Assembly: GCA_963696385.1 (NCBI GenBank)
Contig: CAVOKF010000008.1
Location: 576,001 to 640,000, forward strand
DNA: 64,000 nucleotides
DNA from: an uncultured delta proteobacterium
GTDB lineage: Bacteria > Myxococcota_A > Polyangia > Polyangiales > Polyangiaceae
Direction: 5' to 3'
Positions 1 through 64,000 of this stretch are shown here, one piece after another. The first letter of the stretch is position 1, and every line of letters starts with the position of its first letter. The notes beneath the pieces were generated by a model that did no database searches, was not told the DNA's origin, and worked only from the letters and a program-made list of their open reading frames with translations. The position numbers and the translations under genes are program-made.

Positions 1-509
1 CGGCGCTCTCCGGGAGCCGGCGCCCGCACTTCGACCACGCGCTGCCGCTCGCCATCGACCGGGCCTCCGGTGGCCCGATCCACCGAGACCCCCAGATCGC
101 GAAGCGCGCCCTCGAACTGCGCCTGAAGCACGCGCAAGCCCCTGCCCAGGGATCCGTGGACGCCGGCGTCGAGCGGCCGTGCGGCGGCGAGCCAGCGCGC
201 GAGCAGCCCCCGGGGTGCCGTCCGGCGGCGCAGGTCGAACGCCGCGGCTTCTGCCGCCACGCGTTCGATCGCGTCGGCGACCGGGATGAGCGCCCGCAGC
301 CAGCGCTCCCCGTCGTCGGCCTCCGCGGTCGCTGGATCGACCGTGTCTTCGAGGTCGTCGTCTCGCATCTCTTCGGCCTGCGCACGGAGCGCATCGAGGC
401 AGGACTCGGCCGCGGCCTGCGCCGCAATCGCCGCACGCCCCTGCCGCCGTACCTCTTTGAGCAAATCGTCGAGGCGCACAGCCAGATCTTCCAGAGACGG
501 ATCGCTCAT
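1..509 (-). CDS. GrpE-like nucleotide exchange factor (3' end runs off the window)
   Basis: Not in the ORF track; translated by hand from ATG at 509, which overlaps the upstream stop as ATGA: MSDPSLEDLAVRLDDLLKEVRRQGRA...ERWLRALIPVADAIERV...GLRVLQAQFEGALRDLGVSVDRATGGPVDGERQRVVEV. This fits the GrpE coiled-coil / LPxxDxxER / GV...G..FD pattern, and the gene follows a J-domain gene. Confidence 0.7.
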   Translation of the reverse strand, partial: MSDPSLEDLAVRLDDLLKEVRRQGRAAIAAQAAAESCLDALRAQAEEMRDDDLEDTVDPATAEADDGERWLRALIPVADAIERVAAEAAAFDLRRRTAPRGLLARWLAAARPLDAGVHGSLGRGLRVLQAQFEGALRDLGVSVDRATGGPVDGERQRVVEVRAPAPGER

Positions 510-895
510 ACCCCCCCCTGGGGCGGCCCCGGGGCCTTCGCGGTCCGAGCCCGGGCCGGCGTCGCGACCGACCACGACTCCGAATCGGCGTTCATCGCAG
601 CCAGCCGCAAGAGCGCCACCGCCGTCGCGCCCGGGGGCGCCATCGGCGGCGCAGCGGGCGGAGCGGGGGGCGGGATCTCGGGCACAAACCGAGTCAAGAG
701 CTGCTGGGCCCGTGCCCACGGGTCGCTCAGCAGCTCGTAGGCGTCGCGGACCCGCCGAAAGCCCTCCGGATCGGTGTCGGGAGCGTGACCGACCACGGCG
801 CGTCGGTAGGCTCGCTTGATGACCGACGGGTCGTCCTCGGCGTCGCCGATTCCCAGCGCCGATCGGGCCTGCTCGAACGGGGTGACGAGACTCAT
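506..895 (-). CDS. J-domain (DnaJ-like) protein, probably a separate gene although in frame with the upstream ORF
   Basis: MSLVTPFEQARSALGIGDAEDDPSVIKRAYRRAVVGHAPDTDPEGFRRVRDAYELLSDP is a J-domain with an HxPD variant motif. Its ATG at 895 overlaps a TGA in the alternative frame. Confidence 0.75.
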   Translation of the reverse strand: MSLVTPFEQARSALGIGDAEDDPSVIKRAYRRAVVGHAPDTDPEGFRRVRDAYELLSDPWARAQQLLTRFVPEIPPPAPPAAPPMAPPGATAVALLRLAAMNADSESWSVATPARARTAKAPGPPQGGV

Positions 896-3226
896 GGCCG
901 CGGACTCGGTCGCCGCCCGCGCCGGGGGGGCGGCGCGATCCCGCTCTCGTTTGAAGAAATCCGCGACCGCCTCCATCATCGCGGGGCTCGGCGGCCCACG
1001 CTGGATGATCTCCCCGAGCTTCTGCTCGAGGCGACCCAGCTTGTCCGCGGGGATGTCCTGCATCTCGTCGAGTGGAACATCGAGCGCGTCGAGCACCCTG
1101 GCGAACAGTCCCTGCTGCCCATCGAAGAGGTCGAATTCCGGATCGCCGTCGTCGTCTTCGCAGATGAACGCGGCAATGCTGAACTCGGGCGCGAGCACCA
1201 GATCGAAGTCGCGCGCGGCCTGGGCCGGATCGGGCGTGCCGGCAATCTCTACGGGACGACGGCCGGTCGCGAGCCCCTTGAAGAAGGCGATCCGGTCGCG
1301 CGAAAGGCCGGGCGCGATGCGCGGCAGCAGCTTCGCTGCGAGCTCGACGGCGCCGGCCACCGCGAGCGCCTCCGCCATCGCGATGAGGGCCGGCCGATCG
1401 TCGGCCCTGCTCAGATCGCGCGACGCGACGACCAGCTCATCGCCGAGGCTCGCGAGCACGGCCACCGCCGAGAGCTTGGCCACATCGCGAGGCGACGTGC
1501 GCCAGGCCACCACCGTGGCGCGCAAATGCTTGCGCGCCACGTCGTCGGCGGCCTGGGCCCTGGCGATGACGACGGAGGCGGCGTCGAAGGCGAGGCGCGC
1601 GGCGGGACCCAGCGCATCGCGAAACGTCGCGGCGAGCGGGAGGGGAAAATCGTCGTCGTCGGCCGTGCGCGCGAGCTCGCGCGCGAGGGCGCCGGCCGTC
1701 GCGGCTCCAGGCACCATCCCCTCGAACGGAGCGATCCGACAGCGATCGCCGAGGATCTGCCGCGCTTGGGCGGCGAGCTCCGGATCCTGGGTCGCTTCCG
1801 CGGCGGCAAGCAGAAGCGTGTCGGCCCGATCCGTGTCGCCTTGGGACGCGGCGAGCGCCATGCGCTGCTTCCACGCCTCGATGTTGCCAGGCGCCTGCTC
1901 GAGCAGAGCGTCGAGACGCCGCTCGGCATCCGCCGGATTCCGCACGGCAACCGCCTCCGTCTCGACCAGGTCGAGCGTGTCTCGGAACTTACCAAACGCC
2001 AGCGGACGCGCCCGCGCCACCGACTCGAGCGCGGCCTTCGCGTCACCGGCTTCGAGCCATTCCTGGGCGGCGAGCTTGCCGGTCACGGCCGCGAGCGGCC
2101 CCGCACGGGCCGTCCTTTCGAGCACATGCGCGAGCCGATCGGCGGCCGCCGCCGCATCGCGGAGCGCCTGGCGCCCCGGCTTGCCGTCCCGCCGGTGGGC
2201 GATCTCAAGGGCGGCGAGCCATTTGCCGCGCAGCGCCTCGATCAGATCCGCCCCGAGCGCGATGCCGCGATCGAAGCTCTGCGAGGCCGCGGCGGCATTG
2301 GATCGGATCTGCGAGAAGCCGAGGTAGAGGGCCGCGGCCGGACGCTCGCTCGGGTCGAAGAGATCGATGCCGGCCTCGCCGATGATCGCGGCGGCCGTGC
2401 CCGGCGAGGTCGCCGCGGCAAGCCGTGCCGGCATGACCCGCGCGCGCAGATGCGGATCCGCCAACAGCACCGGGGGCAGGGCTGCCAGCTGATCGACGCG
2501 GAGGGCGGCCTCGGCCGCCATCCGTCGGCGCGCCTCCGCGTCGCGCGGCACGCGGGCCGACCGACTGAGGGTGACCAGGGCCGCGACCGCGCTCTCGGGC
2601 GCCTGCAATCCGGCGGCAGCGCCAATCTCCTCCGCGAAGGTCTGCGATCGCGCCGCTCTCGGGATGCGACGCACGACGGCTTTGGCCAGGTCGACTTCCC
2701 CGCGAACCGCGTGGCCGACCGCGCGAGCCGCGGCGTGCAGCGCACGCAGCGGCAGCGCCGCAGTCGCGGGCGCAGCGACCTCGCCGCGCACCGCCTGCAG
2801 CAAGGGTCCGATCGCCGTGGCGACCCGGGGGTCGGCGGCGACGAGCTGCGCGGCCACCTCGTCGTTTCCTGTGGCGAAAGCGGCGAGGGCCTCTTCCATT
2901 CGGAGCTCGGGCGTACGCCGGCCGCCTGCGGCGGCGACGGCGAGCGCCGGCACGGGCTCGCCGGCTCGGCGCAGCTTGCGGGAAAGCCGCACCGCGATCG
3001 CGTCGAGTTGGGCGCTGCGATCGTCCTGGGCCGCAGCGCCGGCCGCGGGCGCAGCGCCGTTCGCGAAGGCGCGCGTCAGGAGCGCGACGGCCGAGCGCGG
3101 GCTGCGCTCGACCTCGCTCTCCAGAACCGAGAGGTCACCCTGGACGAGTGCCCGCTCGTGCCGATGGGCCCTGCGATCGCGGCGGCTTCGTTTGCTCAAC
3201 AGTGCGTCGGGTACACGACCGGGCAA
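892..3226 (-). CDS. Large Ala-rich helical/TPR-like protein, first gene of the chaperone operon
   Basis: N-terminal ~775 aa of ORF 506..3226, with TPR-like segments (AERRLDALLEQAPGNIEAW). Removing one base at TTT 950-952 gives the C-terminus FFNESGIAPPPRRGRRPSPRP* with an ATGA overlap onto the J-domain start. Confidence 0.55.
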
Positions 3227-3564
3227 GCGCGTTCAAGAGGCAACCGGCTCGACTCGAAACGGGCACGATTTCTAGGCCGTGGTGAGCCGGTCCCGGACAG
3301 ATGACGGAGAGATCGTCAAAGGGACGACCTCGACCCGCGACCTAACCCCGACCGCGACTACCGCGACCAGGCTTGCACGCGCGCGACGAGTGCCTATTTC
3401 TCAGCCGCGGTCTTTGCCAAACGCCGTTCGTCTCGACCCACTAACGGGCCGGGATTCGCCGGCGCGGCGGCCGTGCAGGGAGAGAAATCGATAGGGCCCG
3501 GCTCGGCCCCGATGCGCACCCGGATGGGTTGCACCTTCGCCGCACAACGCACACCCTTCGTTCG

Positions 3565-4135
3565 ATGGCCGCGAAGCCGACACCGCCGCTCGATGACCTG
3601 CTGGCGCAGCTCAATGCGCTGCCGCCCGGCATGACGGGAGAGATCATCAAGGGGACCCTCTACACGATGCCGCGCCCCCTCGCGCGCCCCATGAGCATCG
3701 AAGGACTGCTCGTCGGCGACCTGACAACGCCTTACCAACGCGGCCGGGGCGGGCCAGGAGGATGGTGGATTCTTCCCGAGCCCGGCATCGGCTTGGCGGG
3801 ATCGCCTGAGTTTTCGCCCGAGGTGGCCGGGTGGCGTCGCGCACGCCTGCCGCAGCTACCCGAAGGCAGGCTTACCCTCGCGCCCGACTGGCTGTGCGAA
3901 ATCCAATCGATGAAGACCCGCGGATTTCGATTTGCGCGTTAAGCGGCCCTTCTACGCCGAGATCGGCGTCGAGTGGCTGTGGTACGTGGATGCCGACGCA
4001 CGGACACTCTCGGTGAGTCGGCTCCACGAAGGACACTGGCTCGAAGTCGGCGTCTACGGGGATCGCGAGAAGGTGCGCGCCGCGCCGTTCGACGCAGTCG
4101 AAATCGATCTCGCCGAGTGGTGGGGAGAGCCGTAG
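3565..4135 (+). pseudogene. Uma2/DUF820 family putative restriction-fold endonuclease, frameshifted
   Basis: GEIIKGTLYTMPRP...GGPGGWWILPEP...APDWLCEI continues in another frame as DLRVKRPFYAEIGVEWLWYVD...VRAAPFDAVEIDL. One extra T near 3925 joins the two parts. Confidence 0.8.
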
Positions 4136-4343
4136 GCGAGAGGATTTGCGACGCCGCGCGCCTCGCGGTCGCCCGCCGGCAGCGAGCTCCAGTTTTCAAG
4201 CGAGCTCGATCGGGATCGCAGCGAGCGGTGATTTACGTCGCTCAGCGGGGAGTTCAGTGGAGAGCTCCGCTCGTTGCGAGTCGATTGCGAGTCGCCGGTA
4301 CACCGGCTCCGGACCTCCGGACACGTGCTAGCCTTCGAGGGCC

Positions 4344-4682
4344 GTGAACGGGCGCGCTCTGCCGGCCGACCTTCGCAGCGCCATCGAGTCGTACGCGCGG
4401 CGGCTCTCCTTGCGTTTCGAGGGTCGCCTGCGCTTCGTGCGCCTCTTCGGATCGTGGGCGCGACACGAAGCCACCGAGGACTCCGATATCGACGTTGCGG
4501 TGGTGGTCGACGGGCTGACGCGAGACGAGTGGCGGGACGCCATATCCGACGCGGTCGAAGTCGAGCTCGCGGGTGGAGCGACGTTGTCGCCGTTCGTCGT
4601 CTCGGGGGAGCACTTCGATCTTCTCGTTCGCAGAGAGCGGCGAATCGCGACCGACATCCTCGAAGAAGGCATCGACGCATGA
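4344..4682 (+). CDS. Minimal nucleotidyltransferase (MNT) domain protein
   Basis: LFGSWARHEATEDSDIDVAVVVD matches the GSx10DxD Pol-beta superfamily motif; 112 aa. Confidence 0.88.
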   Translation: MNGRALPADLRSAIESYARRLSLRFEGRLRFVRLFGSWARHEATEDSDIDVAVVVDGLTRDEWRDAISDAVEVELAGGATLSPFVVSGEHFDLLVRRERRIATDILEEGIDA

Positions 4683-4801
4683 CCGGCGAAAACATCCGAG
4701 CCGGTGTTGCCGACGAAATGCGGCTCGCGCAGAGCGCGCTTCGAGCGGCGGACGCCTTGCTCGGGTTGGGGCTCGTCCCCGATGCGGCCAGCCGCACCTA
4801 G
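4679..4801 (+). pseudogene. Truncated HEPN domain protein (MNT partner)
   Basis: ATGA overlap with the MNT stop. MTGENIRAGVADEMRLAQSALRAADALLGLGLVPDAASRT* stops exactly where the HEPN 'SRxYYA' motif is expected. Confidence 0.65.
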
Positions 4802-4920
4802 CGGTCGCCGGGCGAATCGGATGCCCACCGCTCGGAGTTGCCGCTCCAACTCCTTCACGCGACGGGCATGGCCACCGGTGCTCACGCCGGAGTGCTCGCA
4901 GAGCCTGTCGATATCGTCGT

Positions 4921-6090
4921 CTACCTTCCCTCGAGCTCGGTCCCGGCCCGCAGCTTCTCGAGGTACGCCGAGTACGCGAAGCTCCGGTCCCGCCGCTTCC
5001 CGCTCGTCTCGGTGAGGACGCCGAGGCGCTCCAGAAGCTGAACGGCCTTGCCGGCCGTGGGCTTGGTGCTCTTGAGCAGCTTGACGACACCGGGGATCGT
5101 GACGATGGGGTGAACCGGCAGCTGATCGAGCAGGCGGATCGCCATGACGGATGCGCCCGGCGCAGTGAGCAGCCGTTCGCGGTCCGTGCTCACCAGTGTG
5201 AACACTTCGCGCGCCGCAGCAACCGCCTCGTCGGCGATCGTGGCGACGCCCTCAAGGAAGAAATCGGTCCACGCCTCCCAAGCACCGGTGCGCCGGACGG
5301 CGCCGAGCAGACGGTAGTACTCCGCCCAATGACGCTTGAAGAACAGACTCAGGTAGAGAAGCGGCGCGGACAGTAGCTTCCAGTGCTCGAGCAGAACCGT
5401 GATGAGCAGCCGTCCGATCCGGCCGTTGCCGTCAAGGTACGGGTGGATGGTTTCGAACTGCACGTGCGCCAGGCCGACGCGCACCAGCGCAGGCAAGTCG
5501 TTCTCGGCGTGAAAGGACTTCTCCAGATCGCTAAGAAGCGCGGGCAACTCCTCAGGCGGAGCTGGGACGAAGACGGCGTTGCCCGGTCGCGTGCCGCCGA
5601 TCCAGTTCTGGCTGCGGCGAACCTCGCCGGGCTGCTTGGTGGCGCCTCGAACGCCGCGCATGAGTCTGCGATGCGCCTCGTTGAGCAGTCGCATCGACAG
5701 GGGCAACCCCTTCGGGCTCTTGAGCTGCGCTCGCGCGTACTTGACCGCGTCGAGGTAGTTGCAGACCTCGCCCACGCTCTCGACGGCGGCGCGGTCGTCC
5801 TGCTCGGCTTCGTACTCGAGCAGGTCGATCAGGGTGGCCCGCGTGCCCTCGATCTGCGAGGACACCACGGCCTCCTTGCGCACGAAGGCGTAGATGAACC
5901 AATCGAGCGACGGGACCATCTCGCCGGCCACCTCGAGCCGGGCCAACGCCTGCTGCGCGCGCGCCACGAGAGCGGCCCGCTTCGCGTCCATCTCAGGCGT
6001 CGGTGCCCGAGGGGGGAGCGGATGGGGCACGAACATGGCGACTGACTCGCCCGCCGTGGTTCGCTCCAACGTTCGGCCGGTTACACGCAC
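4921..6090 (-). CDS. Fic family protein (N-terminal Fic_N region, C-terminal wHTH)
   Basis: HVQFETIHPYLDGNGRIGR Fic motif and EAVVSSQIEGT motif. GTG start at 6090 is preceded by AGGA. The 801-aa track ORF is over-extended upstream. Confidence 0.92.
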   Translation of the reverse strand: MRVTGRTLERTTAGESVAMFVPHPLPPRAPTPEMDAKRAALVARAQQALARLEVAGEMVPSLDWFIYAFVRKEAVVSSQIEGTRATLIDLLEYEAEQDDRAAVESVGEVCNYLDAVKYARAQLKSPKGLPLSMRLLNEAHRRLMRGVRGATKQPGEVRRSQNWIGGTRPGNAVFVPAPPEELPALLSDLEKSFHAENDLPALVRVGLAHVQFETIHPYLDGNGRIGRLLITVLLEHWKLLSAPLLYLSLFFKRHWAEYYRLLGAVRRTGAWEAWTDFFLEGVATIADEAVAAAREVFTLVSTDRERLLTAPGASVMAIRLLDQLPVHPIVTIPGVVKLLKSTKPTAGKAVQLLERLGVLTETSGKRRDRSFAYSAYLEKLRAGTELEGR

Positions 6091-6113
6091 GTCGATTCCT
6101 TTGGGAAAGCATT

Positions 6114-6140
6114 CTTTACTGAGGACGGTCGCTAGTAAAG
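6114..6140. promoter_or_regulatory. Inverted repeat, putative operator upstream of fic
   Basis: CTTTACT-N13-AGTAAAG, an AT-rich perfect 7-bp dyad about 24 bp before the fic start. Confidence 0.4.
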
Positions 6141-6329
6141 GAACGTTTTCTAGCGATGCACGCTCGGAAAGCGCGCTTGCCGAGCGGTCTGCTCGCCGAT
6201 CCGTAGTGACCGACTTGCCGCCTCCGGCGGGTCCCGGGACGCGCCCCTTGAACGACCGCCGCGCATTCCTCGTGAGCACGCCGGCGAGACTCACCACGAC
6301 TCCCAGTTGGGACCGGACCCGGTCGACGA

Positions 6330-6415
6330 GCGTGCTCGGAGAGCGGCCGGTCGCCCGCCAGGGCGACGGGCGGCGCCTCGGTCGGCAGGCCGAGATGGCC
6401 GAAGATCTGGCCCAC
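6330..6415 (-). mobile_element. Remnant of an IS91-family transposase C-terminus
   Basis: VGQIFGHLGLPTEAPPVALAGD resembles the 'ILxHLGLPxxxPxxxxAR' tail of IS91-type transposases. Confidence 0.5.
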
Positions 6416-6419
6416 GGCC

Positions 6420-7148
6420 CTACGCCACGAGAGAGCGATAGGCGTCGGTGAGCTTCGCGAACCGGACTTGCAGTGAGCAGCGCTCGACGTCGCTTGCCCC
6501 AGGGTGCAAGTCCGGGTGGACCGCTCGGGCGAGTCGCCGGTAGGCGCGCTTCACCTCGGTCACGGCGGCGCCCGGCGCCAGACCGAGCACGTCCCACGCG
6601 CTCGACTCGACGGGAGCGGCATCGGCGACGGCGGTTCGTTCGCGCGCACGCCGGCGGCCGTGCAGGAATTCGGGCGGGCCGAGCGGGACGTCCCACGTGT
6701 CGGGACCGCGCCGGTCGTGCCACGTTCCGAGGAGGGCACCTCGGGGCGGGCGCACCGTGACGCGAAACGCGACCCGCGCGTCCTTGACTTGCTCGAGAGC
6801 GACCAGGCGCGCGCAGAGCTGACGGCGAAGGGCGCGGCCGACGACAGACGGAGCGAGGTTGAACTCGTCGACCAGCACCTGGCCGTGCAGCCGCTTGGAC
6901 ACCAGCGCGCGAAGGAGCGATCGCCGCAAGACGTCCTCGTCCAACGCGTTTTCGACGCGCAGAAACTCCGCGAGTGACGGGCTTGCCCCGTCGAGCTCCA
7001 CGGCCGACACCAGGCCCCCGGTCAGGTGGACCCTGTGAACGCGCCCTCGATCTTCGACGAATTCGAGCGAGCCGGTGGCCGCACCGCGGTGCAACACCCC
7101 GAGAAGATCGCCGAGTGTCGTCGACCGCAAACGACCCTGGAGCTGCAT
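6420..7148 (-). CDS. DUF4388-like N-terminal domain plus C-terminal J-domain protein
   Basis: Begins MQLQGRLRSTTLGDLLGVLHRGAATGSL and ends AWDVLGLAPGAAVTEVKRAYRRLARAVHPDLHP...FAKLTDAY, with an intact HPD. Confidence 0.85.
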   Translation of the reverse strand: MQLQGRLRSTTLGDLLGVLHRGAATGSLEFVEDRGRVHRVHLTGGLVSAVELDGASPSLAEFLRVENALDEDVLRRSLLRALVSKRLHGQVLVDEFNLAPSVVGRALRRQLCARLVALEQVKDARVAFRVTVRPPRGALLGTWHDRRGPDTWDVPLGPPEFLHGRRRARERTAVADAAPVESSAWDVLGLAPGAAVTEVKRAYRRLARAVHPDLHPGASDVERCSLQVRFAKLTDAYRSLVA

Positions 7149-7267
7149 GGTCACCCATTGTCGACCGATTGCGGCGCGAGGCCAAGTTCGCGGAAACGGG
7201 CCGCGGCGGAATTCGTGCCGGCGGGGCCTCCGAGGGGCGCCGCAAGGGCCGCGTATGCGTCGCCCTA

Positions 7268-7678
7268 TCATTCGCCAACGACGACGGCGCCCGCGATCGG
7301 CACCTGCCGCGGCTCACACAACGCACCGCGGCATACGACCAAGCGCACTCGTCCTTCGACCACTCCGCTCGCGGGGCCGTGAGCCACGAGCGCTAGCCCC
7401 CAGCGCCAGTGCGCGGCCTCCTGGACCGTCGCGTCATGCGGTCCGATGCGACCGCGAAGGGCGGATAGGAACGACGGCACGACGACGAGAATCACGTCTC
7501 CCCAGGAGATGGATTCCCCGTCCGCGACGCGCGCGTCGACGACGCAGCGCACCCGGCCCGGCCCTGGGACGGGATCGCACGTCATCGTCGCCACGGTCGG
7601 CCCGGCATCGTCGGCGTGCGCCCGCCGACCCGCCATCAGAACGACGAAGCACGCAGCGCACGCGGCGACTCGGCCCAC
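7268..7678 (-). CDS. Hypothetical secreted beta-rich protein
   Basis: Signal-like N-terminus ending AHA; four mature-region Cys; lies directly downstream of the ABC gene. The start codon is uncertain. Confidence 0.55.
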   Translation of the reverse strand: MGRVAACAACFVVLMAGRRAHADDAGPTVATMTCDPVPGPGRVRCVVDARVADGESISWGDVILVVVPSFLSALRGRIGPHDATVQEAAHWRWGLALVAHGPASGVVEGRVRLVVCRGALCEPRQVPIAGAVVVGE

Positions 7679-7682
7679 CGAT

Positions 7683-9371
7683 TCACGGGATACCAGACCT
7701 CGATGCGCTTGGGTCGACGCCGTGAAGCAATCCCCCCGCCCTTTCACCCTCAACCGCGGCTCTACCGGTATTGCCGACCACGCGCCCGCCTTCGAGCGTC
7801 ACGACGTGGGCCGCGACGCCCAAAAGCTCCGGTGTATGGGCAGCGAAAATGACCCCGTGCTCCCGGGCGAGCTCTCGGATCACGTCGGCTACGAGAGCGA
7901 TTCCGGCGCGGTCGAGGTTGGCGTCCGGTTCGTCGAGAACGAACAGACTCGCGTCGCGGCTCAGAAGACGGGCCAGCGCGATGCGTTGCCGCTCGCCGAC
8001 CGAGAGCGTGTCGACCCGCACTTTCAACGGATCGCGCCCGCCTCGTTGCAGCGAAGGCAAGATACCGACCCGGTAGAGCGCCCACAGCACGCGTTCATCG
8101 TCCGCTGCCGGCGCAAGCCAGCGCACCGCCTGCGCCACATCCGAGCGGGGCGGCAGGTACGGCCGTTGAGGCATGAAGGCGACCTGCCGCCGCCACGCGT
8201 CGGCGTCGACCTGCGCAAGGGCCACGCCTCCGACGCGCACAGCGCCCGACACAGGAGCGGCTAGTGCCAGAAGCAGCCGTAGACACGTGCTTTTGCCCGA
8301 CCCGTTGGGCCCCGCGAGCGCGAGCGCCCCCCTGCCCTCCCAGGTGAAACTCACCTCGCGCAGCGCGGGCGCACCGGCGACGCCCGGGTAGCCAAACGAG
8401 ACCTGGTCGAATCTCACCTCGCCGCGAGGCGTCTCCGAAGCGCAAGTCCCCCCAAGAGGCGCCACCGCGGATCGAATCACATGGGCCACGACGCCCACCC
8501 AGCGCTCGACCCGCGTGAGGCCGTGAATCCCTTGGGCCACACCGGCAAACGCGGGCGTCACACTGGCGAAGAGGGCCACTTCGGCGAGGCTCGCACTGGC
8601 CGACTGTCGGATCGAGGGGCTCAGCACGAGCGCGACCGCCACGAGAATGGCGATCGCCAAGAGAGGCAGGCGCCCGGAAAGGGCCGAGGATCCCGCGACG
8701 GCCGCTCCCGCCGCGCCCCAGTCGGCGGTCCGCCGTCGAAGCTTTTCGAGAAATGGCCCTCGAAAGCCGGAGGCGACGACTTCGAGCCGTCCGTCGAGGA
8801 TATCGGCGAACGTCTCGTAGGCCTGCTCCTGGACGTCCCACGCACGCGCCACCGCCCGCTCGACGGATCGACGCGACACGAGGAGCGCGCCCGCCGCGAC
8901 GACGGTGAGAGTCCCTGCGAGCAGGACAAACCGCGCGGGCTCGACCCGGACCACCCAGGCACCGAGGATCACGCACGACACGAGGTCGGCGACCAAATTG
9001 GGCAAGGTCCGCGAGACGGCCTGCGCGGCGTGAAAAATCGCCGTGACGATCTCGATTCGGGCGTCGTCTTCCGAAGAGACGTTGGCCCGCAGAACGTCGC
9101 CGTCGAGGACGGCTGCGGCGGTGCGATCGAGGAGATCGGCCTCGGTGCGCGCCGCGAACGCGTGCTGCGTCAACGTATGCGCCGTGAAGACGACGCTGAG
9201 AACGAGAGCCAGGCCAAGCTGTAGGGGAAGGCTTGACCCGAAGAGGACCCACGCCATGGCCGGCGCGAGGAGGCGTTGCATCAGCGCGGACCCGCTGACG
9301 ACGGTCGCTCGCCGCAGGATCGCTGGCGTGGCCAGGAGGCGACCTTCGTCGAAGACCGTGCGAAGCCGCAT
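7683..9371 (-). CDS. ABC exporter, fused transmembrane and ATP-binding domains
   Basis: Hydrophobic N-terminal half; Walker A GPNGSGKST, signature LSVGERQR, Walker B FVLDEP. Confidence 0.9.
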   Translation of the reverse strand: MRLRTVFDEGRLLATPAILRRATVVSGSALMQRLLAPAMAWVLFGSSLPLQLGLALVLSVVFTAHTLTQHAFAARTEADLLDRTAAAVLDGDVLRANVSSEDDARIEIVTAIFHAAQAVSRTLPNLVADLVSCVILGAWVVRVEPARFVLLAGTLTVVAAGALLVSRRSVERAVARAWDVQEQAYETFADILDGRLEVVASGFRGPFLEKLRRRTADWGAAGAAVAGSSALSGRLPLLAIAILVAVALVLSPSIRQSASASLAEVALFASVTPAFAGVAQGIHGLTRVERWVGVVAHVIRSAVAPLGGTCASETPRGEVRFDQVSFGYPGVAGAPALREVSFTWEGRGALALAGPNGSGKSTCLRLLLALAAPVSGAVRVGGVALAQVDADAWRRQVAFMPQRPYLPPRSDVAQAVRWLAPAADDERVLWALYRVGILPSLQRGGRDPLKVRVDTLSVGERQRIALARLLSRDASLFVLDEPDANLDRAGIALVADVIRELAREHGVIFAAHTPELLGVAAHVVTLEGGRVVGNTGRAAVEGERAGGLLHGVDPSASRSGIP

Positions 9372-9659
9372 CGGACGGCATCTTAGGCGACAGGGCGAAA
9401 TTCGAATGGCTCATCGCCCTCGTTGGACGTCCGCAGCAGCCGCGCTTGCTGGCTTGGTCGGGACAGCGCGGCTGCCGCTCGCCTTGGTTACGCTGGCACT
9501 CGGCCTATAGTGCCGCCGCGTTAGCTCATGACAAATAGATTGTTCTTGAGCCACGGCATTCCCGCAGACGGTCCTAGCAAGGAATTGCGAATCGGCCGTG
9601 GCACCAATTGGCTAGCACGCCTCGCCGAGGCCAAGCACCCCGTCGATATCAGAGGACGG

Positions 9660-12600
9660 ATGTTTCGCTACCGAGTCTTGCTGGCTCTCCTCGGGTGCCT
9701 GACAGCGATCGGTGCGCCGGCGACTGCGAACGAGACGACTCTGGTCGTGTCGCGTGAGGACCCTTCGTTCGACGTTGCTACCAGCCGCCTTGCAGCGGGC
9801 CGGGATGGTCGCGTCTATCTTGCCAGCAACCGCTTCGTTTTGGGCCTGTGGCCCGATGGATCCGGCAAGGCGGGCGGTGCCGTAACCTACGCGTTGCAGA
9901 TGGCGGCGGCGAACGCGGCCGGCGTCATCGCAACCGCGAATGCGCACTTCAATCACAGTGTCAATCTTTGGAGTCGCGATTTCACACACATCGGCGCGGT
10001 CGCGGACTTTCTCGTAAACGACCAGGTCCAGTGGTGGTCGCCGACGGACGTCGAGGCTGGCGAGAGCGGCGACTTCTACGGTCTCGACGCGAACCGACGT
10101 CGCATCGTCCGGGTCGCAGCGCCTGGACGCATCGTCACCACGTACTCGCTGGAACGCATCGCCGAGAGCACCGTCGGCAAGGTGCCCCAGCTGCGGGTCT
10201 GGGAGCGGGGCCGCCGGTTTTACGTGCTCAGTCAAAGCGGAATGGTCTCCGTTGTCGCCTTCGACGGGGCCTTGCTGTGGTCGACGCGTCTGCGCCCAGG
10301 CGGCTTCGACGTCGACGACAACGGCCGGCTCCTCGTCCTCGCAGGGACTGAAGACACCGTTCAGATTTACGACCCCGCGGGGAAAGCTTTGGCGCCGTTG
10401 CACGTGCATATGGGTGAACGCAAAGGCCGCGTGAGCGACTTGCGGGTGTTCCACGACAACCTCTTCGTCAAGCGGACAGACCCCACCGAGCTTTTCGAAG
10501 TATACGACCGCGCTTCTGGGGCCTTTCGGCGCGTTGTTCCGGCCGATGCGGAGGTCTTTCGAATTTCGCTTCCGAGCGCGATCTGGACGGCCGGCGCCGA
10601 CGTGCCTATCTCGGTTCAGCCGCTGCCATCCGACCACCCACCGCCGTCGCGGTGGCGCGCGTGGATCCGGCCGCTGGGCTTACCGGATTTCGCGGAGCTC
10701 CCATTTCGCAACGGACAGGCGAGCATTCCGCCCGACCTCGGGGGGCTCTATCAGCTGCGCCTCTCTCCCGACCTGCGAGGGGGGGACGGAGAATACCAAG
10801 TCGACAGCTCGGTCGATATCGTGGCACCGGGCCACCGCGGCGGGATTTCGATTTTCACCCCCAACAACCGATTCTACTACGGACGCGGAGAACCCATTCC
10901 CGTCACCGTCGTCGTTCGCGTGGGTGACACGTCCGAGAGGCCTGCGAGAATTCCGATCAAGCTCGTTGAGCATGGCCAAACGATCGCAGAGTGCGACGTC
11001 GATGTGCACCCCGAAGCGGTTTCACATCTCGATTTGAGTCCAGCACTGACCCGCGCCCTTCGGCCCGACCGCTACTCGCTGACGACCGAGGTCGCAGGGT
11101 TCACCGTAGCGTCTCAGCCGATCGAGATCGGCCCGGGCATCGAGCAGGCCCCAACGTTTAGCCTCGTCCAACATGGCGACTACGCGGCGTCGTTCCCTGC
11201 CGGTGGCATCTTTACCGCCCCCGAGAAGGTCGAAGCGCATTTGAACCGCGCGAAAAAGCTCGGCATCAATATGTTCGTCGATCGCTTGGGTCACGGCTTT
11301 GCAGGTGTATTGCCGCGAGTGGACCAGATGCTCACGGCCCAGGATCTGGTCTCGACCTTGAATGGCGACCCAGCTGCTGTCTCGCCCGAGAAGGCGACGG
11401 TCGAAGGGCCGGTACGCGCGAGCATCGCAGGATATGGGGCCTACGGCATTGAGGAGCGCGCCATTCTGCTCAGCATGGATGCGGGGCTTCCGCTCGGGAC
11501 CGGATACGACTCGCGCACGCCGGAGCAGATGATGGAAGCGGTCCGACACGTGACGACGAGCTTGCTGCCGTATCCGGCATTTCGCGGGTGGAGCTGGGCC
11601 GCAAACTGGTGGGTCCAGAAGCTCGGCGAGGATGCTGCCGACGGGCCCGCGGAAAGGGCCGACTACCGCGCAGCCCTCGGCCGGGCGGAGACCACTGGGA
11701 AGTGGGATCCGGTGCTCGACCGCGTCTCGGACCGGATGCTCGCTCCGGCGGTCGACGCGGAGCAGCGGCTCGATGCCGTCCTGCAACGAACGGCGCCCGG
11801 CAAGCTGAGCGTTATGACAGGCCCCTACCGCGCGGTGGGAGTTCTGCCGCCCGTCACGTTTCGCGCAGCCGACGAAGTCGACCTTCACTATCAAGCCGAA
11901 CAGATTCAGCCGCCGGAGGTCACGCCCGAGAACGTGGACTTCTACAAACGTCCGGGCAAGCGCGCGTGGGGTCACCCCGAGATCTGGAACGACGACGGCA
12001 CCGGCGCCATGCTTTTGCCCACGTTGTTGCAGATGGCCATGCGGGGTGCCGACGGGGTCGGCTGGTCCGGGGAGCAACCATGGAACGGTTCCGGCCCGAG
12101 CGATCCCCGGGCTTCGGCGCCCGGACAGCTGTCGGTCCTACGTGCGGTCGGTCAGCTGCTTCGCAACTATGGGCCCTGGCTCACCACGCTGCACGGCGCC
12201 GATCGCGTGGCCATCGCGGTGTCGTCGCGGATGATGCGAATCGATCATTGGGGGTCGAGCACGATGGGAGAGTACTTCGGTCGTCTGTACGAGGCGTACG
12301 GTGCGTGCCTTTACGCACACCGGCCCGCGAGCTTCGTATTTTCCGATGACGCTACACCCGAGACGCTGAAGCCTTTTCGCGCCGTGCTGGTCGTCGACCA
12401 ACGCGTTGAACTCGATCCCAGTCTTTCTGCCGCGCTCACGCAGGCCCGCGCCGCCGGCGTTGTGGAGTTCTACGACGGGGCGTCGCGTCCGGAGGTTCTT
12501 GGTGGCCTTACGCCGCTCGGAATCGCCTTCGATCAAGTTCCCCGAGATCCGAGCGTTTGGCAGGACGATTCCGCATACCGCCGAATTCCTGCTTACTTTG

Positions 12601-15548
12601 AGAAGGACGCCGAGACATTGCGTCGCGTCCTCGCCCCGTCGGTCACGCCTGTCGCGGAGGTCGACGACGCGGAGATTTTGCTCACCGAGCGCGTCTCCGG
12701 ACCGGGCCACTTCGTGTGGGTCGTCGACAACATCATCCCCGATCTGGATCCCGGACTCGCCTGGCGCACGGGGTTGATCATGTCGACGCGGTTGCCGCGG
12801 ATGGCACCCGTCAAGTTGAGCCAACCAGGCGGCGCGATTTACGATGTATTCGCTCTACGAGAAGCAAAAGCCACGAACGGAGTCATCGATGCGGATCTCC
12901 GCACCATGCCAGCGCGCCTTTACGCGATCCTGCCGCGCCGGATCGATGCCGTCGAGGCGACCGCGCCCGCAACCGTCGATGCCGGAGCGACGTTCGACTG
13001 GAGCGTGATCGTCCGTGACGACCGGCATCGTCCAATGGCTTCGAGCCTTCCGGTGCACGTCACGCTCGTCGCCAGCGACGGCTCCGTGATCCAGGAGACG
13101 ATCGGGGCAAGCTCCGCCGGCGGAATGATCGCCGGTCGTTGGGTCATGCCGCTCAATGCACCCTCCGGCCCGCTTGCCTTGCTGGCGTCGGAGCTCATCT
13201 CGGGCAAAACCGTGAGCGTTCCGATCCGCGCAGTCGTCGCTTCGCAGCCGGCAAATCTCCAGCAACGGGTACCGCATGCGGACCGGGCCACCGACGCCCC
13301 GATCACCGCGATAGGGCGCGCAGCGGACGCCGCAGACGCCCCCATCGAAGCGCGCTTCGGGCCCCACCTCAAAGACGTTGCCGTGTCGGGTAGCGGCGAC
13401 CTCGCCGTCTTCAACGCCATGAACTGGGACCAGAACCTGTATGCGGTGGATCTAAAGACTGGGGATGTTCGATGGCGTCGTCGCCTTGGGCATCATTTCA
13501 GTTACGATCCCCGCAGCACGGCGAGCGCCTTCGCCGTCCAGGCGTTCGATCGAACCTCCGCCGAGGGATACCACCTCTATCTGCTCGACCCGAACGGCAA
13601 GCCCGAGCGTCGCTTCGCGCTCTACGGCTTGCCCAAGCGAGCAACTACCTGGGACACGGGCCTCTACCCGGCCGACCGCATCGATCAATTTGCCGCGTCG
13701 CCGGCGGGCGATTGGGTCGCTAGCTCCGGCGATCTCGGTGTCGTCGTGTGGGATCGCGACGGTCGGCGACGTTGGAGCGTAGACGGGTGGAAGACGGGCG
13801 AGCGTCACATCACGCTGCTCGCCGCATTGGATCGCGAGACGCTCGTCGGCGTCGATTCGACGACGGTGACCGCGTACGACGCGCGCCACGGATCCCGTCG
13901 GTGGACGATTCGACTCGCCGCAACGGGCCATGCTCTCGGTGCGGTTGTGGGCGCGCCAGCGTCGAAAATGCTTGCGGTTCGGACCGACACAGACGGGGGG
14001 CAAGTATTTCTCATTCGCGACGGGAAGCTCCTGGCGGCCGTTCCGTCGCCGGCGGACGACCTGGCGCTATCGCCGGACGGTGAGCGGTTGGCCGTCACGA
14101 CGGGCACGTCGCTCAAATGGTACTCGAACTCGGGCGCCTTGATCTGGAGTTTCACGGGCGACGACGTGCTGCGCCGTCCGACGATTAGCGTCGATGGTCA
14201 GCGGATCGCGGTCGGAAGCGAGCTCGGGACTCTGTACGTCCTGTCTGCCTCTGGGCAGATTTTTTGGGAGCACGATTGTCAGGCGTTGCCGGTAGCCCAC
14301 TGGCTCGACGGAGGTGATTTGCTGGTCGGATCGTGGATGGGACACGTGCAGCGTTTCGACGACGGCTACCGTGAGATCTGGCACACGCACCTCTCGCCCA
14401 CGACCCGCGACATTCGTCCGGCGCTTCTAGCCAAGGATGCAACGCCGACGACGCGCGTCGAGTCGTGGGGCAACGCGGCGCCCACGGCCGCACCGCTCGT
14501 CCCGAACCTGCTGACTGAAACGCACGCGCTCATCCACGCGACGATGAACGACCGCCGTCAGGAGTGGCAGAACCCGATCGCGGCGATGACCGACGGTAAG
14601 CCCGACCCACCGCCTGGGCCGTGGCTCACGTGGACGTCGATCAACTACGTCGACTCGGGCTGGTTTGGGCCCCTGAGCTTCGAAGTCGACACCTTCCATT
14701 CGCAGATCCGGCTTCGAGGCATCACGTTCGTCGAGGATGAGTCGCACCCGGAATCGTGGTCGCGCGATGTCCGCCTCCAATCCTGGGATGCTGCGCAAGA
14801 GCGATGGACCGACGGCCGTTGCCTGCTGTCGGACACCGCAACGCACACTCACTGGCTGGATCCGCCCCTCGAAGCGGCTCGCTTTCGATTCGTCACGACG
14901 GGTGGCGCAGCGTGGCCCGTTGGCAACATCCGTTTGGGAGAGATCGTGTTTCACGGAGAGCTGCTCGGCGGCTCCCATCCCGACGTCGCCGCGAAGAGAG
15001 CCATCGCCGTGCTGTTCGACGAGCAAGAGAGCGACTTTCGGACGATGATCCGTGGACGGGACCACCCGTTTTCGATCGCCTTCGGAGACGCGTATTCAGG
15101 CGGCAAGTCGCTCGTATTGACGGCGGCGGGCACGACCGCGCCCGCGTACGAACCGCCGTTCGGTCATGCCCTGCCCGATTGGGACTTTGAAATCGAAGAG
15201 CACCCCAAGCCGGGACAATACCGATGGATTCAGTTCGCGTGGAGAGCGCTCTCGCCAGACACCACCGGCATGTCGCTGCTGCTTGGCAAACCGTGGCCCG
15301 GCGGCGGTTATGCCTTCGAGGCGGGGACGCAAGCATGGCGCGAGGGCGTCCTTGCGACGAAGAGTGTGGCAGCGGCGCCGCCGCAGGCCTGGCAAGTCGT
15401 GCGTGCGGATCTCTGGTCGCTATACCGGCATCCACTCCGCATCCAGGAGATGAGCCTCGCCGCTACCGGTGGGGGCGCTGCGTTCGACCAAATCGTGCTC
15501 GGACGGACAGAAACCGACCTGGATCGCGTGGCGAGAGCCCCGCCATGA
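9660..15548 (+). CDS. Giant secreted multidomain protein (beta-propellers, putative glycoside-hydrolase-like barrel, carbohydrate-binding-like C-terminus), 1962 aa
   Basis: ATG at 9660 follows AGAGGA. Signal peptide MFRYRVLLALLGCLTAIGAPATA. Propeller repeats (GFDVDDNGRLLVL; LYAVDLKTGDVRW; LALSPDGERLAV). Trp-rich C-terminal modules. Confidence 0.8.
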   Translation: MFRYRVLLALLGCLTAIGAPATANETTLVVSREDPSFDVATSRLAAGRDGRVYLASNRFVLGLWPDGSGKAGGAVTYALQMAAANAAGVIATANAHFNHSVNLWSRDFTHIGAVADFLVNDQVQWWSPTDVEAGESGDFYGLDANRRRIVRVAAPGRIVTTYSLERIAESTVGKVPQLRVWERGRRFYVLSQSGMVSVVAFDGALLWSTRLRPGGFDVDDNGRLLVLAGTEDTVQIYDPAGKALAPLHVHMGERKGRVSDLRVFHDNLFVKRTDPTELFEVYDRASGAFRRVVPADAEVFRISLPSAIWTAGADVPISVQPLPSDHPPPSRWRAWIRPLGLPDFAELPFRNGQASIPPDLGGLYQLRLSPDLRGGDGEYQVDSSVDIVAPGHRGGISIFTPNNRFYYGRGEPIPVTVVVRVGDTSERPARIPIKLVEHGQTIAECDVDVHPEAVSHLDLSPALTRALRPDRYSLTTEVAGFTVASQPIEIGPGIEQAPTFSLVQHGDYAASFPAGGIFTAPEKVEAHLNRAKKLGINMFVDRLGHGFAGVLPRVDQMLTAQDLVSTLNGDPAAVSPEKATVEGPVRASIAGYGAYGIEERAILLSMDAGLPLGTGYDSRTPEQMMEAVRHVTTSLLPYPAFRGWSWAANWWVQKLGEDAADGPAERADYRAALGRAETTGKWDPVLDRVSDRMLAPAVDAEQRLDAVLQRTAPGKLSVMTGPYRAVGVLPPVTFRAADEVDLHYQAEQIQPPEVTPENVDFYKRPGKRAWGHPEIWNDDGTGAMLLPTLLQMAMRGADGVGWSGEQPWNGSGPSDPRASAPGQLSVLRAVGQLLRNYGPWLTTLHGADRVAIAVSSRMMRIDHWGSSTMGEYFGRLYEAYGACLYAHRPASFVFSDDATPETLKPFRAVLVVDQRVELDPSLSAALTQARAAGVVEFYDGASRPEVLGGLTPLGIAFDQVPRDPSVWQDDSAYRRIPAYFEKDAETLRRVLAPSVTPVAEVDDAEILLTERVSGPGHFVWVVDNIIPDLDPGLAWRTGLIMSTRLPRMAPVKLSQPGGAIYDVFALREAKATNGVIDADLRTMPARLYAILPRRIDAVEATAPATVDAGATFDWSVIVRDDRHRPMASSLPVHVTLVASDGSVIQETIGASSAGGMIAGRWVMPLNAPSGPLALLASELISGKTVSVPIRAVVASQPANLQQRVPHADRATDAPITAIGRAADAADAPIEARFGPHLKDVAVSGSGDLAVFNAMNWDQNLYAVDLKTGDVRWRRRLGHHFSYDPRSTASAFAVQAFDRTSAEGYHLYLLDPNGKPERRFALYGLPKRATTWDTGLYPADRIDQFAASPAGDWVASSGDLGVVVWDRDGRRRWSVDGWKTGERHITLLAALDRETLVGVDSTTVTAYDARHGSRRWTIRLAATGHALGAVVGAPASKMLAVRTDTDGGQVFLIRDGKLLAAVPSPADDLALSPDGERLAVTTGTSLKWYSNSGALIWSFTGDDVLRRPTISVDGQRIAVGSELGTLYVLSASGQIFWEHDCQALPVAHWLDGGDLLVGSWMGHVQRFDDGYREIWHTHLSPTTRDIRPALLAKDATPTTRVESWGNAAPTAAPLVPNLLTETHALIHATMNDRRQEWQNPIAAMTDGKPDPPPGPWLTWTSINYVDSGWFGPLSFEVDTFHSQIRLRGITFVEDESHPESWSRDVRLQSWDAAQERWTDGRCLLSDTATHTHWLDPPLEAARFRFVTTGGAAWPVGNIRLGEIVFHGELLGGSHPDVAAKRAIAVLFDEQESDFRTMIRGRDHPFSIAFGDAYSGGKSLVLTAAGTTAPAYEPPFGHALPDWDFEIEEHPKPGQYRWIQFAWRALSPDTTGMSLLLGKPWPGGGYAFEAGTQAWREGVLATKSVAAAPPQAWQVVRADLWSLYRHPLRIQEMSLAATGGGAAFDQIVLGRTETDLDRVARAPP

Positions 15549-15593
15549 AAAGCGGCTACGAAGGTCGGGCCTCTGACGCTACAGTGGGGACGC

Positions 15594-15731
15594 ATGCCCT
15601 GGCGACGCACCGGCCGCAAACGTAAGAAGAGCCTCAAACCAAGCCCCTTGCCAGGACCGGGGCTGAGCCTCTTCATCGTCGTCCTCGCCACTGCCGTGGG
15701 AGCGTTTGCGGCAAAAAACTGCGGGGCCTAA
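15594..15731 (+). CDS. Small basic single-pass membrane protein, 45 aa
   Basis: Translated by hand: MPWRRTGRKRKKSLKPSPLPGPGLSLFIVVLATAVGAFAAKNCGA*. GGGGA lies just upstream. Below the track length cutoff. Confidence 0.45.
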   Translation: MPWRRTGRKRKKSLKPSPLPGPGLSLFIVVLATAVGAFAAKNCGA

Positions 15732-15800
15732 GGGGCCAGTATCTGTGTCGCCGAGTGGTGAGGACTGTAGGCTACCGAGTTGCGGCTCGGCCGGTTTGCG

Positions 15801-16361
15801 ATGATCCGGATCTGGTCTTTCGCGCCGATCCTGGTGCTCTCGTGCGATACGCCAGGCCCCCTCGCTGGCGTTGACGCTTCGTCGCCCTGGCCCCACGCCT
15901 CGGCGCCCTCGGTGACCCAGAGCGCTGCTTCGTCTTCGGCGATCGACGCCGCGGCTTCCGGCGGCCGGTCGATGCCGCCCCGACCGGTCCCAACGACCAG
16001 CCCAACGGTCCGAATCACCATGCCGGTCGAGACGCAGCTGCAAGCCATTCAATACATGCAAGCGATGCAGGCGCCGCAACCGAACGACGCGCCGGCGGAC
16101 CCGGCGTACGCTAAGCAGATCGCCGCTGCGCTGGCACCGATCGGCAAGCCCGACGTGGTCTCGAGCGGACGCCGCATCGACGTCGTCTTGTCGAAGGGTT
16201 GCGACGCGACATGGCCGAAGCAGGCCATCGCACGGCACACGGGCGCTACACTCGGCGCGATGCTGGCGCACGGCGTGCTCGTCCTTCGTTGTGCCGATCG
16301 CGAGGTGCAATGCCTTCAGAGCACTCGGGACGCGGACGATGTTCTTTGCACGCACAAGTGA
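15801..16361 (+). CDS. Putative lipoprotein
   Basis: MIRIWSFAPILVLSC lipobox-like start, Ser/Ala/Pro linker, Cys-containing C-terminal domain. Confidence 0.7.
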   Translation: MIRIWSFAPILVLSCDTPGPLAGVDASSPWPHASAPSVTQSAASSSAIDAAASGGRSMPPRPVPTTSPTVRITMPVETQLQAIQYMQAMQAPQPNDAPADPAYAKQIAAALAPIGKPDVVSSGRRIDVVLSKGCDATWPKQAIARHTGATLGAMLAHGVLVLRCADREVQCLQSTRDADDVLCTHK

Positions 16362-16414
16362 CGGGACGTTCGTCCCATCGTTCACCTCAGCATGGATCCC
16401 ATGAGGGGCTGAAC

Positions 16415-18277
16415 CTACGGCGCGTCCCACGTTCCGACCCATGCGCGGCCCGCCCGAACGCAAGCCACATGCGTCGTATCGTTACTGATTGCGCAATCGC
16501 GCTGCTCGGCGAACGTCCCGTCGAGCTCAGAGCCGCGCAGCCAGCGCGAGCGCCCAGGACCGCGAACGATGAAGCCCACGTCGGTTGGCACGACGTAGGT
16601 CCGGCCGTCGGGCGAGCGCGGGGCGCCCGGGCGCATCGGCTGGCCCAGAAACGTGGCCAAAAGCGATGCGCGCGTGAGATCGGACGAGACCAAAATCGGC
16701 TCGCCATCGACGATGGCTTCCAAGCCGGCCGGGCCCCACGCCACAGGGGTCGTCTGCGTCGGCGCTCCGCGCGACCCCGTGCATCGGCCCGCGAGGGGCG
16801 GCGCCACCGGCAGCGCCACGTCGCGATTGTCGTCGCCGCTGGCGAGCTCGAACGTCGCTCGGAGCGGCAGGCCGTCGCACGGGTCATACGCCTCAATCCA
16901 GCGGGCGCCACCGTCGGGGGATACAACGCGCGGATCCCAATCCGGTACGTTCGCGGCGGCTTCGTCGCCGAAGTCGGGGTCGACGCGCACAACGCCAGCT
17001 CGTGTGCGAACCAGAAGCTTGCCGCCTGGTTCAAACGCGAGAGCGCCCCACGTCGGCTCGTGACTGCGAGGCGCGACCGGGACCGCCGCCACGGCACGCA
17101 CCAAGCGGGCGGTCGCCGCGGGGGCCAGTGCTGCGAGCCACTTCTGCGCCTCGGCCACACGCTGCGCCGTATGCGTCGCGGGCGGACGCTCGGCGCGATC
17201 GAGCGCCAGCGCGGTTCGAAGCGGATCGCCCATCGTGGCATACGCGCGTACGACGGCGAGGCCGAGGTCTTCCAGCGCGCGCCCGCTCCCGCACGTGATG
17301 GCGCCCGTGCCGGCCACGGCGAGCAGGCGCGGCGAGCCGCCGTCCGCGCACGCGGCGCGCCAAAGGGCACGCACTTGCGACGCATAGTTGGGCACTTCGG
17401 GAGCGTCCTGCATGTTCTTCGCGTGCCTCGTGGCGAGCGCCGCGAGCATCGAGAACGAGACCTCGGTCACCGTTGCGTCGCGGCTCAGACCGGCGGGACG
17501 ATCCGACCAGGCGAGAGTCGCCGAAACGCGTGGCCCCGGCTCGAGCGGTGGCCCACCGCCCTCGAGCATGACACGCAGGGCCACGTCGTCGCGCCCGTCT
17601 GCGTCCCGGTCAGAGACTTCTGCGTCGAGGGTCAAGGCGGGGGCGCCCTCAGGATCGGCGACGGTCGCGGCGAGGCGCACTTTGGGGTTCAGGCCACCGT
17701 CGATGACCGCGACCCAGCGCGCAGGACCCGTGGGCGGATGCTGGAGGCACTGCGCGCCCAGCTCCGCAAGGACGGAGCGCGCGCCGACGGCGACCAGCCG
17801 ATCGATCGCCAAGCAGTCGGCGTCTCGCGAAAGGCCCGCGGGCGGCGCAAATGTCGCCGCAACGGCCAGGATTCCGTCGTCGCCCGCTCCTCGGTAGTAG
17901 AGCACCTCACCGGGATCGTTGCCTTCCGCGGGGCGCGCGATGGCAAACGCTTCTTTGGCCCCGTCGCCGTCGAAGTCGCCGATGAGCGCGGAGGCGAAGA
18001 CGAGTCCATCCGGAGCGCCCAGCGTCACGCCCTCGACGATCCATTGCGTCGTGTTGGGCGGGGCTGCGGTCGCGTCGCGCTCGGCAAACCCGTCACCCGA
18101 CGAACTGGCGTCGGTGCCTCTCGACGCCGCGCTCATCGCCCCCTGCCCCATCGCCCCCTCCGGCTGCGCCGAGCCGATCGTGTACGGCACATAGGGACGA
18201 CCCCCTCGGCAGCCATGGCACCCCGCGCCCGCAACGAGGAGGACGGCGAGCAACACTCCGGGGACGACGTTCGCCAT
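16415..18277 (-). CDS. Putative lipoprotein with FG-GAP/DxDxDG-like motifs
   Basis: MANVVPGVLLAVLLVAGAGC lipobox; GDFDGDGAKE and DRDADGRDD motifs; propeller-like C-terminus (SPDG repeats). Confidence 0.75.
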   Translation of the reverse strand: MANVVPGVLLAVLLVAGAGCHGCRGGRPYVPYTIGSAQPEGAMGQGAMSAASRGTDASSSGDGFAERDATAAPPNTTQWIVEGVTLGAPDGLVFASALIGDFDGDGAKEAFAIARPAEGNDPGEVLYYRGAGDDGILAVAATFAPPAGLSRDADCLAIDRLVAVGARSVLAELGAQCLQHPPTGPARWVAVIDGGLNPKVRLAATVADPEGAPALTLDAEVSDRDADGRDDVALRVMLEGGGPPLEPGPRVSATLAWSDRPAGLSRDATVTEVSFSMLAALATRHAKNMQDAPEVPNYASQVRALWRAACADGGSPRLLAVAGTGAITCGSGRALEDLGLAVVRAYATMGDPLRTALALDRAERPPATHTAQRVAEAQKWLAALAPAATARLVRAVAAVPVAPRSHEPTWGALAFEPGGKLLVRTRAGVVRVDPDFGDEAAANVPDWDPRVVSPDGGARWIEAYDPCDGLPLRATFELASGDDNRDVALPVAPPLAGRCTGSRGAPTQTTPVAWGPAGLEAIVDGEPILVSSDLTRASLLATFLGQPMRPGAPRSPDGRTYVVPTDVGFIVRGPGRSRWLRGSELDGTFAEQRDCAISNDTTHVACVRAGRAWVGTWDAP

Positions 18278-18336
18278 GCTCGAAATGTGGATGCACGATA
18301 GACAAGTCTCCGCCCGCGTGGGAGCTTCCGTGAGCC

Positions 18337-19188
18337 ATGGCGCGAGCCGTCGCGATCGCGATTGCTTTTCTCGGGGTCGTCTCGCTCGCGGCGACCGCGA
18401 GCGCATCGGACGACGCCTCGAGCGCCGAGCCGCTATCGAGCCTCGATCGAATCCGGAGCGATCCTGCGGTCGCCAACGATCCGCGCGAGATCGATGCGTT
18501 GGCCCGCGAGGCCGAAGGCCTTGCGCCGGGTCCGTTGCGGACCCAAGCGCGGATGATCGTGGCCGAGGCCTGGCGGGGACGCATGCAGCGTCCAAACGAC
18601 GCCATCGATGAGCTGCGCAAAGTCACGGGCGATCCAAGCACCGATCCAGTGACCGCAAGCCTTGCTGAGCGAGAGCTCGTCGACGCCCTTTTGGCCAACG
18701 GCAAGCTCGAGCAAGCCGCCGAGGAGGCACGCGCCCACGCCGCACGACTCGATCCGCCGTTCGTCGCACGCGTGCTACGGCTTGGTCGAAGGCCGACCTG
18801 GACCCTGGCGGCGATGGCGGATCTTACGGCGTACTTCGCCCTGGCCTTGCTCGCCATCGTGCACACACGGCGCACACGCACGTGGGAAAGGGTGGTCCGT
18901 TCCGTTCGGCAAATGACCCCACTCGCCGTCGGGTTCGCGGCTTACGTCGCGATCGTGGGAGGGGTGCTGGCCGCGCAGTACGAGACCGGCAACTCAGGCC
19001 CCTTCCTCGTCCTCGGCGCCGCCCTCGTGCCGCTCGTTCTGGTGGCGCGGGCCTGGAACGCCGCGTCGTCGGGGAGTCTTGCCGCACGCCTCGGCCGGGC
19101 CATTCTGTGCACGACGAGTGTCTTCGCCGTGGCGTTCCTGGTCCTACGCGCTATCCGGTCCGATTACCTCGACGGGTTCGGCCTGTGA
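18337..19188 (+). CDS. Membrane protein with signal peptide, extracytoplasmic TPR-like helices and about 4 C-terminal TM segments
   Basis: Hydropathy pattern read by eye; its stop overlaps the next start as GTGA. Confidence 0.75.
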   Translation: MARAVAIAIAFLGVVSLAATASASDDASSAEPLSSLDRIRSDPAVANDPREIDALAREAEGLAPGPLRTQARMIVAEAWRGRMQRPNDAIDELRKVTGDPSTDPVTASLAERELVDALLANGKLEQAAEEARAHAARLDPPFVARVLRLGRRPTWTLAAMADLTAYFALALLAIVHTRRTRTWERVVRSVRQMTPLAVGFAAYVAIVGGVLAAQYETGNSGPFLVLGAALVPLVLVARAWNAASSGSLAARLGRAILCTTSVFAVAFLVLRAIRSDYLDGFGL

Positions 19189-19427
19189 GTGGGGAGCGCG
19201 CCGTCGACGAACGGAGCATTCGCCGTGTCCGCATCGGGTCCGGCGCCAACTGCTCGAGCATCGGAAGCGCCATCGACACGCTGTTCGCGACAGCGGTCAC
19301 GGGAGCCGCGATCTTCGCGGCCGTCGTCGCGGCGCTGAAAACCGAGCCCATCCAAGTCGTTGGACAGACGTCCAACGACAATCCATTGCGCGCGCCGGGC
19401 ACGCGCGACCCGGAGTCACCCCCGTGA
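19185..19427 (+). CDS. 80-aa membrane-anchored peptide with RxGxxxNCSS motif, candidate radical SAM substrate
   Basis: MSGERAVDERSIRRVRIGSGANCSSIGSAIDTLFATAVTGAAIFAAVVAALKTEPIQ...ESPP*. GTGA overlaps at both ends (19185-19188 and 19424-19427). Confidence 0.75.
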   Translation: MSGERAVDERSIRRVRIGSGANCSSIGSAIDTLFATAVTGAAIFAAVVAALKTEPIQVVGQTSNDNPLRAPGTRDPESPP

Positions 19428-20590
19428 TCGTCCGCTATGAGCCTTGGGGTGCTTGGGTCAAGCTTGAATCGACAGCCGCCATCGTGGCCCTCGACCGGGA
19501 CGGTGTCCGCGCCCTCGGACTCAACGGCGGAGCCACATGGCAAGGACCGCCGCGGCCCAGCGCGCCGCTGGAAGTTCATCTCGCCGTCACTTCACGCTGC
19601 GGCGCGGGGTGCGATGGGTGCTACCTGGACGCCCAGCCGGATGGGGTCGAGCCGCCTCGCGCCGCGATCGAGCAGGAGCTCGACGCCATGCGCGACGCAG
19701 GTGTCTTCACGGTCGCGTTCGGCGGCGGGGAGCCGACGACACGCGAAGACATCGACCTCCTGGCCGCGAGCGCGCGGGCCAGGGGCCTGACGCCAGTCGT
19801 CACGACGAGCGGCCTTGGGCTCACCGACATCCGCGTCGAGCGACTGCGCTCCTTCGCGCAAGTCAACGTAAGCTACGACGGGCCTGATGCGACCTACGCA
19901 ACCGTGCGCGGCTTTGATGGCGCCGCCCTGGCCGAACGGGCCATCGAGAAGCTCGCGCGCGCGGGGATCCGCGTCGGCGTCAACGTGGTGCTTACGCAGC
20001 AGAGTTTCCCGCGACTGGCCGAGACGATCGAGCGTGCACGAACGCTCGGCGCGTGCGAGGCCCAGCTGCTCCGCTACAAGCCCGCAGGGCGCGCAGCCAC
20101 GGTGGAGTACTGGACGCGGCGGATGCACCCCGATCAAGCTCGGACGTTGGGTCCGACGCTCCGAGCGCTCACGACGGCTTACGCAGCCAGCGGGTTTTCG
20201 ATTCGCATCGATTGCGCCCTCGTTCCGTTCCTTTCGGCCGACGAGGAGCTCGGCCAGGACGCGACGCGCCTGGCCCGCTTCGGCATCTTTGGCTGCGAAG
20301 CCGCTGGAGGTCTCGCCGCGGTCACCGTGGACGGGCTCATCGCCCCGTGCAGTTTTGCCAAACCGTCGCAGCTAAGTGCTGCCCATCTGAACGGCGGCTA
20401 CGCCGTGGACGCCGAGCTCGGGCGCTGGCGGGCGTACAACGACGCGCCGGCGGAGCCGTGCGCGTCGTGCTCACTGCGCCCGGTCTGCAAGGGCGGGTGC
20501 AAGATTGTAGCGGGGTGGGTCACGGGATCTCACGGACCTGACCCGGAGTGCCCACGCGTTCTCGCATATCGCGAGCCCCGCGCCACGTGA
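19424..20590 (+). CDS. Radical SAM/SPASM domain protein
   Basis: CGAGCDGC (CxxxCxxC) and GGGEP motifs; SPASM cysteines C-x17-C and Cx2Cx5Cx3C-x16-C. Confidence 0.92.
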   Translation: MIVRYEPWGAWVKLESTAAIVALDRDGVRALGLNGGATWQGPPRPSAPLEVHLAVTSRCGAGCDGCYLDAQPDGVEPPRAAIEQELDAMRDAGVFTVAFGGGEPTTREDIDLLAASARARGLTPVVTTSGLGLTDIRVERLRSFAQVNVSYDGPDATYATVRGFDGAALAERAIEKLARAGIRVGVNVVLTQQSFPRLAETIERARTLGACEAQLLRYKPAGRAATVEYWTRRMHPDQARTLGPTLRALTTAYAASGFSIRIDCALVPFLSADEELGQDATRLARFGIFGCEAAGGLAAVTVDGLIAPCSFAKPSQLSAAHLNGGYAVDAELGRWRAYNDAPAEPCASCSLRPVCKGGCKIVAGWVTGSHGPDPECPRVLAYREPRAT

Positions 20591-20898
20591 AGACCGCCTG
20601 GATTCCGGGAACACTGCTCGCGCTCGCATGGGGCCTCGTGATTGAGGTGGACGCGTACGCGGCAATGCGGGTGGTCCAGGTGCTCACTGGGCCCCAGGCC
20701 GACCCCGCCGCGATTTCCTGGAGTGTCCACTCGGGCTTTTTCTGGCGCGTCCTTACTGTCGCGTACGGTGGGGGAATCGCGGCGTTCGTCGCGTTCGTTG
20801 TCGTGCGCCGACGAGTCGCGCTCGCAGCGCGCGGGCTCGTGCCGGCCGTTGCGATTGCCGGCGGTCTATTGGCCTTGCAGAGTACGTTCTTTCCTTGA
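20587..20898 (+). CDS. Small membrane protein with about 3 TM segments
   Basis: GTG start overlaps the radical SAM stop as GTGA; three hydrophobic stretches. Confidence 0.72.
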   Translation: MKTAWIPGTLLALAWGLVIEVDAYAAMRVVQVLTGPQADPAAISWSVHSGFFWRVLTVAYGGGIAAFVAFVVVRRRVALAARGLVPAVAIAGGLLALQSTFFP

Positions 20899-21050
20899 GA
20901 ATTTCAGCGCTGTGCCCACACCCGCGAGCAGGGCTTGCGCAAGCAGGACATCCAGGCACCGGGTGCGGATCTTCCGTCGCGGACGACGTCGGCTTCGTGT
21001 AGGGTGCGCGTCGCGCGAAGGAAGCTCACGCGAAGGAGACTGCGAGAATC

Positions 21051-21818
21051 TTGCGACTCGATGGGCCGTCGCGCATGGGCGCACTCGCGGGCGCAGTACT
21101 CTGCCTTTCCGGCTGCCCGAACCCGAACGCCTACACCGTGCCGCGAACGCTCGAACCGGGCGACTTGCAGGTTGTCGTCGCGGCCGAAGTGTATGGATTC
21201 GGCACCAACATTGCCAATCCAGCCACAGCGGGCAGTAGCCCTCCGTCGTCCACGGTCTGGGGAGCGACCCCGCTATTGCCGACCATCGGCATTCGGTACG
21301 GTCTCGTCGAAGGAGTGGATGTCGGAGCGCGCTTCGAGAACTTCCAATCGCTCGCCGGTGACTTGAAGCTTCGTTTGCTTCGAGGCAATTTGGACATGGC
21401 GATCGACCCTGGCTTGGATGCCATCTATGTGGATACCGAAATAACCAACGCGGATACGACCACGGTGACGCGGAACGCCGGCGTGTTCTATTTGCATGCG
21501 CCGCTGCTGCTTGGCCTCAACTTCTCGGACTCCCTGACGCTGGTTGCGTCTCCCGGCCTGGCCTACGCCATTGCGACAGGACCGTTGGCCGGGGCGAGCC
21601 ACGCCGAGCAGGCCGGCGCGTCAACCGCGCTCCTGGCACGTCTCGGGTTGGGCGTGGATGTTCGCACGAGCGACCAGCTTGCCATCCACCCGGAACTGAC
21701 CTGCATGAGGGGTTTCAACAGTGCGCAGTCGCTTCTGTGCATAGTCGGTTTGGCTTTGAACATTGGCGCGCAGGCCAACTACGACGACCTGCGTCCCGCC
21801 CAGCCGTCGGAGCAGTAA
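21051..21818 (+). CDS. Putative lipoprotein / outer-membrane beta-barrel-like protein
   Basis: LAGAVLCLSGC lipobox (possible ATG at 21075); amphipathic beta strands (IGIRYGLVEGVDVGARF). Confidence 0.7.
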   Translation: MRLDGPSRMGALAGAVLCLSGCPNPNAYTVPRTLEPGDLQVVVAAEVYGFGTNIANPATAGSSPPSSTVWGATPLLPTIGIRYGLVEGVDVGARFENFQSLAGDLKLRLLRGNLDMAIDPGLDAIYVDTEITNADTTTVTRNAGVFYLHAPLLLGLNFSDSLTLVASPGLAYAIATGPLAGASHAEQAGASTALLARLGLGVDVRTSDQLAIHPELTCMRGFNSAQSLLCIVGLALNIGAQANYDDLRPAQPSEQ

Positions 21819-21835
21819 CAGCTCATCCGTGGGAG

Positions 21836-22894
21836 CTACGACGCCCAATCCTCGAACGAGCACCCAACGAGAACCGGCTCCAGTTCGAGCCTCACCCCGA
21901 AGCGGTCCCAAACGGCATCGCGAATGCGTGCGGCGACGCCGAGAAGCTCGCGGCTCGTCGCACCGCCCCGGTTGACCAACGCGAGCGCGTGCTTCTGCGA
22001 CACGCCCACCCGCCCGTCCCTCCACCCCTTCGTGAAACCGGCGCGCTCCACGAGCCACGCGGCAGCCAGCTTGAATCGCCCGCCGTCGAGCGGAAACGAC
22101 GCAGGGCGCTCGCCCGCACGCGCTTCCACCTCAAGAAGTCCCTGTGCATCGACGACCGGATTGACGAAAAACGACCCTGCGCTGACCGATTCGGGATCGT
22201 TCGGGTCGACCACCATCCCCTTCCCGCGTCGCAGCGCGAGGATCGTCTCGCGAACAAGGGCGGTGGGGGGTCGGCTGCCCTCGGGCGTCGCTAGCGCGCG
22301 CGCTAGCTCGGCGTAGCGGATCGGAGCCGCGAGGGGGCTCACGTCGAACGCAAACCGAACGCTCGTGACGATCCAGCGGTCGTTGCGTTTGAAGACGCTC
22401 GCTCGGTAGGACAGGCCGCATGACGCCGCGGGCAGCGTCACGAAGTCCCCCGCTACGCGATCGTACGCCCGCACCGAAACGAGCGTGTCGCTCACCTCCT
22501 GTCCGTAGGCTCCGACGTTCTGGATCGGCGTCGCGCCGACGAGCCCGGGAATGCCGCTCATGCACTCGATGCCGCTCCACCCGTCGGCAATCGCGCGGGC
22601 GACCAAGCCGTCCCAGTCTTCTCCCGCTGCCACGTTGACGACGACCTGCATCCCGTCGCGCCGGACGTCGACGCCGCGAAGGCCCATCGCCACGACGGTA
22701 CCCGGAAAGCCCTCGTCGCCGACGACCACGTTGCTGCCCCGGCCGAGAACGAAAACGGGGTCTCCTCGCAGCCGAGCCTGCCGAAGCACGGGCGCGACGT
22801 CGCCTTCGGACTCGACCTCGACCCATCGCGACGCGAGCCCCCCCAGCCGAAGGGTGGTGAGCGGTGCCAGCGAAACGTGCTCGCCCTCGCGCAT
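21836..22894 (-). CDS. murB: UDP-N-acetylenolpyruvoylglucosamine reductase
   Basis: LAPLTTLRLGG, LGRGSNVV, GIPGLVGATPIQNVGAYG, SAGSFFVNP, KHALALVN, LELEP. Confidence 0.95.
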   Translation of the reverse strand: MREGEHVSLAPLTTLRLGGLASRWVEVESEGDVAPVLRQARLRGDPVFVLGRGSNVVVGDEGFPGTVVAMGLRGVDVRRDGMQVVVNVAAGEDWDGLVARAIADGWSGIECMSGIPGLVGATPIQNVGAYGQEVSDTLVSVRAYDRVAGDFVTLPAASCGLSYRASVFKRNDRWIVTSVRFAFDVSPLAAPIRYAELARALATPEGSRPPTALVRETILALRRGKGMVVDPNDPESVSAGSFFVNPVVDAQGLLEVEARAGERPASFPLDGGRFKLAAAWLVERAGFTKGWRDGRVGVSQKHALALVNRGGATSRELLGVAARIRDAVWDRFGVRLELEPVLVGCSFEDWAS

Positions 22895-22925
22895 GATAAA
22901 GGGATCTACCGCAAGCGGGTCGTCG

Positions 22926-25460
22926 ATGCAGTCGCTCCCCATCGATCCCCTCCTGCCCGACATCGTCGCGTCGTTGCGCGCCCGGCCCACGCTGGTGCTC
23001 GAGGCGCCGCCAGGAGCCGGAAAGACAACCCGTGTCCCGCGCGCGCTGTTCGACGCGGGGTTCGCCGAAACAGGCGAAATCCTGGTCCTCGAGCCGCGCC
23101 GCCTGGCCACACGCCTGGCGGCGCGTCGGGTCGCCGACGAAATGGGGGAGCGGGTGGGCAGCACCGTCGGCTATCAAGTCCGATTCGAAGACGTGTCGAG
23201 TACCCGCACTCGCGTGCGGTTCGTGACCGAGGGGGTACTCGGGCGCAAGTTTCTCGCGTCGCCTTGGCTCGAGGGCGTGAGCGTCGTCGTCCTCGACGAG
23301 TTCCACGAGCGGCACTTGCACAGCGACGTCGGCCTCGCGCTCCTCGAGCGGCTGCGTCGCGGCCGCCGACCCGATCTCCGTATCGTCGTCATGAGCGCGA
23401 CTTTGGCCACCGAGCCCCTCGCCTCGTATCTCGGGGCGCCGGTCTTGCGCGCCGAAGGCCGGCGCTTTGAGGTCACAGTCGATCATGTGGCTTCTCCCGA
23501 CGATCGACCCGTTGGACTGCAGATCGCGTCCGCGGTCCGGCAGCTGGTCCACGAAGGACTCGATGGCGACGTGCTCGTCTTTCTGCCTGGAGCCGCGGAG
23601 ATTCGCCGGGCGCAAGAGGCTTGTACGAAGATTGCGACCGACGCGGCGCTCGCCCTTGTCCCGTTGCACGGTGACCTCTCGCCCCAGGAACAGGACGCCG
23701 CCGTACGACCGGGGACGACGCGCAAGGTTATCTTGTCGACCAACGTCGCCGAATCGTCGGTCACGATCGAAGGCGTCGTCGCCGTCATCGACTCGGGCCT
23801 GGCGCGTATCGCCTCGCAAGCCCCCTGGTCTGGACTGCCACGGCTACGTGTCGAGAAGATCAGCCGCGCATCGGCCATTCAACGCGCCGGACGTGCGGGG
23901 CGCACCCGACCGGGCCGCTGCATGCGCCTGTACACGCGCGCCGACTTCGATTCGCGCCCGGAACACGAGGCCCCCGAGATCCGCCGGCTCGATCTCGCGC
24001 AGACCTGGCTCGAGCTCGCGGCGACCGGCACCGCAGAAATCCCTTGGCTCGAGCCCCCGCCGCCGGCGCATGTCCGAGCGGCCGAGGATCTTCTTCGCCG
24101 GCTCGGCGCGATCGACACGCAGGCTCGGTTGACCGAGACGGGAAGCGCGATGCTGCGGCTCGGCGTCCACCCGCGCGCCGCGCGCGTCGTCGTCGAAGGC
24201 GAACGACGAGGCGTGATCCATGCCGCCTGCGCCGCCGCGGCCGTCCTCGCGGAGGGAGACCCCCGGGCCTTGAGCCGGACCCGTTTCGGCCCCGGCCGAG
24301 GCGATGATCGAGCTACCGAGGGCTCGGACGTCGGCGCGATTCTCGACCTCTTACGCGAAGCGCAAGACGCCCACCTTTCCGCCAGCGCGATCCGCGCTGC
24401 GGGGCTCGACCTCGGCGCCACGCAAGCGATCGTGAGAGCCGCCGCGCAGTTCGAGCGTGCGTGCCCCCGGACGGGTGCCGACGATGCGCACGACGAAGAA
24501 GCCGCGCTCGGTATCGCGCTCCTTTCGGGATACCCGGATCGCGTCGCGAAGCGGGTGCGCCCCGGGGGGCGCCAAATTGCGCTTGCGGCCGGAGGATCCG
24601 CCGAGATTGCGGAGTCGAGCGTCGTCCGCCAAGCCGAGTGGCTCGTGGCGCTCGAAGCGGAAGAGCGGAGCGACGGGCGGTCCCGCGGCGGCGTGGTCGT
24701 GCGTCTGGCGAGCGCGATTGACCCCGCCTGGCTTGTCGACCTTTTCCCCGATCAGGTGAAAGAGCACCGTGAGATAACCTGGGACGCGCCCTCGGAGCGC
24801 GTCCGCACGGGCGAGTCTCTCGAGTGGGACGGACTGACGCTCTTGCGATCGGAGCCCCCAGATGGCGCGTCGGACGAGGCGTCGCGGGTGCTCGCAACCG
24901 CCGCCCTAGCCGCGGGTCCGTCGGCGCTGGCACCCGTCGAGGCGTTCGACGCATGGGTGGCGAGGACGCGCTTTGCCGCCTCCATCGACCCATCGATCGA
25001 GATTCCGGACGACGCGGCGTTGCATGCGTCGATCGTGCAGCTCTGCGAAGGACGCCGCAGCTTTGCGGAGCTTCGAGAGGCCGGGTGGCTCGAGACCCTG
25101 CGCCGATCGCCCCGATGGCCCGCGGAGGCCATCGCGCGCCTTGCCCCAGATCGCGTCGTGCTCGCCGGCGGCCGATCGGTGGCCGTGCGTTACGAGATCG
25201 GTCGGGGTCCGAGCCTCGCTTCGCGGTTGCAGGACTTCTTCGGAATGACCGACGGGCCCCGCGTCGGCGGAGGCCGGGTGCCCGTGATCTTAGAGCTCTT
25301 GGCGCCCAACGGTCGAGCCGTGCAAGTCACAACCGATCTCGCAGGTTTCTGGCAGCGCCACTACCCTGCGATTCGCAAGGAGCTCATGCGGCGCTATCCG
25401 CGCCACTCGTGGCCCGAGGATCCGACGAAGCCAGCGCCGCGGATGCGCGCTCCGCGGTGA
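22926..25460 (+). CDS. hrpB: ATP-dependent helicase HrpB
   Basis: APPGAGKTT, DEFHER, MSAT, STNVAESSVTI, QRAGRAGR and the HrpB C-terminus (LLAPNGRAVQVTTDLAGFW...RYPRHSWPEDP). Confidence 0.95.
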   Translation: MQSLPIDPLLPDIVASLRARPTLVLEAPPGAGKTTRVPRALFDAGFAETGEILVLEPRRLATRLAARRVADEMGERVGSTVGYQVRFEDVSSTRTRVRFVTEGVLGRKFLASPWLEGVSVVVLDEFHERHLHSDVGLALLERLRRGRRPDLRIVVMSATLATEPLASYLGAPVLRAEGRRFEVTVDHVASPDDRPVGLQIASAVRQLVHEGLDGDVLVFLPGAAEIRRAQEACTKIATDAALALVPLHGDLSPQEQDAAVRPGTTRKVILSTNVAESSVTIEGVVAVIDSGLARIASQAPWSGLPRLRVEKISRASAIQRAGRAGRTRPGRCMRLYTRADFDSRPEHEAPEIRRLDLAQTWLELAATGTAEIPWLEPPPPAHVRAAEDLLRRLGAIDTQARLTETGSAMLRLGVHPRAARVVVEGERRGVIHAACAAAAVLAEGDPRALSRTRFGPGRGDDRATEGSDVGAILDLLREAQDAHLSASAIRAAGLDLGATQAIVRAAAQFERACPRTGADDAHDEEAALGIALLSGYPDRVAKRVRPGGRQIALAAGGSAEIAESSVVRQAEWLVALEAEERSDGRSRGGVVVRLASAIDPAWLVDLFPDQVKEHREITWDAPSERVRTGESLEWDGLTLLRSEPPDGASDEASRVLATAALAAGPSALAPVEAFDAWVARTRFAASIDPSIEIPDDAALHASIVQLCEGRRSFAELREAGWLETLRRSPRWPAEAIARLAPDRVVLAGGRSVAVRYEIGRGPSLASRLQDFFGMTDGPRVGGGRVPVILELLAPNGRAVQVTTDLAGFWQRHYPAIRKELMRRYPRHSWPEDPTKPAPRMRAPR

Positions 25461-27206
25461 TCAGAAGCCCGGACCGGGTCGATCCACCACGGCTCCCCAA
25501 GCCTTCCAGCCGGTTGCGTGTCCGCCGGGGGCCGGACGGATCTCCGAAGCGGACGGCTCCCCTGGCGGTCCGCTCGCGCTCGACGTCGAGATGGCGACTT
25601 CGGACGCTGGACGACGCCGGATTGGGCGATCGCTCCGGGCCGGCTCGTCGAGCGCGGGGGGCGCAATCGTTGGTGCGGGGACCGTGAACCCGGGACTTGC
25701 CGACGGGATGGCGGGCGTGGCCGATCCGCGCGGGGGGGCTCCGGCGCTTTGAGGATGCCGTCGCCCGGGCAGGGCCACTAGGCCGAGAGCCACGAGCCCC
25801 GAGACGCCCAAGGCCACTGCGGCGATGGCACGCCACGGCGGGGGCGAAGGCGGCGGTGGCCCAAGGGACCGGACCTGCGGCCCTTCGCTGCGAAGAGATT
25901 CCCTCTCCATTGCCCATTCGTGGGCTGCGCCCGCGCTGGCGCTCAGTGCCGAAATGTCTTCAGCCTTATCGGCCGGCGCGCACGGGTCCGGGAGCGACAC
26001 GCTAGAGGGGGTCAGCACGTCCGTCCCTGGGCCCGGAGCCCGCGTGGCATCCTGGATGATGCTCCGGGTCGGAGCCAGGCGATCCACGGCTTCGGCCGGA
26101 GGGGTCCCGATCGCGGACCAGTGTGCCCCCGTCGTCGCTCCTAGGGTCGGCGGGGACATGCCCACGATCGTCGCTCTCGGCAAGCGGGTCGGTGCCCGGT
26201 GTGGCGTCACCGGCGAAAGGACGTCGCCCCGCGCCGGCGACGAATCCCGAACGTCGATCGGAGCCTCGGGGGTGGGCGCGGAGGCGTCGACGCCCCGCGC
26301 CGTCGACACACGTGGGACGGTGAGTTCGGAGCGCCGCGTCATCTGCGGTTGCGAGCGTTTGAAGTTGCGCAGTACCGTGGCGAAGGAGAACGCGTCCTTG
26401 GGCCTCTCCTCGGGGTTCTTGGCAAGGGCAGCCATCAGCAGGGCGTCGAGTTCGCTCGGAACGGCGACGAAATTCGATAGCGGCGGGGGCGTCTTGTGCA
26501 GATGGGCGGCGCTGATTCGATGGGAGTCGCCCAGGTCATCGAACGGGCCCCGGCCCGCCAGAAGCTCGTAGAGGACCAACGCAGCCGCATAGACATCCAT
26601 TTTCGGCGTGGGCTTGTCCCCCCTCAGCTGTTCGGGGGCGGCGTAGCGGAGCGTGCCGAGGAACCGTCCCGCCGTCTCGGCTTCCCCCGCGTCGAGCAGG
26701 GAAACGATTCCAAAATCGAGCAGTTTCGTAATCGTGACACCCGCGGTTTGGTGCAGGAATACGTTGTCGGGTTTGACGTCGCGGTGGACGACCCCCTTGT
26801 CGTGCGCGTGATCGAGCGCGTCGAGCAGATCGATCCCGATGCCGTAGGCCTGCGAAATTCCGAGTTTGCCGCCTTCCTCGAGAACCATGCGGAGCGACTT
26901 GCCCCTCAATCGCTCCATGACGTAAAAGGGCAGCCGCAGATCGTCCGCGGTCATCCCGGCGGTGAAGATTTCGACGATGTTGGGGTGGTGAAGTCGCGCG
27001 AGCGTTCGCGCTTCGTTCTGCATGCGCCGGGCGAGGTCCTCGCGGTCGCCGAGTCGCGGATGCAGCGTCTTGACCACGTACCGCTTGCCGATCGTCGTGT
27101 CCTCGACGTCGTATACCGTGCCCATGCCGCCTGCGCCGATGACGCGACGGACTTGATAAATCGTGCCGGGAATGACTTCGCCCGGCTCGTAGGTGCGCTC
27201 GTGCAT
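25461..27206 (-). CDS. Membrane-anchored Ser/Thr protein kinase
   Basis: GAGGMGTVY, HRDVKPDN, LLDFG, GTLRYAAPE; Pro-rich linker, one TM segment and a Pro-rich tail. Confidence 0.93.
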   Translation of the reverse strand: MHERTYEPGEVIPGTIYQVRRVIGAGGMGTVYDVEDTTIGKRYVVKTLHPRLGDREDLARRMQNEARTLARLHHPNIVEIFTAGMTADDLRLPFYVMERLRGKSLRMVLEEGGKLGISQAYGIGIDLLDALDHAHDKGVVHRDVKPDNVFLHQTAGVTITKLLDFGIVSLLDAGEAETAGRFLGTLRYAAPEQLRGDKPTPKMDVYAAALVLYELLAGRGPFDDLGDSHRISAAHLHKTPPPLSNFVAVPSELDALLMAALAKNPEERPKDAFSFATVLRNFKRSQPQMTRRSELTVPRVSTARGVDASAPTPEAPIDVRDSSPARGDVLSPVTPHRAPTRLPRATIVGMSPPTLGATTGAHWSAIGTPPAEAVDRLAPTRSIIQDATRAPGPGTDVLTPSSVSLPDPCAPADKAEDISALSASAGAAHEWAMERESLRSEGPQVRSLGPPPPSPPPWRAIAAVALGVSGLVALGLVALPGRRHPQSAGAPPRGSATPAIPSASPGFTVPAPTIAPPALDEPARSDRPIRRRPASEVAISTSSASGPPGEPSASEIRPAPGGHATGWKAWGAVVDRPGPGF

Positions 27207-27359
27207 GGGGTGGGTGGAAGGCTGAGATGTAGCATTGATTTTAGGCAGGTGAACCCTGCCAGTCCAAGCCATCACGTCCGAGGGGGGCCCCCCAAAGCCG
27301 ATCCTCCCACGGCGGATTGGACGGCAAACCGCGCTATGTTGCGCTGCTCGGCGGGACCG

Positions 27360-29957
27360 ATGGAGGCAACGAGGCGCGGCTCGCACATCTCTTGGACTCG
27401 CACGCTCGGTTCGTGGCTCTTCGCCCTAGCGATCGCCGGTGGCGCGCTCGCCGCCGGCACCGTTCACACCATCACGCTCTGCATTCTGACCGGCGTTCTC
27501 GCGACGTCGGCGCTCCTGGTTTCGTGGACCGCCGAGCCCGGACGGCCGCGACGCGCGGCGACCCTTCTGCTCGTAACTTGCTGCGCGCTGACCGCGTACA
27601 CCGCGATTCAGTGCGTGCCGCTGCCCATCGCCTGGCTCGCAAGAATCGCTCCCCAAAACGCCGACGTCTGGTCGCGATCGCTGTCGCCCCTTCACGAGGT
27701 GGGCCCGAGCTGGGCACCCATTTCGGTCGATCCAACGGCCACTCGGATCGAGGTACTCAAGGGCATTGGCTATTTGCTGGCATTCCTTACGGCGACCGCT
27801 CTGGCCCGATCGCGCGCCGGGGTCGGGTTCCTGAGCCGGATCGTCGTCGTAACTGGGCTGACGCTCGCCATCGCGGCACTGCTCCACCCCGCATTTGGCG
27901 CCCACAGACTCTACGGAATTTGGGAGCCCAGGGCCCACAGTGAACTCTACCTGCGGCACCTGGCACCGCTATTGAATCCCAACAACCTCGCGGGTTACAC
28001 CAATATCGCATTGTGTTTGGCGATGGCGGCCGCGCTGGCGCCGGAGCCCTATTGGCCGCGGCCGCTCCTAGCGGCTGCAGCCATCGTCCTGGCAGGAACG
28101 CAGGTGTGGGTGGCGTCGCGCGGTGGGGTCGCGACGATGATGGTCGGCGCCACGTTGGTCGTCGCGCTTGCGCGCGGCGTCGGCTTGCGGAGCTTGCGGA
28201 AGAGAGCCGGTGTTTCCCTCGTGGCCGCCTTGGTCACAGCAGCGGGTGTCGTCATCGTTGTGCTGGTCGGGTCGGAGCGAGCGAACTCGGAGCTTTTCGA
28301 ACATGATCTTTCAAAGATTCAGCTCGTCGCACAGGCTCTAGGCATGCTGAGAGCGTATGGCCTGTGGGGAACAGGGCGCGGGGCTTTCGAGAGCGCATTT
28401 CCCGCGTTCCACCATCTTGGCGGGCTTTACTCTTGGTACGTCACGTTCACCCATCCCGAGAACGTCCTTGCGCAGTGGCTGGTCGAGTGGGGAGTACCGG
28501 TCGGCGGAGCGGCGCTCGTCGCGGTCGGGATTGCGCTACGGCCGAGCGCCGTGCTGGCTCGATCCACGACGGCCGCCGGGGCCTGGGCCGGGCTTGTGGC
28601 CTTTGGGCTTCAGAACCTGGCCGACCTGGGCACCGAGGTACCGGGCCTCATGCTTGCGCCGCTCGTATGCGCAGCCATCGTGGTGGGCGGCACGGCGGGT
28701 CAGGATCCCGCCTGGGCGGTCGAGCGGTGGGCGCGAACGCCCAGAACCATCGCGGTTGCAGGCGCGCTTGCCACGGTTTGCGCTTTGCTGGCCGTGGCGC
28801 GCGGCCTCGGCCGCGAACTGGACGACGACCGGCTCCGGCTGCGAAACGCGGCGCTTGAACAGCGTCTTGCCACGGGCGAGTTGGACGTGCTTGCGCGCGA
28901 AACGATGCTGCGTCACCCGGCAGAACCGTACTTGCCGTTTGTCGTGGCGGTAGGTCGCGTTTATTACGGACGCCACGGGCGCTCACCGCTTGCCTGGATC
29001 GAGGCGACACTGGAGCGGGCGAGCGTCTATGGGCCGGCGCATCTCGTGCTTGCGCATTGGCTGGCTCCGCGCCGACCGCCGCAAGCGCGTCTTGAGTACC
29101 GACTCGCCGTAGACGAGGCCAATGAACTCGTCTGGAGCGCGACGGGCGAGGGCGCTCCATTGGTGACGAACTACGACGACGCGATGGAGCTGGTCTCGGC
29201 AGCCGTCGCGGTCCAACACCTCGAGCTTCTGCGCGACGCTCTCGACGCGCGATTACCATCCACCGCGCAGCGATTGGACGAGGAGATCGTCCGCCGCGCA
29301 GCCGACGACCCCGGACCGATGGTTCGGTCCGCAAGAGCCGCGGTCGACGACCTTCGAGCGGGCCCGAGCGCGCCGTGGTGCGACGGACCCACTCGGCGGG
29401 GCGAGTGCGAGAGAACGGCGCTTCGCCAAGCCGACCGCGTCGAGCACCTTCAACCGAGTGCGTGCGAACCGCATCTGCTGCGCGCCCGTGCGCTGGTCGA
29501 GACCGGCAAGGGAGATCAGGGGCTCGGCGAGCTGGCAGCCGCGACCGCGTCGATTGCCGAGCGAAAGCCGTGCTTGCAAGCTCTGTTCGAAATGGCCCAA
29601 GAGGCCGGCAACGAACGCGTCGCGGCGCACGCGCTCGAGCGTCTCACCAACCTCGGCTGCGCTGACGATCTGGACTGCGCGGCCAACCTGACGTGGGTGG
29701 CCCAGGCCGAAGAGCACCGGGGCAATACGGGCAAGGCGCTGGCCCTCTACACACGCGCGTACGAGCGAAATCCAGACGGACCGACGGCCGACGGATCGTT
29801 GCAGAACATCGCGCGACTCGCCGCGGCGACCGGACTGCACGCGGTCGCAGCCGAGGACTACGAGAGGCTTGCCCGCAGGCACCCGACCGACGACCAATGG
29901 CGAAAGGCGGCCTCGGAACAGCGAGACCAAGCTATGGGAAAATCAGCGCCCCAATAG
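27360..29957 (+). CDS. O-antigen ligase/Wzy-like membrane protein with C-terminal TPR region
   Basis: Many TM segments; LNPNNLAGY, SRGG, GTGRGAF and HPEN..QWLVEWG motifs; TPR-like C-terminus. Confidence 0.82.
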   Translation: MEATRRGSHISWTRTLGSWLFALAIAGGALAAGTVHTITLCILTGVLATSALLVSWTAEPGRPRRAATLLLVTCCALTAYTAIQCVPLPIAWLARIAPQNADVWSRSLSPLHEVGPSWAPISVDPTATRIEVLKGIGYLLAFLTATALARSRAGVGFLSRIVVVTGLTLAIAALLHPAFGAHRLYGIWEPRAHSELYLRHLAPLLNPNNLAGYTNIALCLAMAAALAPEPYWPRPLLAAAAIVLAGTQVWVASRGGVATMMVGATLVVALARGVGLRSLRKRAGVSLVAALVTAAGVVIVVLVGSERANSELFEHDLSKIQLVAQALGMLRAYGLWGTGRGAFESAFPAFHHLGGLYSWYVTFTHPENVLAQWLVEWGVPVGGAALVAVGIALRPSAVLARSTTAAGAWAGLVAFGLQNLADLGTEVPGLMLAPLVCAAIVVGGTAGQDPAWAVERWARTPRTIAVAGALATVCALLAVARGLGRELDDDRLRLRNAALEQRLATGELDVLARETMLRHPAEPYLPFVVAVGRVYYGRHGRSPLAWIEATLERASVYGPAHLVLAHWLAPRRPPQARLEYRLAVDEANELVWSATGEGAPLVTNYDDAMELVSAAVAVQHLELLRDALDARLPSTAQRLDEEIVRRAADDPGPMVRSARAAVDDLRAGPSAPWCDGPTRRGECERTALRQADRVEHLQPSACEPHLLRARALVETGKGDQGLGELAAATASIAERKPCLQALFEMAQEAGNERVAAHALERLTNLGCADDLDCAANLTWVAQAEEHRGNTGKALALYTRAYERNPDGPTADGSLQNIARLAAATGLHAVAAEDYERLARRHPTDDQWRKAASEQRDQAMGKSAPQ

Positions 29958-29969
29958 AGCCAATTGTCC

Positions 29970-32234
29970 TTAGTTGGGTGGCGCGGCGCTCTGCCCCTCA
30001 ACAACCGGCGGGGCCGAACCCCCGGGGCCCCCTCTCGCATAATAGCCATCGCGCTTGTAATAGAAATAATAATAGTTGTATTCATGATGATTGATGTCAA
30101 CCGCATTGAGGACGGCCCCGACGACAGGTGCCTCGACGTCGCGCAGACTGCGAAGCCCCTGAGCGCTCAAGTATTTGCCCGTCTTGAACGCGCGTATCAC
30201 GAAGACGGCAGCATCGACCAGGGTCGAAATGATCGCCGAGTCAGTAACGGCGATGATGGGTGGACTGTCGATGATGATGCGATCGAAGCGATCCGAGAGG
30301 TCCCGGATGAAATTGCGGAAGCGCTCGGAATGGAGAAGATCGGCCGGATTCGGGGGTAGCGGGCCGGCCGGAATCGACCAAAGGTTGGGGATCGAGGTCG
30401 GCTTGGCGACTTCGTCGAGGGTCGCCTGCCCGACGAGGACGCTGGTGACGCCCGCGTCCCCCACCCGGTCGAAAATTCGATGCAAGCGCGGCCGACGTAA
30501 ATCGCAGTCGACAACGCAAACGCGCTGCCCACCTTGCGCGAACGCGATGGCGATGCTGCAGGCGACGGTCGTCTTACCTTCGGCAGGTGCCGCGCTCGAC
30601 ACGAGAATTTTCTTGAACGGTTTATCCGGATTCATGAACATCAAATTCGTCCGGATGGACCTGGCGGCCTCCGATACTCCGCTGAGCGGGCGGTGATGGA
30701 CGATGAGTTCCGGCGGACCGTTCGCACCCGTGTCGGTCGCTGAGTCGCGCCGGCGGCGCCGACGAGACGACCGACCTGCAACGTCGGCCGCCTGCACCTC
30801 GGGGAGCAAGCCGAGAAAGGTGAGGCCTAGCTTTTTTTCGACATCGTCCGGGGTCTTTATGGTGCTGTCCAACTGCTCTCGCAGCCACGCGACACCGAAC
30901 CCGAGCAAGAAACCCGCGATGAGACCGATGGCTACGTTCAGGGCAACACGAGGCCGGCTTGGCGCCCCCGGCACGACCGCTGACTCGACGACGCGCAGGT
31001 TGTTGGCGCGCATCATTCGAGCCAGATCCGTCTCCTTCATGCGGGAGAGCAGCACCCCAAAGAGCTTCTCGTTCTGCTCGCGCGCCCGGTCGAGACGGTG
31101 GAACTCAATCTCCTTCATGTTGAGATCGACGGCCTTTCGCCTGGCCTCGTTGAACAAAGCCGCCTCGTTCTCTTCCTGTCGCTCCACAACCCCCAAGTCG
31201 CGCGCGACGCCGGCCTTCGTATTTTCGATTTCGGCAAGCAACGCCACCTTGGCCTCTTCCATGCGATCCGTGGCTTCTTTTACGAGCGGATGGCTCTCGC
31301 CCTTACCCTGCGCCAGCAGTGCACCCCGCTGTTCTGCAAGGCTTCGATACTGACCTCGCAGGTTCTGCAGAAAGCCACTCGACAACAGCTCGGACGCCGG
31401 AACGGCATCCGGGTTGTCGCCCGTGACCTTCGCCAGTTCCGAAAGACGTGCTGCGAGCTCCGCCTTGCGGGTGCGCGTGTGGGTCAGTGCGGCGTCGTAG
31501 TCCTGCATCTCTTGACGCAGAAAATTCGAGGCCTCGTTGATCGACAGGCTCGGGAGATTGTTCTTTTCCTTAAACTCATAGAGCGCATTTTCGTCGCGCT
31601 CGAGTTCACCCTTAATGTGGCCAATTTGCCCATCGAGCCACACGACCGCATCGGAACTCGAATTGACCGCAGCCTGAAGGTTTTGATCGATGTACGCGCT
31701 CGCGATCGCGTCGCAAAGTTCCTTTGCGCGCTTCGGGTTTGGGTCGGACACTCGGATAAAGGCCAAGCGACTGTTCTTGACGGGGTCCACCGTCACGCGC
31801 GAACCGAGCAGAGCGGCCGCGGTTTCGATGGACACGGGCTTGGTCACAGGTCCTTTGATACCAAGAAAATCGTAATCCGATTGCAGCGCCAGAGCTTCGA
31901 CCGCAGCCTTCATGACTGGAGTGGACGTGATGATCCGAAACTGGGTCTGGTAATAACCTGTGATGTCTCCAAAAATCGCAGTGCCGAGATCGAGCGTTCC
32001 GGCCGCGTCGTTGAGCGGCTGATTAGCTCTTGGATCGATCTCGATGAGCGTCGACGCCTCGTAGATCTTCTGGACGGACTTCGAGTACAAAAGCGCCCCC
32101 GCCCCGCCAAGCACGAAGCATGCGACCACGATCGCCCAATGCTTGCGTATTGCCTTGAGGACCGAAAGGACACCGGCGACCGAAAGCTCGGTGCCGGACG
32201 GGCCCTCGACTGCTGTTGTACGTTCAACCGCCAT
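29970..32234 (-). CDS. wzc: Polysaccharide co-polymerase / BY-kinase (fused Wzc type)
   Basis: Two TM segments flanking a coiled-coil; EAARSIRTNL, Walker A PAEGKTT, VDCDLRRP, IIIDSPP; Tyr cluster YNYYYFYYKRDGYY. Confidence 0.92.
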   Translation of the reverse strand: MAVERTTAVEGPSGTELSVAGVLSVLKAIRKHWAIVVACFVLGGAGALLYSKSVQKIYEASTLIEIDPRANQPLNDAAGTLDLGTAIFGDITGYYQTQFRIITSTPVMKAAVEALALQSDYDFLGIKGPVTKPVSIETAAALLGSRVTVDPVKNSRLAFIRVSDPNPKRAKELCDAIASAYIDQNLQAAVNSSSDAVVWLDGQIGHIKGELERDENALYEFKEKNNLPSLSINEASNFLRQEMQDYDAALTHTRTRKAELAARLSELAKVTGDNPDAVPASELLSSGFLQNLRGQYRSLAEQRGALLAQGKGESHPLVKEATDRMEEAKVALLAEIENTKAGVARDLGVVERQEENEAALFNEARRKAVDLNMKEIEFHRLDRAREQNEKLFGVLLSRMKETDLARMMRANNLRVVESAVVPGAPSRPRVALNVAIGLIAGFLLGFGVAWLREQLDSTIKTPDDVEKKLGLTFLGLLPEVQAADVAGRSSRRRRRRDSATDTGANGPPELIVHHRPLSGVSEAARSIRTNLMFMNPDKPFKKILVSSAAPAEGKTTVACSIAIAFAQGGQRVCVVDCDLRRPRLHRIFDRVGDAGVTSVLVGQATLDEVAKPTSIPNLWSIPAGPLPPNPADLLHSERFRNFIRDLSDRFDRIIIDSPPIIAVTDSAIISTLVDAAVFVIRAFKTGKYLSAQGLRSLRDVEAPVVGAVLNAVDINHHEYNYYYFYYKRDGYYARGGPGGSAPPVVEGQSAAPPN

Positions 32235-32494
32235 TGTCAAAGCCGAAAGTGAATAGCACGGACGCGAGCGCCCGCGCGAACCTCGCGCGGTGCGCCGCGA
32301 CATGCGCGTCGCGGGCTGCGCGCAGAGTTTCGGTGCCCAGCCAGACGCGGAGATTCACCTGGAAGGCGTGACGCAACCTCGATGACGCCGGGCAGGCCGT
32401 GCGAGGGCGCCGTAACCGGCACTATCCCGGGTGCTTACTACCGCCGTTGCGGCTACGGTATGCGACGGGTATTAGGTGGCCCGGGCTTCAAGCG

Positions 32495-33649
32495 ATGACT
32501 GCGGCGTGGCACATCATAACTGGCGAATATCCGCCCGCGCTGGGTGGGGTTGCCGGGTACACCCGGTCCGTTGCCCGCGCCCTCGCTCGGGCCGGCGACG
32601 AGGTCCACGTCTGGACGCCTCGTTGCGCCGGGCACGAGGCGGACGACACCGGAGTGCGAATTCACCGTCTCGGGCGCGGCTACCAGGTGGGCGGGCTGCC
32701 GGAACTGACGCGCAGACTGGCGCGCGAACCGTCGCCGAAGCGTTTGCTCATTCAGTTCGTGCCGCAAGCCTTCGGCGTCAAGGGAATGAATGTGCCGTTC
32801 TGCGCCTGGGCACGGCGCATTCCGGATGCCGAGGTTTGGCTCATGTTTCACGAAGTCGCAACGCCCTGGGGATCCTGGTGGCATTGGAAGCGAAGTCTGG
32901 CGTCCGCAGTCGGTCGCCTCATGGTCCGACTCCTTCTCCGCCGTGCGGATCGTGTGTTCGTGTCGATCCCCCTATGGGAGAGCATGCTTCACGAGATCGC
33001 TCCGGAGTGGCACGGCCGAGCCACTTGGCTGCCGGTCCCCTCGAACGTGCCGACCAGCGCTCCGCTGGCGGACGTGCGTGCGGCGCGCACACGGTTGCCG
33101 CTCGCCAGCGGTGGAACCGTCGTCGGCCATTTCGGCTCCTACGGGACCCTGATTGCGCCGTTTGTCGAACGAGCCATCTGCGACTTGTTGCATCGAGACC
33201 CTCGCCGCGTCGCGCTGCTCATTGGTCGTGGAAGCGACGCGATGGCTGCGAGGCTTAGACGAGACGCACGCGCGGGCGACCGTGTTTTTGGCACGGGTTG
33301 CCTCGAACTCGCCGAGATTGCCGCGCATTTGTCGGCGTGTGACGTACTCGTTCAGCCGTATCCCGACGGCGTCAGCACTCGCCGAACGAGCCTCATGGCT
33401 GGGCTCGCTCTCGGTGTGCCGACAGTAACAAACGGAGGCTTCCTAACCGAATCTCTCTGGGCGTCGTCCGGTGCCGTGCAGCTTGTAGACTCGGTCGAAG
33501 AGCTCGCGCCGGCGGCTGCGGTCGTTCTAGCCGACCCGGACCTCGCGAGACACCTAGCGCTCCGCGCCCGCAAGTTGTACGAGCGTATGTTTGCGATCGA
33601 GGTCACGATCGATCGATTGCGTAGCGCACTCGGCCGTGAGGCCGCGTAA
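32495..33649 (+). CDS. Glycosyltransferase, GT4-like
   Basis: IITGEYPPALGGVAGY at the N-terminus; CDVLVQPYPDGVSTRRTSLMAGLALGVP. Confidence 0.85.
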   Translation: MTAAWHIITGEYPPALGGVAGYTRSVARALARAGDEVHVWTPRCAGHEADDTGVRIHRLGRGYQVGGLPELTRRLAREPSPKRLLIQFVPQAFGVKGMNVPFCAWARRIPDAEVWLMFHEVATPWGSWWHWKRSLASAVGRLMVRLLLRRADRVFVSIPLWESMLHEIAPEWHGRATWLPVPSNVPTSAPLADVRAARTRLPLASGGTVVGHFGSYGTLIAPFVERAICDLLHRDPRRVALLIGRGSDAMAARLRRDARAGDRVFGTGCLELAEIAAHLSACDVLVQPYPDGVSTRRTSLMAGLALGVPTVTNGGFLTESLWASSGAVQLVDSVEELAPAAAVVLADPDLARHLALRARKLYERMFAIEVTIDRLRSALGREAA

Positions 33650-33653
33650 CTGC

Positions 33654-34880
33654 ATGGACCGAGACGACCCCTTGGACATTGCCGTCGTCCGAGACTCACC
33701 TGACGAGAATTGGGCGGCCATGGACCTGGTTGGGGAGATGCTCGTCGATCAGTGGCGGGCGACTCCGGCCGAAGTTCACACTACTTGTTTCTCGCTCCGG
33801 ATCCCACCCGTTCTGCGGCGCTTCCCGGGCATGCATCAGAAGCGAGCCGCTCTCAACGCGGATCGCGCGCTCGTGCGTTATCTGGCGTATCCGCTTCGGG
33901 CGCTTGCTCTCCGCCGACCGTACCGGTTTTTTCATATCGTCGACCACTCGTACGCTCAGCTCGTTCATGTCTTGCCTTCGGCGAGAACAGGCGTCTACTG
34001 TCACGACACTGACGCATTCCAGATGCTTCTGGAGCCGGTCGCGAGCTCGCCCCGGATTCGGAAGCCGCTCGCTCGATGCATCGCGTGGGCGCTCATGCGA
34101 GGCCTTCAAGCGGCCAGGGTCGTCTTCTACAGCACACGCGCGGTCGGGAGTACTCTGGAGCAGTTGGTCCAGCCGGCGCGGCTGGTTCACGCTCCGTACG
34201 GAACCTCGCCGGAGTTCACTGCCCAGCAAGACCCGAACGACGGTGCGGACGAGGTCCTCTCGGTTCTGCAAGGGCGGCCATTCGTTTTGCACGTGGGAAG
34301 CAGCCTTCAGCGCAAGCGCCTGGACGTGCTCTTCGAAGTATTCGCCCGCGTTCGCGAGCTCCACCCCGATCTGCGTCTGGTGCAGCAAGGCGCCACGCTT
34401 TCCCCAGAGCAGCGCCAGCACGTCGCCAAGCTCGGGATCGTAGACGCGTTGTTTCAACCGCCGAAGCTCGGACGCCCGACCCTCGCAGGGCTCTATCGAC
34501 GCGCCAGCGTGGTGGTGGTTACCAGCGAAGCGGAAGGCTTCGGCATTCCGGTCATCGAGGCCATGGCTTGCGGCGCGACGGTCGTGGCGACCGACATCCC
34601 GGTGCTGCGGGAGGTAGGTGCCGGCGGCGCACTCTACGCCCCCTTGGCCGACATCAACGGCTGGACGGCACTCCTTGACGGCCTCTTGCGAGGCCAGGTC
34701 GAGGGCCCGTCCAAGGATCGCCGGCTCGAACGCGCCAAGAGCTTTTCGTGGGCCTGCCACGCACGGACGATTCTCGACGCTTACCGAAACATTGCGAAAT
34801 ACGGCGTTCCAAATGCCGAGACGAGTGCGGCATTTAGCACGCATTCCCGTCGACACCTCTCGGAAGAGGATGTAGCCTAG
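33654..34880 (+). CDS. Glycosyltransferase family 4
   Basis: SEAEGFGIPVIEAMACG (EX7E motif). Confidence 0.9.
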   Translation: MDRDDPLDIAVVRDSPDENWAAMDLVGEMLVDQWRATPAEVHTTCFSLRIPPVLRRFPGMHQKRAALNADRALVRYLAYPLRALALRRPYRFFHIVDHSYAQLVHVLPSARTGVYCHDTDAFQMLLEPVASSPRIRKPLARCIAWALMRGLQAARVVFYSTRAVGSTLEQLVQPARLVHAPYGTSPEFTAQQDPNDGADEVLSVLQGRPFVLHVGSSLQRKRLDVLFEVFARVRELHPDLRLVQQGATLSPEQRQHVAKLGIVDALFQPPKLGRPTLAGLYRRASVVVVTSEAEGFGIPVIEAMACGATVVATDIPVLREVGAGGALYAPLADINGWTALLDGLLRGQVEGPSKDRRLERAKSFSWACHARTILDAYRNIAKYGVPNAETSAAFSTHSRRHLSEEDVA

Positions 34881-34987
34881 CGACGTTAACTTCGAGCGAC
34901 ATGAGACGGTGTCCCTGAACGGTGAGGGGGGGCGGACGCAACGTAGGGAGAAGGTTTGATGGCCGGGGTCGGGAAAGCGAGTCAGCT

Positions 34988-36478
34988 TTGAGAAGCGCCG
35001 TCGCGACATTCGTTGTGGCCCTGATCGTTACCGCGCTGCTCACCCCGCTCGTCCGGCGAGCGGCGTTGGCCGCAGGCGCCGTCGATGAGCCGGGGGCTCG
35101 CAGAGTGCATTCGCTGCGCGTGCCACGGATGGGCGGAATAGCCATTGTGATCGGCTTTTTTCTGCCTCTCTTGGCGTTGCTTGCCCTACGCACCGGCGCC
35201 GGACTGGTGTTCTTTGGAACCAGCCGAATTGCGGTCGGGCTCATTGCAGGCGCCCTGCTCGTGGCAGGCATCGGACTGCTCGATGACGTTCGCGCGGTCG
35301 GTGCGAAAGCTAAACTGTGCGTACAGATTGTAGCGGCCACCGTCACCTTCGTATGCGGCATGCGCATCGATGCCATCGACTTGCCGTGGATCGGGGCCAT
35401 TCACCTGGGCTGGCTCGCGCTACCCACCACGATTGCGTGGGTAGTCGGTGTCATCAATGCCATGAATTTGATCGACGGGCTTGATGGCTTGGCGGCGGGG
35501 GTAGCGTTCTTTGCTTGTGTGACGAATTTCGTCATTGCGCTGCTCACCGGAAACGTCTTCATTCAGCTTATTACGGCGAGCCTCGCCGGCGCACTCATTG
35601 GTTTCTTGTTGCACAACTTCAACCCCGCTCGTATCTTCATGGGGGACTCGGGCAGCATGTTTCTCGGGTTTATCCTTGCGTCCGCCTCGCTTCTGGGTGC
35701 GGGTACGCAAAAGAGCCCCACGCTCATCGCCATCCTCGTGCCCCTGCTTGCGCTCGGCTTGCCCATTACTGATTTATTGCTGACGATCGTTCGCCGCTTC
35801 GTGGCGCGTCGCTCGTTGTTCTCTGCGGATCGCGGGCACATTCACCACCGTTTGCTGGATCTTGGCCTCACCCATCGACGCGCGGTGCTTTCGCTGTACA
35901 TCGTGAGCGTGACCTTCACGGTTCTCGCGTTCGTCGTGTACTTCGGCCGATCGTGGCAGATTGGGGCGGCGCTGTTCGCGCTTACTGCGGTTCTCGTGGG
36001 AATCGTCCGATTCGCGGGGTCCTTTAACTCGTCGCTGATTGCGCTCGGCCGCGCCTCGGGTGACGAGCTTGTAGAAACTCTTCGGATGTCTGTTCCGAAA
36101 GTGCTCCGGCGCCTCGGTGACGCTTGCCCCTGCTCCGAGGTTCCGGTGCTCCTCTCCGAGTTTGGCGAGGCGAGCGGTCTTCTCGCAATTGGGATTGTGA
36201 ACTCAACCCATCAGCAACTTCGCCACTGGCGGTGGGAGTCGCCGGGGGTCGAGCGTCGAGGCGCGCGCGACGCAGCATGCGCCAAGTTTGCGATCGCGCC
36301 GGAAGGCGTCGAGCTTCAGTTCTTTGCCGACACGGCCACTGGAACGATTGGGCCGCGTATGTGCGTTCTTCTGCAGCTCGTTGCGGATGGCGTCGAAACC
36401 GCTCTAAGCGCGGAGCGGCAATCGCCTCAACGCTCGGGGGTCACGCGCAGCGAACGGATCACCGAACACGGAGCATAG
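34988..36478 (+). CDS. Undecaprenyl-phosphate HexNAc-1-phosphate transferase (WecA/MraY-like)
   Basis: PRMGGIAI, GLLDD, NAMNLIDGLDGLA, NFNPARIFMGDSGS, DRGHIHHRL; extra soluble C-terminal domain. Confidence 0.92.
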   Translation: MRSAVATFVVALIVTALLTPLVRRAALAAGAVDEPGARRVHSLRVPRMGGIAIVIGFFLPLLALLALRTGAGLVFFGTSRIAVGLIAGALLVAGIGLLDDVRAVGAKAKLCVQIVAATVTFVCGMRIDAIDLPWIGAIHLGWLALPTTIAWVVGVINAMNLIDGLDGLAAGVAFFACVTNFVIALLTGNVFIQLITASLAGALIGFLLHNFNPARIFMGDSGSMFLGFILASASLLGAGTQKSPTLIAILVPLLALGLPITDLLLTIVRRFVARRSLFSADRGHIHHRLLDLGLTHRRAVLSLYIVSVTFTVLAFVVYFGRSWQIGAALFALTAVLVGIVRFAGSFNSSLIALGRASGDELVETLRMSVPKVLRRLGDACPCSEVPVLLSEFGEASGLLAIGIVNSTHQQLRHWRWESPGVERRGARDAACAKFAIAPEGVELQFFADTATGTIGPRMCVLLQLVADGVETALSAERQSPQRSGVTRSERITEHGA

Positions 36479-36486
36479 TCCTTCCG

Positions 36487-38406
36487 GTGTGCGGGATTGC
36501 TGGAACGCTCGGCCTATCCCGAGTCGCGGCGCAGGCGGCCCTAGATCGGATGCGACGGGCATTGCGCCATCGCGGCCCCGACGACGAGGGCATGGCATTC
36601 ATCGAGCGACCCGACGCAACTGCCCCTGTCGGCCTCACGCACACCCGGCTTGCGGTCATCGACATCACGGCAGCCGGCCATCAGCCGATGGAAAACGCCA
36701 CCGGCGACGCGCAAATCGTCTTCAACGGTGAAATTTATAACTACAAAGCGCTTCGTGATGATCTGATCAAGGCGGGCGCGCACTTCCGAACTCAAACGGA
36801 CACGGAGGTCATCCTTCACGCGTACGAGGCTTGGGGCGTTGACAGCGTTGAGCGACTGCGCGGCATGTTCGCATTCTGCCTCGTCGATCGTGCCAGGGGC
36901 CTGGTTTGGCTTTGCCGCGATCGACTCGGTCAAAAGCCTCTGTACATCGCGAGGCTAGGGCCAGCGGCGCTCCTTTTCGCGTCGGAAATACGCGCGGTGG
37001 TGGCCGCCGGACCCGACCTGGTCGCTCCCCGGGTCAACCGCGCCGCCATGGCCAGTTTTCTGGCCCAAGGCATGGTCTGCGGCACCAACACCATCATCGA
37101 TGGGGTCAAGATGCTCGCAGCAGGGACGTCGGTCGTATTCGATTTTTTGGGGAAGGAGGTCAAGACGGCAACGTATTGGCAAGTGCGCCGACAGGAGCAT
37201 CCTGCCGACGGGACCTACCAAAGCGCGATTCGTCAAGTGCGGGTCGCCCTCAATGACTCCGTCGAAGGGCATCTGGTCTCGGACGTACCCCTGGGCCTCT
37301 TCCTTTCCGGCGGCATCGACTCGACGGTGCTTGCCACGGTGGCGACGGAAATCAGCGCGCGCACGATCCATACGGTAACCATCGGGTTCGACGTCCCGAC
37401 TGCCGACGAAAGCGCGGACGCCGAGGCCATCGCCCGCGAACTCCGCACGGAACATATCACCGTGCACATGACCGGCGCAGAGATGCTTCAAGATATCGAC
37501 CACGTCTTTTCCGCGATGGACCAGCCAACGGTCGACGGCTTCAATGCGTACTTCGTCTCGCGCGCCGCGCGCCGGTCCGGCTTGACCGTCGCGCTAAGCG
37601 GTATCGGCGGTGACGAGCTTTTCGGGGGTTATGCGTCGTTTCGCGACGTGCCTCGAGCCATTCGAGCGTCGCGCATTGCGCAGCGGTTCGGCGCAGCCGT
37701 CCCCATCCTCGTACACGCAGCACGGTTGACGGGCGGCCGTAGGGGCATCAAAGCCGCTGAGACGATTTCCCGCGCGCCCGACACCCTGGGCGCCTATCTG
37801 CTGCGCCGGGAACTCTTTCTCGCCGCCGAGCGGTCGGAGCTCGGGGCAACCTCCGCTCGGACCAACCCCGAGACGGGCGTGCCGCTCGGGCTGCTGGAGG
37901 AGCTGCAGGTTCTCGTCGACAACGCGGACATAGCTGGCACCGTGTCGCGTCTGGAGCTCGCATTTTACATGCGCGACATGCTCTTGCGCGATGCCGACGT
38001 GTTCAGTATGGCATCGGGGCTGGAGGTCCGGGCACCGCTGCTCGACGATCGCATCGTCGATGTGGTCGGCCGCCTCCCCGGGCGGTGGAAAGCCATGAAA
38101 CCGTACCCCAAGGCGCTCCTTGTCGACGCCGCGGGCCCGCGCTTTCCTCGGCGCATTTTGGCCCGCAAGAAGCGGGGATTCTCCTTTCCCTGGGATACAT
38201 GGCTACGCGGCCCGCTGCGGGAACGCGCAGAATCGGCGCTCGCGAATGAGGCTGTTTGGACGGCTGTGGGGCTCAACGCCCACGTCCCGCGACAATTATG
38301 GGGCCGATTTTTGCGCCGGGATCCGCGGGTGGTGGCGCTGCAGATCATCGCGCTGTGGGTCCTTGCGGAGCACGCGTCGCGCGCAGGGCTGCGCGTCGCA
38401 GCATGA
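36487..38406 (+). CDS. asnB: Asparagine synthase-like glutamine amidotransferase (probably glycan amidation)
   Basis: (M)CGIAG, HRGPDD, FNGEIYN, LSGGIDS, LSGIGGDELFGGY, LEVRAPLLD; lies inside a glycosyltransferase operon. Confidence 0.9.
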   Translation: MCGIAGTLGLSRVAAQAALDRMRRALRHRGPDDEGMAFIERPDATAPVGLTHTRLAVIDITAAGHQPMENATGDAQIVFNGEIYNYKALRDDLIKAGAHFRTQTDTEVILHAYEAWGVDSVERLRGMFAFCLVDRARGLVWLCRDRLGQKPLYIARLGPAALLFASEIRAVVAAGPDLVAPRVNRAAMASFLAQGMVCGTNTIIDGVKMLAAGTSVVFDFLGKEVKTATYWQVRRQEHPADGTYQSAIRQVRVALNDSVEGHLVSDVPLGLFLSGGIDSTVLATVATEISARTIHTVTIGFDVPTADESADAEAIARELRTEHITVHMTGAEMLQDIDHVFSAMDQPTVDGFNAYFVSRAARRSGLTVALSGIGGDELFGGYASFRDVPRAIRASRIAQRFGAAVPILVHAARLTGGRRGIKAAETISRAPDTLGAYLLRRELFLAAERSELGATSARTNPETGVPLGLLEELQVLVDNADIAGTVSRLELAFYMRDMLLRDADVFSMASGLEVRAPLLDDRIVDVVGRLPGRWKAMKPYPKALLVDAAGPRFPRRILARKKRGFSFPWDTWLRGPLRERAESALANEAVWTAVGLNAHVPRQLWGRFLRRDPRVVALQIIALWVLAEHASRAGLRVAA

Positions 38407-39701
38407 TGAGAATTCTGTTTCTCAACCCGGCCGGAAGCCTTGGCGGCGCCGAGCGCAGTCTCCTCGATTTGATGGCGTCGCTGCGCGCCCATTCGGACGA
38501 CATCCGCATGGGGCTCGTCGTCGCCGGGGACGGACCGTTGCGGGGTCGGGCGGAAGCCCTCGGTGTTCAGGTCATGCGCCTGCCGCTCGGGAGGCGCCTC
38601 GCGCAGGTCGGCGATAGCGCGATCGCCGATGAGGGGGTTGGCGGCGTCGCACGATGGGCCGCGCGGAGCATCACCGCGTCGCTCGAGACGTTGGCGTACA
38701 TCGCTGGGCTGAGAGCGGCCATCCGCAGGTTCAGGCCGTCCATCGTACATTCCAACGGGATCAAGATGCACCTACTCGCGGCACTCGCTCGGTCGCGCGC
38801 ACCGCTCGTCTGGCACATCCGCGATTTCATCGGAACACGACGCCTCGTGTCGCGCGCGATGGCGCTATGCGCGTTTCGCGTAGACGCCGCGATTATGATT
38901 TCGCGGGCAGTGGCCCAAGATGCGCGCACCGTGCTGCCCCGCGTCCGGTCGACCGTCGTGTACAACGCCATCGACACGACCGCATTCACGCCGAACGGTC
39001 CGGTGGCCAACCTCGACGAACTCGCGGGTTGCGCTTCAACGCCGCCCGAAATGGTGCGAGTCGGCCTCGTGTCGACCTATGCGCGATGGAAAGGCCACGA
39101 CGTTTTTCTGCGGGCCTGTCGCCTGGCGCACGCGAAAGCGCCCATGGCGCGCTTTTACATCATCGGCGGGCCGATCTACGCAAGCGCCGACTCGCAATTC
39201 GACCACGAGGAGTTGCGTCGCATGTGCCGCACCGTCGGACTCAACGGGCGTGTCGCGTTTGTGCCCTTTCAGACCCGGATCGAAGACGTCTATCGAGCAC
39301 TTGACGTCGTCGTTCACGCGAGCACGCGTCCCGAGCCCTTTGGTCGAACGATCGTCGAGGCGATGGCTACCGGGCGCCCTGTCGTGGCTTGCCGCGAGGG
39401 TGGAGCGACTGAACTTTTCACCGATGGGTCGGACGCTGTCGGCGTTCCCCCTCGCAACGAAGAGGCGCTGGCCAATGCTATAGTGGCACTCGTCAGCGAC
39501 TCCGAACGGCGACGGGCCATCGGCGCAGCGGCTCGGGAGAGTGCCGTTCTGCGTTTCTGTCGGCCTCGTCTCGCAGGGCAAGTGCTTCGTCTTTACGCCG
39601 ACGCGGGTTGCAGCGACGCGGCCGTGTGTCTTGATCAACCGCGTGCCGAGCCTCACGCTTCAGAGACGCACAGCGCCACGAGACAAGATCCTGCTACGTA
39701 A
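38403..39701 (+). CDS. Glycosyltransferase family 4
   Basis: GGAERSL; PEPFGRTIVEAMATG; ATGA overlap with the asnB-like gene. Confidence 0.9.
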   Translation: MMRILFLNPAGSLGGAERSLLDLMASLRAHSDDIRMGLVVAGDGPLRGRAEALGVQVMRLPLGRRLAQVGDSAIADEGVGGVARWAARSITASLETLAYIAGLRAAIRRFRPSIVHSNGIKMHLLAALARSRAPLVWHIRDFIGTRRLVSRAMALCAFRVDAAIMISRAVAQDARTVLPRVRSTVVYNAIDTTAFTPNGPVANLDELAGCASTPPEMVRVGLVSTYARWKGHDVFLRACRLAHAKAPMARFYIIGGPIYASADSQFDHEELRRMCRTVGLNGRVAFVPFQTRIEDVYRALDVVVHASTRPEPFGRTIVEAMATGRPVVACREGGATELFTDGSDAVGVPPRNEEALANAIVALVSDSERRRAIGAAARESAVLRFCRPRLAGQVLRLYADAGCSDAAVCLDQPRAEPHASETHSATRQDPAT

Positions 39702-39730
39702 TCGATTTAGAAGCTGCTACGAGCATTTCA

Positions 39731-40876
39731 GTGAAGGTTCTCATGGACGCAAGACTCGCGTATGGCCCCCACCGGGGAGCGGGTGCGTACATCATCCACC
39801 TGGCGTCCGCACTAGGCCGTATCGCCCCCGAAGTTCAGCTGACTCTATTGGTATTTGGTATGAGAGCCAGGCGTTCCGAATTACCTACGGTTGCATCCCC
39901 AAGTACCCGCGTTCGCATGATCCGCATACCCAACGGCATATGCGGCCGACTGTTGAGCAAACCGTCGGTCAACCGATGGGCGCGAAGCGTATCGTGGGGA
40001 TTCGATTTAGCGCATGAAACTGGCTTCCAGCACTTCCCTTTTGGACCGCGGGTCGTCTTCACACTGCATGACCTAGTGTTTGCGCGTCTTCCAGAGCACT
40101 ATCCTAAGCACGCCGATGAGCTGGCACACTTCCGGCTCGCCGCTAAACGCGCCAAGGTGGTCATGACTGACTCCGAATCGACGCGCCGTGACGCAATCGA
40201 GTACCTGGGGCTCAATCCGGAGCGGACACGGGCGGTTCTTTTGGGGGCGCCACCCGTCTCGCCACCGCGCACCCGACTTGAGCAAATCGATGACCGCAGC
40301 CGCCTCCAAGCGTTCGGCATTCGGTCGCCCTACATTTTGAGCCTCGGTGACATCCTCGGGCGCAAGAACAACGTCACGGTCGTCCGCGCGTTAGCGGATT
40401 TACCCCCCAGCATGCGGCGGGACCTGCAGTTCGTGGTCGCGGGGCTGCCTGGCGACCCTCGGATAGCGACTGAACTGCGGAGCGAAGCCAACCGACTCGG
40501 GGTGGCTAGAGACTTACTCCTGACCGGGTTTGTCGACAACGCCGACCGCGACGCACTGCTGACGAACGCCGCCGCCTTGGTGTTTCCCAGCCTGTACGAA
40601 GGGTTCGGGCTCCCAATTCTAGAGGCGATGGCGAAAGGAGTCCCCGTGGTCGCCGCCAACAATTCATCAATTCCAGAAGTCGCGGGGGGCGCTGCTCTGC
40701 TCGTCGACTCGTATCGCCACCCCGCAGCCTGGGCGCATGCTATAAGCAAGGCCTTGTGCGACGAAACCTGGCGTTCGGAGGCAATTGTCGCGGGGTTGGC
40801 TCAAGTAAATGTACTAACTTGGGAGCGTACCGCCAGATCTACTCTTGAGAGTTATCATCTTGCAACGACGCTCTGA
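39731..40876 (+). CDS. Glycosyltransferase family 4 (mannosyltransferase-like)
   Basis: TLHDL; RKN; FPSLYEGFGLPILEAMAKG. Confidence 0.9.
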   Translation: MKVLMDARLAYGPHRGAGAYIIHLASALGRIAPEVQLTLLVFGMRARRSELPTVASPSTRVRMIRIPNGICGRLLSKPSVNRWARSVSWGFDLAHETGFQHFPFGPRVVFTLHDLVFARLPEHYPKHADELAHFRLAAKRAKVVMTDSESTRRDAIEYLGLNPERTRAVLLGAPPVSPPRTRLEQIDDRSRLQAFGIRSPYILSLGDILGRKNNVTVVRALADLPPSMRRDLQFVVAGLPGDPRIATELRSEANRLGVARDLLLTGFVDNADRDALLTNAAALVFPSLYEGFGLPILEAMAKGVPVVAANNSSIPEVAGGAALLVDSYRHPAAWAHAISKALCDETWRSEAIVAGLAQVNVLTWERTARSTLESYHLATTL

Positions 40877-41116
40877 TTCCTATAGACCCCCGTATCAACC
40901 GTAAGGCAGCCGACTGCGTGACACCCATTGGTGCTACATCCTTGCACAGCCATGGAAGCGCCTGGGATCGCCAGCGCGCGTTTCGAACGAAGACCCCACG
41001 CCAAATGGCGCCAGTTGCTCTCCTGTCGACCGCGTATATACCGCACCTCGAGAGCACCGTCCATGCGAGCACGCTGAGCGCGTGTGATTCTCGACACCGT
41101 CGCCACACTCATTTTC

Positions 41117-42130
41117 ATGAGCCAAGGTAGCACTTCCCCGCAAGGTAGGCGCTTGACTCCGTCGCTGCAAACCCTACCCCCGCCCCCGCGTGGAAAGACT
41201 GGCTGGCCGTGGACAAGGGAGACTTCTCCAGCTCGCGCGACGGCATGGGGCGGGAGGCCATGGCCACGCATCAGCATTGTCACGCCGAGCTACAATCAAG
41301 GCCAATTTTTAGAAGAAACGCTGCGGTCGGTGTTGCTTCAGGGCTACCCCAACCTCGAATATGCCGTTTTTGATGGTGGCAGTACGGACGAGTCCGTAGA
41401 AATTTTGCGCAAGTACGCCCCGTGGCTGAGTTACTGGTCGAGCGAAAAGGACGCGGGCCAAGCCCACGCCATCAACACGGGACTCGCCCGAGCCACTGGC
41501 AACATCGCCGCATATCTGAACAGTGACGACCTTTATATGCCAGGTGCGTTGCAGCACGTCGCTGCGGTCTGGCACAAGCCTGGGTTCGACGTCTTCGTCG
41601 GAAAAGGTCAGCGGATAGGGACAATCCCGCCGCTTCCGTCGTGGTTTCTGCTGCGGAGAACATGGTGGTTGTCGCTGAATCAGCCTTTCGCGTTTCCGTT
41701 CGTCGTGAGTCGACAATGGCGTTACGGTATTCCACAGGAGTCCACATTTTGGAACCACGATCGGTATCGAACGCTACGACTCGACGAGAGTTTTCACTTT
41801 TGTCTCGATGCCGAATGGTTTATACGGCTGTATTCAGGATCTCGAATCGTTCATTCCACTCAGAAGGTCGGTGTATTTCGGTTCCATCCAGAGGGCAAGA
41901 CGACCCGAATGAGAGAGATTTTTCACCACGAGCTGGCGCGCCTTTTCCAAATGTACGGCGAGAGCATGGACCGAGTGCCGCAGCACGAGTGCGAGACGAT
42001 CTTGCGCGAGTTCGACCGGGCGAGGAAACGAGTGTTCGCACGGGAATTGGTCCGGCGGACTCCCTCGCTATTCACGTATTGGCATCCCGCCCACTTGACG
42101 AACGCTGTGACCCGCTTCAGTTCACCATGA
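41117..42130 (+). CDS. Glycosyltransferase family 2
   Basis: GKTGWPW...WPRISIVTPSYNQGQFLEETLRSV, DGGSTD, YLNSDD. Confidence 0.92.
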   Translation: MSQGSTSPQGRRLTPSLQTLPPPPRGKTGWPWTRETSPARATAWGGRPWPRISIVTPSYNQGQFLEETLRSVLLQGYPNLEYAVFDGGSTDESVEILRKYAPWLSYWSSEKDAGQAHAINTGLARATGNIAAYLNSDDLYMPGALQHVAAVWHKPGFDVFVGKGQRIGTIPPLPSWFLLRRTWWLSLNQPFAFPFVVSRQWRYGIPQESTFWNHDRYRTLRLDESFHFCLDAEWFIRLYSGSRIVHSTQKVGVFRFHPEGKTTRMREIFHHELARLFQMYGESMDRVPQHECETILREFDRARKRVFARELVRRTPSLFTYWHPAHLTNAVTRFSSP

Positions 42131-42239
42131 CATACACGTTGCGCCCGGCAGATGGTGAATTGTCGGCGATCGGATGGCACCTCGACGTCGGGTGATGCGC
42201 AAAGCAGATCACCCGCGTTTCGAGACCCCAAACGGCCAA

Positions 42240-42565
42240 CGCTCATACACGGTACTTCGGTCGCTCATTGCATCGGCAAACTTCATGACCGGTGCCCCCA
42301 GCGATATCTCGAATGCGTGCTGCGCCTCGCGCCTCACTGGTCGAAGCGCAGGGTGCTCAAACTCGCTCCAAAGTACTGGCGCAGCAACGCCCGCACCATT
42401 GACCCCCGAACAGCAAGCCATCGTGCGGCCGTCCCGGTCGGCCGCCTTCGACGTGTTCGCACCGGATTCGGATCCGGCGGCGGCGACAACGGCCGCGTGA
42501 ACAACTCCACCGCAACCCTCGCAGCCCGAGCGCGCCTCGCGATCGGCTTCGGTCGCGCACTCTAC
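42240..42565 (+). mobile_element. IS66-family transposase C-terminal remnant
   Basis: Frameshifted SLIAS... / PQRYLECVLRLAPHWSKRRVLKLAPKYW resembles the IS66 TnpC C-terminus. Confidence 0.65.
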
Positions 42566-43674
42566 GACAGCCCCAAACGACGACGTATCGTCTGGATGAC
42601 CCGTGATGAAGCGGCTGTCGCAACGTCCCGCCACAGCGATGAACGAACGCCGTATCTGGCAACATTATGGCGCAATGACGAACACACTGATGAGGCATGA
42701 CCTTCAGTGAGGAGGGCTAACATCGTTTGCGCATAATGTTCGAAATGGACCGCGTAGCTGGTATCGTACGACTTCCTTGCATACACAACGCCGCGCGACA
42801 CGACGTCACAGGTGCATCTCGTAACGTCGGCGATCGTGCAATCGCGCAGTTCAACAACGTGATCGCTCGGTAAACCCCAATAGTCTAGGTCATGCGTTAC
42901 GGCACCGAATACGCCAGCCCATTTAGCAAGAATCTGAATCGTGGGGATGCGGCGCGCGGCATCGGAGGTGCACACCCAAGTAATACCGCTTGAGCAGCCG
43001 ATTAGGAGGGAACAATAGTGGGTCAAAGCGGCATAGTCCCGGAAGCGAAGCACGCTGCCGTCTATGATCCTCGGATGATGCAGATTGGCCGGAGGGCGGG
43101 AACTAAGTACGATGCGCGCCGTGGGTATAAGGTCGACGATGATTGTGGCCGCCTCCGTCGCCCAAGAAGGCGTCATCGATGACTGCCCGCTGTGCGCGGA
43201 GCATTCGAAAATGATCGCAGGATCTGAGCCAGTAAGGCCATTGGCGTCCGCGAAGTGCCGTACATGCTCAAGCTCGGCTGTGCTTAGACGGACGACCGGC
43301 GTTACCGGCACGGTGATGGGCCGGGGATACCCACGAAATATTGAGGAGCGCACGGTCCCGTCGAAATTGTGATAATTGGCCGGAGAGATTTGCGTGAGGT
43401 AAACGTCGTCGAATTCGCCGCGGCGCTTGCGGTCGCGCGCGCGTGACGCAAAGTCGTGCCACGCAGCGTTCATATTGTCGCGAGTGGCCGTGACGTCCCA
43501 TACCTCGTCAACGTGTGGGTTATATGCGATGACTTGTCGATATTGCGACGCGATCGCCCAAGTAAGATGGCACTCGGGATCGTCTGCCTTAATTTGCCGC
43601 GCAACGGTGGTGGCGTAAACGCAGTCACCATTGGCGCCAAGTTGTCCCAGCAAGACGCGTCGTCTGGATGTCAT
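42562..43674 (-). CDS. GT9-like (heptosyltransferase-like) glycosyltransferase
   Basis: QLGANGDCVYATTVARQIK...HLTWAI...NPHVDEVW; LIGCSSGITW. Confidence 0.75.
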   Translation of the reverse strand: MTSRRRVLLGQLGANGDCVYATTVARQIKADDPECHLTWAIASQYRQVIAYNPHVDEVWDVTATRDNMNAAWHDFASRARDRKRRGEFDDVYLTQISPANYHNFDGTVRSSIFRGYPRPITVPVTPVVRLSTAELEHVRHFADANGLTGSDPAIIFECSAHSGQSSMTPSWATEAATIIVDLIPTARIVLSSRPPANLHHPRIIDGSVLRFRDYAALTHYCSLLIGCSSGITWVCTSDAARRIPTIQILAKWAGVFGAVTHDLDYWGLPSDHVVELRDCTIADVTRCTCDVVSRGVVYARKSYDTSYAVHFEHYAQTMLALLTEGHASSVCSSLRHNVARYGVRSSLWRDVATAASSRVIQTIRRRLGLS

Positions 43675-43858
43675 GGATAGCGGAATTCGCAGGTCGGAGT
43701 GAAGACGATACGCCAGACGTCGGCTGTACGCCAGCGAGTCTTTGGCACGGTGCCTGGAGCCGCAGCAAACCTCACTGCCGCGAGTGGTCGTGACGGCCCA
43801 TACATCGTCAACGTGTGGCTTGTAGTGACTTGTCGATATTGCGACGCAAACGCCACCG
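43480..43858. repeat. Degenerate direct repeat of about 80 bp (43480-43560 and 43780-43858)
   Basis: gcgagtggccgtgacgtcccatacctcgtcaacgtgtgg...gacttgtcgatattgcgacgc versus gcgagtggtcgtgacggcccatacatcgtcaacgtgtgg...gacttgtcgatattgcgacgc. Confidence 0.85.
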
Positions 43859-43876
43859 GCCACGCACGTACACGTA

Positions 43877-45841
43877 TTAGCGCACGCGCCTAAAGACCAT
43901 GGCTGCGAAAGTATATCTGCACCCGTCGTGCACAAACCATGGGTGCGCACTGCCCCACTCAGGAGTGTCTATCAGCTCACTCCGCTCCAATTTCGGAATC
44001 AAACGCTTATGCAAGTCTTCCGCACTGTACAAGCGCAAGTCCGCGGATGGAATTCGGTCTTCCGAGCCCGCATTGTCACGAAAATCACACGTAAGGACGC
44101 CAAGTCCGCCGACGGCAAGCAACTCCTCCATATACATGACAAAGTCTTCGTCATTAGCAACATGCTCGATAACTGAGGTCGCAAACACCCCCGCGTACTC
44201 ATCCCTCCTACACGAAGGCCTGGTCATATACGTTGCCAAATCGTAATTCAAAACAGGATCCAGCTCATCTAGTTCATATCCGTTTGCCGCAATAGCAGCC
44301 GCAGCGGTATCCTCGAAACTCCCGACGCAAAGTAATGGCGATCGCTCGCGGGTCCTGACATGCCGCAACACCGTGTCGAGCACAAACGCTTGTTGTATGT
44401 TCGCCGCCGGAATCTTTTTTGCCATTAGCTCAGGAGCACACCTGTAAAGATATTCTAGCGTGGGTGCATACAGTTCGTGCGCCGACGCGTCCAGAATTCG
44501 ATTAAACCGACTAACGCTCGGAATCGGTTCATATCGCTCAACAAAGGCCGCTCGCCTGGTCACATCGAGGACGGCTGGCCGCGGCACCCAATCTCGCGGG
44601 CCACTCCGGCCGCTTGAATTGCTCCTGCCACGCGAGCGTAGACGCCCGCGCAACTTGCGCGCCTGCCGTGCAGCGGTAGGATGCCGTCGTGCCAATTCCC
44701 GCGCGTAAGCACCGTGCCAAAGTCCGCCCAGACGCGAGGCCGTCTGGTGCGTGGCTCCAGCCAGGGCCTCCGTCGTCTTCTCCACCACGGCCATTATGGA
44801 TTCGCGCGACGCCGGTGGTAAGGCAGAAGTCGCAAGCACCTCCGAAGCCCAAGGCAACACGGCATACGTTGGTCGCACCGTGTCTGCCAAGATAGTGGTC
44901 ACAATGCGCTCATAGTCCCAAACGAGATTGTCGGCCGTCCATTCCTTCGCGAAACGCGCAATCGGCGCTGCGCCATGTTTTAAAATCTCACGTAGCGGAG
45001 CATCTTCGACAGTAATTGACGGTTTCGCATTGATTACATGACGAAACATCATGCATCTTGTCAGCGCCAGCGGCCGCCCAACCGACAGTGCGAAATCTAT
45101 GACACTGGAAATTCCCCGACCCGGCAATGAATCATACAAAAACGCATTAAGCGAATTGCCCGCGAGAAATTCGAGAACCTCTTCAGTCGTCATGAAATCA
45201 TGCCTAATGTCCAGTCCGACGTTGGGCTTGCGCACCAGATCAAGGCATCGCGCTGCCGTGGCTTGGGCGCTCTCGCCATGTTCGTCAGCAAAGGTCGCGA
45301 ACGGGATGCGAAGCTTAATCAATGCTTCGTCAAACTCATTCTGCACGCGAATTACAAGTTCCTCAAATCCTTTACCCGGCGTCGCAAACCCAAAACTACC
45401 AATCGTGCATACAGGGGGCTCTTCAAACCGCCTACCGACGTAACGCGGTACGAGCCGGCCCGTCTTAAAAACTCTTGCATTCCGCAGAAGCAACGTAGGG
45501 TCCGGCGCTATGTGAAAATCGAACACACTCGTATCCGCTTTGTCCGCCACTTCTTGTGTCACCTCATGAATGATCCCTATGTGTGGTCCGTGATGCCGCC
45601 GCAAGTGACGCTTATTCAGCCAGTTTAAAGTTGACGGATAATAGTTGTATATGATCGCCACGGGCTTTTGCGCATGCACCACGTGGTGGTATTCCTCCGC
45701 ACTCGAGCATTCCGCGTACACGAACTCGTATCGACGTGATGCACGAAGGGCTTCCGCTACGCTTCGTCCAAATTCATACACTCCGCATTGCGCCCGCTTG
45801 TTAGAGACAAAGATCACTACGTCGTTACGTTCCATTGCCAT
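43877..45841 (-). CDS. GT-B-like domain fused to a class I SAM methyltransferase-like domain
   Basis: N-terminal domain CGVYEFG...IGSFGFATPGKGF...GISSVIDFALSVGRP; C-terminal domain LLCVGSFEDT...VFATSVIEHV...LLAVGGLGVLTCDF. Confidence 0.72.
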   Translation of the reverse strand: MAMERNDVVIFVSNKRAQCGVYEFGRSVAEALRASRRYEFVYAECSSAEEYHHVVHAQKPVAIIYNYYPSTLNWLNKRHLRRHHGPHIGIIHEVTQEVADKADTSVFDFHIAPDPTLLLRNARVFKTGRLVPRYVGRRFEEPPVCTIGSFGFATPGKGFEELVIRVQNEFDEALIKLRIPFATFADEHGESAQATAARCLDLVRKPNVGLDIRHDFMTTEEVLEFLAGNSLNAFLYDSLPGRGISSVIDFALSVGRPLALTRCMMFRHVINAKPSITVEDAPLREILKHGAAPIARFAKEWTADNLVWDYERIVTTILADTVRPTYAVLPWASEVLATSALPPASRESIMAVVEKTTEALAGATHQTASRLGGLWHGAYARELARRHPTAARQARKLRGRLRSRGRSNSSGRSGPRDWVPRPAVLDVTRRAAFVERYEPIPSVSRFNRILDASAHELYAPTLEYLYRCAPELMAKKIPAANIQQAFVLDTVLRHVRTRERSPLLCVGSFEDTAAAAIAANGYELDELDPVLNYDLATYMTRPSCRRDEYAGVFATSVIEHVANDEDFVMYMEELLAVGGLGVLTCDFRDNAGSEDRIPSADLRLYSAEDLHKRLIPKLERSELIDTPEWGSAHPWFVHDGCRYTFAAMVFRRVR

Positions 45842-46027
45842 TCTCACGACCAACCCAAGACGCATACCAAAGAAACGCCCAAGGGGCTAGCGGTACCACA
45901 TGTTCCGTTGGATAGGAATAATAGATGCACACGACGGGCCGGCGGTCGCTGCCCGCGCGCCTCGTAGCGGCCCCGACCGTAACGCCCTGTGAACCGTGCG
46001 GTGAGTGAGACCCATGACGACCCGCGT

Positions 46028-46300
46028 GTAAGCAGCTCAACTGCGAGACGCCCGTGCGGCGGATTTCGTAGCCCGTCCACCAAGGGCGTGTGGATGGCTT
46101 GAGGCGGAGCTCGCAGATGTGCCGTTCTGGAGAGCGGCCGCCGATGGCGTCGTCCCGAGACCGTTCCCGTTAGACTGAATTGCCCGAAGACCGCACCCGC
46201 TGGACGCGGAGTGACGCACGCGAGGTGATCGCCGCCCTTCATCGGTCATGCAAGTCATGCAAGTCCGTAAGCGCACAGGCTGGACCCGCCGCAGTGGCGC
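46028..46300 (+). mobile_element. IS66-family left-end / orf1 remnant
   Basis: GTAAGC-type terminus at 46028; RWTRSDAREVIAALHRS..KSV resembles IS66 TnpA. Confidence 0.4.
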
Positions 46301-46832
46301 CGCTCGCGGCCAGGTGGTCGTGTACCCCCTGCGTCGTTCCACGCCATGGCATTGGCCCCCGGTCGCTCGGGTGCGTCCGCTGCCGCGAGCCTGCGGCGAG
46401 ACGCTCTCCGTGGCCGGCTGCACTTTGCGCTGCTGGCCTTGCGGCAAAGCACAGCACGCATGACGACTGATTAGCCCCCACCGGATTGTACCCGCGGCGC
46501 GGAATGAGGCATGGTGCCGGGTCAGCGGGGGGGGAGTCGCTGGTGAGTCATGGGGGCTCCGTGGTTGCTAGCCCCCCACCCGGCGGCGCGGACACGCGAT
46601 GCGGGAAACGTGATAGCGCCGCATTTGTGGTCGGCATAGAGGTCGGGTTTTCCATGGTGTTACGAGCCCGTTTGCTAGTCGGACCCGAGCCCGCAAGAGC
46701 ACACCGAATTGTTGCCACGGGTCGCAAGACCCCGGAGCACGTTTATTAGATTTCTCCCCCTCCGCGGGCTCACGCCGACGACGACGTTTCGTTCCTTGAT
46801 AACCTTCAGGTCCGGGGCGGTTTCTTATTAGA

Positions 46833-48749
46833 CTGAAGTTCCTGAACCAAAATCGCCGAAGTTCGCGATCTTGCTGTGGAATCGGCAAAATTGACCCGAA
46901 AGGTAGGCATGTAAACAGATAGAAATAGCTTTCCATTATCGATTCGATGTGCATGATGCGGAGGCATGTACATCGCAACCGTGCCGAACCGCGGCTCTCC
47001 ACCGGCGATCCTGCTGCGCGAGTCGTATCGAGAGGGCGGACGGGTCAAGTCGCGCACGCTGGCGAACCTGTCGTCGTTGACGGAAAAGCAGGTGGAGGGG
47101 ATGCGGCGAGCGCTCCGCGGGGAGCCCTTGTTTGGCCCGGACGGGCCGATCCGAAAGGTGCGCGACCAAAGCCACGGTGCGGTCGACGCCGTTCGGCAAG
47201 TCATTCGCAAGTTGGGGCTCGAGGTCCTCATCGACCGACAACCAAGCCGCCAGCGCGATCTGGTGATGGCCCTGTTGGTGGCGCGCATCACCGATGCCCA
47301 GAGCAAGCTCGCGACGACGAGGGCCTGGAAGACCACGACCCTGCCCGAAGACCTCGGGGTCGCGGATGCGACCGAAGATGACCTGTACGACGCCATGGAT
47401 TGGCTCTTCGAGCGGCAGGACGCGATCGAGAGGAAGTTGGCGACGCGTCACCTGCGCCAGCAAGGGTTGGTGCTCTACGATCTGTCATCGAGCTATTTTG
47501 AAGGACACCAATGTCCGCTTGCCAAGCTCGGATACAACCGCGATGGCAAGAAGGGCAAGCTGCAGGTCAACTATGGCCTTCTCACCGATGAACGGGGCTG
47601 TCCCATTGCGGTCCAGGTTTACGAGGGAAACGCATCCGATTCGACGACGCTCCTCGACCAGGTGGAGCGTGTTCGATCCGACTTCGGGATTGACGGATTC
47701 GTGATTGTGGGTGACCGCGGGATGATCACGGAGAAACAGATTTCGTCGCTTCGCAAAACCGGTGGGATGACCTGGGTTACCGCGCTCAAGAGCGGTCGCA
47801 TTCGATCCCTCGTGCACTCGGGCGTTCTGCAACTCGGACTCTTCGACGAACGCAATCTGTTTTCCGTGCGGGACCCAAAACTTGCCGGTGAGCGGTTGAT
47901 CGCATGCAAGAACCACGATCTCGCACGATTGCGCGCACACAAGCGCCAGAGCCTTGTCGACGCGACACGCAAAGAACTCGACGCGGTGCAGAGAATTGTG
48001 GCTCGCGGAAAGCTGGTGGGCAAAGCAGCGATCGGGCTACGGATCGGAAAAGTGATCAACAAGCATAAGGTGGCCAAGCACTTCTTACTCGACATCCATG
48101 ATTCCACATTCGAGTATCGCCTCCGCGAGGATCGCATCGCAGAGGAGGCAGCACTCGACGGCGTATACGTGATTCGTACGTCCTTGAGCCAAGAGTCGAC
48201 CAGCGACGAACAGGCCGTTCGCCATTACAAGAAGCTCGCGAATGTCGAACGCGCATTCCGATCCATCAAGACGATCGACTTGAAGGTGCGCCCCATTCAC
48301 CACCACTTGGAAAACCGAGTCCGAGCGCACATCTTCCTGTGCACGCTCGCTTTCTACGTGGAGTGGCACATGCGCGAAGCGTGGCGACCGGTCCTCTTCT
48401 CGGACGAGGACCAGGCTGCCAAGAACACGAGAGACCCGGTCGCGCCGGCCACCCGGTCGCCCGGTGCACTCGATAAGGTCGCCACCAAGCGAAGCGAGGA
48501 CGGGGCGCCCGTCCACAGCTTCCGTACCCTTCTCGCCGATCTCGCCACGATCACGCGAAGCACCTTCGCGCCCGTCGGAGCCGACAACGAAGGCCAGACT
48601 TTCACCATGCTGACCGTCCCGTCACCCGAGCAAGCGAGAGCCCTCCAGCTACTTGAAGCCATCGCCGTGTAGGCAGTAACTCAGGCCGCGATTTCGACGG
48701 ATCCAGGGAAAATAGGCCGAATTGTGTCCCGGCGGGCGGGGAACTTCAG
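46833..48749 (+). mobile_element. Complete IS1634-family insertion sequence, 1917 bp
   Basis: Terminal inverted repeats CTGAAGTTCC (46833-46842) and GGAACTTCAG (48740-48749); 6-bp target duplication ATTAGA (46827-46832 and 48750-48755). Confidence 0.92.
46966..48672 (+). CDS. IS1634-family DDE transposase
   Basis: LLRESYREGGRVKSRTLANLS, LYDLSSSYFEG, VGDRGM, VERAFRSIKT; intact 568 aa. Confidence 0.93.
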   Translation: MYIATVPNRGSPPAILLRESYREGGRVKSRTLANLSSLTEKQVEGMRRALRGEPLFGPDGPIRKVRDQSHGAVDAVRQVIRKLGLEVLIDRQPSRQRDLVMALLVARITDAQSKLATTRAWKTTTLPEDLGVADATEDDLYDAMDWLFERQDAIERKLATRHLRQQGLVLYDLSSSYFEGHQCPLAKLGYNRDGKKGKLQVNYGLLTDERGCPIAVQVYEGNASDSTTLLDQVERVRSDFGIDGFVIVGDRGMITEKQISSLRKTGGMTWVTALKSGRIRSLVHSGVLQLGLFDERNLFSVRDPKLAGERLIACKNHDLARLRAHKRQSLVDATRKELDAVQRIVARGKLVGKAAIGLRIGKVINKHKVAKHFLLDIHDSTFEYRLREDRIAEEAALDGVYVIRTSLSQESTSDEQAVRHYKKLANVERAFRSIKTIDLKVRPIHHHLENRVRAHIFLCTLAFYVEWHMREAWRPVLFSDEDQAAKNTRDPVAPATRSPGALDKVATKRSEDGAPVHSFRTLLADLATITRSTFAPVGADNEGQTFTMLTVPSPEQARALQLLEAIAV

Positions 48750-49108
48750 ATTAGAGACCCACGAGGCAGACCCACCTCCTCCGACTTCTCAACTATCTTG
48801 GCGCTTCCCCCGTCCCGTCCCACCCACCGTAGCCTCGGCTCTTCGACCACTACACCCACATCGAAGGCCGACAAGAATCCGGGATGCTTCGCACGGATGC
48901 GAGCGAACTATTCGGGATGGGACAACAACGTTGCGATGGCCAGCAAGAAGAAGGTCGCGTAAGGTCGCGCAAGGAATTCATCACTCCGCCGCGACCACGC
49001 CAAGTTCCACAGGGGACGGGGCATTCCCCACGTTTGGGGCCCCCTGGACGCCTTGCCCTACCCATGGCAGACGAGCAGCAACACGACCCTTCATGAACCG
49101 CTTATACC

Positions 49109-49132
49109 GCTGAGCCCATTACCGGGCTCAGC
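49109..49132. other. Perfect 9-bp stem hairpin
   Basis: GCTGAGCCC-ATTACC-GGGCTCAGC, about 40 bp upstream of the next CDS; no U-tract. Confidence 0.5.
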
Positions 49133-49170
49133 TGGCGTTGCGTCGCTTTGTCTTAGGAGTTATAGCGAAA

Positions 49171-49638
49171 ATGGCTGAAACTCTCGGATCTCTGTGCGAC
49201 AAGCTAAGCATCGTCAAGCTCAAAGAATTTCACACCGACGACGCAGCGCGCCTTGCGAGCCTTGGGCACCAAGTTCGTCAGTTGGTTGAAGAAATTGACG
49301 CATTCTTGGCCGGCACGCTGGCTGGTGAGATACCCCCTGAGCGCCTGACATTTGCTGCCAACAAGGTCTTCAAGAAGAGCGGCAACGAACTGCCTGCCAT
49401 CGTCGGCACCATCGGCGCCACTTGCGCGCGGCTAGCCGAAGTCAACTGCAAGTTATGGCACGAGCAAGAGCGCGTGTACGAGTTCGACCGCGTTCCGATC
49501 AACGAGAAGGACCGCGTCGTAAAACAACTAGCGCTTCTCAATCTGGAACGAAACCAGTGTATTGACCAGATAGACGGTCAACTGCGCGCAGCCATCCTGG
49601 AGCATAGGCTCGCGATAGCGCCGGACAGGTCAACCTAA
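49171..49638 (+). CDS. DUF4254/DUF6165-like helical protein
   Basis: MAETLGSLCDKLSIVKLK...VNCKLWHEQE...LNLERNQCIDQID; AGGAG upstream. Confidence 0.7.
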   Translation: MAETLGSLCDKLSIVKLKEFHTDDAARLASLGHQVRQLVEEIDAFLAGTLAGEIPPERLTFAANKVFKKSGNELPAIVGTIGATCARLAEVNCKLWHEQERVYEFDRVPINEKDRVVKQLALLNLERNQCIDQIDGQLRAAILEHRLAIAPDRST

Positions 49639-49648
49639 GGGCCAGCGC

Positions 49649-51409
49649 ATGTATCGCGGTCTTTTTTGTAACACGGCTCGGGCCTCTTGCAGCATCTTTG
49701 CCTCCGGCCTCATGGTTTACGACGCGCTGCGGGGAACCCCTGGTACAGAGCTCGAGTACATCGAACTTAACTCCGAGCGACGCTCGCTATCGACGGATTT
49801 CGATTTTTACATATTCAACTATCATCCCGCGACGTCGATGGCGTGGCTTGACACCACCAGTGTACGTCGACTACCAGGACTAAAGGCGACTATCGTACTT
49901 GAGGTGTCGCCACAAGACCCCTTCCCTTTCGTTTCACCGGTAGACTTCGACGCATACCTCGCGCTCGATCCCACACTGACAGAACGATTGCCCCGCGTAT
50001 ATGCGTTTCCACGGCCACTAGAAGACCCCCCTACGCGTCAACCGCTGTCGGTATCCTTGGCCGATCCCATAATAGGTAGTTTCGGCTTCGCGACAATCGA
50101 CAAGGCCTTCGACAAGCTCGTTACAGCCGCTGCATCCGAGTTTGACCGAGCGACTGTGCGCCTCAACATCCCGTTTGGGGAATACGCAGGTTCGGATCAG
50201 CGCACAATGACGTCTGACATCGTCGCCGCATGCGAACGCGCAAACGCCGGAAAGCTCCGCCTTGAGATAACACATACTTTTCTCGAGCAGAGAGAAGTCG
50301 TTGCGTGGTGTGCCGCGAACACCCTGAATTGTTTCTTTTATGAACGAGCGATTCCAGGCCTGGCAGCGGTCACGGATCAAGCGATTTCAAGCGGCCGCCC
50401 TTTAGCGATTTCGGCTAGTGACACCTTCCGCCATATTCACCAATTCGTGCCACCATACCCGTTGCGCAGCTTGCGCGAATCCATCGCGCTGTCTGCGCCG
50501 GAGGTTTCGGCAATGAAGGCTGCGTGGTCTAAGTCGCGCTTCGCAACCAAGTTCAGTACGGTGCTCCTAGATCACGCCGCCAGCCTCGGCGTGGGCCGCC
50601 GTCGCGGGCAAGTGACGCTATCCGAGAAGCGAAAAGGCACGGCGTCATCCATCGTCGGCGCATTGCGACGTCTTCGGCTTGGTGATGTCCTGCCTCCCGT
50701 TGCCGTGTGCGCGTGGAGGCGGGCAGCTGGTTTGACGGCGCTGCCGAACCCCGTGCTCCAACCGTATTCGAGCCCCTTATTGAAGTCGTTTAGTCGACAC
50801 GGCGAAGATCTATTGCTTGACCTGCTTTTAGGTCGGCGCGCCTCGGGGTTCTATGTCGATGTAGGCGCCAATGATCCCTCACTTAACAACAACACGAAGC
50901 GCTTCTACGACCGCGGTTGGCGAGGTCTTAACATAGAGCCCAACACAACTGCGTTTCGCGCTTTGGTACAAGCGCGACCTGGCGATATCAATATGAATAT
51001 TGGCATCGCGGAACTGGCAAGCGAGGTGACATCGTTCACGCTATCGAATGATAACAGCCTCACGACGTTGGATCGCGAGCAATCGCAACGTACAGCGGCC
51101 CGACGTGTCCTGCCACTCGCCGAGCAGCCGGTAGAAGCGCTTCCACTTCGGCAGGTTCTTCACGGCGCGGGGGTGAGGACTATCGATTTCATGTCAGTCG
51201 ACGCGGAAGGACTTGACTTACCCGTACTGCGCAGTAACGACTGGACCAGATTCCGACCTACTATACTCGTGGTCAAGATAAATATATCGCGAAACGCGAT
51301 CGTCACGTTTCTCAACAAGCAGGGATATGGTTTAATGATGAACAATTTATATAATGGCATATTCGTTGATCTCCGCACTCAGGATCCGTCCGTGCTTGCA
51401 TTATTTTAG
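49649..51409 (+). CDS. GT-B-like domain fused to an FkbM-family methyltransferase
   Basis: N-terminal domain is paralogous to 43877..45841; C-terminal domain GFYVDVGANDP...GWRGLNIEPN...IDFMSVDAEG. Confidence 0.8.
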   Translation: MYRGLFCNTARASCSIFASGLMVYDALRGTPGTELEYIELNSERRSLSTDFDFYIFNYHPATSMAWLDTTSVRRLPGLKATIVLEVSPQDPFPFVSPVDFDAYLALDPTLTERLPRVYAFPRPLEDPPTRQPLSVSLADPIIGSFGFATIDKAFDKLVTAAASEFDRATVRLNIPFGEYAGSDQRTMTSDIVAACERANAGKLRLEITHTFLEQREVVAWCAANTLNCFFYERAIPGLAAVTDQAISSGRPLAISASDTFRHIHQFVPPYPLRSLRESIALSAPEVSAMKAAWSKSRFATKFSTVLLDHAASLGVGRRRGQVTLSEKRKGTASSIVGALRRLRLGDVLPPVAVCAWRRAAGLTALPNPVLQPYSSPLLKSFSRHGEDLLLDLLLGRRASGFYVDVGANDPSLNNNTKRFYDRGWRGLNIEPNTTAFRALVQARPGDINMNIGIAELASEVTSFTLSNDNSLTTLDREQSQRTAARRVLPLAEQPVEALPLRQVLHGAGVRTIDFMSVDAEGLDLPVLRSNDWTRFRPTILVVKINISRNAIVTFLNKQGYGLMMNNLYNGIFVDLRTQDPSVLALF

Positions 51410-51487
51410 ATGAGTATTGGCCCGAGTTGCACGACGGGATTATGTTGGTGAACAGATCCCTTACATCGCGATTGTGCGTTTGAAGTA

Positions 51488-52882
51488 ATGTCGACTGCCA
51501 TACAGGTAACACATCTGGCGAAGCGGTACTGGCTGAATCACAGCGCTCGCGCGCGTCCTGGAACGCTGCGCGAAGAGCTAGCTGAGCGGTTGCGCGCGCC
51601 CGCGCGAGCGCTTGGTCTGCGATTTAAGAAGAACGGGCACGTAGAAGATGCCACCAAGGAGGAGTTCTGGGCGCTTCGGGATGTAACGTTCGGGGTGGAG
51701 CGCGGTGAGGTTGTCGGGATCGTTGGGCGGAACGGCGCAGGCAAGTCGACGTTGCTCAAGATTTTGAGTCGAATCACTGAACCCACGGCCGGTCGGGTGG
51801 CCATTGATGGGCGCGTCGCGAGCTTGTTAGAAGTCGGGACCGGCTTTCACTCTGAACTTACCGGTCGCGAAAACATTTTCCTGAACGGCGCAATTCTCGG
51901 CATGACGCGCGCAGAAATTCGTCACAAGTTTGACGAAATTGTGGCGTTTGCGGAAGTAGAGAAATTTTTGGATACGCCAGTGAAACGCTATTCTAGCGGG
52001 ATGTACGTGCGGCTTGCTTTTGCCGTTGCGGCTCACCTCGACCCAGAGATCCTGATCGTTGACGAGGTGTTGGCCGTCGGTGACACTCAATTTCAGAAAA
52101 AGTGCCTTGGAAAAATGAAAGATGTGTCAAGCAATGAAGGTCGCACGGTATTGTTTGTCAGCCATCAGCTAGGCACCGTCAGGCAACTATGCGGACGTGC
52201 GATTCTATTGAGGGCGGGCTGCGTCGCGGCCGAGGGGAAAACCGCTGATGTGCTGCAGACTTACATGAGCGAACAGCTTGGCCCCCAGCGCGCGGTCTTT
52301 CTGCGTCCCTCTGCGATGCGACACAAGGACATGGCTTTGCAGTCGGCGTGGACCGCGAATGATCGGAATCAAATTGCATCGCACTTTCTACATACGGAGG
52401 CGATTGATATCCGTATTCACATCCGGGTCAATAAGTGGATAACAGGCGCGGAGGTGCGTTTGGTCGTCGGAGACTCGCGCGGTCGGCGGGTGTTCACGTC
52501 CGACGCGGACTTGCAACATGCCGCGGGTGGGGGCGCCGGGGCCGTTCAGGCCTGTGCGCGCATCTCTGCGCACTTTCTTAGGCCGGAAACTTACACTGTA
52601 GCCATGGCGCTGTTCGTGAATAATCAGTTGATAATTGATCTGATCGAAGACGCCTTCTCATTCTCGGTTCAGGACGCAGGTTCAAAGTACGCGGCAAGCG
52701 AGGGGCTTGACTATGGTTGCGTGTTCGCGCCTTGCGATTGGAACGTTGTGCATGCAACCGACGACCAGTGGCGCCAGCTGCCACCTGAGGTACTCGCGGA
52801 GAACTCTTCGCCGCGCGGCGGCGAAGACCAGCCCGCGCATCAGATGACATCAGAAAAGCCCTGCTCGGTGGCCCGAAAGTAG
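51488..52882 (+). CDS. wzt: Polysaccharide ABC transporter ATP-binding protein with C-terminal carbohydrate-binding-type domain
   Basis: FWALRDV, GRNGAGKST, YSSGMYVRLAF, VDEVLAVGD; beta-rich C-terminal extension. Confidence 0.92.
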   Translation: MSTAIQVTHLAKRYWLNHSARARPGTLREELAERLRAPARALGLRFKKNGHVEDATKEEFWALRDVTFGVERGEVVGIVGRNGAGKSTLLKILSRITEPTAGRVAIDGRVASLLEVGTGFHSELTGRENIFLNGAILGMTRAEIRHKFDEIVAFAEVEKFLDTPVKRYSSGMYVRLAFAVAAHLDPEILIVDEVLAVGDTQFQKKCLGKMKDVSSNEGRTVLFVSHQLGTVRQLCGRAILLRAGCVAAEGKTADVLQTYMSEQLGPQRAVFLRPSAMRHKDMALQSAWTANDRNQIASHFLHTEAIDIRIHIRVNKWITGAEVRLVVGDSRGRRVFTSDADLQHAAGGGAGAVQACARISAHFLRPETYTVAMALFVNNQLIIDLIEDAFSFSVQDAGSKYAASEGLDYGCVFAPCDWNVVHATDDQWRQLPPEVLAENSSPRGGEDQPAHQMTSEKPCSVARK

Positions 52883-53661
52883 TTGAAGCCCGTGATCGCG
52901 ATCGCAATAACAATCAGGAGCGATAGAGCAACGCCCGGCCAGTAGACAGCAGAATTACCATTGAGGGTGCACCATCGGAAGCCATCGATGATGCCGACCA
53001 TTGGATTGAGGGCGTAGATTGACCGCCATTTGGCGGGCACAACGCTGCTGCTAAAGCCGACAGGCGCTGCGTACAAGCCCAATTGCAGCAAGAATGGAAT
53101 GACGAATGCGAAATCGCGATAGCGCACATTCAGAGCAGCAAACCACACGCCAACACTAGCAGCTGTTAGTACAGTATAAACCACAAAAAAGGGTAAACAC
53201 AGTAAACGCCAGCTCGGGACGACGCCGTATGCACCCATGAGGAGCGCGAGTAGGAGGAGTGATATTGCGAAGTCGACGCAGCTAACGACGAGCGCGCTTC
53301 CGGGAATGATAATGCGCGGGAAGTACACTTTGGTAATGAGGTTGGAGTTGGAGACGACGCTATTGCCGCTCTCGCTAAGTCCAGTGCTGAATAGCTGCCA
53401 GGGCAAGAGCCCGCTCAGGACGAGCAGGGGATAAGGCACGCCAGAGGACGGAAATTTACCTAGGCGACCGAAGACAACAGTGAATACGATAGTACTGAGC
53501 GCCGGGCGGATCACCGCCCACGCTATCCCGACGACGGTCTGCTTATATCGGACAGAAACGTCTCGCCAGGCAAGAACGTAGAATAGCTCACGATATCGCC
53601 AAAGGTCTCGGAGATACTGAGTGTCACCCTTGCGGGCCTCGATGATTACGGGCGTGGCCAT
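52840..53661 (-). CDS. wzm: Polysaccharide ABC transporter permease
   Basis: LWRYRELFYVLAWRDVSVRYKQTVVGIAW, LITKVYFPR, LNPM. Confidence 0.93.
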   Translation of the reverse strand: MATPVIIEARKGDTQYLRDLWRYRELFYVLAWRDVSVRYKQTVVGIAWAVIRPALSTIVFTVVFGRLGKFPSSGVPYPLLVLSGLLPWQLFSTGLSESGNSVVSNSNLITKVYFPRIIIPGSALVVSCVDFAISLLLLALLMGAYGVVPSWRLLCLPFFVVYTVLTAASVGVWFAALNVRYRDFAFVIPFLLQLGLYAAPVGFSSSVVPAKWRSIYALNPMVGIIDGFRWCTLNGNSAVYWPGVALSLLIVIAIAITGFNYFRATEQGFSDVI

Positions 53662-54069
53662 ATTTGGAGCGACTAGCCAGTAGCATGGTTACGCCATTTT
53701 TTGTCGATCGCGACCACTGCCCAGGGGAGGGCTGAAGCGATATGGGCCACGCGACAAGGGCAGTAAATAGTTCGCGCAGCCAACTTTGTGCCGCAAAGCC
53801 TTCGATTCCGTTTTTGGCGTAAGAATGCGGTATGGAGCGACAAGCGGAGACCGCGCTAGCCGTTGCGACGAGCGGCACGCCGTGGCGCCGCGCCCAAGCG
53901 CGACCCACCACCCGACCGTGCCGGTCACGAACGTCGGCATCCGCACACCCAGGCACCCCGTTGTACCGACCCGCGCGAGCGCGGACAGTTTGTCCCAGGA
54001 TAAATTTAGTTCGCTCGCAACCAGATTGGTTCGTTCCCCAGCGCGCCATGCCCTGAACGGTCGGACTCT

Positions 54070-56424
54070 TTATGGCCGTTGCGCTAGTATATCCATCGCT
54101 GGAGCCGACTTGCGCACGCCCTCAAGCACCATAGCCATCTCACGTATCCGCGTCTCTGGATCGCTGAGAGCGCGCCCGCGAACTCTCCCCGCAGCGGACA
54201 GAGCCAAGCGCCGGTCCACGCCGTCGATGAGCTGATTCAGTGCGGACGCGACCGCTTCGGCTTCAGGCGGGACGAGGATTCCGCATGCTTCGTTGACGAT
54301 ATCACGACACCCTCCCATGTTCGTGCCAACTACCGGGAGCCCGGCAAGAAGTGCTTCCACAAACACCTGGCCAAAAGGCTCTGGTGCGACGTTCGGCTGG
54401 CAGTGAATATCCGCGGCAGCCATGAGCGCCGGCACATCGTTTCGCTGACCCAAGAACGTTACCCGCTCTGAGAGGCCGAACCTTTCCACGAGCTCCCATA
54501 GCTCTCGTTCATAGCGGACTTCACTCGGCCGTTGCGCACCTCCCGCAACCCAACAAAGCCACCGAGGATTAGCACGCAGCCGCGCCAAGGCTTCGATGAG
54601 AAGACGCTGGCCTTTCCACGGCTGCATGCGCGCAGCGTTGATAATGACGACTTGGTCGGGCGCAACCCGATGTGACGACCGTACCCGAATGCGGGGGCCT
54701 CCTCCGTTCGGCTCGAACTCGCTCGGTGGGAAAACGGCCTTCCGAGGGACCGTCGGAAACATCCAGCGCCCAGCAGCTGCCACGAAAGCCGTGTAGCAAA
54801 GAACGAGGTCCGGCGGAGTGAGGCTTGCCCAACGATCAAGCCAGCTGTGAGGATCGGGAACATCGTGCATGTGAAACACAAGTCGCGAGCCCATCTGTCG
54901 CGCAATCGGCGCGAAAAGCAAGTGCGACCAAGACGAGTGAGATACGACGACGTCGTAGTGCTTGGCCAGGAGCTTCTCCCTAAAATTTCGTCGCACGGAC
55001 GCGATAGTTTTTGGGAAACGCACCCGCGCGGAACCTAGCATATACAGAGGTACGCTGGCCTCGCGAAGCTCCCGGGCGATTCTGCCCTCAAAACAAAGTG
55101 CGAATTCCATGCGTACAGACGGCGCGTACGCACGGTTCCGCGCCAAGGTGCACAGATACTTTTCGATGCCGCCCCACAGGTTACCACTGTGCGCATGCAG
55201 AACGCTCATCGGCTCGGCAGCGGGAAAGGGGTCGCTATGCCTCGGTCGTGCCCCGTCTTCGGTCCGCCGACTCCCGAGTTTGCAACCGTTCGATACCGCG
55301 CATCCAGACGCTTTGGAATGCGTCACGCTCGCCAAACTAGCCGCAAAGTCTCGCATGCGCTCCGCGACGTTGCAAATCTCACGCGCGCGCGCGGGTGCGG
55401 CCATCGACAACGTCGCCCGTCTGTCCGCGCCGTCGATCAGGTCCTGCAAAATCGCCGATAAGGCGTCCGGCTCCGGCGGCACGACGATTCCGCTCGCTTC
55501 GGTTACAATCTCGAGAGCCGCCCCCATGGCTGTCGTGACGACCGGCAACCCTGCGGCAAGCGCCTCAACAAATACGATTCCGAATGGTTCGGGCCGTGCG
55601 TTTGGCTGACAGAAGAGATCGGCAGCGCTCATGAGCGCGGGGACGTCATCGCGCTGACCGAGCAGGTTCACGCGACCTTCGAGGCCGAGACGGCTGACCA
55701 TGGAACGCAACGCGCGTTCGTACGGAATCTCCGACGGCCTCTGAGCACCACCAGCAATCCAGCATACCCAAGGCGGGTCCGGGCGCAGCTTCGCCAGCGC
55801 TTGCAGTAAAAGGCCGTGTCCTTTCCACGACTGCATTCGACTTGCCTGCAGGATCACAACCGCGCTCGGAGGCGTCCCCAACGATGCCCGAACTTCATTG
55901 CGAGTCGAAGAGGCGCTGATTGTTTCGAGCGAAACAGGATACCGAAGTACGGACCGAGGGGCGGATCGAAAGAGCCACGAGCCGGCGCGCGACGTAAAAG
56001 CGCTGTTGGCGATGACGAGATCCGGGGCCCTTTGGCTGGCCGCCCAGAGGTCCGGCCACGCGCGCTCATTCGGCACATCGTGCATGTAATACACAAGCGG
56101 CACCGACAATTCGCGTACGACCGGGCCAAAGAGCGCATAAGGCCAAGATGAATGGCATACGACGACATTGAAGTGAGCCTTGCGCAGCAGTCGTCGAAGC
56201 GCTTGCTGGGCCGCGAACACACTACGAGGCGCGCGCACGCGTGCCTCCCCCAAGAGGTGCACGCTAGCACCCGCTGCGCGCAGCTCGCACCCGAGCCGCC
56301 CGTCGAAGCAAAGTGCGAACTCCGCGCTCATCTCCGGCGTCTCAGAGCGGTACTGCGCCAGGGTTCGGAGAAAGGTCTCTACCCCTCCGTACAAGTTGCC
56401 GCTGTACACATGCAACACTCGCAT
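54070..56424 (-). CDS. Double-domain GT4 glycosyltransferase (two tandem homologous GT-B modules)
   Basis: MRVLHVYSGNLYGG...PEPFGIVFVEALAAG, then MSVLHAHSGNLWGG...PEPFGQVFVEALLAG in one reading frame. Confidence 0.88.
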   Translation of the reverse strand: MRVLHVYSGNLYGGVETFLRTLAQYRSETPEMSAEFALCFDGRLGCELRAAGASVHLLGEARVRAPRSVFAAQQALRRLLRKAHFNVVVCHSSWPYALFGPVVRELSVPLVYYMHDVPNERAWPDLWAASQRAPDLVIANSAFTSRAGSWLFRSAPRSVLRYPVSLETISASSTRNEVRASLGTPPSAVVILQASRMQSWKGHGLLLQALAKLRPDPPWVCWIAGGAQRPSEIPYERALRSMVSRLGLEGRVNLLGQRDDVPALMSAADLFCQPNARPEPFGIVFVEALAAGLPVVTTAMGAALEIVTEASGIVVPPEPDALSAILQDLIDGADRRATLSMAAPARAREICNVAERMRDFAASLASVTHSKASGCAVSNGCKLGSRRTEDGARPRHSDPFPAAEPMSVLHAHSGNLWGGIEKYLCTLARNRAYAPSVRMEFALCFEGRIARELREASVPLYMLGSARVRFPKTIASVRRNFREKLLAKHYDVVVSHSSWSHLLFAPIARQMGSRLVFHMHDVPDPHSWLDRWASLTPPDLVLCYTAFVAAAGRWMFPTVPRKAVFPPSEFEPNGGGPRIRVRSSHRVAPDQVVIINAARMQPWKGQRLLIEALARLRANPRWLCWVAGGAQRPSEVRYERELWELVERFGLSERVTFLGQRNDVPALMAAADIHCQPNVAPEPFGQVFVEALLAGLPVVGTNMGGCRDIVNEACGILVPPEAEAVASALNQLIDGVDRRLALSAAGRVRGRALSDPETRIREMAMVLEGVRKSAPAMDILAQRP

Positions 56425-56559
56425 TTGGGGTCGCCCGAACGCGACTCGGTTTTCGTCACCGCATTGCACTGGGAGCTGGCGTACGCCTCGACCGTCCATA
56501 TTCTTGAAGAATGCGCTTGGGCTCACGATACCTCCCCGGCGGTTTCGTGTAGAGTAGAC

Positions 56560-57780
56560 CACGCGCGTCGTGTCCGTTGCGTCCCTCGAGCACGCACGCG
56601 TAAGTCTCCAAGGAGCGACGCGCCATCAACGTGTCGTCAAAATCTCGACGCGCGACCGCGGCTCTGGCGAGTCGACCGCGCAGACCGGGCTCATCGAGGA
56701 GGCGACGCGAGGCAGCTGCAAACGTATTGGGGGCTTCAAGGGGAACGGTGAGCCCGGTCTCGCCGCTGCGAGAGACCCATGGGACCCCCGAGCCGGGAAT
56801 GGCCGTGTTGATGACCGGGCATCCGCTTGCCATTGCGTCGACCTGAGCCAGACCAAAGCCCTCGCTCCTCGCATTGCTGGCAAACCAAAACGCAGTTGCA
56901 GCACGGTACGCGCCGATCAGCTTGACGCGGTCGGAATAACCAGTTCCATCTAACCCGCCCGGTAACGCGCCGCTCGACGGCCCGCGCGCGAAGGTTTCTC
57001 TCCATAGGCCTGATGCCGATAACGAAAAGACGCCCTGGCCGCTGCGCCAAGGCATCGATCGCCGTCGTCAAACCCTTGTAGCAAACGAGGCGAGCTACCA
57101 CGAGCCAGGAAAGCTCGCCGACCGTGGCTCGCAGGCGCGCGGCGGCCTCCTCGACCTCAGCCGTGTGGCTCAAAAAGGGCGCAAGGTCGAGACCAAGCGG
57201 CAATGCGCGAACCTTGTCGCCAAGCTGCAGCAGCATCGGAGAACCCGCAAAATACGCCTCACTGTCCGACAGGACGAACGCGGTCCGTTCATGCACCCGT
57301 CGTTCGACCGGATCAAACACACGCCCGAGGACGCGCTGTTTGATCACGTCGCTGTTGTGGGTCACGATGAGAGTCGAAAACGAGGGCAACGCAGCGAGCG
57401 CCAAAAACATCGTTTGGTTTGGCGCGTGGACGTGGATAATGTCGTATCCTTGATCCCGCAGTCTCCACAATACCCTCGGTAACGACGGACAGATATCGAC
57501 CCGGAAAAACGATGCGCATCGACCGAACCGTGTCACACGAACGCCCTCGTCCCACTCTTCGACGATTGGCGTCGACCCGAATCGTTGCCGGCTACGTCCC
57601 TGTTCACGGTGCTCCGGTGGTTCACGCACACTACGCGGACGGTTGCGCCCAGCCGGACCTGCGCACCGGCAAGCGTCTGAACGTGACTCTGGACACCGCC
57701 CGGAGCGGCAAATGCCAAGCGTCATCGGGAAGTGCGTCGACGCGGGACGACGACCTGACGCGTCGGGCTTGACGGCGTCG
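56560..57780 (-). pseudogene. GT4 glycosyltransferase pseudogene with several frameshifts
   Basis: Fragments in three frames: PGGVQSHVQTL; DIIHVHAPN...YKGLTTAIDAL; SNARSEGFGLAQVDAMASGCPVINT. Boundaries approximate. Confidence 0.8.
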
Positions 57781-58079
57781 GCGCGGGAGGCCCTTGCACG
57801 GCCAACCGGCGTCGTCCCCGTCATTGCGGCACCGTTCCGTTGCAGCATGGCAGCTCTTTTACCACGGCATCGACGCTTCGGGGGGTTGTCCCGTCCTGAG
57901 GACACTTGCAATTGGCGTCGGCGCTACGCTCGCGTCCGCTGCCGGGAGGGAATGCCGCGGAGTGACCTTACGCGACCTTCTTCTCGGTGGCCATCGCAAT
58001 GGTGGCCTTGCGTAGGGCCGGCATCGGAAAGGCATGTTCCTGTAGCCCTTGACGCCGCGGAATCCCTTTTTGGAACGCC

Positions 58080-58225
58080 GCGGTCGGAACTGTAGGGTAG
58101 AGGCTGAGCCCGCCACAGTGGAAGTAGATGGCGTTCGTAAAGTCGTTTTGACTTCGGTAGTCACACGGTCGCTTCTTGATCGTCTTGATGGCGGAATTGA
58201 TGCCTCCGCTGACGGGGTTGGTCAC
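58080..58225 (-). mobile_element. ISL3-family transposase C-terminal remnant
   Basis: TNPVSGGINSAIKTIKKRPCDYRSQNDFTNAIYFHCGGLSLYP. Confidence 0.75.
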
Positions 58226-58329
58226 TATTCGATTCCGAGGCTCTCAGGTCGCGGTCCCCCCCGTAGACGCGAAGCTCGTCCCGGGCCGTACGCAGCGTTC
58301 AAGCCAGCCGCGTAGCGCGCGCTCGCGTC

Positions 58330-59040
58330 GAGCGCGGTCAAGTCGTCCTCGCTCATGACCCCCATGGGCACGAGCGATACCGGCCGGTCCCCCGGCGCCC
58401 GCTTGTCCTGGCTATCGAGCCGCCACGCCCACCACCGCAGGGTCGTTGCCAGAACGCCGAGCTTCCGCGCGAAAGCCCCGCCCGATTCGCCACTCCGTCG
58501 CCATTGCCTAATGCGGGGGTACAAGGGTTCGACGCGACGGTTTTGGTCCAGCAACTTGCGTCGGCTGGCCTGCGCAGAGAAGGCGGCGGCCTCGTCCAAG
58601 CCAAGCCTTCGAATGGTGCGCGTGGTGCCCCGTTCAACGTCCTCGGACGCGAGTGTCGAGGTCATCGTGGGAGCGGCACGGGTGGTCGTGAACCGCGGTT
58701 TCGATGGTGGACTGTTGCGGGAAGTGATTGCGGCCCTGCAGGGGGCGGGAGCCGACGCGGCTAACCGACGAGGAGATGCGACAGCACATCGCCTCGCTGC
58801 GGGCGGAGCTCGAGCTCGCCACGAAGACCACTCAGCTCGATCGCGTTGCGATCCAGCTCGATCGCGTCACTGCCGAGCGCGATAAGTCGCGTCGAGCCTA
58901 GCTCAAGGAGCAGCTGGAACTTCTGCGTCGCCGCATCTTCGTCGCCAAGGCCGAGCGCATCGACTCCACCCAGCTCGAGATGGAGTTTGGTGTGCTTTCG
59001 GCAAGGATGCGTGAGTTTGGGGTCGTCGGCCGGTAGCCTC
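58330..59040. mobile_element. Mosaic of IS66-family remnants (orf1 pieces on both strands, TnpC N-terminus)
   Basis: Minus strand: QWRRSGESGGAFARKLGVLATTLRWWAWRL. Plus strand: VEVIVGAARVVVNRGFDGGLLREVIAAL and EQLELLRRRIFVAKAERID. Confidence 0.7.
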
Positions 59041-59062
59041 GCCCACGGAGGCGAGGTGCGAA

Positions 59063-59461
59063 ATGGGCGGACGAGGACACGGCGGGACGACTCTGGAAGC
59101 GGTCCGCGAGCGAATCTCGCGCTGGCGGGCCGAGCGGGGCGGACCGGGCATTCCGCTGCCCGAAGAGATCTGGTCGGAGGCCGTCGAGATGGCCCGCGTG
59201 CACGGCGTGAAGGCGGTGGCGCAGGTTCTGCGCGTCGATCGGGATCGTCTTGCTGCGCGACTTGCGCGAGCGGATGACACCGTGCACGTGGGGGGAGCTT
59301 CTCAGGCGTTCGTCGAAGTCAACGCGAGCGGCTTGTGCACGACGGCGAAGACGGTCGTCCGCCTCGAAAGAGGCGGTGGGGATCGAGTCGAGCTCGAGCT
59401 CGGCGGCGCTCCCCTCGACGTTCTTGCGCTCGCGCATGCGTTTTGGAATCGGCGCGGATGA
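59063..59461 (+). CDS. IS66-family orf1 (TnpA-like)
   Basis: RWRAERG...LPEEIWSEAVEMARVHGV...AFVEV; ATGA-coupled to a TnpB-like ORF. Confidence 0.7.
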   Translation: MGGRGHGGTTLEAVRERISRWRAERGGPGIPLPEEIWSEAVEMARVHGVKAVAQVLRVDRDRLAARLARADDTVHVGGASQAFVEVNASGLCTTAKTVVRLERGGGDRVELELGGAPLDVLALAHAFWNRRG

Positions 59462-59672
59462 TCCAGCTCGCCCCCCAGATGCGTCTTCTCGTGGCGATCG
59501 CACCCGCCGACTTCCGCCGCGGGATCGACGGGCTTGTGCGTGTGTGCCGAGAATCGCTCGGCGCCGATCCATTCTCCGGCACCGTGTTCGTGTTTCGCAA
59601 TCGTCGCGGGACGGCGATCAAGATTTTGGCATACGATGGTCAGGGCTTTTGGCTCTGCCAAAACCAACTGTC
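59458..59672 (+). pseudogene. IS66 accessory protein TnpB (orf2), truncated by an insertion
   Basis: PADFRRGIDGL...DPFSGTVFVFRNRRGTAIKILAYDGQGFWLCQNQLS, after which homology ends. Confidence 0.82.
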
Positions 59673-59715
59673 TTCATACTGCACCTCCTGCGATTTGATC
59701 TGAGGACCTTCATAA

Positions 59716-62164
59716 TTATTTCCCTGATGCACGCAATAACGCGGCTCTGTCCGTGAGTCGATCCCATCGGCTGCTGAGCTTTGCCGGCCGACTCGTCGGC
59801 TCCTCGTAAAGCCACGCGTGGCCATTGTACGCATGCGCCTTGACGATGCCGTGTTGCACCCAGCTCGTGAGAGTGGCTTCGTGGATCCCGAGACGAGCAG
59901 CGAGTTCCTTTTTGGTAAGTAGCCCCCGCGCGCGCAGACGATCGCGTCGCAGGTGGAGACCATAGGCGTGGACGATGTACTGCACCAGCAAGGCGGTGAA
60001 TCGCGCGCCGCCTTTGCCGGGGCGGGCCGCGCCACCAGGACGAAGCCCGCGTGCGTTGAGGATCTCGGCGATCTCGGCGTACAGATGATCGTCCAACAGC
60101 CGATCGACGAGCTCTACGATCGCGGTAGGGGTCTTGACTTTCTCGCAGGAGGGCTTCGGATTCAGGGTCGTAAGCGTAGTGGTTTGGCCGCCTCTGAAAC
60201 GGATATGGACCTTCGTGGTCCCATCGCACGGCAGCTTCACAAGGGTCGCGTCCTCGATGACGTAAGCGAGCATGCGCTTGCGCTCGCGGTTCGGCGTCGC
60301 CGGGTCCGACCACAGTTGCTTGAAGTCCGTCGTCATCGCCACGAGCCGCTCGCGAATCGCGTCGTCGATGACAATTTGATCCTCGCGTCGTAGGCGCTCT
60401 CGCTCGTCTCTTGCCTTCGCCAGGGTGCGAAGCTTCTCGTTCCAGTCCGCCTCGAGCGTGTCGGCAACGAGGCGGTTACCTGGGTCGACCATCATGAAGC
60501 GGCGCTGTGCGAGGTCGGCGTTGACCTGCGCTCGCTCGATCGCGCGACATCGCAGTTGGCTTCGTCGTATTCTAGATTCGATCTCTTTACGAATTTCGAG
60601 CGCCAATTCAATTGCGGCCGGAGTCATCTTCTCGACCAGCAGCGCGCCGACGGCTTCGTCGACCGGGGTCCCTGCGAGAGATTGACAGTGAGGCTGTCCG
60701 CGCGCATCGGTGGTGCGATCGCACACGTACCAGGACTCGAGCTTGCCTCGTACGTCCCTGTAGCGCGCACGCAGATGCTGCCCGCATCGTCCACAGACCG
60801 CGCGCCCCTGCAGGAGCGCGATGCCCTTGCGAGGCGGCGATGCGCGCGCGGCGTCGTACTCGTGACCATTCGAGGCGAGCAGTCTGAGATTCTCCTGATA
60901 GCGATCCCAGGTGATATACCCCGGATGGGCGTTCGGAATGCACCCATGCCAGTCGCTCTCCGCGCGCTTTCGGTAAGTCTTCTTCCCCTCGATCGTGCGG
61001 ACCGATAAACGCCGTCCGTAGGTATAGGCGCCGGCATATCGCGGATTGCGGAGAGTCCGCATCGCCGCCGACGCAGTGAGCGGGCGGAAGATCACTTCCG
61101 AAGCTGGCCCGCGGAGGCGTGACGGGAAGCGAGGCTTCTCGTGCCGGAACGCTTTCACCGTCTGATGCGCCGAGCCGACGCGCGCGAAGGTCTCGAAGAA
61201 GTGAACGATCGTCTCCCGTACCTGCACGTCCGGATCGAGGACAACGGCACCCGTCTCGTCGTAGGCGAAACCGGTTGGCAGGACACATCGATACTCCCCC
61301 CGCCGCACCTTGTCCAGAATCCCGCCGCGCAATCTTGCCTTCAGGACGTGAAGCTCCGCTTCGCTCATCGTTCCCTTGTGTCCAAGAAGGAGACGATCGT
61401 TGAAGTTCGTCGGATCGTACACACCGTCCTCGTCAAGGATAAGCGTGTTCGCGCAGAGCGCCGATCTCGAGTGTTGCCGTGCGCGCTATTTGCACCAATC
61501 TCCACCGGTCTGGATGATCGCGAATTACGCAATGCCATGCGAACGTCGCGGTGGGTAATTTGAAACGATCTCCGGACGATCCATGGGGCTACCGCGCCGA
61601 AGGGCGACATCGCGTGCCTGAGGCAACGGCGGCTTGGTTTGCTCGTCTTCGGGTGCCGTTCCGGGCACCCTACGACCGAGCGCTTGAAAATCGGCGCGGT
61701 CACCGTCGTTTCCGACGTTCGCTGCGCGCCCACTTTTGCGCACTCTGCGTGATCCCGATCACTCGGCTGCGCGATCCTTTGGATCACCAAGCGGGCGCGA
61801 AATCGGATGCAGATCGACCAACCAGTGCAGGCGTTAACACGCAACGATGCCAGTCGGCGTTGTTTCTCGCAAGCCTCGAGACCTCGAGGCCCATCACGAT
61901 GCCGGCGCGACCGAGTCCGACATCCGTCACGAGCCTCCGAAATCCTTCGCGCCATGCCGCAGATGCACCCGACTCTCCTTGGTCGGAATCGATGACAACG
62001 ATCCGGTCGTCGGCCCATCCGATCGCTGTCGCGCGAGCGCGAAGTGCGCATTGCCGCTTGGTACTCTCGACGTTCTCTATTACCTGCTTCATCGAGGACT
62101 GTCGGATATACAGATATGCGTGACGCTCAAGGTGTTGCGATTGAACTTTGCGTGATTCGTTCAT
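59716..62164 (-). pseudogene. Large serine recombinase, split by an internal insertion and a frameshift
   Basis: N-terminal part AYLYIRQSS...LEVSRLARNNADWHR (62164-61844) resumes as LEI..L/..TLILDEDGVYDPTNFNDRLLLGHKGTMSEAEL (from 61471); Zn ribbon CGRCG. Confidence 0.88.
61472..61839. mobile_element. 368-bp non-coding insertion with TGTT...AACA termini (IS21-like derivative or MITE)
   Basis: Interrupts the recombinase between HR and LEI. Imperfect terminal IR TGTTGCCGTGCGCGCT vs TGTTAACGCCTGCACT; internal GATCAC repeats. Confidence 0.55.
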
Positions 62165-62570
62165 GAAACCTCCGCTGGGTGGATCTCATCGCCATCTCGG
62201 CGAAGAGGCGAATGACGGCGCGCTGCTCGCCATCGGCGGTCGACGTCGCAAAGAAAGATGACGTCGGCCGCAAGGGCGTGCTCGGGACGGCCGCCGCCTG
62301 GGCCCATCCCCACATACCTCGTCGAAGAAAAAGAGCGAGGCCGCTCCTCGCGTCGAGGGGCAGCCCCTCGCCGAGCTTCTCGAGTCGATGGAAGGGAACG
62401 CCCGCGCCGTAGTGCATCACGGCGATCATGCAGCGGCGACAACGGCCGCGTGAACAAGTCCACCGCGGTCCTCGCAGCCCGAACGCGGCCGGCTCCCCGT
62501 CTACCCGTAGTCGACCCCGCACGCGAAGGTCACGACGGGATCGCCCGGACGCCTACCCCTGGACGTTAGG
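62161..62570 (-). mobile_element. Truncated accessory ORF of the recombinase element fused to IS66 remnants
   Basis: RSGLALFLRRGMWGWAQA...IRLFAEMAM precedes the recombinase. MIAVMHYGAGVPFHRLEKL is IS66 TnpC-like. GGATCGCCCGGACGCCTAC resembles an IS66 right end. Confidence 0.55.
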
Positions 62571-62618
62571 TGGCAGCCGTGGCACACAAGCGGCCGCGGA
62601 AGCCACGAGGAGGCATCG

Positions 62619-63861
62619 GTGACGAAGGCGTACTCAGAAATCGCAGTTTGCAGGCTCAGTGGCAGCCGAAATCTAACGCCAGTGCTAAATCTCGGGCAAC
62701 AGGCGCTTACTGGAATCTTTCCACGGACCCCTGAGGAGATCGTAACGGAAGGCCCGCTCGAGCTAGTCTGGTGCGCCGATAGTGGGCTCTTGCAACTGCG
62801 GCATTCGTATTTGCCAGAGGAGATGTATGGCGATAACTATGGATATCGCTCCGGACTAAATCAGTTCCATGGTCGCTCACTTGACTCAAAAGGCGGCGTT
62901 TCTGGAGCGCCTGGCAGCGCTGAGGAGCGGCGATGTTGTTCTTGACATTGGCAGTAATGACAGCACGTTGTTGCGATCTTATTCTCGCACTCATCTGCGC
63001 AAAATCGGAATCGATCCAACCGGAGCCAAATTTCGGGAATATTACCCCGACGACGTACTCTTGGTGCCGGAATTTTTCTCGGTCGATGCCTATCGTCGTG
63101 TATCGTCGACGCAGGCAAAGGTCGTCACATCCGTGGCAATGTTCTATGATTTGGAGAACCCAGTCTCGTTCGCACAGCAGGTGGCGTCGGTGCTTGCGTC
63201 GGATGGACTCTGGCACTTCGAGCAAAGTTACATGCCGTCGATGCTTCGGATGAATTCATATGATACCATTTGTCATGAGCATTTGGAATATTATTCACTC
63301 GGGGTCGTTATTAAAATATTGGCGGCCGCCAGTCTCGAACCTGTGGACGTCGTTATGAATGCGGTGAACGGTGGCAGCTTCGCTGTAACAGCGACGCACA
63401 AGGCCAACAAGAGCATCCCGCGCAATTGGACTGTCGTAGACTGGCTTCTTCATCAGGAAGATAGAATGGGGCTCAATACTCCGCGACCGTACCGCGACTT
63501 CGAGGAGCGGGTATTCCGTCATCGACATGATTTGACGCGCCTAATTCGGACCCTTGTTGCGGACAAGAAAACGATCCTCGGGTATGGCGCTTCGACCAAA
63601 GGCAACGTCGTGCTTCAATTTTGCTCATTGGGACCGCAAGAGATTCCTGCTATTGCTGAGATGAATCCAGACAAGTTCGGACACGTTACGCCCGGCACCC
63701 ATATCCCAATTGTTCCGGAGGCCGACGCGCGAAAAATGAAGCCTGATTACTTTCTAGTCCTTCCGTGGCATTTTAAGGAGGGCATTCTACATCGGGAACG
63801 AGAATATCTGGCTGACGGCGGACGCATGATTTTTCCATTCCCGGAAATAGAAATAATCTAA
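62619..63861 (+). CDS. NDP-sugar C-methyltransferase family protein, with one apparent frameshift near 62864
   Basis: CRLSGS..L..VLNLGQQAL...YGYRSGLNQ / SMVAHL...VLDIGSNDS...YDTICHEHLEYY...GYGASTKGN...PGTHIPI. GGAGG RBS. Removing one T joins the frames. Confidence 0.85.
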
Positions 63862-63876
63862 TGCACGAGCGTGTCC

Positions 63877-63999
63877 TTAGTATCCCGTTGCGCCTCGTGA
63901 GCTTTGAGACTTATCTGGGGAATACGCCCGCACCTTCTTGAAATCGCGAAGTAGCAGCTCGGGCGCAACGCATGTCGTCGTCAGAACAGCCTCAGTGTC
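63877..63999 (-). CDS. Possible 3' end of a gene entering from the right edge
   Basis: Open frame DTEAVLTTTCVAPELLLRDFKKVRAYSPDKSQSSRGATGY*; no recognisable motif. Confidence 0.25.
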   Translation of the reverse strand, partial: DTEAVLTTTCVAPELLLRDFKKVRAYSPDKSQSSRGATGY

Positions 64000-64000
64000 C

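Follow-up and report, generated by a model that had tools for sequence, protein, structure and literature searches.

Gene order and reading frames

Four genes lie on the + strand between positions 18337 and 20898 of the window, by which we mean the whole stretch of 64,000 nucleotides that was analysed. They encode a 283-aa membrane protein, an 80-aa protein with an N-C-S-S motif and a hydrophobic helix (the peptide, in what follows), a radical SAM/SPASM enzyme and a small polytopic membrane protein. The genes and the features within them are as follows.

18337..19188, + strand: 283-aa membrane protein, first gene of the conserved module (open reading frame with conserved homologues upstream of the peptide)
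19185..19427, + strand: gene of the 80-aa N-C-S-S/helix protein (translation, homologues and codon-level selection)
19215..19232, + strand: pre-motif strand, peptide residues 11-16 (SIRRVR), predicted to pair with enzyme residues 19-30
19230..19268, + strand: candidate modified loop, R16-x-G18-x-G-A-N22-C23-S24-S25-x-G27-S28 (conservation and model contacts)
19269..19337, + strand: hydrophobic Ala/Val/Gly-rich helix, peptide residues 29-51, conserved in sequence and with Gly40 at mid-helix
19341..19364, + strand: peptide residues 53-60 (TEPIQVVG), with conserved E-x-[VI]-x-V, predicted to contact the first strand of the enzyme (residues 1-5)
19365..19424, + strand: variable low-complexity C-terminal tail (alignment)
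19424..20590, + strand: radical SAM/SPASM enzyme, 388 aa (Pfam and NCBIfam matches, cysteine conservation)
19424..19558, + strand: N-terminal sheet domain of the enzyme, about 45 residues
19598..19621, + strand: C59xxxC63xxC66, the CxxxCxxC cluster motif
20213..20551, + strand: eight invariant downstream Cys, C264 to C376
20548..20898, + strand: small polytopic membrane protein, 116-aa open reading frame with uncertain true start, last gene of the module (conserved WSxHxGxFWR motif)

The translation of positions 19185-19427 (+) reads VSGERAVDERSIRRVRIGSGANCSSIGSAIDTLFATAVTGAAIFAAVVAALKTEPIQVVGQTSNDNPLRAPGTRDPESPP*, and its gene is joined to both neighbours by overlaps: its GTG start at 19185 shares bases with the TGA that ends the upstream gene (GTGA), and its own TGA stop overlaps the GTG start of the enzyme gene (19424-20590). 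A mechanically called open reading frame in the same frame runs from 18882 to 19427 and would give a product of 181 aa. Because the first 101 codons of that longer frame overlap, in another frame, the 283-aa gene at 18337-19188 with its conserved homologues, the part upstream of 19185 is spurious, just as the initial annotation had held in describing a peptide hidden within a longer false ORF. The strings which that annotation quoted, together with the hydrophobic helix and the variable tail, are all present in the translation of 19185-19427. In most same-genus loci, too, the upstream protein has the conserved ...GFGL C-terminus, and an NTGA overlap follows it.

That the peptide is a real gene, as first proposed, is borne out by its homologues, by the conservation of its motif and by the pattern of substitutions in the DNA. 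Over 103 loci both TCN and AGY codons occur at the invariant Ser positions, the N, C, G and A of the motif use synonymous codons, and codon differences are most frequent at third positions (1716, vs 1014 and 909 at the other two). Selection at the protein level is thus visible in the DNA of the peptide, and the 80-aa ORF is a genuine, strongly conserved gene, far beyond what chance would give.

The outer two genes have relatives in the same positions. Read from its sequence, the 283-aa protein has a signal-peptide-like N-terminus, a helical, weakly TPR-like domain and four C-terminal hydrophobic helices, and it ends in a conserved ...YLxGFGL when the window protein is aligned with 51 fetched homologues; in most Polyangiales loci a homologue immediately precedes the peptide gene. 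Longer homologues (~250 aa) of the 116-aa ORF are found downstream of the enzyme in 17 of the 26 loci compared. Profile scans placed neither membrane protein in a Pfam or NCBIfam family. Pfam and NCBIfam scans of the window neighbourhood found no protease or exporter, the module has no conserved peptidase or transporter gene, and there is no sulfatase among the neighbours scanned. Probably the peptide and the enzyme belong to a conserved four-gene, membrane-associated module made up of the TPR-like membrane protein, the peptide, the enzyme and the small polytopic protein.

The peptide family and its pairing with a SPASM enzyme

Homologues of the 80-aa protein numbered 239 at E<=1, and a profile search of 1.84 billion proteins returned 314 cluster representatives at E<=1e-3. 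The initial annotation had singled out N-[CS]-S-S as the pattern whose conservation should be checked, and it holds throughout: the residues N, C, S and S, along with a Gly five residues past the Asn, are invariant in 268 of 268 listed homologues of the Cys type, while NSSS is found in 120 of 120 listed members of a wider Ser-type family of >2,000 proteins. Conservation extends over the whole 40-residue core. The pre-motif strand follows the pattern [VI]-R-x-[VLI]-R in the homologue alignment, the helix is conserved in sequence and not just in hydrophobicity, and E54 and V58 behind it are conserved as well. The tail past the helix ranges from 7 to 301 residues among homologues, and the peptide is present as a single copy per genome. 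Profile scans placed neither the peptide nor its NSSS relatives in a Pfam or NCBIfam family, and the ESM Atlas gave no usable match.

Two resemblances within the motif were considered and set aside. The N-x-S of the motif can be read as an N-glycosylation sequon, which we regard as coincidence because the module has no glycosyltransferase. Four residues ahead of the Asn stands an invariant Gly (R/K-x-G-[H/Y/M]), which bears a likeness to the RVxGY signature of glycyl-radical proteins; we rate this reading low because the enzyme is of the SPASM type and not of the PFL-activase type.

The enzyme belongs to the radical SAM superfamily (PF04055, 56.3 bits vs a cut-off of 29.5) and carries a SPASM domain (TIGR04085, 35.1 bits vs a cut-off of 27), a domain defined by a C-terminal seven-Cys motif for two auxiliary 4Fe-4S clusters. 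C59, C63 and C66 are invariant among 35 orthologues, and so, in the orthologue alignment, are C264, C291, C309, C346, C349, C355, C359 and C376, which include a Cx2Cx5Cx3C. The sequence fits no curated maturase equivalog: all 25 listed NCBIfam equivalogs, MftC, PqqE, GeoRSP, NirJ/AhbD and ScmE/F among them, fall far below their cut-offs, the best being the mycofactocin maturase model TIGR03962 at 80.8 bits vs a cut-off of 265, and the fused and NSSS-type enzymes likewise stay below the curated cut-offs. Its nearest sequences and folds are SuiB, SkfB, PqqE, CteB and anSME, with SuiB (5v1q) matching in sequence at E 8.7e-9. Judged by these matches, the enzyme is of the peptide-modifying SPASM kind.

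The physical coupling of peptide and enzyme genes, which the initial annotation had implied, is seen well beyond the window. At the 80 species-level loci found through the peptide, the enzyme gene is directly downstream in 73; the other seven comprise three contig ends, two loci with the enzyme gene nearby on the opposite strand and two with none within 4 kb. When the search started instead from the enzyme orthologue, the peptide motif was present in 19 of 20 same-genus loci, the 20th being cut by a contig end (18 of 19 without L015, which comes from the unpublished genome G010). In remote Myxococcota an orthologous enzyme (38-47% identity) follows the motif module at 20 of 20 loci examined, so that a small precursor-like gene or module stands beside the enzyme at 73 of 80 and 20 of 20 loci, respectively.

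The remote loci differ in how the two parts are joined. At 13 of the 20, which are all 13 of the remote Cys-type loci, the NCS[S/A]-helix module and the enzyme form one continuous reading frame, with the module at the N-terminal end, whereas the other seven have a separate peptide carrying NPNSSS with the enzyme directly downstream in 7 of 7. Fusion is also seen in 10 independently called proteins of the protein database, all of which carry PF04055, and at two same-genus loci (L002 and L020) the peptide reads through into the enzyme. Across these three architectures the residue after the Asn is only ever Cys or Ser. The interchange of Cys and Ser that had been suggested at this position is therefore real; it maps, though, to a single clade of a quick enzyme tree and not to repeated swapping, so that in this sample it amounts to one evolutionary event. 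A similar division applies to the suggestion that small proteins with R-x-G-x-x-x-N-S-S-S occur beside radical SAM genes in other bacteria and in phages: the seven NSSS loci, with the pattern [R/K]-x-G-x-x-x-N-S-S-S, agree with its first half, but the phage half found no counterpart, since of 45 stretches in viral contigs that matched the pattern when scanned with the NSSS alignment, none was confirmed by tblastn. On these searches the family looks confined to Myxococcota.

Predicted complex and membrane topology

Complex models of the peptide with the enzyme scored 0.85, 0.78 and 0.88 in three runs, vs 0.02 for the best of three controls. Of solved complexes, 116 of 157 attain the score mark applied, and of mismatched pairs 2 of 215 do; these counts are only rough here, as our runs used our own alignments and included small molecules. 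The runs share at least 82% of their contacts, with a partner pLDDT of at least 64. The least expected error, 0.6-1.0 Å, falls where peptide residues 11-16 pair with enzyme residues 19-30. Residues 17-35 of the peptide contact enzyme residues 98-101 (the GGGE SAM-binding stretch), 212-219, 259-265, 282-297 and 309-311, and behind the helix peptide residue 56 is placed with enzyme residue 3 (1:3 with 2:56, error 1.0 Å). The pre-motif strand is thus predicted to add to the small N-terminal sheet of the enzyme, with the NCSS loop lying against the catalytic core. SPASM enzymes solved with bound peptides, such as SuiB-SuiA (5v1t) and anSME with peptide (4k38 and 4k39), appear in the structural-neighbour list and may have contributed to the score.

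How the helix sits relative to the membrane is less easily read. The initial annotation had labelled it a TM helix, and its hydropathy is sufficient for that (best 19-aa Kyte-Doolittle mean 2.26); the label becomes doubtful at the 13 of 13 remote Cys-type loci, where a cytoplasmic enzyme follows the module in one fused chain. A single-pass helix with its N-terminus inside and the motif in the cytoplasm conflicts with that arrangement, because the enzyme domain that follows is necessarily cytoplasmic. In both separate families the N-flank is the more positive (net +0.79 vs -0.26 and +3.14 vs +1.24), a bias that mildly favours an N-in/C-out orientation for the separate forms, while positive residues follow the helix in the fused and NSSS forms. 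The fusions, taken with the modelled contact of residues 53-60 with the enzyme N-terminus, argue that both ends of the helix are cytoplasmic.

A candidate substrate and the alternatives

The interpretation that we favour, with a probability of about 0.6, is that the 80-aa protein is a dedicated, stoichiometric substrate of the adjacent radical SAM/SPASM enzyme, tethered to it in cis or in trans and remaining cell-bound. Strand S11-R16 would add onto the N-terminal sheet of the enzyme as a leader peptide binds an RRE domain, and this docking would bring G-x-G-A-N-[C/S]-S-[S/A]-x-G, the invariant loop, into the barrel beside SAM and the radical-SAM cluster. There the 5'-deoxyadenosyl radical would abstract a hydrogen from the loop, with the two fully Cys-ligated auxiliary clusters handling electrons. 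The product would be retained and not released, held on the hydrophobic helix, and in many lineages on the enzyme itself, at the inner membrane in company with both partner membrane proteins. That no protease or exporter was found nearby would fit such retention.

The modification itself, the atom that carries it and its role in the cell are what we infer. By oxidation, anSMEs convert just these two residues, Cys and Ser, to formylglycine, and by analogy our single best guess at the chemistry, still with a minority probability, would be oxidation at the beta-carbon of the Cys or Ser after the Asn to give a formylglycine-type aldehyde. An intramolecular (thio)ether or another C-H functionalisation would be about as defensible. 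The Cys/Ser difference could even be incidental to the chemistry, since the Ser type is a single clade.

The conserved 40-residue core and the 1:1 translational coupling or fusion would equally suit a permanent subunit. The peptide could be an unmodified small subunit or tether that anchors the enzyme at the inner membrane and shapes or plugs its active site, the true substrate then being a lipid, an envelope precursor or a partner protein. Lipid-acting SPASM-type enzymes do exist, with Tes/GDGT-MAS among the family, sequence and structure matches of our enzyme, and a helix conserved beyond hydrophobicity, the want of any leader/core split, protease or exporter, and the constant company of two membrane proteins all agree with such a role. 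A mere anchor, however, would have no evident need of an invariant polar loop (N-[C/S]-S-[S/A]-x-G), and the model puts that loop against the catalytic core and not at the surface, with the strand bound to the N-terminal sheet much as leader peptides are bound on RRE-type domains; we therefore hold the unmodified subunit to be somewhat unlikely. An anchor of the opposite orientation appears improbable. It would place the loop in the periplasm, working with the periplasmic domain of the 283-aa protein, leaving the E-x-V-x-V segment behind the helix, or the covalent linker in fusions, as the sole contact with the cytoplasmic enzyme. Among single-pass topologies it alone allows the enzyme domain of the fused proteins to be cytoplasmic, and it accords with the predicted touch of residues 53-60 on the N-terminal strand of the enzyme and with the positive residues behind the helix in the fused and NSSS forms. 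But the best-defined modelled contacts, those of residues 11-16 and the loop, would be impossible across a membrane, and in both separate families it is the N-flank that is more positive.

A classical RiPP precursor, with an N-terminal leader and an NCSS core that is crosslinked by a sacti- or ranthipeptide-like thioether, cleaved and exported as a bioactive peptide, would be suggested by the position of a small ORF immediately before a SPASM enzyme most closely related to RiPP maturases, and by the predicted leader-like recognition of the strand. We consider it very improbable. The would-be core is neither variable nor evidently released, being invariant over the 268 listed sequences and single-copy, with no peptidase or transporter conserved beside it, and 13 lineage samples have the module as an N-terminal fusion to the enzyme. 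The conserved region has a single Cys to serve as donor, and an entire clade, whose enzyme is orthologous, has Ser in its place, which rules out a thioether as the product in general. The auxiliary clusters have all eight of their Cys, so that no open iron site such as that proposed for sactisynthases is evident.

Returning to the proposed dedicated substrate, anSME (AtsB, anSMEcpe) is among its closest known parallels. There too a SPASM enzyme has both auxiliary clusters fully Cys-ligated (by eight invariant Cys in the present case), the substrate remains a protein, and the candidate target is Cys in some lineages and Ser in others; anSMEcpe is a structural neighbour of our enzyme (ranks 25-42, TM about 0.58-0.66). 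The anSME substrate motif, C/S-x-P/A-x-R, usually with a sulfatase gene nearby, is absent from this family, which instead carries N-[C/S]-S-[S/A]-x-G on a helix protein of 60-100 aa that is not a sulfatase and is often fused to its enzyme. The enzyme, moreover, has an extra N-terminal strand-binding domain, and no anSME model is among its 25 best NCBIfam matches. SuiB-SuiA, SkfB, CteB, PqqE and MftC are the nearest in sequence or fold, and in them, as is predicted for our enzyme, an N-terminal domain recognises a strand of the substrate. That domain is here a mini-domain of ~45 residues in place of a full RRE, the substrate has a conserved hydrophobic helix with no protease or exporter behind it, and the loop is without the Lys-Trp, Cys-acceptor or Glu-Tyr pairs that are typical of those systems.

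Substrate and enzyme united in one polypeptide, or made 1:1 from coupled genes, call to mind two other systems. In borosins (OphMA-type) the substrate is fused C-terminally to its own methyltransferase, and in QhpD-QhpC a SPASM enzyme matures a subunit that is kept in the holoenzyme, QhpC being soluble, Cys-rich and crosslinked by thioethers to Asp/Glu. Both share with the present pair the coupling of substrate to enzyme, in many lineages within one chain, and a product that here is probably retained. The fusion here is N-terminal to the enzyme, unlike that of borosins, and the peptide has one Cys or none, unlike QhpC. Full-text searches of one library for the peptide-enzyme family returned general reviews or unrelated papers only, and on these searches the pair is most likely a previously undescribed system.

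SPASM peptide modifiers are a main source of new protein chemistry and, with few exceptions known to us, either produce secreted natural products or serve to mature soluble enzymes. The present family is phylum-wide and has no Pfam or NCBIfam model; it counts >300 Cys-type cluster representatives, and the search for the Ser type returned >2,000 proteins. A substrate carried in cis would imply a retained, possibly single-turnover modification, and would point to a protein-derived cofactor or a membrane-bound reactive group rather than to an antibiotic. It can be speculated, although we think it rather unlikely, that the system is self-modifying, the enzyme equipping its own N-terminal module with a reactive group (e.g. 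a crosslink or the aldehyde of formylglycine), for which the Polyangiales would have a translationally coupled separate copy as target; this would yield a membrane-held, protein-derived cofactor or reactive site working with the two membrane proteins. If true, it would define a new class of radical SAM-modified proteins, retained and not secreted, and specific to Myxococcota.

The natural Cys and Ser versions, the fused and unfused forms, and a cultured, non-pathogenic carrier of the pair, Labilithrix luteola DSM 27648 (locus L064), leave the question open to a direct test by co-expression and mass spectrometry. The arrangement found in the window, with the peptide directly before the enzyme, is seen in soil myxobacteria.

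Peptide gene, conservation and neighbourhood

Features of the window discussed in the text (position, strand, description)
9528-15548, +, upstream ORF of 2006 aa carrying PQQ-like beta-propeller repeats (PF13360); no relation to the finding seen
16415-18595, -, 726-aa protein with a faint FG-GAP match, syntenic in most Polyangiales loci
19185-19427, +, 80-residue peptide, translation VSGERAVDERSIRRVRIGSGANCSSIGSAIDTLFATAVTGAAIFAAVVAALKTEPIQVVGQTSNDNPLRAPGTRDPESPP
19424-20590, +, radical SAM/SPASM protein of 388 aa, with PF04055 and the SPASM domain model above cut-offs
20548-20898, +, small polytopic membrane protein with a strongly conserved W-S-x-H-x-G-x-F-W-R
21051-21818, +, ORF of 255 aa that has a lipobox-like LSGC and weakly matches an outer-membrane beta-barrel model (PF13505, E 0.013)

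The peptide strings quoted in the initial annotation are found in the translation of 19185-19427 (+), and the hydrophobic stretch averages 2.26 on the Kyte-Doolittle scale across its best 19 residues. In this frame the mechanical ORF runs from 18882 and has 181 aa, and its first part overlaps out of frame with the 283-aa gene at 18337-19188, the product of which is conserved; the upstream part is thus an artefact of the 69% G+C genome, and the peptide was rightly suspected to be hidden in a spurious longer ORF. The start codon of the peptide, the GTG at 19185, shares bases with the TGA that ends the 283-aa gene, and the peptide TGA (19425-19427) overlaps the GTG of the radical SAM gene at 19424. 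The four-base start/stop overlap recurs in same-genus genomes, where the upstream protein ends in a conserved ...GFGL.

A word-indexed search gave 239 peptide homologues at E<=1, and a profile run exhaustively against 1.84 billion cluster representatives matched 314 of them at E<=1e-3, 234 of these at E<=1e-10. In all 268 homologues listed from both searches, N-C-S-S and the Gly five residues past the Asn were invariant, so the conservation check proposed for N-[CS]-S-S came out in favor of the motif. The position six before the Asn is R in 246 and H in 22 of these 268, and a Gly lies four residues ahead of the Asn in 266. The helix is kept in sequence, beyond hydrophobicity: its conserved features are D/E, L and F, a Gly at mid-helix and a closing A-A-L with Glu next to it. 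Across 103 loci, the invariant Ser columns are encoded by both TCN and AGY codons, synonymous codons are in use in the N, C, G and A columns, and most differences fall at third codon positions. At the level of sequence, this pattern is a signature of selection on the peptide as a protein, and it counters the possibility, raised initially as a refutation, that the ORF is not translated.

The motif lies directly upstream of the radical SAM gene in 19 of 20 same-genus loci fetched via the radical SAM orthologue (18 of 19 without L015, a locus from the unpublished genome G010), the twentieth ending at a contig edge, and it is also present in five of six more distant orthologous loci from other families of the order. 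In the sixth, from genome G025 (L022, G025:C10, ~5100-5420, -; see also L103), the radical SAM gene is apparently frameshifted near its N-terminus and the peptide gene is not adjacent but ~5 kb away; the system in this genome may be decaying. Searched with the peptide alignment, a set holding one genome for each species gave 94 confirmed places. The 80 retained are all from Polyangiales-type Myxococcota (Polyangiaceae, Labilithrix, Sandaracinaceae), among them the cultured Labilithrix luteola DSM 27648. The radical SAM gene was directly downstream on the same strand in 73 of the 80; three others were at contig ends, two had it nearby on the opposite strand and two had none within 4 kb.

The 283-aa upstream protein and the small polytopic downstream protein, which is without a known family and has homologues of ~250 aa in other lineages, co-travel with the pair. 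Within Polyangiales, the divergent 726-aa gene and a convergent murB also accompany it, and the 726-aa protein is possibly a functional partner or possibly a mere case of conserved gene order. The 255-aa ORF between the module and murB was seen only in the window's locus among the loci compared. A purple-acid-phosphatase-like gene (Metallophos plus PAP N-terminal domain), absent beside the window's copy of the module, flanks it on the opposite strand in 9 of 26 loci compared (e.g. L108:588-1904, L121:601-1968, L109:5273-6727 and L100:1522-3099).

Fused and separate forms in remote relatives

The peptide profile matched 52 of 401 Myxococcota genomes at E<=1e-3, and we sampled 20 of the weaker matches, every one outside the order. 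All 20 had the radical SAM orthologue immediately after the module (38-47% identical, E 1e-52 to 1e-91), in two architectures. In all 13 Cys-type loci the NCS[S/A]-helix module is in frame at the N-terminus of the enzyme (e.g. L119:2936-4171 and L117:2927-4216, both -), with a short N-terminus, [R/K]-x-G-[HR]-[AS]-P-N-C-S-[S/A]-x-G, the hydrophobic helix, a linker of 30-60 residues and then the radical SAM domain; one such locus has an AGGAGG box ahead of the GTG. Ten fused proteins, all with PF04055, stand in the protein database from the calls of other pipelines, and one of them, an NCBI 'radical SAM protein', matches our translation identically across the 45-residue N-terminal region searched. 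In two loci of the window's genus (L002 and L020) the peptide ORF also runs in frame into the radical SAM gene with no stop codon, through either recent stop loss or assembly error. We know of no description of a radical SAM enzyme with a substrate-like module fused to its N-terminus, and full-text searches of one literature collection found nothing on it.

The other seven remote loci have a separate small ORF with G-[YFM]-N-P-N-S-S-S-[VIL]-G, then the helix. A search with these seven peptides gave 2,167 proteins at E<=0.1 among 8,000 candidates scored, with N-S-S-S in all 120 matches listed; the few with source names came from Kofleriaceae, Bradymonadia, 'Myxococcales' and one 3.5-kb contig binned as Chitinophagales. 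The proposal that [R/K]xGxxxNSSS peptides occur beside radical SAM genes in bacteria and phages thus holds for bacteria, in the seven remote loci; in viral contigs, 45 stretches fit the NSSS pattern and none encodes a relative. A quick maximum-likelihood tree built from 55 enzymes, with an arbitrary root and kin that are not independent, sets apart, each by a supported branch, the enzymes with separate Cys peptides (97) and the Ser-type enzymes (96), and divides the fused enzymes into two groups. The suggested Cys/Ser interchange exists, in this sample as a single event and not as repeated swapping.

Enzyme and predicted complex

The enzyme carries C59xxxC63xxC66, a GGGE stretch and eight additional Cys, including Cx2Cx5Cx3C, that are invariant in 35 orthologues, and a small strand domain, also conserved, occupies the first ~45 residues (R-x-E-x-[WF]-G-A...). 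All curated equivalogs scored far under cut-off, the best being the mycofactocin maturase (80.8 bits vs 265), and the closest solved sequence is SuiB (E 8.7e-9). For a natural fused relative modelled with AF2 (mean pLDDT 88.2), the closest folds are SkfB, SuiB, PqqE, CteB, anSME and ChlB, all of them SPASM enzymes that modify proteins or peptides.

Folded from the enzyme (35 rows) and peptide (33 rows) alignments with SAM and three 4Fe-4S clusters, the modelled complex scored 0.85, 0.78 and 0.88, against 0.02 for the best of three controls. The mark used for such scores is one that 116 of 157 solved complexes attain, as do 2 of 215 mismatched pairs; these counts apply here in a rough way, given the custom alignments and included ligands. 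The runs share at least 82% of contacts, with a partner pLDDT of at least 64. The best-defined predicted contacts join peptide residues 11-16 (SIRRVR) to residues 19-30 of the enzyme's N-terminal sheet. Peptide residues 17-35, which contain G-S-G-A-N-C-S-S-I-G-S, would contact enzyme residues 47-54, 67, 90-101 (including GGGE), 123-127, 144-148 and 185-187, and further 212-219, 246-265, 282-297, 309-311 and 323, and residues 53-60, past the helix, would contact the first strand (residues 1-5). The model favors binding of the peptide to the enzyme, and part of its confidence may be likeness, because peptide-bound SPASM structures exist.

Role, product and topology

Our preferred reading, at a probability of about 0.6, is that the peptide is a dedicated stoichiometric SPASM substrate. 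It would bind by strand addition to the enzyme's mini recognition domain and undergo radical chemistry at the loop N-[C/S]-S-[S/A]-x-G, which is invariant. This reading also has the product remaining in place at the membrane with the two partner proteins. The pair shares the working mode of leader-guided SPASM maturases, and its Cys/Ser alternation is like that of anSMEs, which also have a Cys/Ser target and fully Cys-ligated auxiliary clusters. Its motif differs from the anSME substrate motif and no sulfatase was seen in the neighbourhoods scanned, and it falls outside every curated maturase equivalog and outside the sacti- and ranthipeptides as these are defined. Formylglycine would be the single best guess for the product, held with considerable doubt, because the sole alternating residue is Cys/Ser and both auxiliary clusters are apparently fully Cys-ligated, as in anSMEs; a (thio)ether or other C-H functionalisation is a possible alternative.

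The peptide could instead be an unmodified anchoring subunit, which we consider unlikely. An N-out anchor with a periplasmic loop is a good deal less probable: the N-flank is the more positive side, which suggests N-in/C-out for the separate forms. Least probable of all is a classical secreted RiPP, against which stand the invariance of the motif, the fusions to the enzyme and the Ser clade; nor do the neighbouring genes scanned include a protease or exporter.

The helix is hydrophobic enough for a membrane span, and the other two operon products are, from their sequences, clearly polytopic. In the 13 fused lineage samples, however, the helix is covalently continued by the radical SAM domain, necessarily cytoplasmic, and in the model segments on both sides of the helix contact the enzyme. 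Possibly the loop is periplasmic and not the enzyme's substrate, or membrane insertion follows modification. The favored option is a re-entrant or peripheral helix with both ends cytoplasmic, and the helix does carry a conserved Gly, Pro or Asn near its middle.

Follow-up and report, generated by a model that had tools for sequence, protein, structure and literature searches.

Radical SAM enzymes with a SPASM domain are known for released peptide natural products (sactipeptides, streptide), for the soluble cofactors PQQ and mycofactocin, which derive from peptides, and for the maturation of soluble enzymes such as sulfatases and QHNDH. One of them, QhpD, cross-links QhpC, the small gamma subunit of quinohemoprotein amine dehydrogenase, ahead of its entry into an envelope enzyme complex. 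SuiB, which acts on SuiA (streptide, a Lys-Trp cross-link), SkfB and CteB belong to the SPASM/Twitch peptide maturases and bind the peptide through an N-terminal domain, and MftC and PqqE are each encoded beside a tiny, almost invariant peptide (MftA and PqqA). The enzyme anSME abstracts a C-beta hydrogen atom from Cys or Ser (PMC10114670), and CrpC of Methanococcus voltae is a SPASM enzyme that makes ranthionine cross-links on the protein CrpA (PMC13692751).

Here we analyse four adjacent genes in the window (the whole stretch of 64,000 nucleotides of DNA under study). We put the chances at about even that they are one copy of a Myxococcota-wide protein-modification module, the modification itself being putative. 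A sequence-only reading of this DNA had described four genes and three GTGA stop/start overlaps, and ORF calls bear both out, with g1-g2-g3-g4 linked at 19185-19188, 19424-19427 and 20587-20590. Rfam gave no match in positions 17800-21300 at E ≤ 0.1, and a full-text literature search found no paper on this four-gene set. The features are as follows.

18337-19188, + strand: g1, membrane protein of 283 aa (ORF call, hydropathy)
19185-19427, + strand: g2, small protein of 80 aa with a hydrophobic helix, GTG start (ORF call, alignment)
19227-19268, + strand: g2 residues 15-28, strand V15-R16 and loop G18...N22-C23-S24-S25...G27-S28
19248-19256, + strand: g2 N22-C23-S24, invariant motif
19278-19337, + strand: g2 hydrophobic helix, residues 32-51 (Kyte-Doolittle)
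19424-20590, + strand: g3, radical SAM/SPASM enzyme of 388 aa, GTG start, uncurated family
19424-19558, + strand: g3 N-terminal beta domain, residues 1-45, three strands and two short helices (DSSP of model)
19598-19621, + strand: CX3CX2C radical SAM cluster motif of g3 (C59, C63, C66)
20213-20551, + strand: SPASM region of g3, eight conserved Cys from C264 to C376 (TIGR04085)
20587-20898, + strand: g4, protein of 103 aa with about three TM segments, GTG start

By analogy, we think that the module may work in a way that resembles QhpD/QhpC, in which a dedicated SPASM enzyme is paired with one highly conserved small protein, which is no natural product but part of a larger extracytoplasmic or membrane assembly. 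In contrast to QhpC, g2 has a single Cys (or Ser) and a hydrophobic helix and lacks the Cys/Asp/Glu/Trp pattern; there are no QhpA/B/E/F/G genes, and g2 is often fused to its enzyme. The anSME fold matches g3 at Z 24.1 over 310 residues, and g3 likewise has eight Cys for auxiliary clusters; a further likeness would be a putative target restricted to Cys or Ser, in a putative substrate that is a protein and not a RiPP. However, g2, which reads N-C-S-S-I-G-S, does not carry the anSME motif C/S-x-P/A-x-R: position +2 is neither P nor A, and position +4 is not R. No sulfatase gene is present, and g3 carries an extra N-terminal beta domain. SuiB, SkfB and CteB likewise have an N-terminal domain, but they share only 17–21% sequence identity with g3, whose own domain of about 45 residues is roughly half an RRE and has no PqqD/RRE family in Pfam at E ≤ 1, and the substrate motifs differ. 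MftC and PqqE give the best sequence scores, yet the locus has neither a separate MftB/PqqD chaperone nor downstream mft or pqq genes, and g2, in contrast to MftA and PqqA, is apparently membrane-anchored with its motif near the N-terminus instead of the C-terminus. Like CrpC, g3 would modify a whole protein encoded in its own cluster and not a short peptide that is then released; CrpA is Cys-rich and soluble, and its abstract mentions neither a fusion nor membrane partners, whereas g2 has a single Cys, which the Ser type lacks. Here the partner would be retained instead of released; it is apparently membrane-anchored, comes with two dedicated membrane proteins in the operon and is fused to the enzyme across much of the phylum.

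Conservation across Myxococcota

The gene set is conserved across Myxococcota, and its order, whose conservation the sequence-only reading had proposed as a check, recurs in relatives of the window locus. Among 23 related loci, g1 lies 5′ of g2 in 17, g2 directly 5′ of g3 in 21 and g4 3′ of g3 in 14, and the 4-nt overlap is found at 10/17 g1/g2, 18/21 g2/g3 and 12/14 g3/g4 junctions (start codons were picked automatically as those nearest to the aligned start). The g2 gene is also directly 5′ of g3 in 74/80 loci from genomes of named species, and in more distant loci, from other orders, it adjoins g3 on the 5′ side in 30/30 cases, with g4 3′ of g3 in 19/30. Both g2 and g3 occur in 64 of 201 genomes of the order (g2 in 65, a g3 orthologue at E ≤ 1e-40 in 67), and in the four exceptions (G184, G088, G160, G206) the match is fragmented or at a contig end. 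The two genes are non-adjacent in 16/64 carrier genomes, for instance with 2 Mb between them in G153. When g3 lies elsewhere, g1-g2-g4 are contiguous in L025, L030, L031 and L032, g1-g2 are together in L026 and g2-g4 in L027.

The module has three natural architectures: split Cys, fused Cys and split Ser. In 22/30 loci from other orders g2 is fused to the N-terminus of g3 as one ORF, and 35 database proteins of 419–569 aa share this build, in the order motif, helix, flexible Pro/Asp/Glu-rich linker, enzyme. Position 23 of g2 changes from Cys to Ser in 8/30 distant loci, in all 8 of which g2 is separate and the motif reads NPNSSS; Ser is the sole substitution seen at this position.

The neighbours of the operon in the window are a divergent lipoprotein of 618 aa that matches no Pfam family, an ORF of 255 aa, murB and an HrpB-type helicase; the 255-aa ORF, 3′ of g4, was rejected as part of the system because it is conserved in no other locus. 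The sequence-only reading had noted that the operon itself lacks pqq, mft, nir, sulfatase, protease and exporter genes; the window operon has none of these at its flanks either, and no protease or exporter is found among the families adjoining 16 distant loci. In the fetched flanks of 70 loci (L001-L070), a purple-acid-phosphatase-like phosphoesterase lipoprotein is present at 13, comprising split Cys (L025-L027, L030-L032), fused (L042, L046, L052, L057, L065) and Ser loci (L043, L051), and an OprO/P-like porin at 7. Neither the window nor any of the 23 close loci has the phosphoesterase, and it is missing within 3 kb of the module in 80/80 named-species loci; the window's own genome has one weak match to it, on another contig (E 2.1e-15).

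The enzyme and its partners

The sequence-only reading had assigned to g3 a radical SAM domain with a full SPASM Cys set and a short N-terminal beta extension, and each of these holds. PF04055 (56.3 bits, cut-off 29.5) places g3 in the radical SAM superfamily and TIGR04085 (35.1 bits, cut-off 27) among SPASM proteins. Beyond CX3CX2C, its conserved Cys form the motif C291...G304-x4-C309, C346-x2-C349-x5-C355-x3-C359, C376, plus C264. All 11 Cys are retained in 130–132 of 132 family members, and the eight SPASM Cys are present in all 8 Ser-type loci too; by their number, these eight would be enough for full ligation of two auxiliary [4Fe-4S] clusters.

The enzyme is an orphan that resembles peptide maturases and lies outside characterised small-molecule or peptide families; the sequence-only reading had named membership of a characterised small-molecule family as a refutation. 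Among the best 25 of 54 NCBIfam matches, g3 is below every cut-off of a curated family, including those for MftC (TIGR03962, 80.8 bits against 265), PqqE (TIGR02109, 64 against 381.35), NirJ (TIGR04051, 64 against 515.45), AhbC (TIGR04546, 52.7 against 650), AhbD (TIGR04545, 63.8 against 500), Tes/GDGT-MAS (NF045702, 39.5 against 450) and QhpD (TIGR03906, 33.6 against 453), and anSME models are absent from these 25; no mft or pqq genes are nearby. PqqE is the best PDB match by sequence (E 2.9e-22). The g3 model is a partial TIM barrel that matches radical SAM structures, of which the closest by VIA, with Foldseek also used for the ranking, are SuiB (Z 28.6), SkfB (26.6), CteB (24.6), anSME (24.1), ChlB (23.7) and PqqE (23.1); BlsE (Z 21.5) and GDGT-MAS (Z 20.0, 253 aligned of 493) are also among the matches.

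The N-terminal extension of g3 is modelled as strands 2-6, 9-14 and 19-24 plus the short helices. The SuiB alignment (352 aligned residues, model range 1..378) covers it and so spans the SuiB N-terminal domain. Conserved residues here are R4, E6, G9 and A10, and the Arg is invariant in fused forms also. We propose this domain as a candidate docking site for the g2 strand, which reaches pLDDT 87 in a fusion model. The g3 HMM alignment begins at position 30 or later in 13/22 fused loci and in 0/8 distant split loci. We rejected the idea that fusions have lost the domain, since alignment A4 retains the invariant Arg in them, so that the domain has diverged rather than been lost.

The g2 family is real, with 320 clusters at 50% identity (E ≤ 1e-3, 1.84 billion representatives). 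From N to C, g2 consists of a variable part, a strand, the motif loop, the hydrophobic helix and an acidic/Pro-rich tail, the last being the least conserved part in the alignment of orthologues. Residues G18, A21, N22, C23, S24, S25, G27 and S28 are invariant in 21 orthologues (alignment A1) and ANCSS is present in 150/150 family representatives, making the conserved part far less variable than typical RiPP cores. There is a single hydrophobic segment, at 33-51 (19-mer Kyte-Doolittle mean 2.26), and across the family the helix averages 2.22 in split forms (146 sequences) and 2.04 in fused ones (37 sequences, minimum 1.50). Within 15 residues of the helix in the split forms, K+R is 0.21 on the N side and 2.40 on the C side, with the C side higher in 89%. 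The best explanation is that g2 is a small membrane-anchored protein whose tail is disordered, and not a free RiPP precursor.

Other readings of the motif were considered and rejected. A lipobox or sorting signal in G-A-N-C-S-S conflicts with the 22 polar residues before C23, with no signal peptide, and with the lack of a curated model (e.g., MYXO-CTERM); in NCBIfam, g2 has two chance-level matches at E ≤ 1, neither a sorting signal. A Cys23-Asp31 thioether is disfavoured by position 31, which is D/E/N among close relatives, whereas distant ones have N, G, Q, T or other residues there. The glycyl-radical motif is R-V-x-G-[Y/F], and the strand-Gly-[Tyr/Phe] of the Ser type is similar to it but off by one in register; moreover, g3 is a SPASM enzyme, and PFL-AE reaches only Z 15–17, compared with 28 for SuiB.

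For g1, the sequence-only reading had proposed a signal, a TPR domain and four TM segments. Hydropathy (Kyte-Doolittle 19-mers) agrees on an N-terminal signal-like segment and four more hydrophobic segments, C-terminal, while the TPR assignment is weakly supported: the closest ESM-Atlas clusters are TPR-like hypothetical proteins, with TPR families on 10–15% of members, and g1 has no Pfam family at E ≤ 1 and no NCBIfam family. Its helical (TPR-like) domain of about 130 aa is probably periplasmic, and conserved positions include R40, P63, G65, R68, E70, R152, P222, F223 and the C-terminal G282-L283. Of the three TM segments proposed for g4, two are strong in the hydropathy scan and the third, N-terminal at about residues 5-25, is weaker and was read from the sequence by eye. 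Around the first loop of g4, Y24, R28, W53 and R54 are invariant and P40 is 97% conserved (39 sequences); no Pfam or NCBIfam family matches g4, and the ESM Atlas gives only hypothetical or TPR-like clusters. From the charge distribution, these g4 residues and the large g1 domain appear to be periplasmic.

Substrate, anchor or precursor

We favour, with confidence evenly divided, a reading in which g2 is a membrane-retained substrate of g3 and is modified at its Asn-[Cys/Ser]-Ser loop. The N-terminal beta domain of g3 would grip the amphipathic strand of g2 (around V15-R16), as RRE domains hold leaders, and the 5′-deoxyadenosyl radical would then take a hydrogen atom from the loop, which is ten residues long and lies between two invariant Gly. 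Attack at the C-beta of Cys/Ser, leading to oxidation toward an aldehyde or to a thioether/ether cross-link, is the favoured chemistry because the target would be Cys or Ser only and the eight auxiliary-cluster Cys are like those of anSME. Modified g2 would stay anchored by its helix and work with g4 and g1 at the inner membrane. A substrate role is suggested by the near-perfect co-occurrence and adjacency of g2 and g3, the invariant motif, the fusions and the nearest structures, which are peptide or protein maturases; in addition, the SPASM Cys are retained, and g2 stays with the membrane proteins where g3 is apart.

The AlphaFold model of one natural fusion (P0275, mean pLDDT 90.5) is consistent with docking. 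Residues 1-10 average pLDDT 87 and residues 3-8 form a strand, while the motif loop and helix are at 59–73, with the motif-equivalent segment a strand-loop-strand. Alignments by VIA to smaller radical SAM cores (14..314 for PFL-AE 3cb8, 7..355 for NifB 7bi7, 4..388 for HydE 7o1o) start inside the N-terminal piece, indicating that the model packs this piece on the enzyme. As read from confidence values, DSSP and alignment ranges, the g2 strand is thus confidently predicted to lie against the enzyme.

Several points count against the substrate reading. The helix is hydrophobic enough to span a membrane in all forms and the charge in split forms points the motif to the periplasm, to which the invariant g4 residues and the large g1 domain also seem to be turned; a radical SAM domain must be cytoplasmic, so a membrane-spanning helix in the fusions would place the motif beyond the enzyme's reach. 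An enzyme joined to its own substrate would turn over only once, an unusual arrangement, and g2 is much more conserved than typical RiPP cores. We therefore consider it possible, although on balance unlikely, that g2 is only a membrane anchor or adaptor whose loop faces the periplasm by g4 and g1, and that the enzyme has its substrate at the inner face, be it a lipid, a small molecule linked to a lipid, or a different protein such as g1, g4 or some exported enzyme. The fusion order is the classic layout for an enzyme anchored through its N-terminus, the charge bias predicts N-out/C-in in that same 89% of split forms, the Y24/R28/P40/W53/R54 loop of g4 and the large g1 domain are probably periplasmic, the phosphoesterase and porin in the flanks indicate an envelope process, and SPASM enzymes with non-peptide substrates exist, as the matches to GDGT-MAS and BlsE recall. 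Yet a plain anchor has no need of an invariant Asn-[Cys/Ser]-Ser loop, the AlphaFold model sets the N-terminal strand on the enzyme and not free, and in split forms a cytoplasmic enzyme would be reached only by the tail, the least conserved part of g2. Peptide maturases head the structural matches, and genes of lipid or small-molecule pathways are not conserved next to the module. The g2-g3 fusions themselves fit a tethered substrate and a plain enzyme anchor equally well.

Two further readings appear much less probable. That g3 matures the neighbouring exported phosphoesterase, as anSME does a sulfatase, with g1, g2 and g4 as escort or export factors, is very unlikely: the lipoprotein adjoins the module in all three architectures, and anSME genes sit beside those of their sulfatases, but the gene is missing from the window and from every close and named-species locus (the latter within 3 kb), the window's genome holds only the weak match on another contig, g2 and g3 co-occur regardless of it, and purple acid phosphatases are not known to depend on a radical SAM maturase. 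Even less likely is that g2 is the leader-plus-core precursor of a released RiPP, with the genes for its protease and its exporter lying elsewhere. A small ORF translationally coupled directly 5′ of a SPASM enzyme similar to RiPP maturases is what such a cluster would offer, but the g2 locus lacks its variable core and its leader protease or exporter (in the window operon and in families beside 16 distant loci), and RiPP cores differ where g2 is near-invariant. Every g2 member has the hydrophobic helix, most distant loci fuse g2 to the enzyme, and g2 remains with g1 and g4 where g3 is apart.

The sequence-only reading had proposed an uncharacterised modification system whose product stays in the membrane. 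The orphan enzyme, the conserved order, g2/g3 co-occurrence, the invariant motif, the company g2 keeps with membrane proteins and the lack of a protease or exporter in the window operon speak for this, while the fusions cut both ways. If g2 is modified as in our favoured reading, membrane proteins would have a new class of modification, aimed at one sharply defined site that is Cys or Ser, and nature would provide a case in which the maturase is tethered to what it modifies. An improbable but more specific extension is that the tethered enzyme turns the loop, at the tip of a Gly-bounded hairpin, into a reactive group (a formylglycine-type aldehyde or a stable cross-link or radical site) on a single-pass subunit, whose N-tail is then flipped across the membrane to form the active centre of an envelope complex that includes g4 and g1 and would, in many lineages, work alongside the lipoprotein phosphoesterase and OprO/P-like porin. 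This would be the first protein cofactor both made by a radical SAM enzyme and anchored in a membrane, and g3 would be the first maturase that is routinely fused to the protein it modifies. Recurrence of the phosphoesterase lipoprotein and porin suggests an envelope or nutrient role in abundant soil Myxococcota, and cultured carriers of the module include Labilithrix luteola DSM 27648 and Polyangium fumosum DSM 14668.

The operon and its radical SAM enzyme

Four genes on the forward strand of the window are joined by GTGA at 19185, 19424 and 20587, the stop codon of each gene overlapping the GTG start of the next, as the sequence-only reading had described:

18337-19188, +: g1, membrane protein, 283 aa
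19185-19427, +: g2, small motif protein, 80 aa
19424-20590, +: g3, radical SAM/SPASM enzyme, 388 aa
20587-20898, +: g4, small membrane protein, 103 aa

The enzyme carries the radical SAM motif C59/C63/C66 and eight further cysteines in a SPASM arrangement, and passes both PF04055 in Pfam (56.3 bits, cut-off 29.5) and the SPASM model TIGR04085 (35.1 bits, cut-off 27), confirming the complete SPASM cysteine set earlier ascribed to it. Its 11 Cys are present in 130–132 of 132 family members, including those of Ser-type loci (Ser rather than Cys at g2 position 23). None of its 54 NCBIfam family matches reaches its own cut-off; among the best are MftC (80.8 bits vs. cut-off 265), a haloarchaeal pseudo-SAM family (69.6 vs. 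525), PqqE (64 vs. 381) and NirJ (64 vs. 515). Database relatives, most from Polyangiaceae MAGs, are annotated just “radical SAM protein”. By sequence comparison, g3 is thus classed as an orphan enzyme. No family in Pfam or NCBIfam matched g1, g2 or g4, and by the same comparisons neither these three nor the g3 clade have a curated family.

The AlphaFold model of g3 (30 sequences, mean pLDDT 88.8) bears out the proposed short N-terminal beta extension, with three strands and two short helices in residues 1–45. Its top PDB matches, by structural alignment Z with Foldseek ranking, are peptide or protein maturases: SuiB (Z 28.6, 352 aligned, model range 1..378), SkfB (26.6), CteB (24.6), anSME (24.1), ChlB (23.7) and PqqE (23.1). 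Non-peptide enzymes rank below these (BlsE, Z 21.5; viperins, about 20; GDGT-MAS, 20.0).

Hydrophobic segments of g1, g2 and g4 were sought by hydropathy scanning. Of the signal, TPR and four-transmembrane parts first proposed for g1, the signal-like N-terminus and four hydrophobic segments stand, the first preceding and the others following a helical domain of about 130 residues, while the TPR label has as its sole basis ESM-Atlas neighbours with TPR families on 10–15% of their members. A single hydrophobic segment was found in g2 (residues 33–51). For g4, read as having three transmembrane segments, the scan gave two strong ones; the third, weaker and N-terminal, comes from reading of the sequence.

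Inspection of the operon flanks in the window found no pqq, mft, nir, sulfatase, protease or exporter gene, in agreement with the initial reading. The flanks hold a divergent lipoprotein of 618 aa, a 255-aa ORF, a convergent murB and an HrpB-type helicase. The divergently transcribed lipoprotein (16415-18271, -) is without any Pfam family; it is kept ahead of g1 in five loci of the genus (52–58% identity) and, at 32%, in locus L034. The 255-aa ORF (21051-21818, +), with a lipobox-like start, lies between g4 and murB; since none of the fetched loci contains a match to it and other genus loci have murB directly after g4, it looks like a genome-specific insertion. A giant protein of 2006 aa (9528-15548, +) looks secreted; it includes a beta-propeller stretch of BamB/PQQ_2 type and matches MG2 weakly, and it had no relative among the other fetched loci.

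A strong g3 orthologue (E ≤ 1e-80) is present in 19/24 genus genomes (18/23 when G010, an unpublished genome with g3, is left out) and in 6/16 genomes from the order's other families. Across 23 related loci, tblastn detected g2 in 21, g1 in 17 and g4 in 14, and wherever the genes were found their order is invariably g1-g2-g3-g4, a conserved arrangement. Two loci lack g2: L014, and L008, which is truncated. When starts were chosen automatically, the 4-nt overlaps recur at 10/17 g1/g2, 18/21 g2/g3 and 12/14 g3/g4 junctions. We also found 80 loci from named species through the g2 motif, in 74 of which g3 comes after g2, with all four genes present in 46; these loci partly overlap the genomes given G handles here, and the two samples are not independent. 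Labilithrix luteola DSM 27648 is among the carriers, as are Polyangium fumosum DSM 14668 and two Polyangium isolates.

Motif, co-occurrence and fusion of the small protein g2

Searching 1.84 billion representatives with a profile of 21 g2 orthologues gave 320 clusters at E ≤ 1e-3, 243 of them at E ≤ 1e-10, almost all 60–136 aa long. From N to C terminus, g2 consists of a variable N-terminus, an alternating hydrophobic/polar stretch running to V-R-x, a loop (G-x-x-x-N-C-S-x-x-G), a hydrophobic helix and a variable acidic/Pro-rich tail. Positions G18, A21, N22, C23, S24, S25, G27, S28 and F34 are invariant in the 21 orthologues, and A-N-C-S-S is found in 150/150 representatives among the matches listed.

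Across 201 genomes drawn evenly from the order, with g3 counted at E ≤ 1e-40, the g2 profile matches 65 and g3 67, with both in 64. The sole g2-only genome (G184) has its match at a contig end, and the three g3-only genomes have contig-end (G088, G160) or fragmented (G206) matches. In 16/64 genomes the two genes are non-adjacent, lying on different contigs, 0.7–5 kb apart or, in G153, 2 Mb apart. We fetched and inspected ten non-adjacent loci. These included cases where g1-g2-g4 is contiguous although g3 is 2–4 kb off or convergent (L025, L030, L031, L032), partial sets (g1-g2 in L026, g2-g4 in L027), and one genome, G215, with g1-g3-g4 together (L034) and g2 on a separate contig (L033). This contiguity, together with the co-occurrence of g2 and g3, ties g2 to the membrane proteins and the enzyme alike. 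In L025 (genome G046), and in that one genome, a MtrC/MtrF-like multihaem cytochrome of 1070 aa (7784-10993, -) lies directly upstream of g3.

In a phylum sample of 401 genomes the g2 profile matches 49, 30 of them outside the window's order, and in all 30 of these distant loci, each fetched, the motif adjoins a g3 orthologue. Both are one open frame in 22/30 (motif, helix, Pro/Asp/Glu/Thr-rich linker, enzyme), all 22 with Cys in [A/S]-P-N-C-S-[S/A]; they are separate in the other eight, all of which have Ser for Cys (G-[Y/F]-N-P-N-S-S-S). Only G18, N22, [C/S]23, S24 and G27 are constant over every form. A word search restricted to the N-terminal 100 residues of a single fusion returned 35 proteins of 419–569 aa carrying PF04055, showing that the fusion does not stem from faulty gene calling. 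Rare fusions occur within the window's order too (L002, L019 and database protein P0247; 3/80 named loci). In L019 (3793-5205, +; genome G005) g2 and g3 are read in a common frame, which is lost in the middle of g3 and then regained; either the gene carries a frameshift or the assembly is wrong at this point. Among the distant loci g4 was found in 19/30 and g1 in 7/30, and g1-like ORFs, with a soluble N-terminal part and then three or four hydrophobic segments, lie directly upstream of g2 in L051, L052, L058 and L065. One distant genome has a second small radical SAM protein with a weak HpnJ-like match directly upstream of fused g2-g3 (L068:2243-3145, +).

Recurrent phosphoesterase and porin neighbours

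Among loci L001–L070 and the window, 13 loci have in their flanks a protein of about 480 aa with Pur_ac_phosph_N and Metallophos domains (PF16656 + PF00149), adjoining the module in all three architectures.

Phosphoesterase and porin neighbours
Phosphoesterase, g2 and g3 separate, Cys type: L025, L026, L027, L030, L031, L032
Phosphoesterase, fused type: L042, L046, L052, L057, L065
Phosphoesterase, Ser type: L043, L051
Phosphoesterase example, L025:5080-6507, -: purple-acid-phosphatase-like metallophosphoesterase
Porin example, L031:8036-9490, -: OprO/P-like porin

A lipobox-like signal, judged by eye, starts 9/10 phosphoesterase sequences inspected; the tenth, from L065, is N-terminally incomplete. 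Seven loci hold an OprO/P-like porin (L026, L027, L030, L031, L032, L056, L058); the porins of L031 and L058 pass PF07396 and tblastn links the rest to these. The porin adjoins the phosphoesterase, and in L032 six genes share a strand, in the order g3, porin-like, phosphoesterase, g1, g2 and g4. Neither neighbour occurs in the window, in any of its 23 close loci or within 3 kb in the 80 named ones, so the link is accessory; the window's genome has one weak phosphoesterase match only, elsewhere. The association hints at an envelope function. That the enzyme matures the phosphoesterase is improbable: although the two recur together in each architecture, the module also occurs in many loci where the phosphoesterase is missing.

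Predicted structure, topology and possible role

A natural fusion, P0275 (430 aa, identical to the L048 ORF), was modelled by AlphaFold with 41 fused sequences (mean pLDDT 90.5). Its N-terminal piece comprises:

residues 1-10: strand at 3-8; pLDDT 87 (10-residue block)
residues 9-18: motif loop; pLDDT 63 (block 11-20)
residues 19-21: second strand, short
residues 23-43: helix; pLDDT 59-73 (10-residue blocks)
residues 41-50: linker start; pLDDT 59 (block 41-50)

Confident pLDDT and a DSSP strand call, neither expected of a free strand, argue that the N-terminal strand is not free. VIA ranges on the model begin inside this piece (PFL-AE 14..314, NifB 7..355, HydE 4..388, DesII 5..382), and such alignments of small radical SAM cores indicate that the model packs it on the enzyme. 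We infer that the g2 strand may join the enzyme's N-terminal sheet (P0275 residues 55–77).

The mean 19-mer Kyte-Doolittle value of the g2 helix is 2.22 for the 146 split forms; for the 37 fused ones it is 2.04, with a minimum of 1.50. This hydrophobicity would suffice for a membrane-spanning helix in every form. Split forms average 0.21 K+R in the 15 residues N-terminal to the helix and 2.40 in the 15 C-terminal to it (C > N in 89%), which predicts N-out/C-in. Charges are balanced in fused forms (2.49 vs. 2.41), and since the radical SAM domain is necessarily cytoplasmic, the fusions require N-out/C-in if the helix spans the membrane. In g4, invariant Y24, R28, W53 and R54, with P40 (97%), flank a loop opposite the basic TM2-TM3 turn, and the conserved large domain of g1 follows the signal-like segment; these features point to a periplasmic side for both. 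One possibility is that modification of the motif takes place in the cytoplasm, before the short uncharged loop is translocated, or that the helix is monotopic. Another is that the motif never meets the enzyme; g2 would then be an anchor, with a loop that functions on the periplasmic side.

We give about even weight to g2 being a membrane-retained substrate: the short N-terminal domain of g3 would hold it by strand addition and the enzyme would attack its Asn-[Cys/Ser]-Ser loop, g2 staying in the membrane. The likeliest single chemistry, itself rather unlikely, would be attack on C-beta in the manner of anSME, either oxidising it towards an aldehyde or forming a thioether/ether link; it is favoured by the Cys/Ser-only position, the eight auxiliary Cys and analogy with the anSME mechanism, as described in PMC10114670. 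The main rival, that g2 is an anchor or adaptor of the enzyme and the substrate something else, is possible if doubtful; the predicted N-out topology and frequent fusion are compatible with it, and the near-invariant loop and the maturase-like fold of g3 fit a substrate. A released RiPP is very improbable, for all the likeness of g3 to peptide maturases, with a hydrophobic helix in every g2 form and no protease or exporter gene in the operon flanks; this and phosphoesterase maturation both rank below the anchor or adaptor reading.

A full-text literature search found no description of the four-gene set. Among known systems, QhpD/QhpC, anSME/sulfatase, MftC/MftA, PqqE/PqqA, SuiB/SuiA and CrpC/CrpA (PMC13692751) come nearest. 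Unlike all six, as far as the available part of the CrpC/CrpA source goes, the g2/g3 module combines a membrane-anchored partner, dedicated membrane proteins, frequent enzyme-partner fusion and its own motif.
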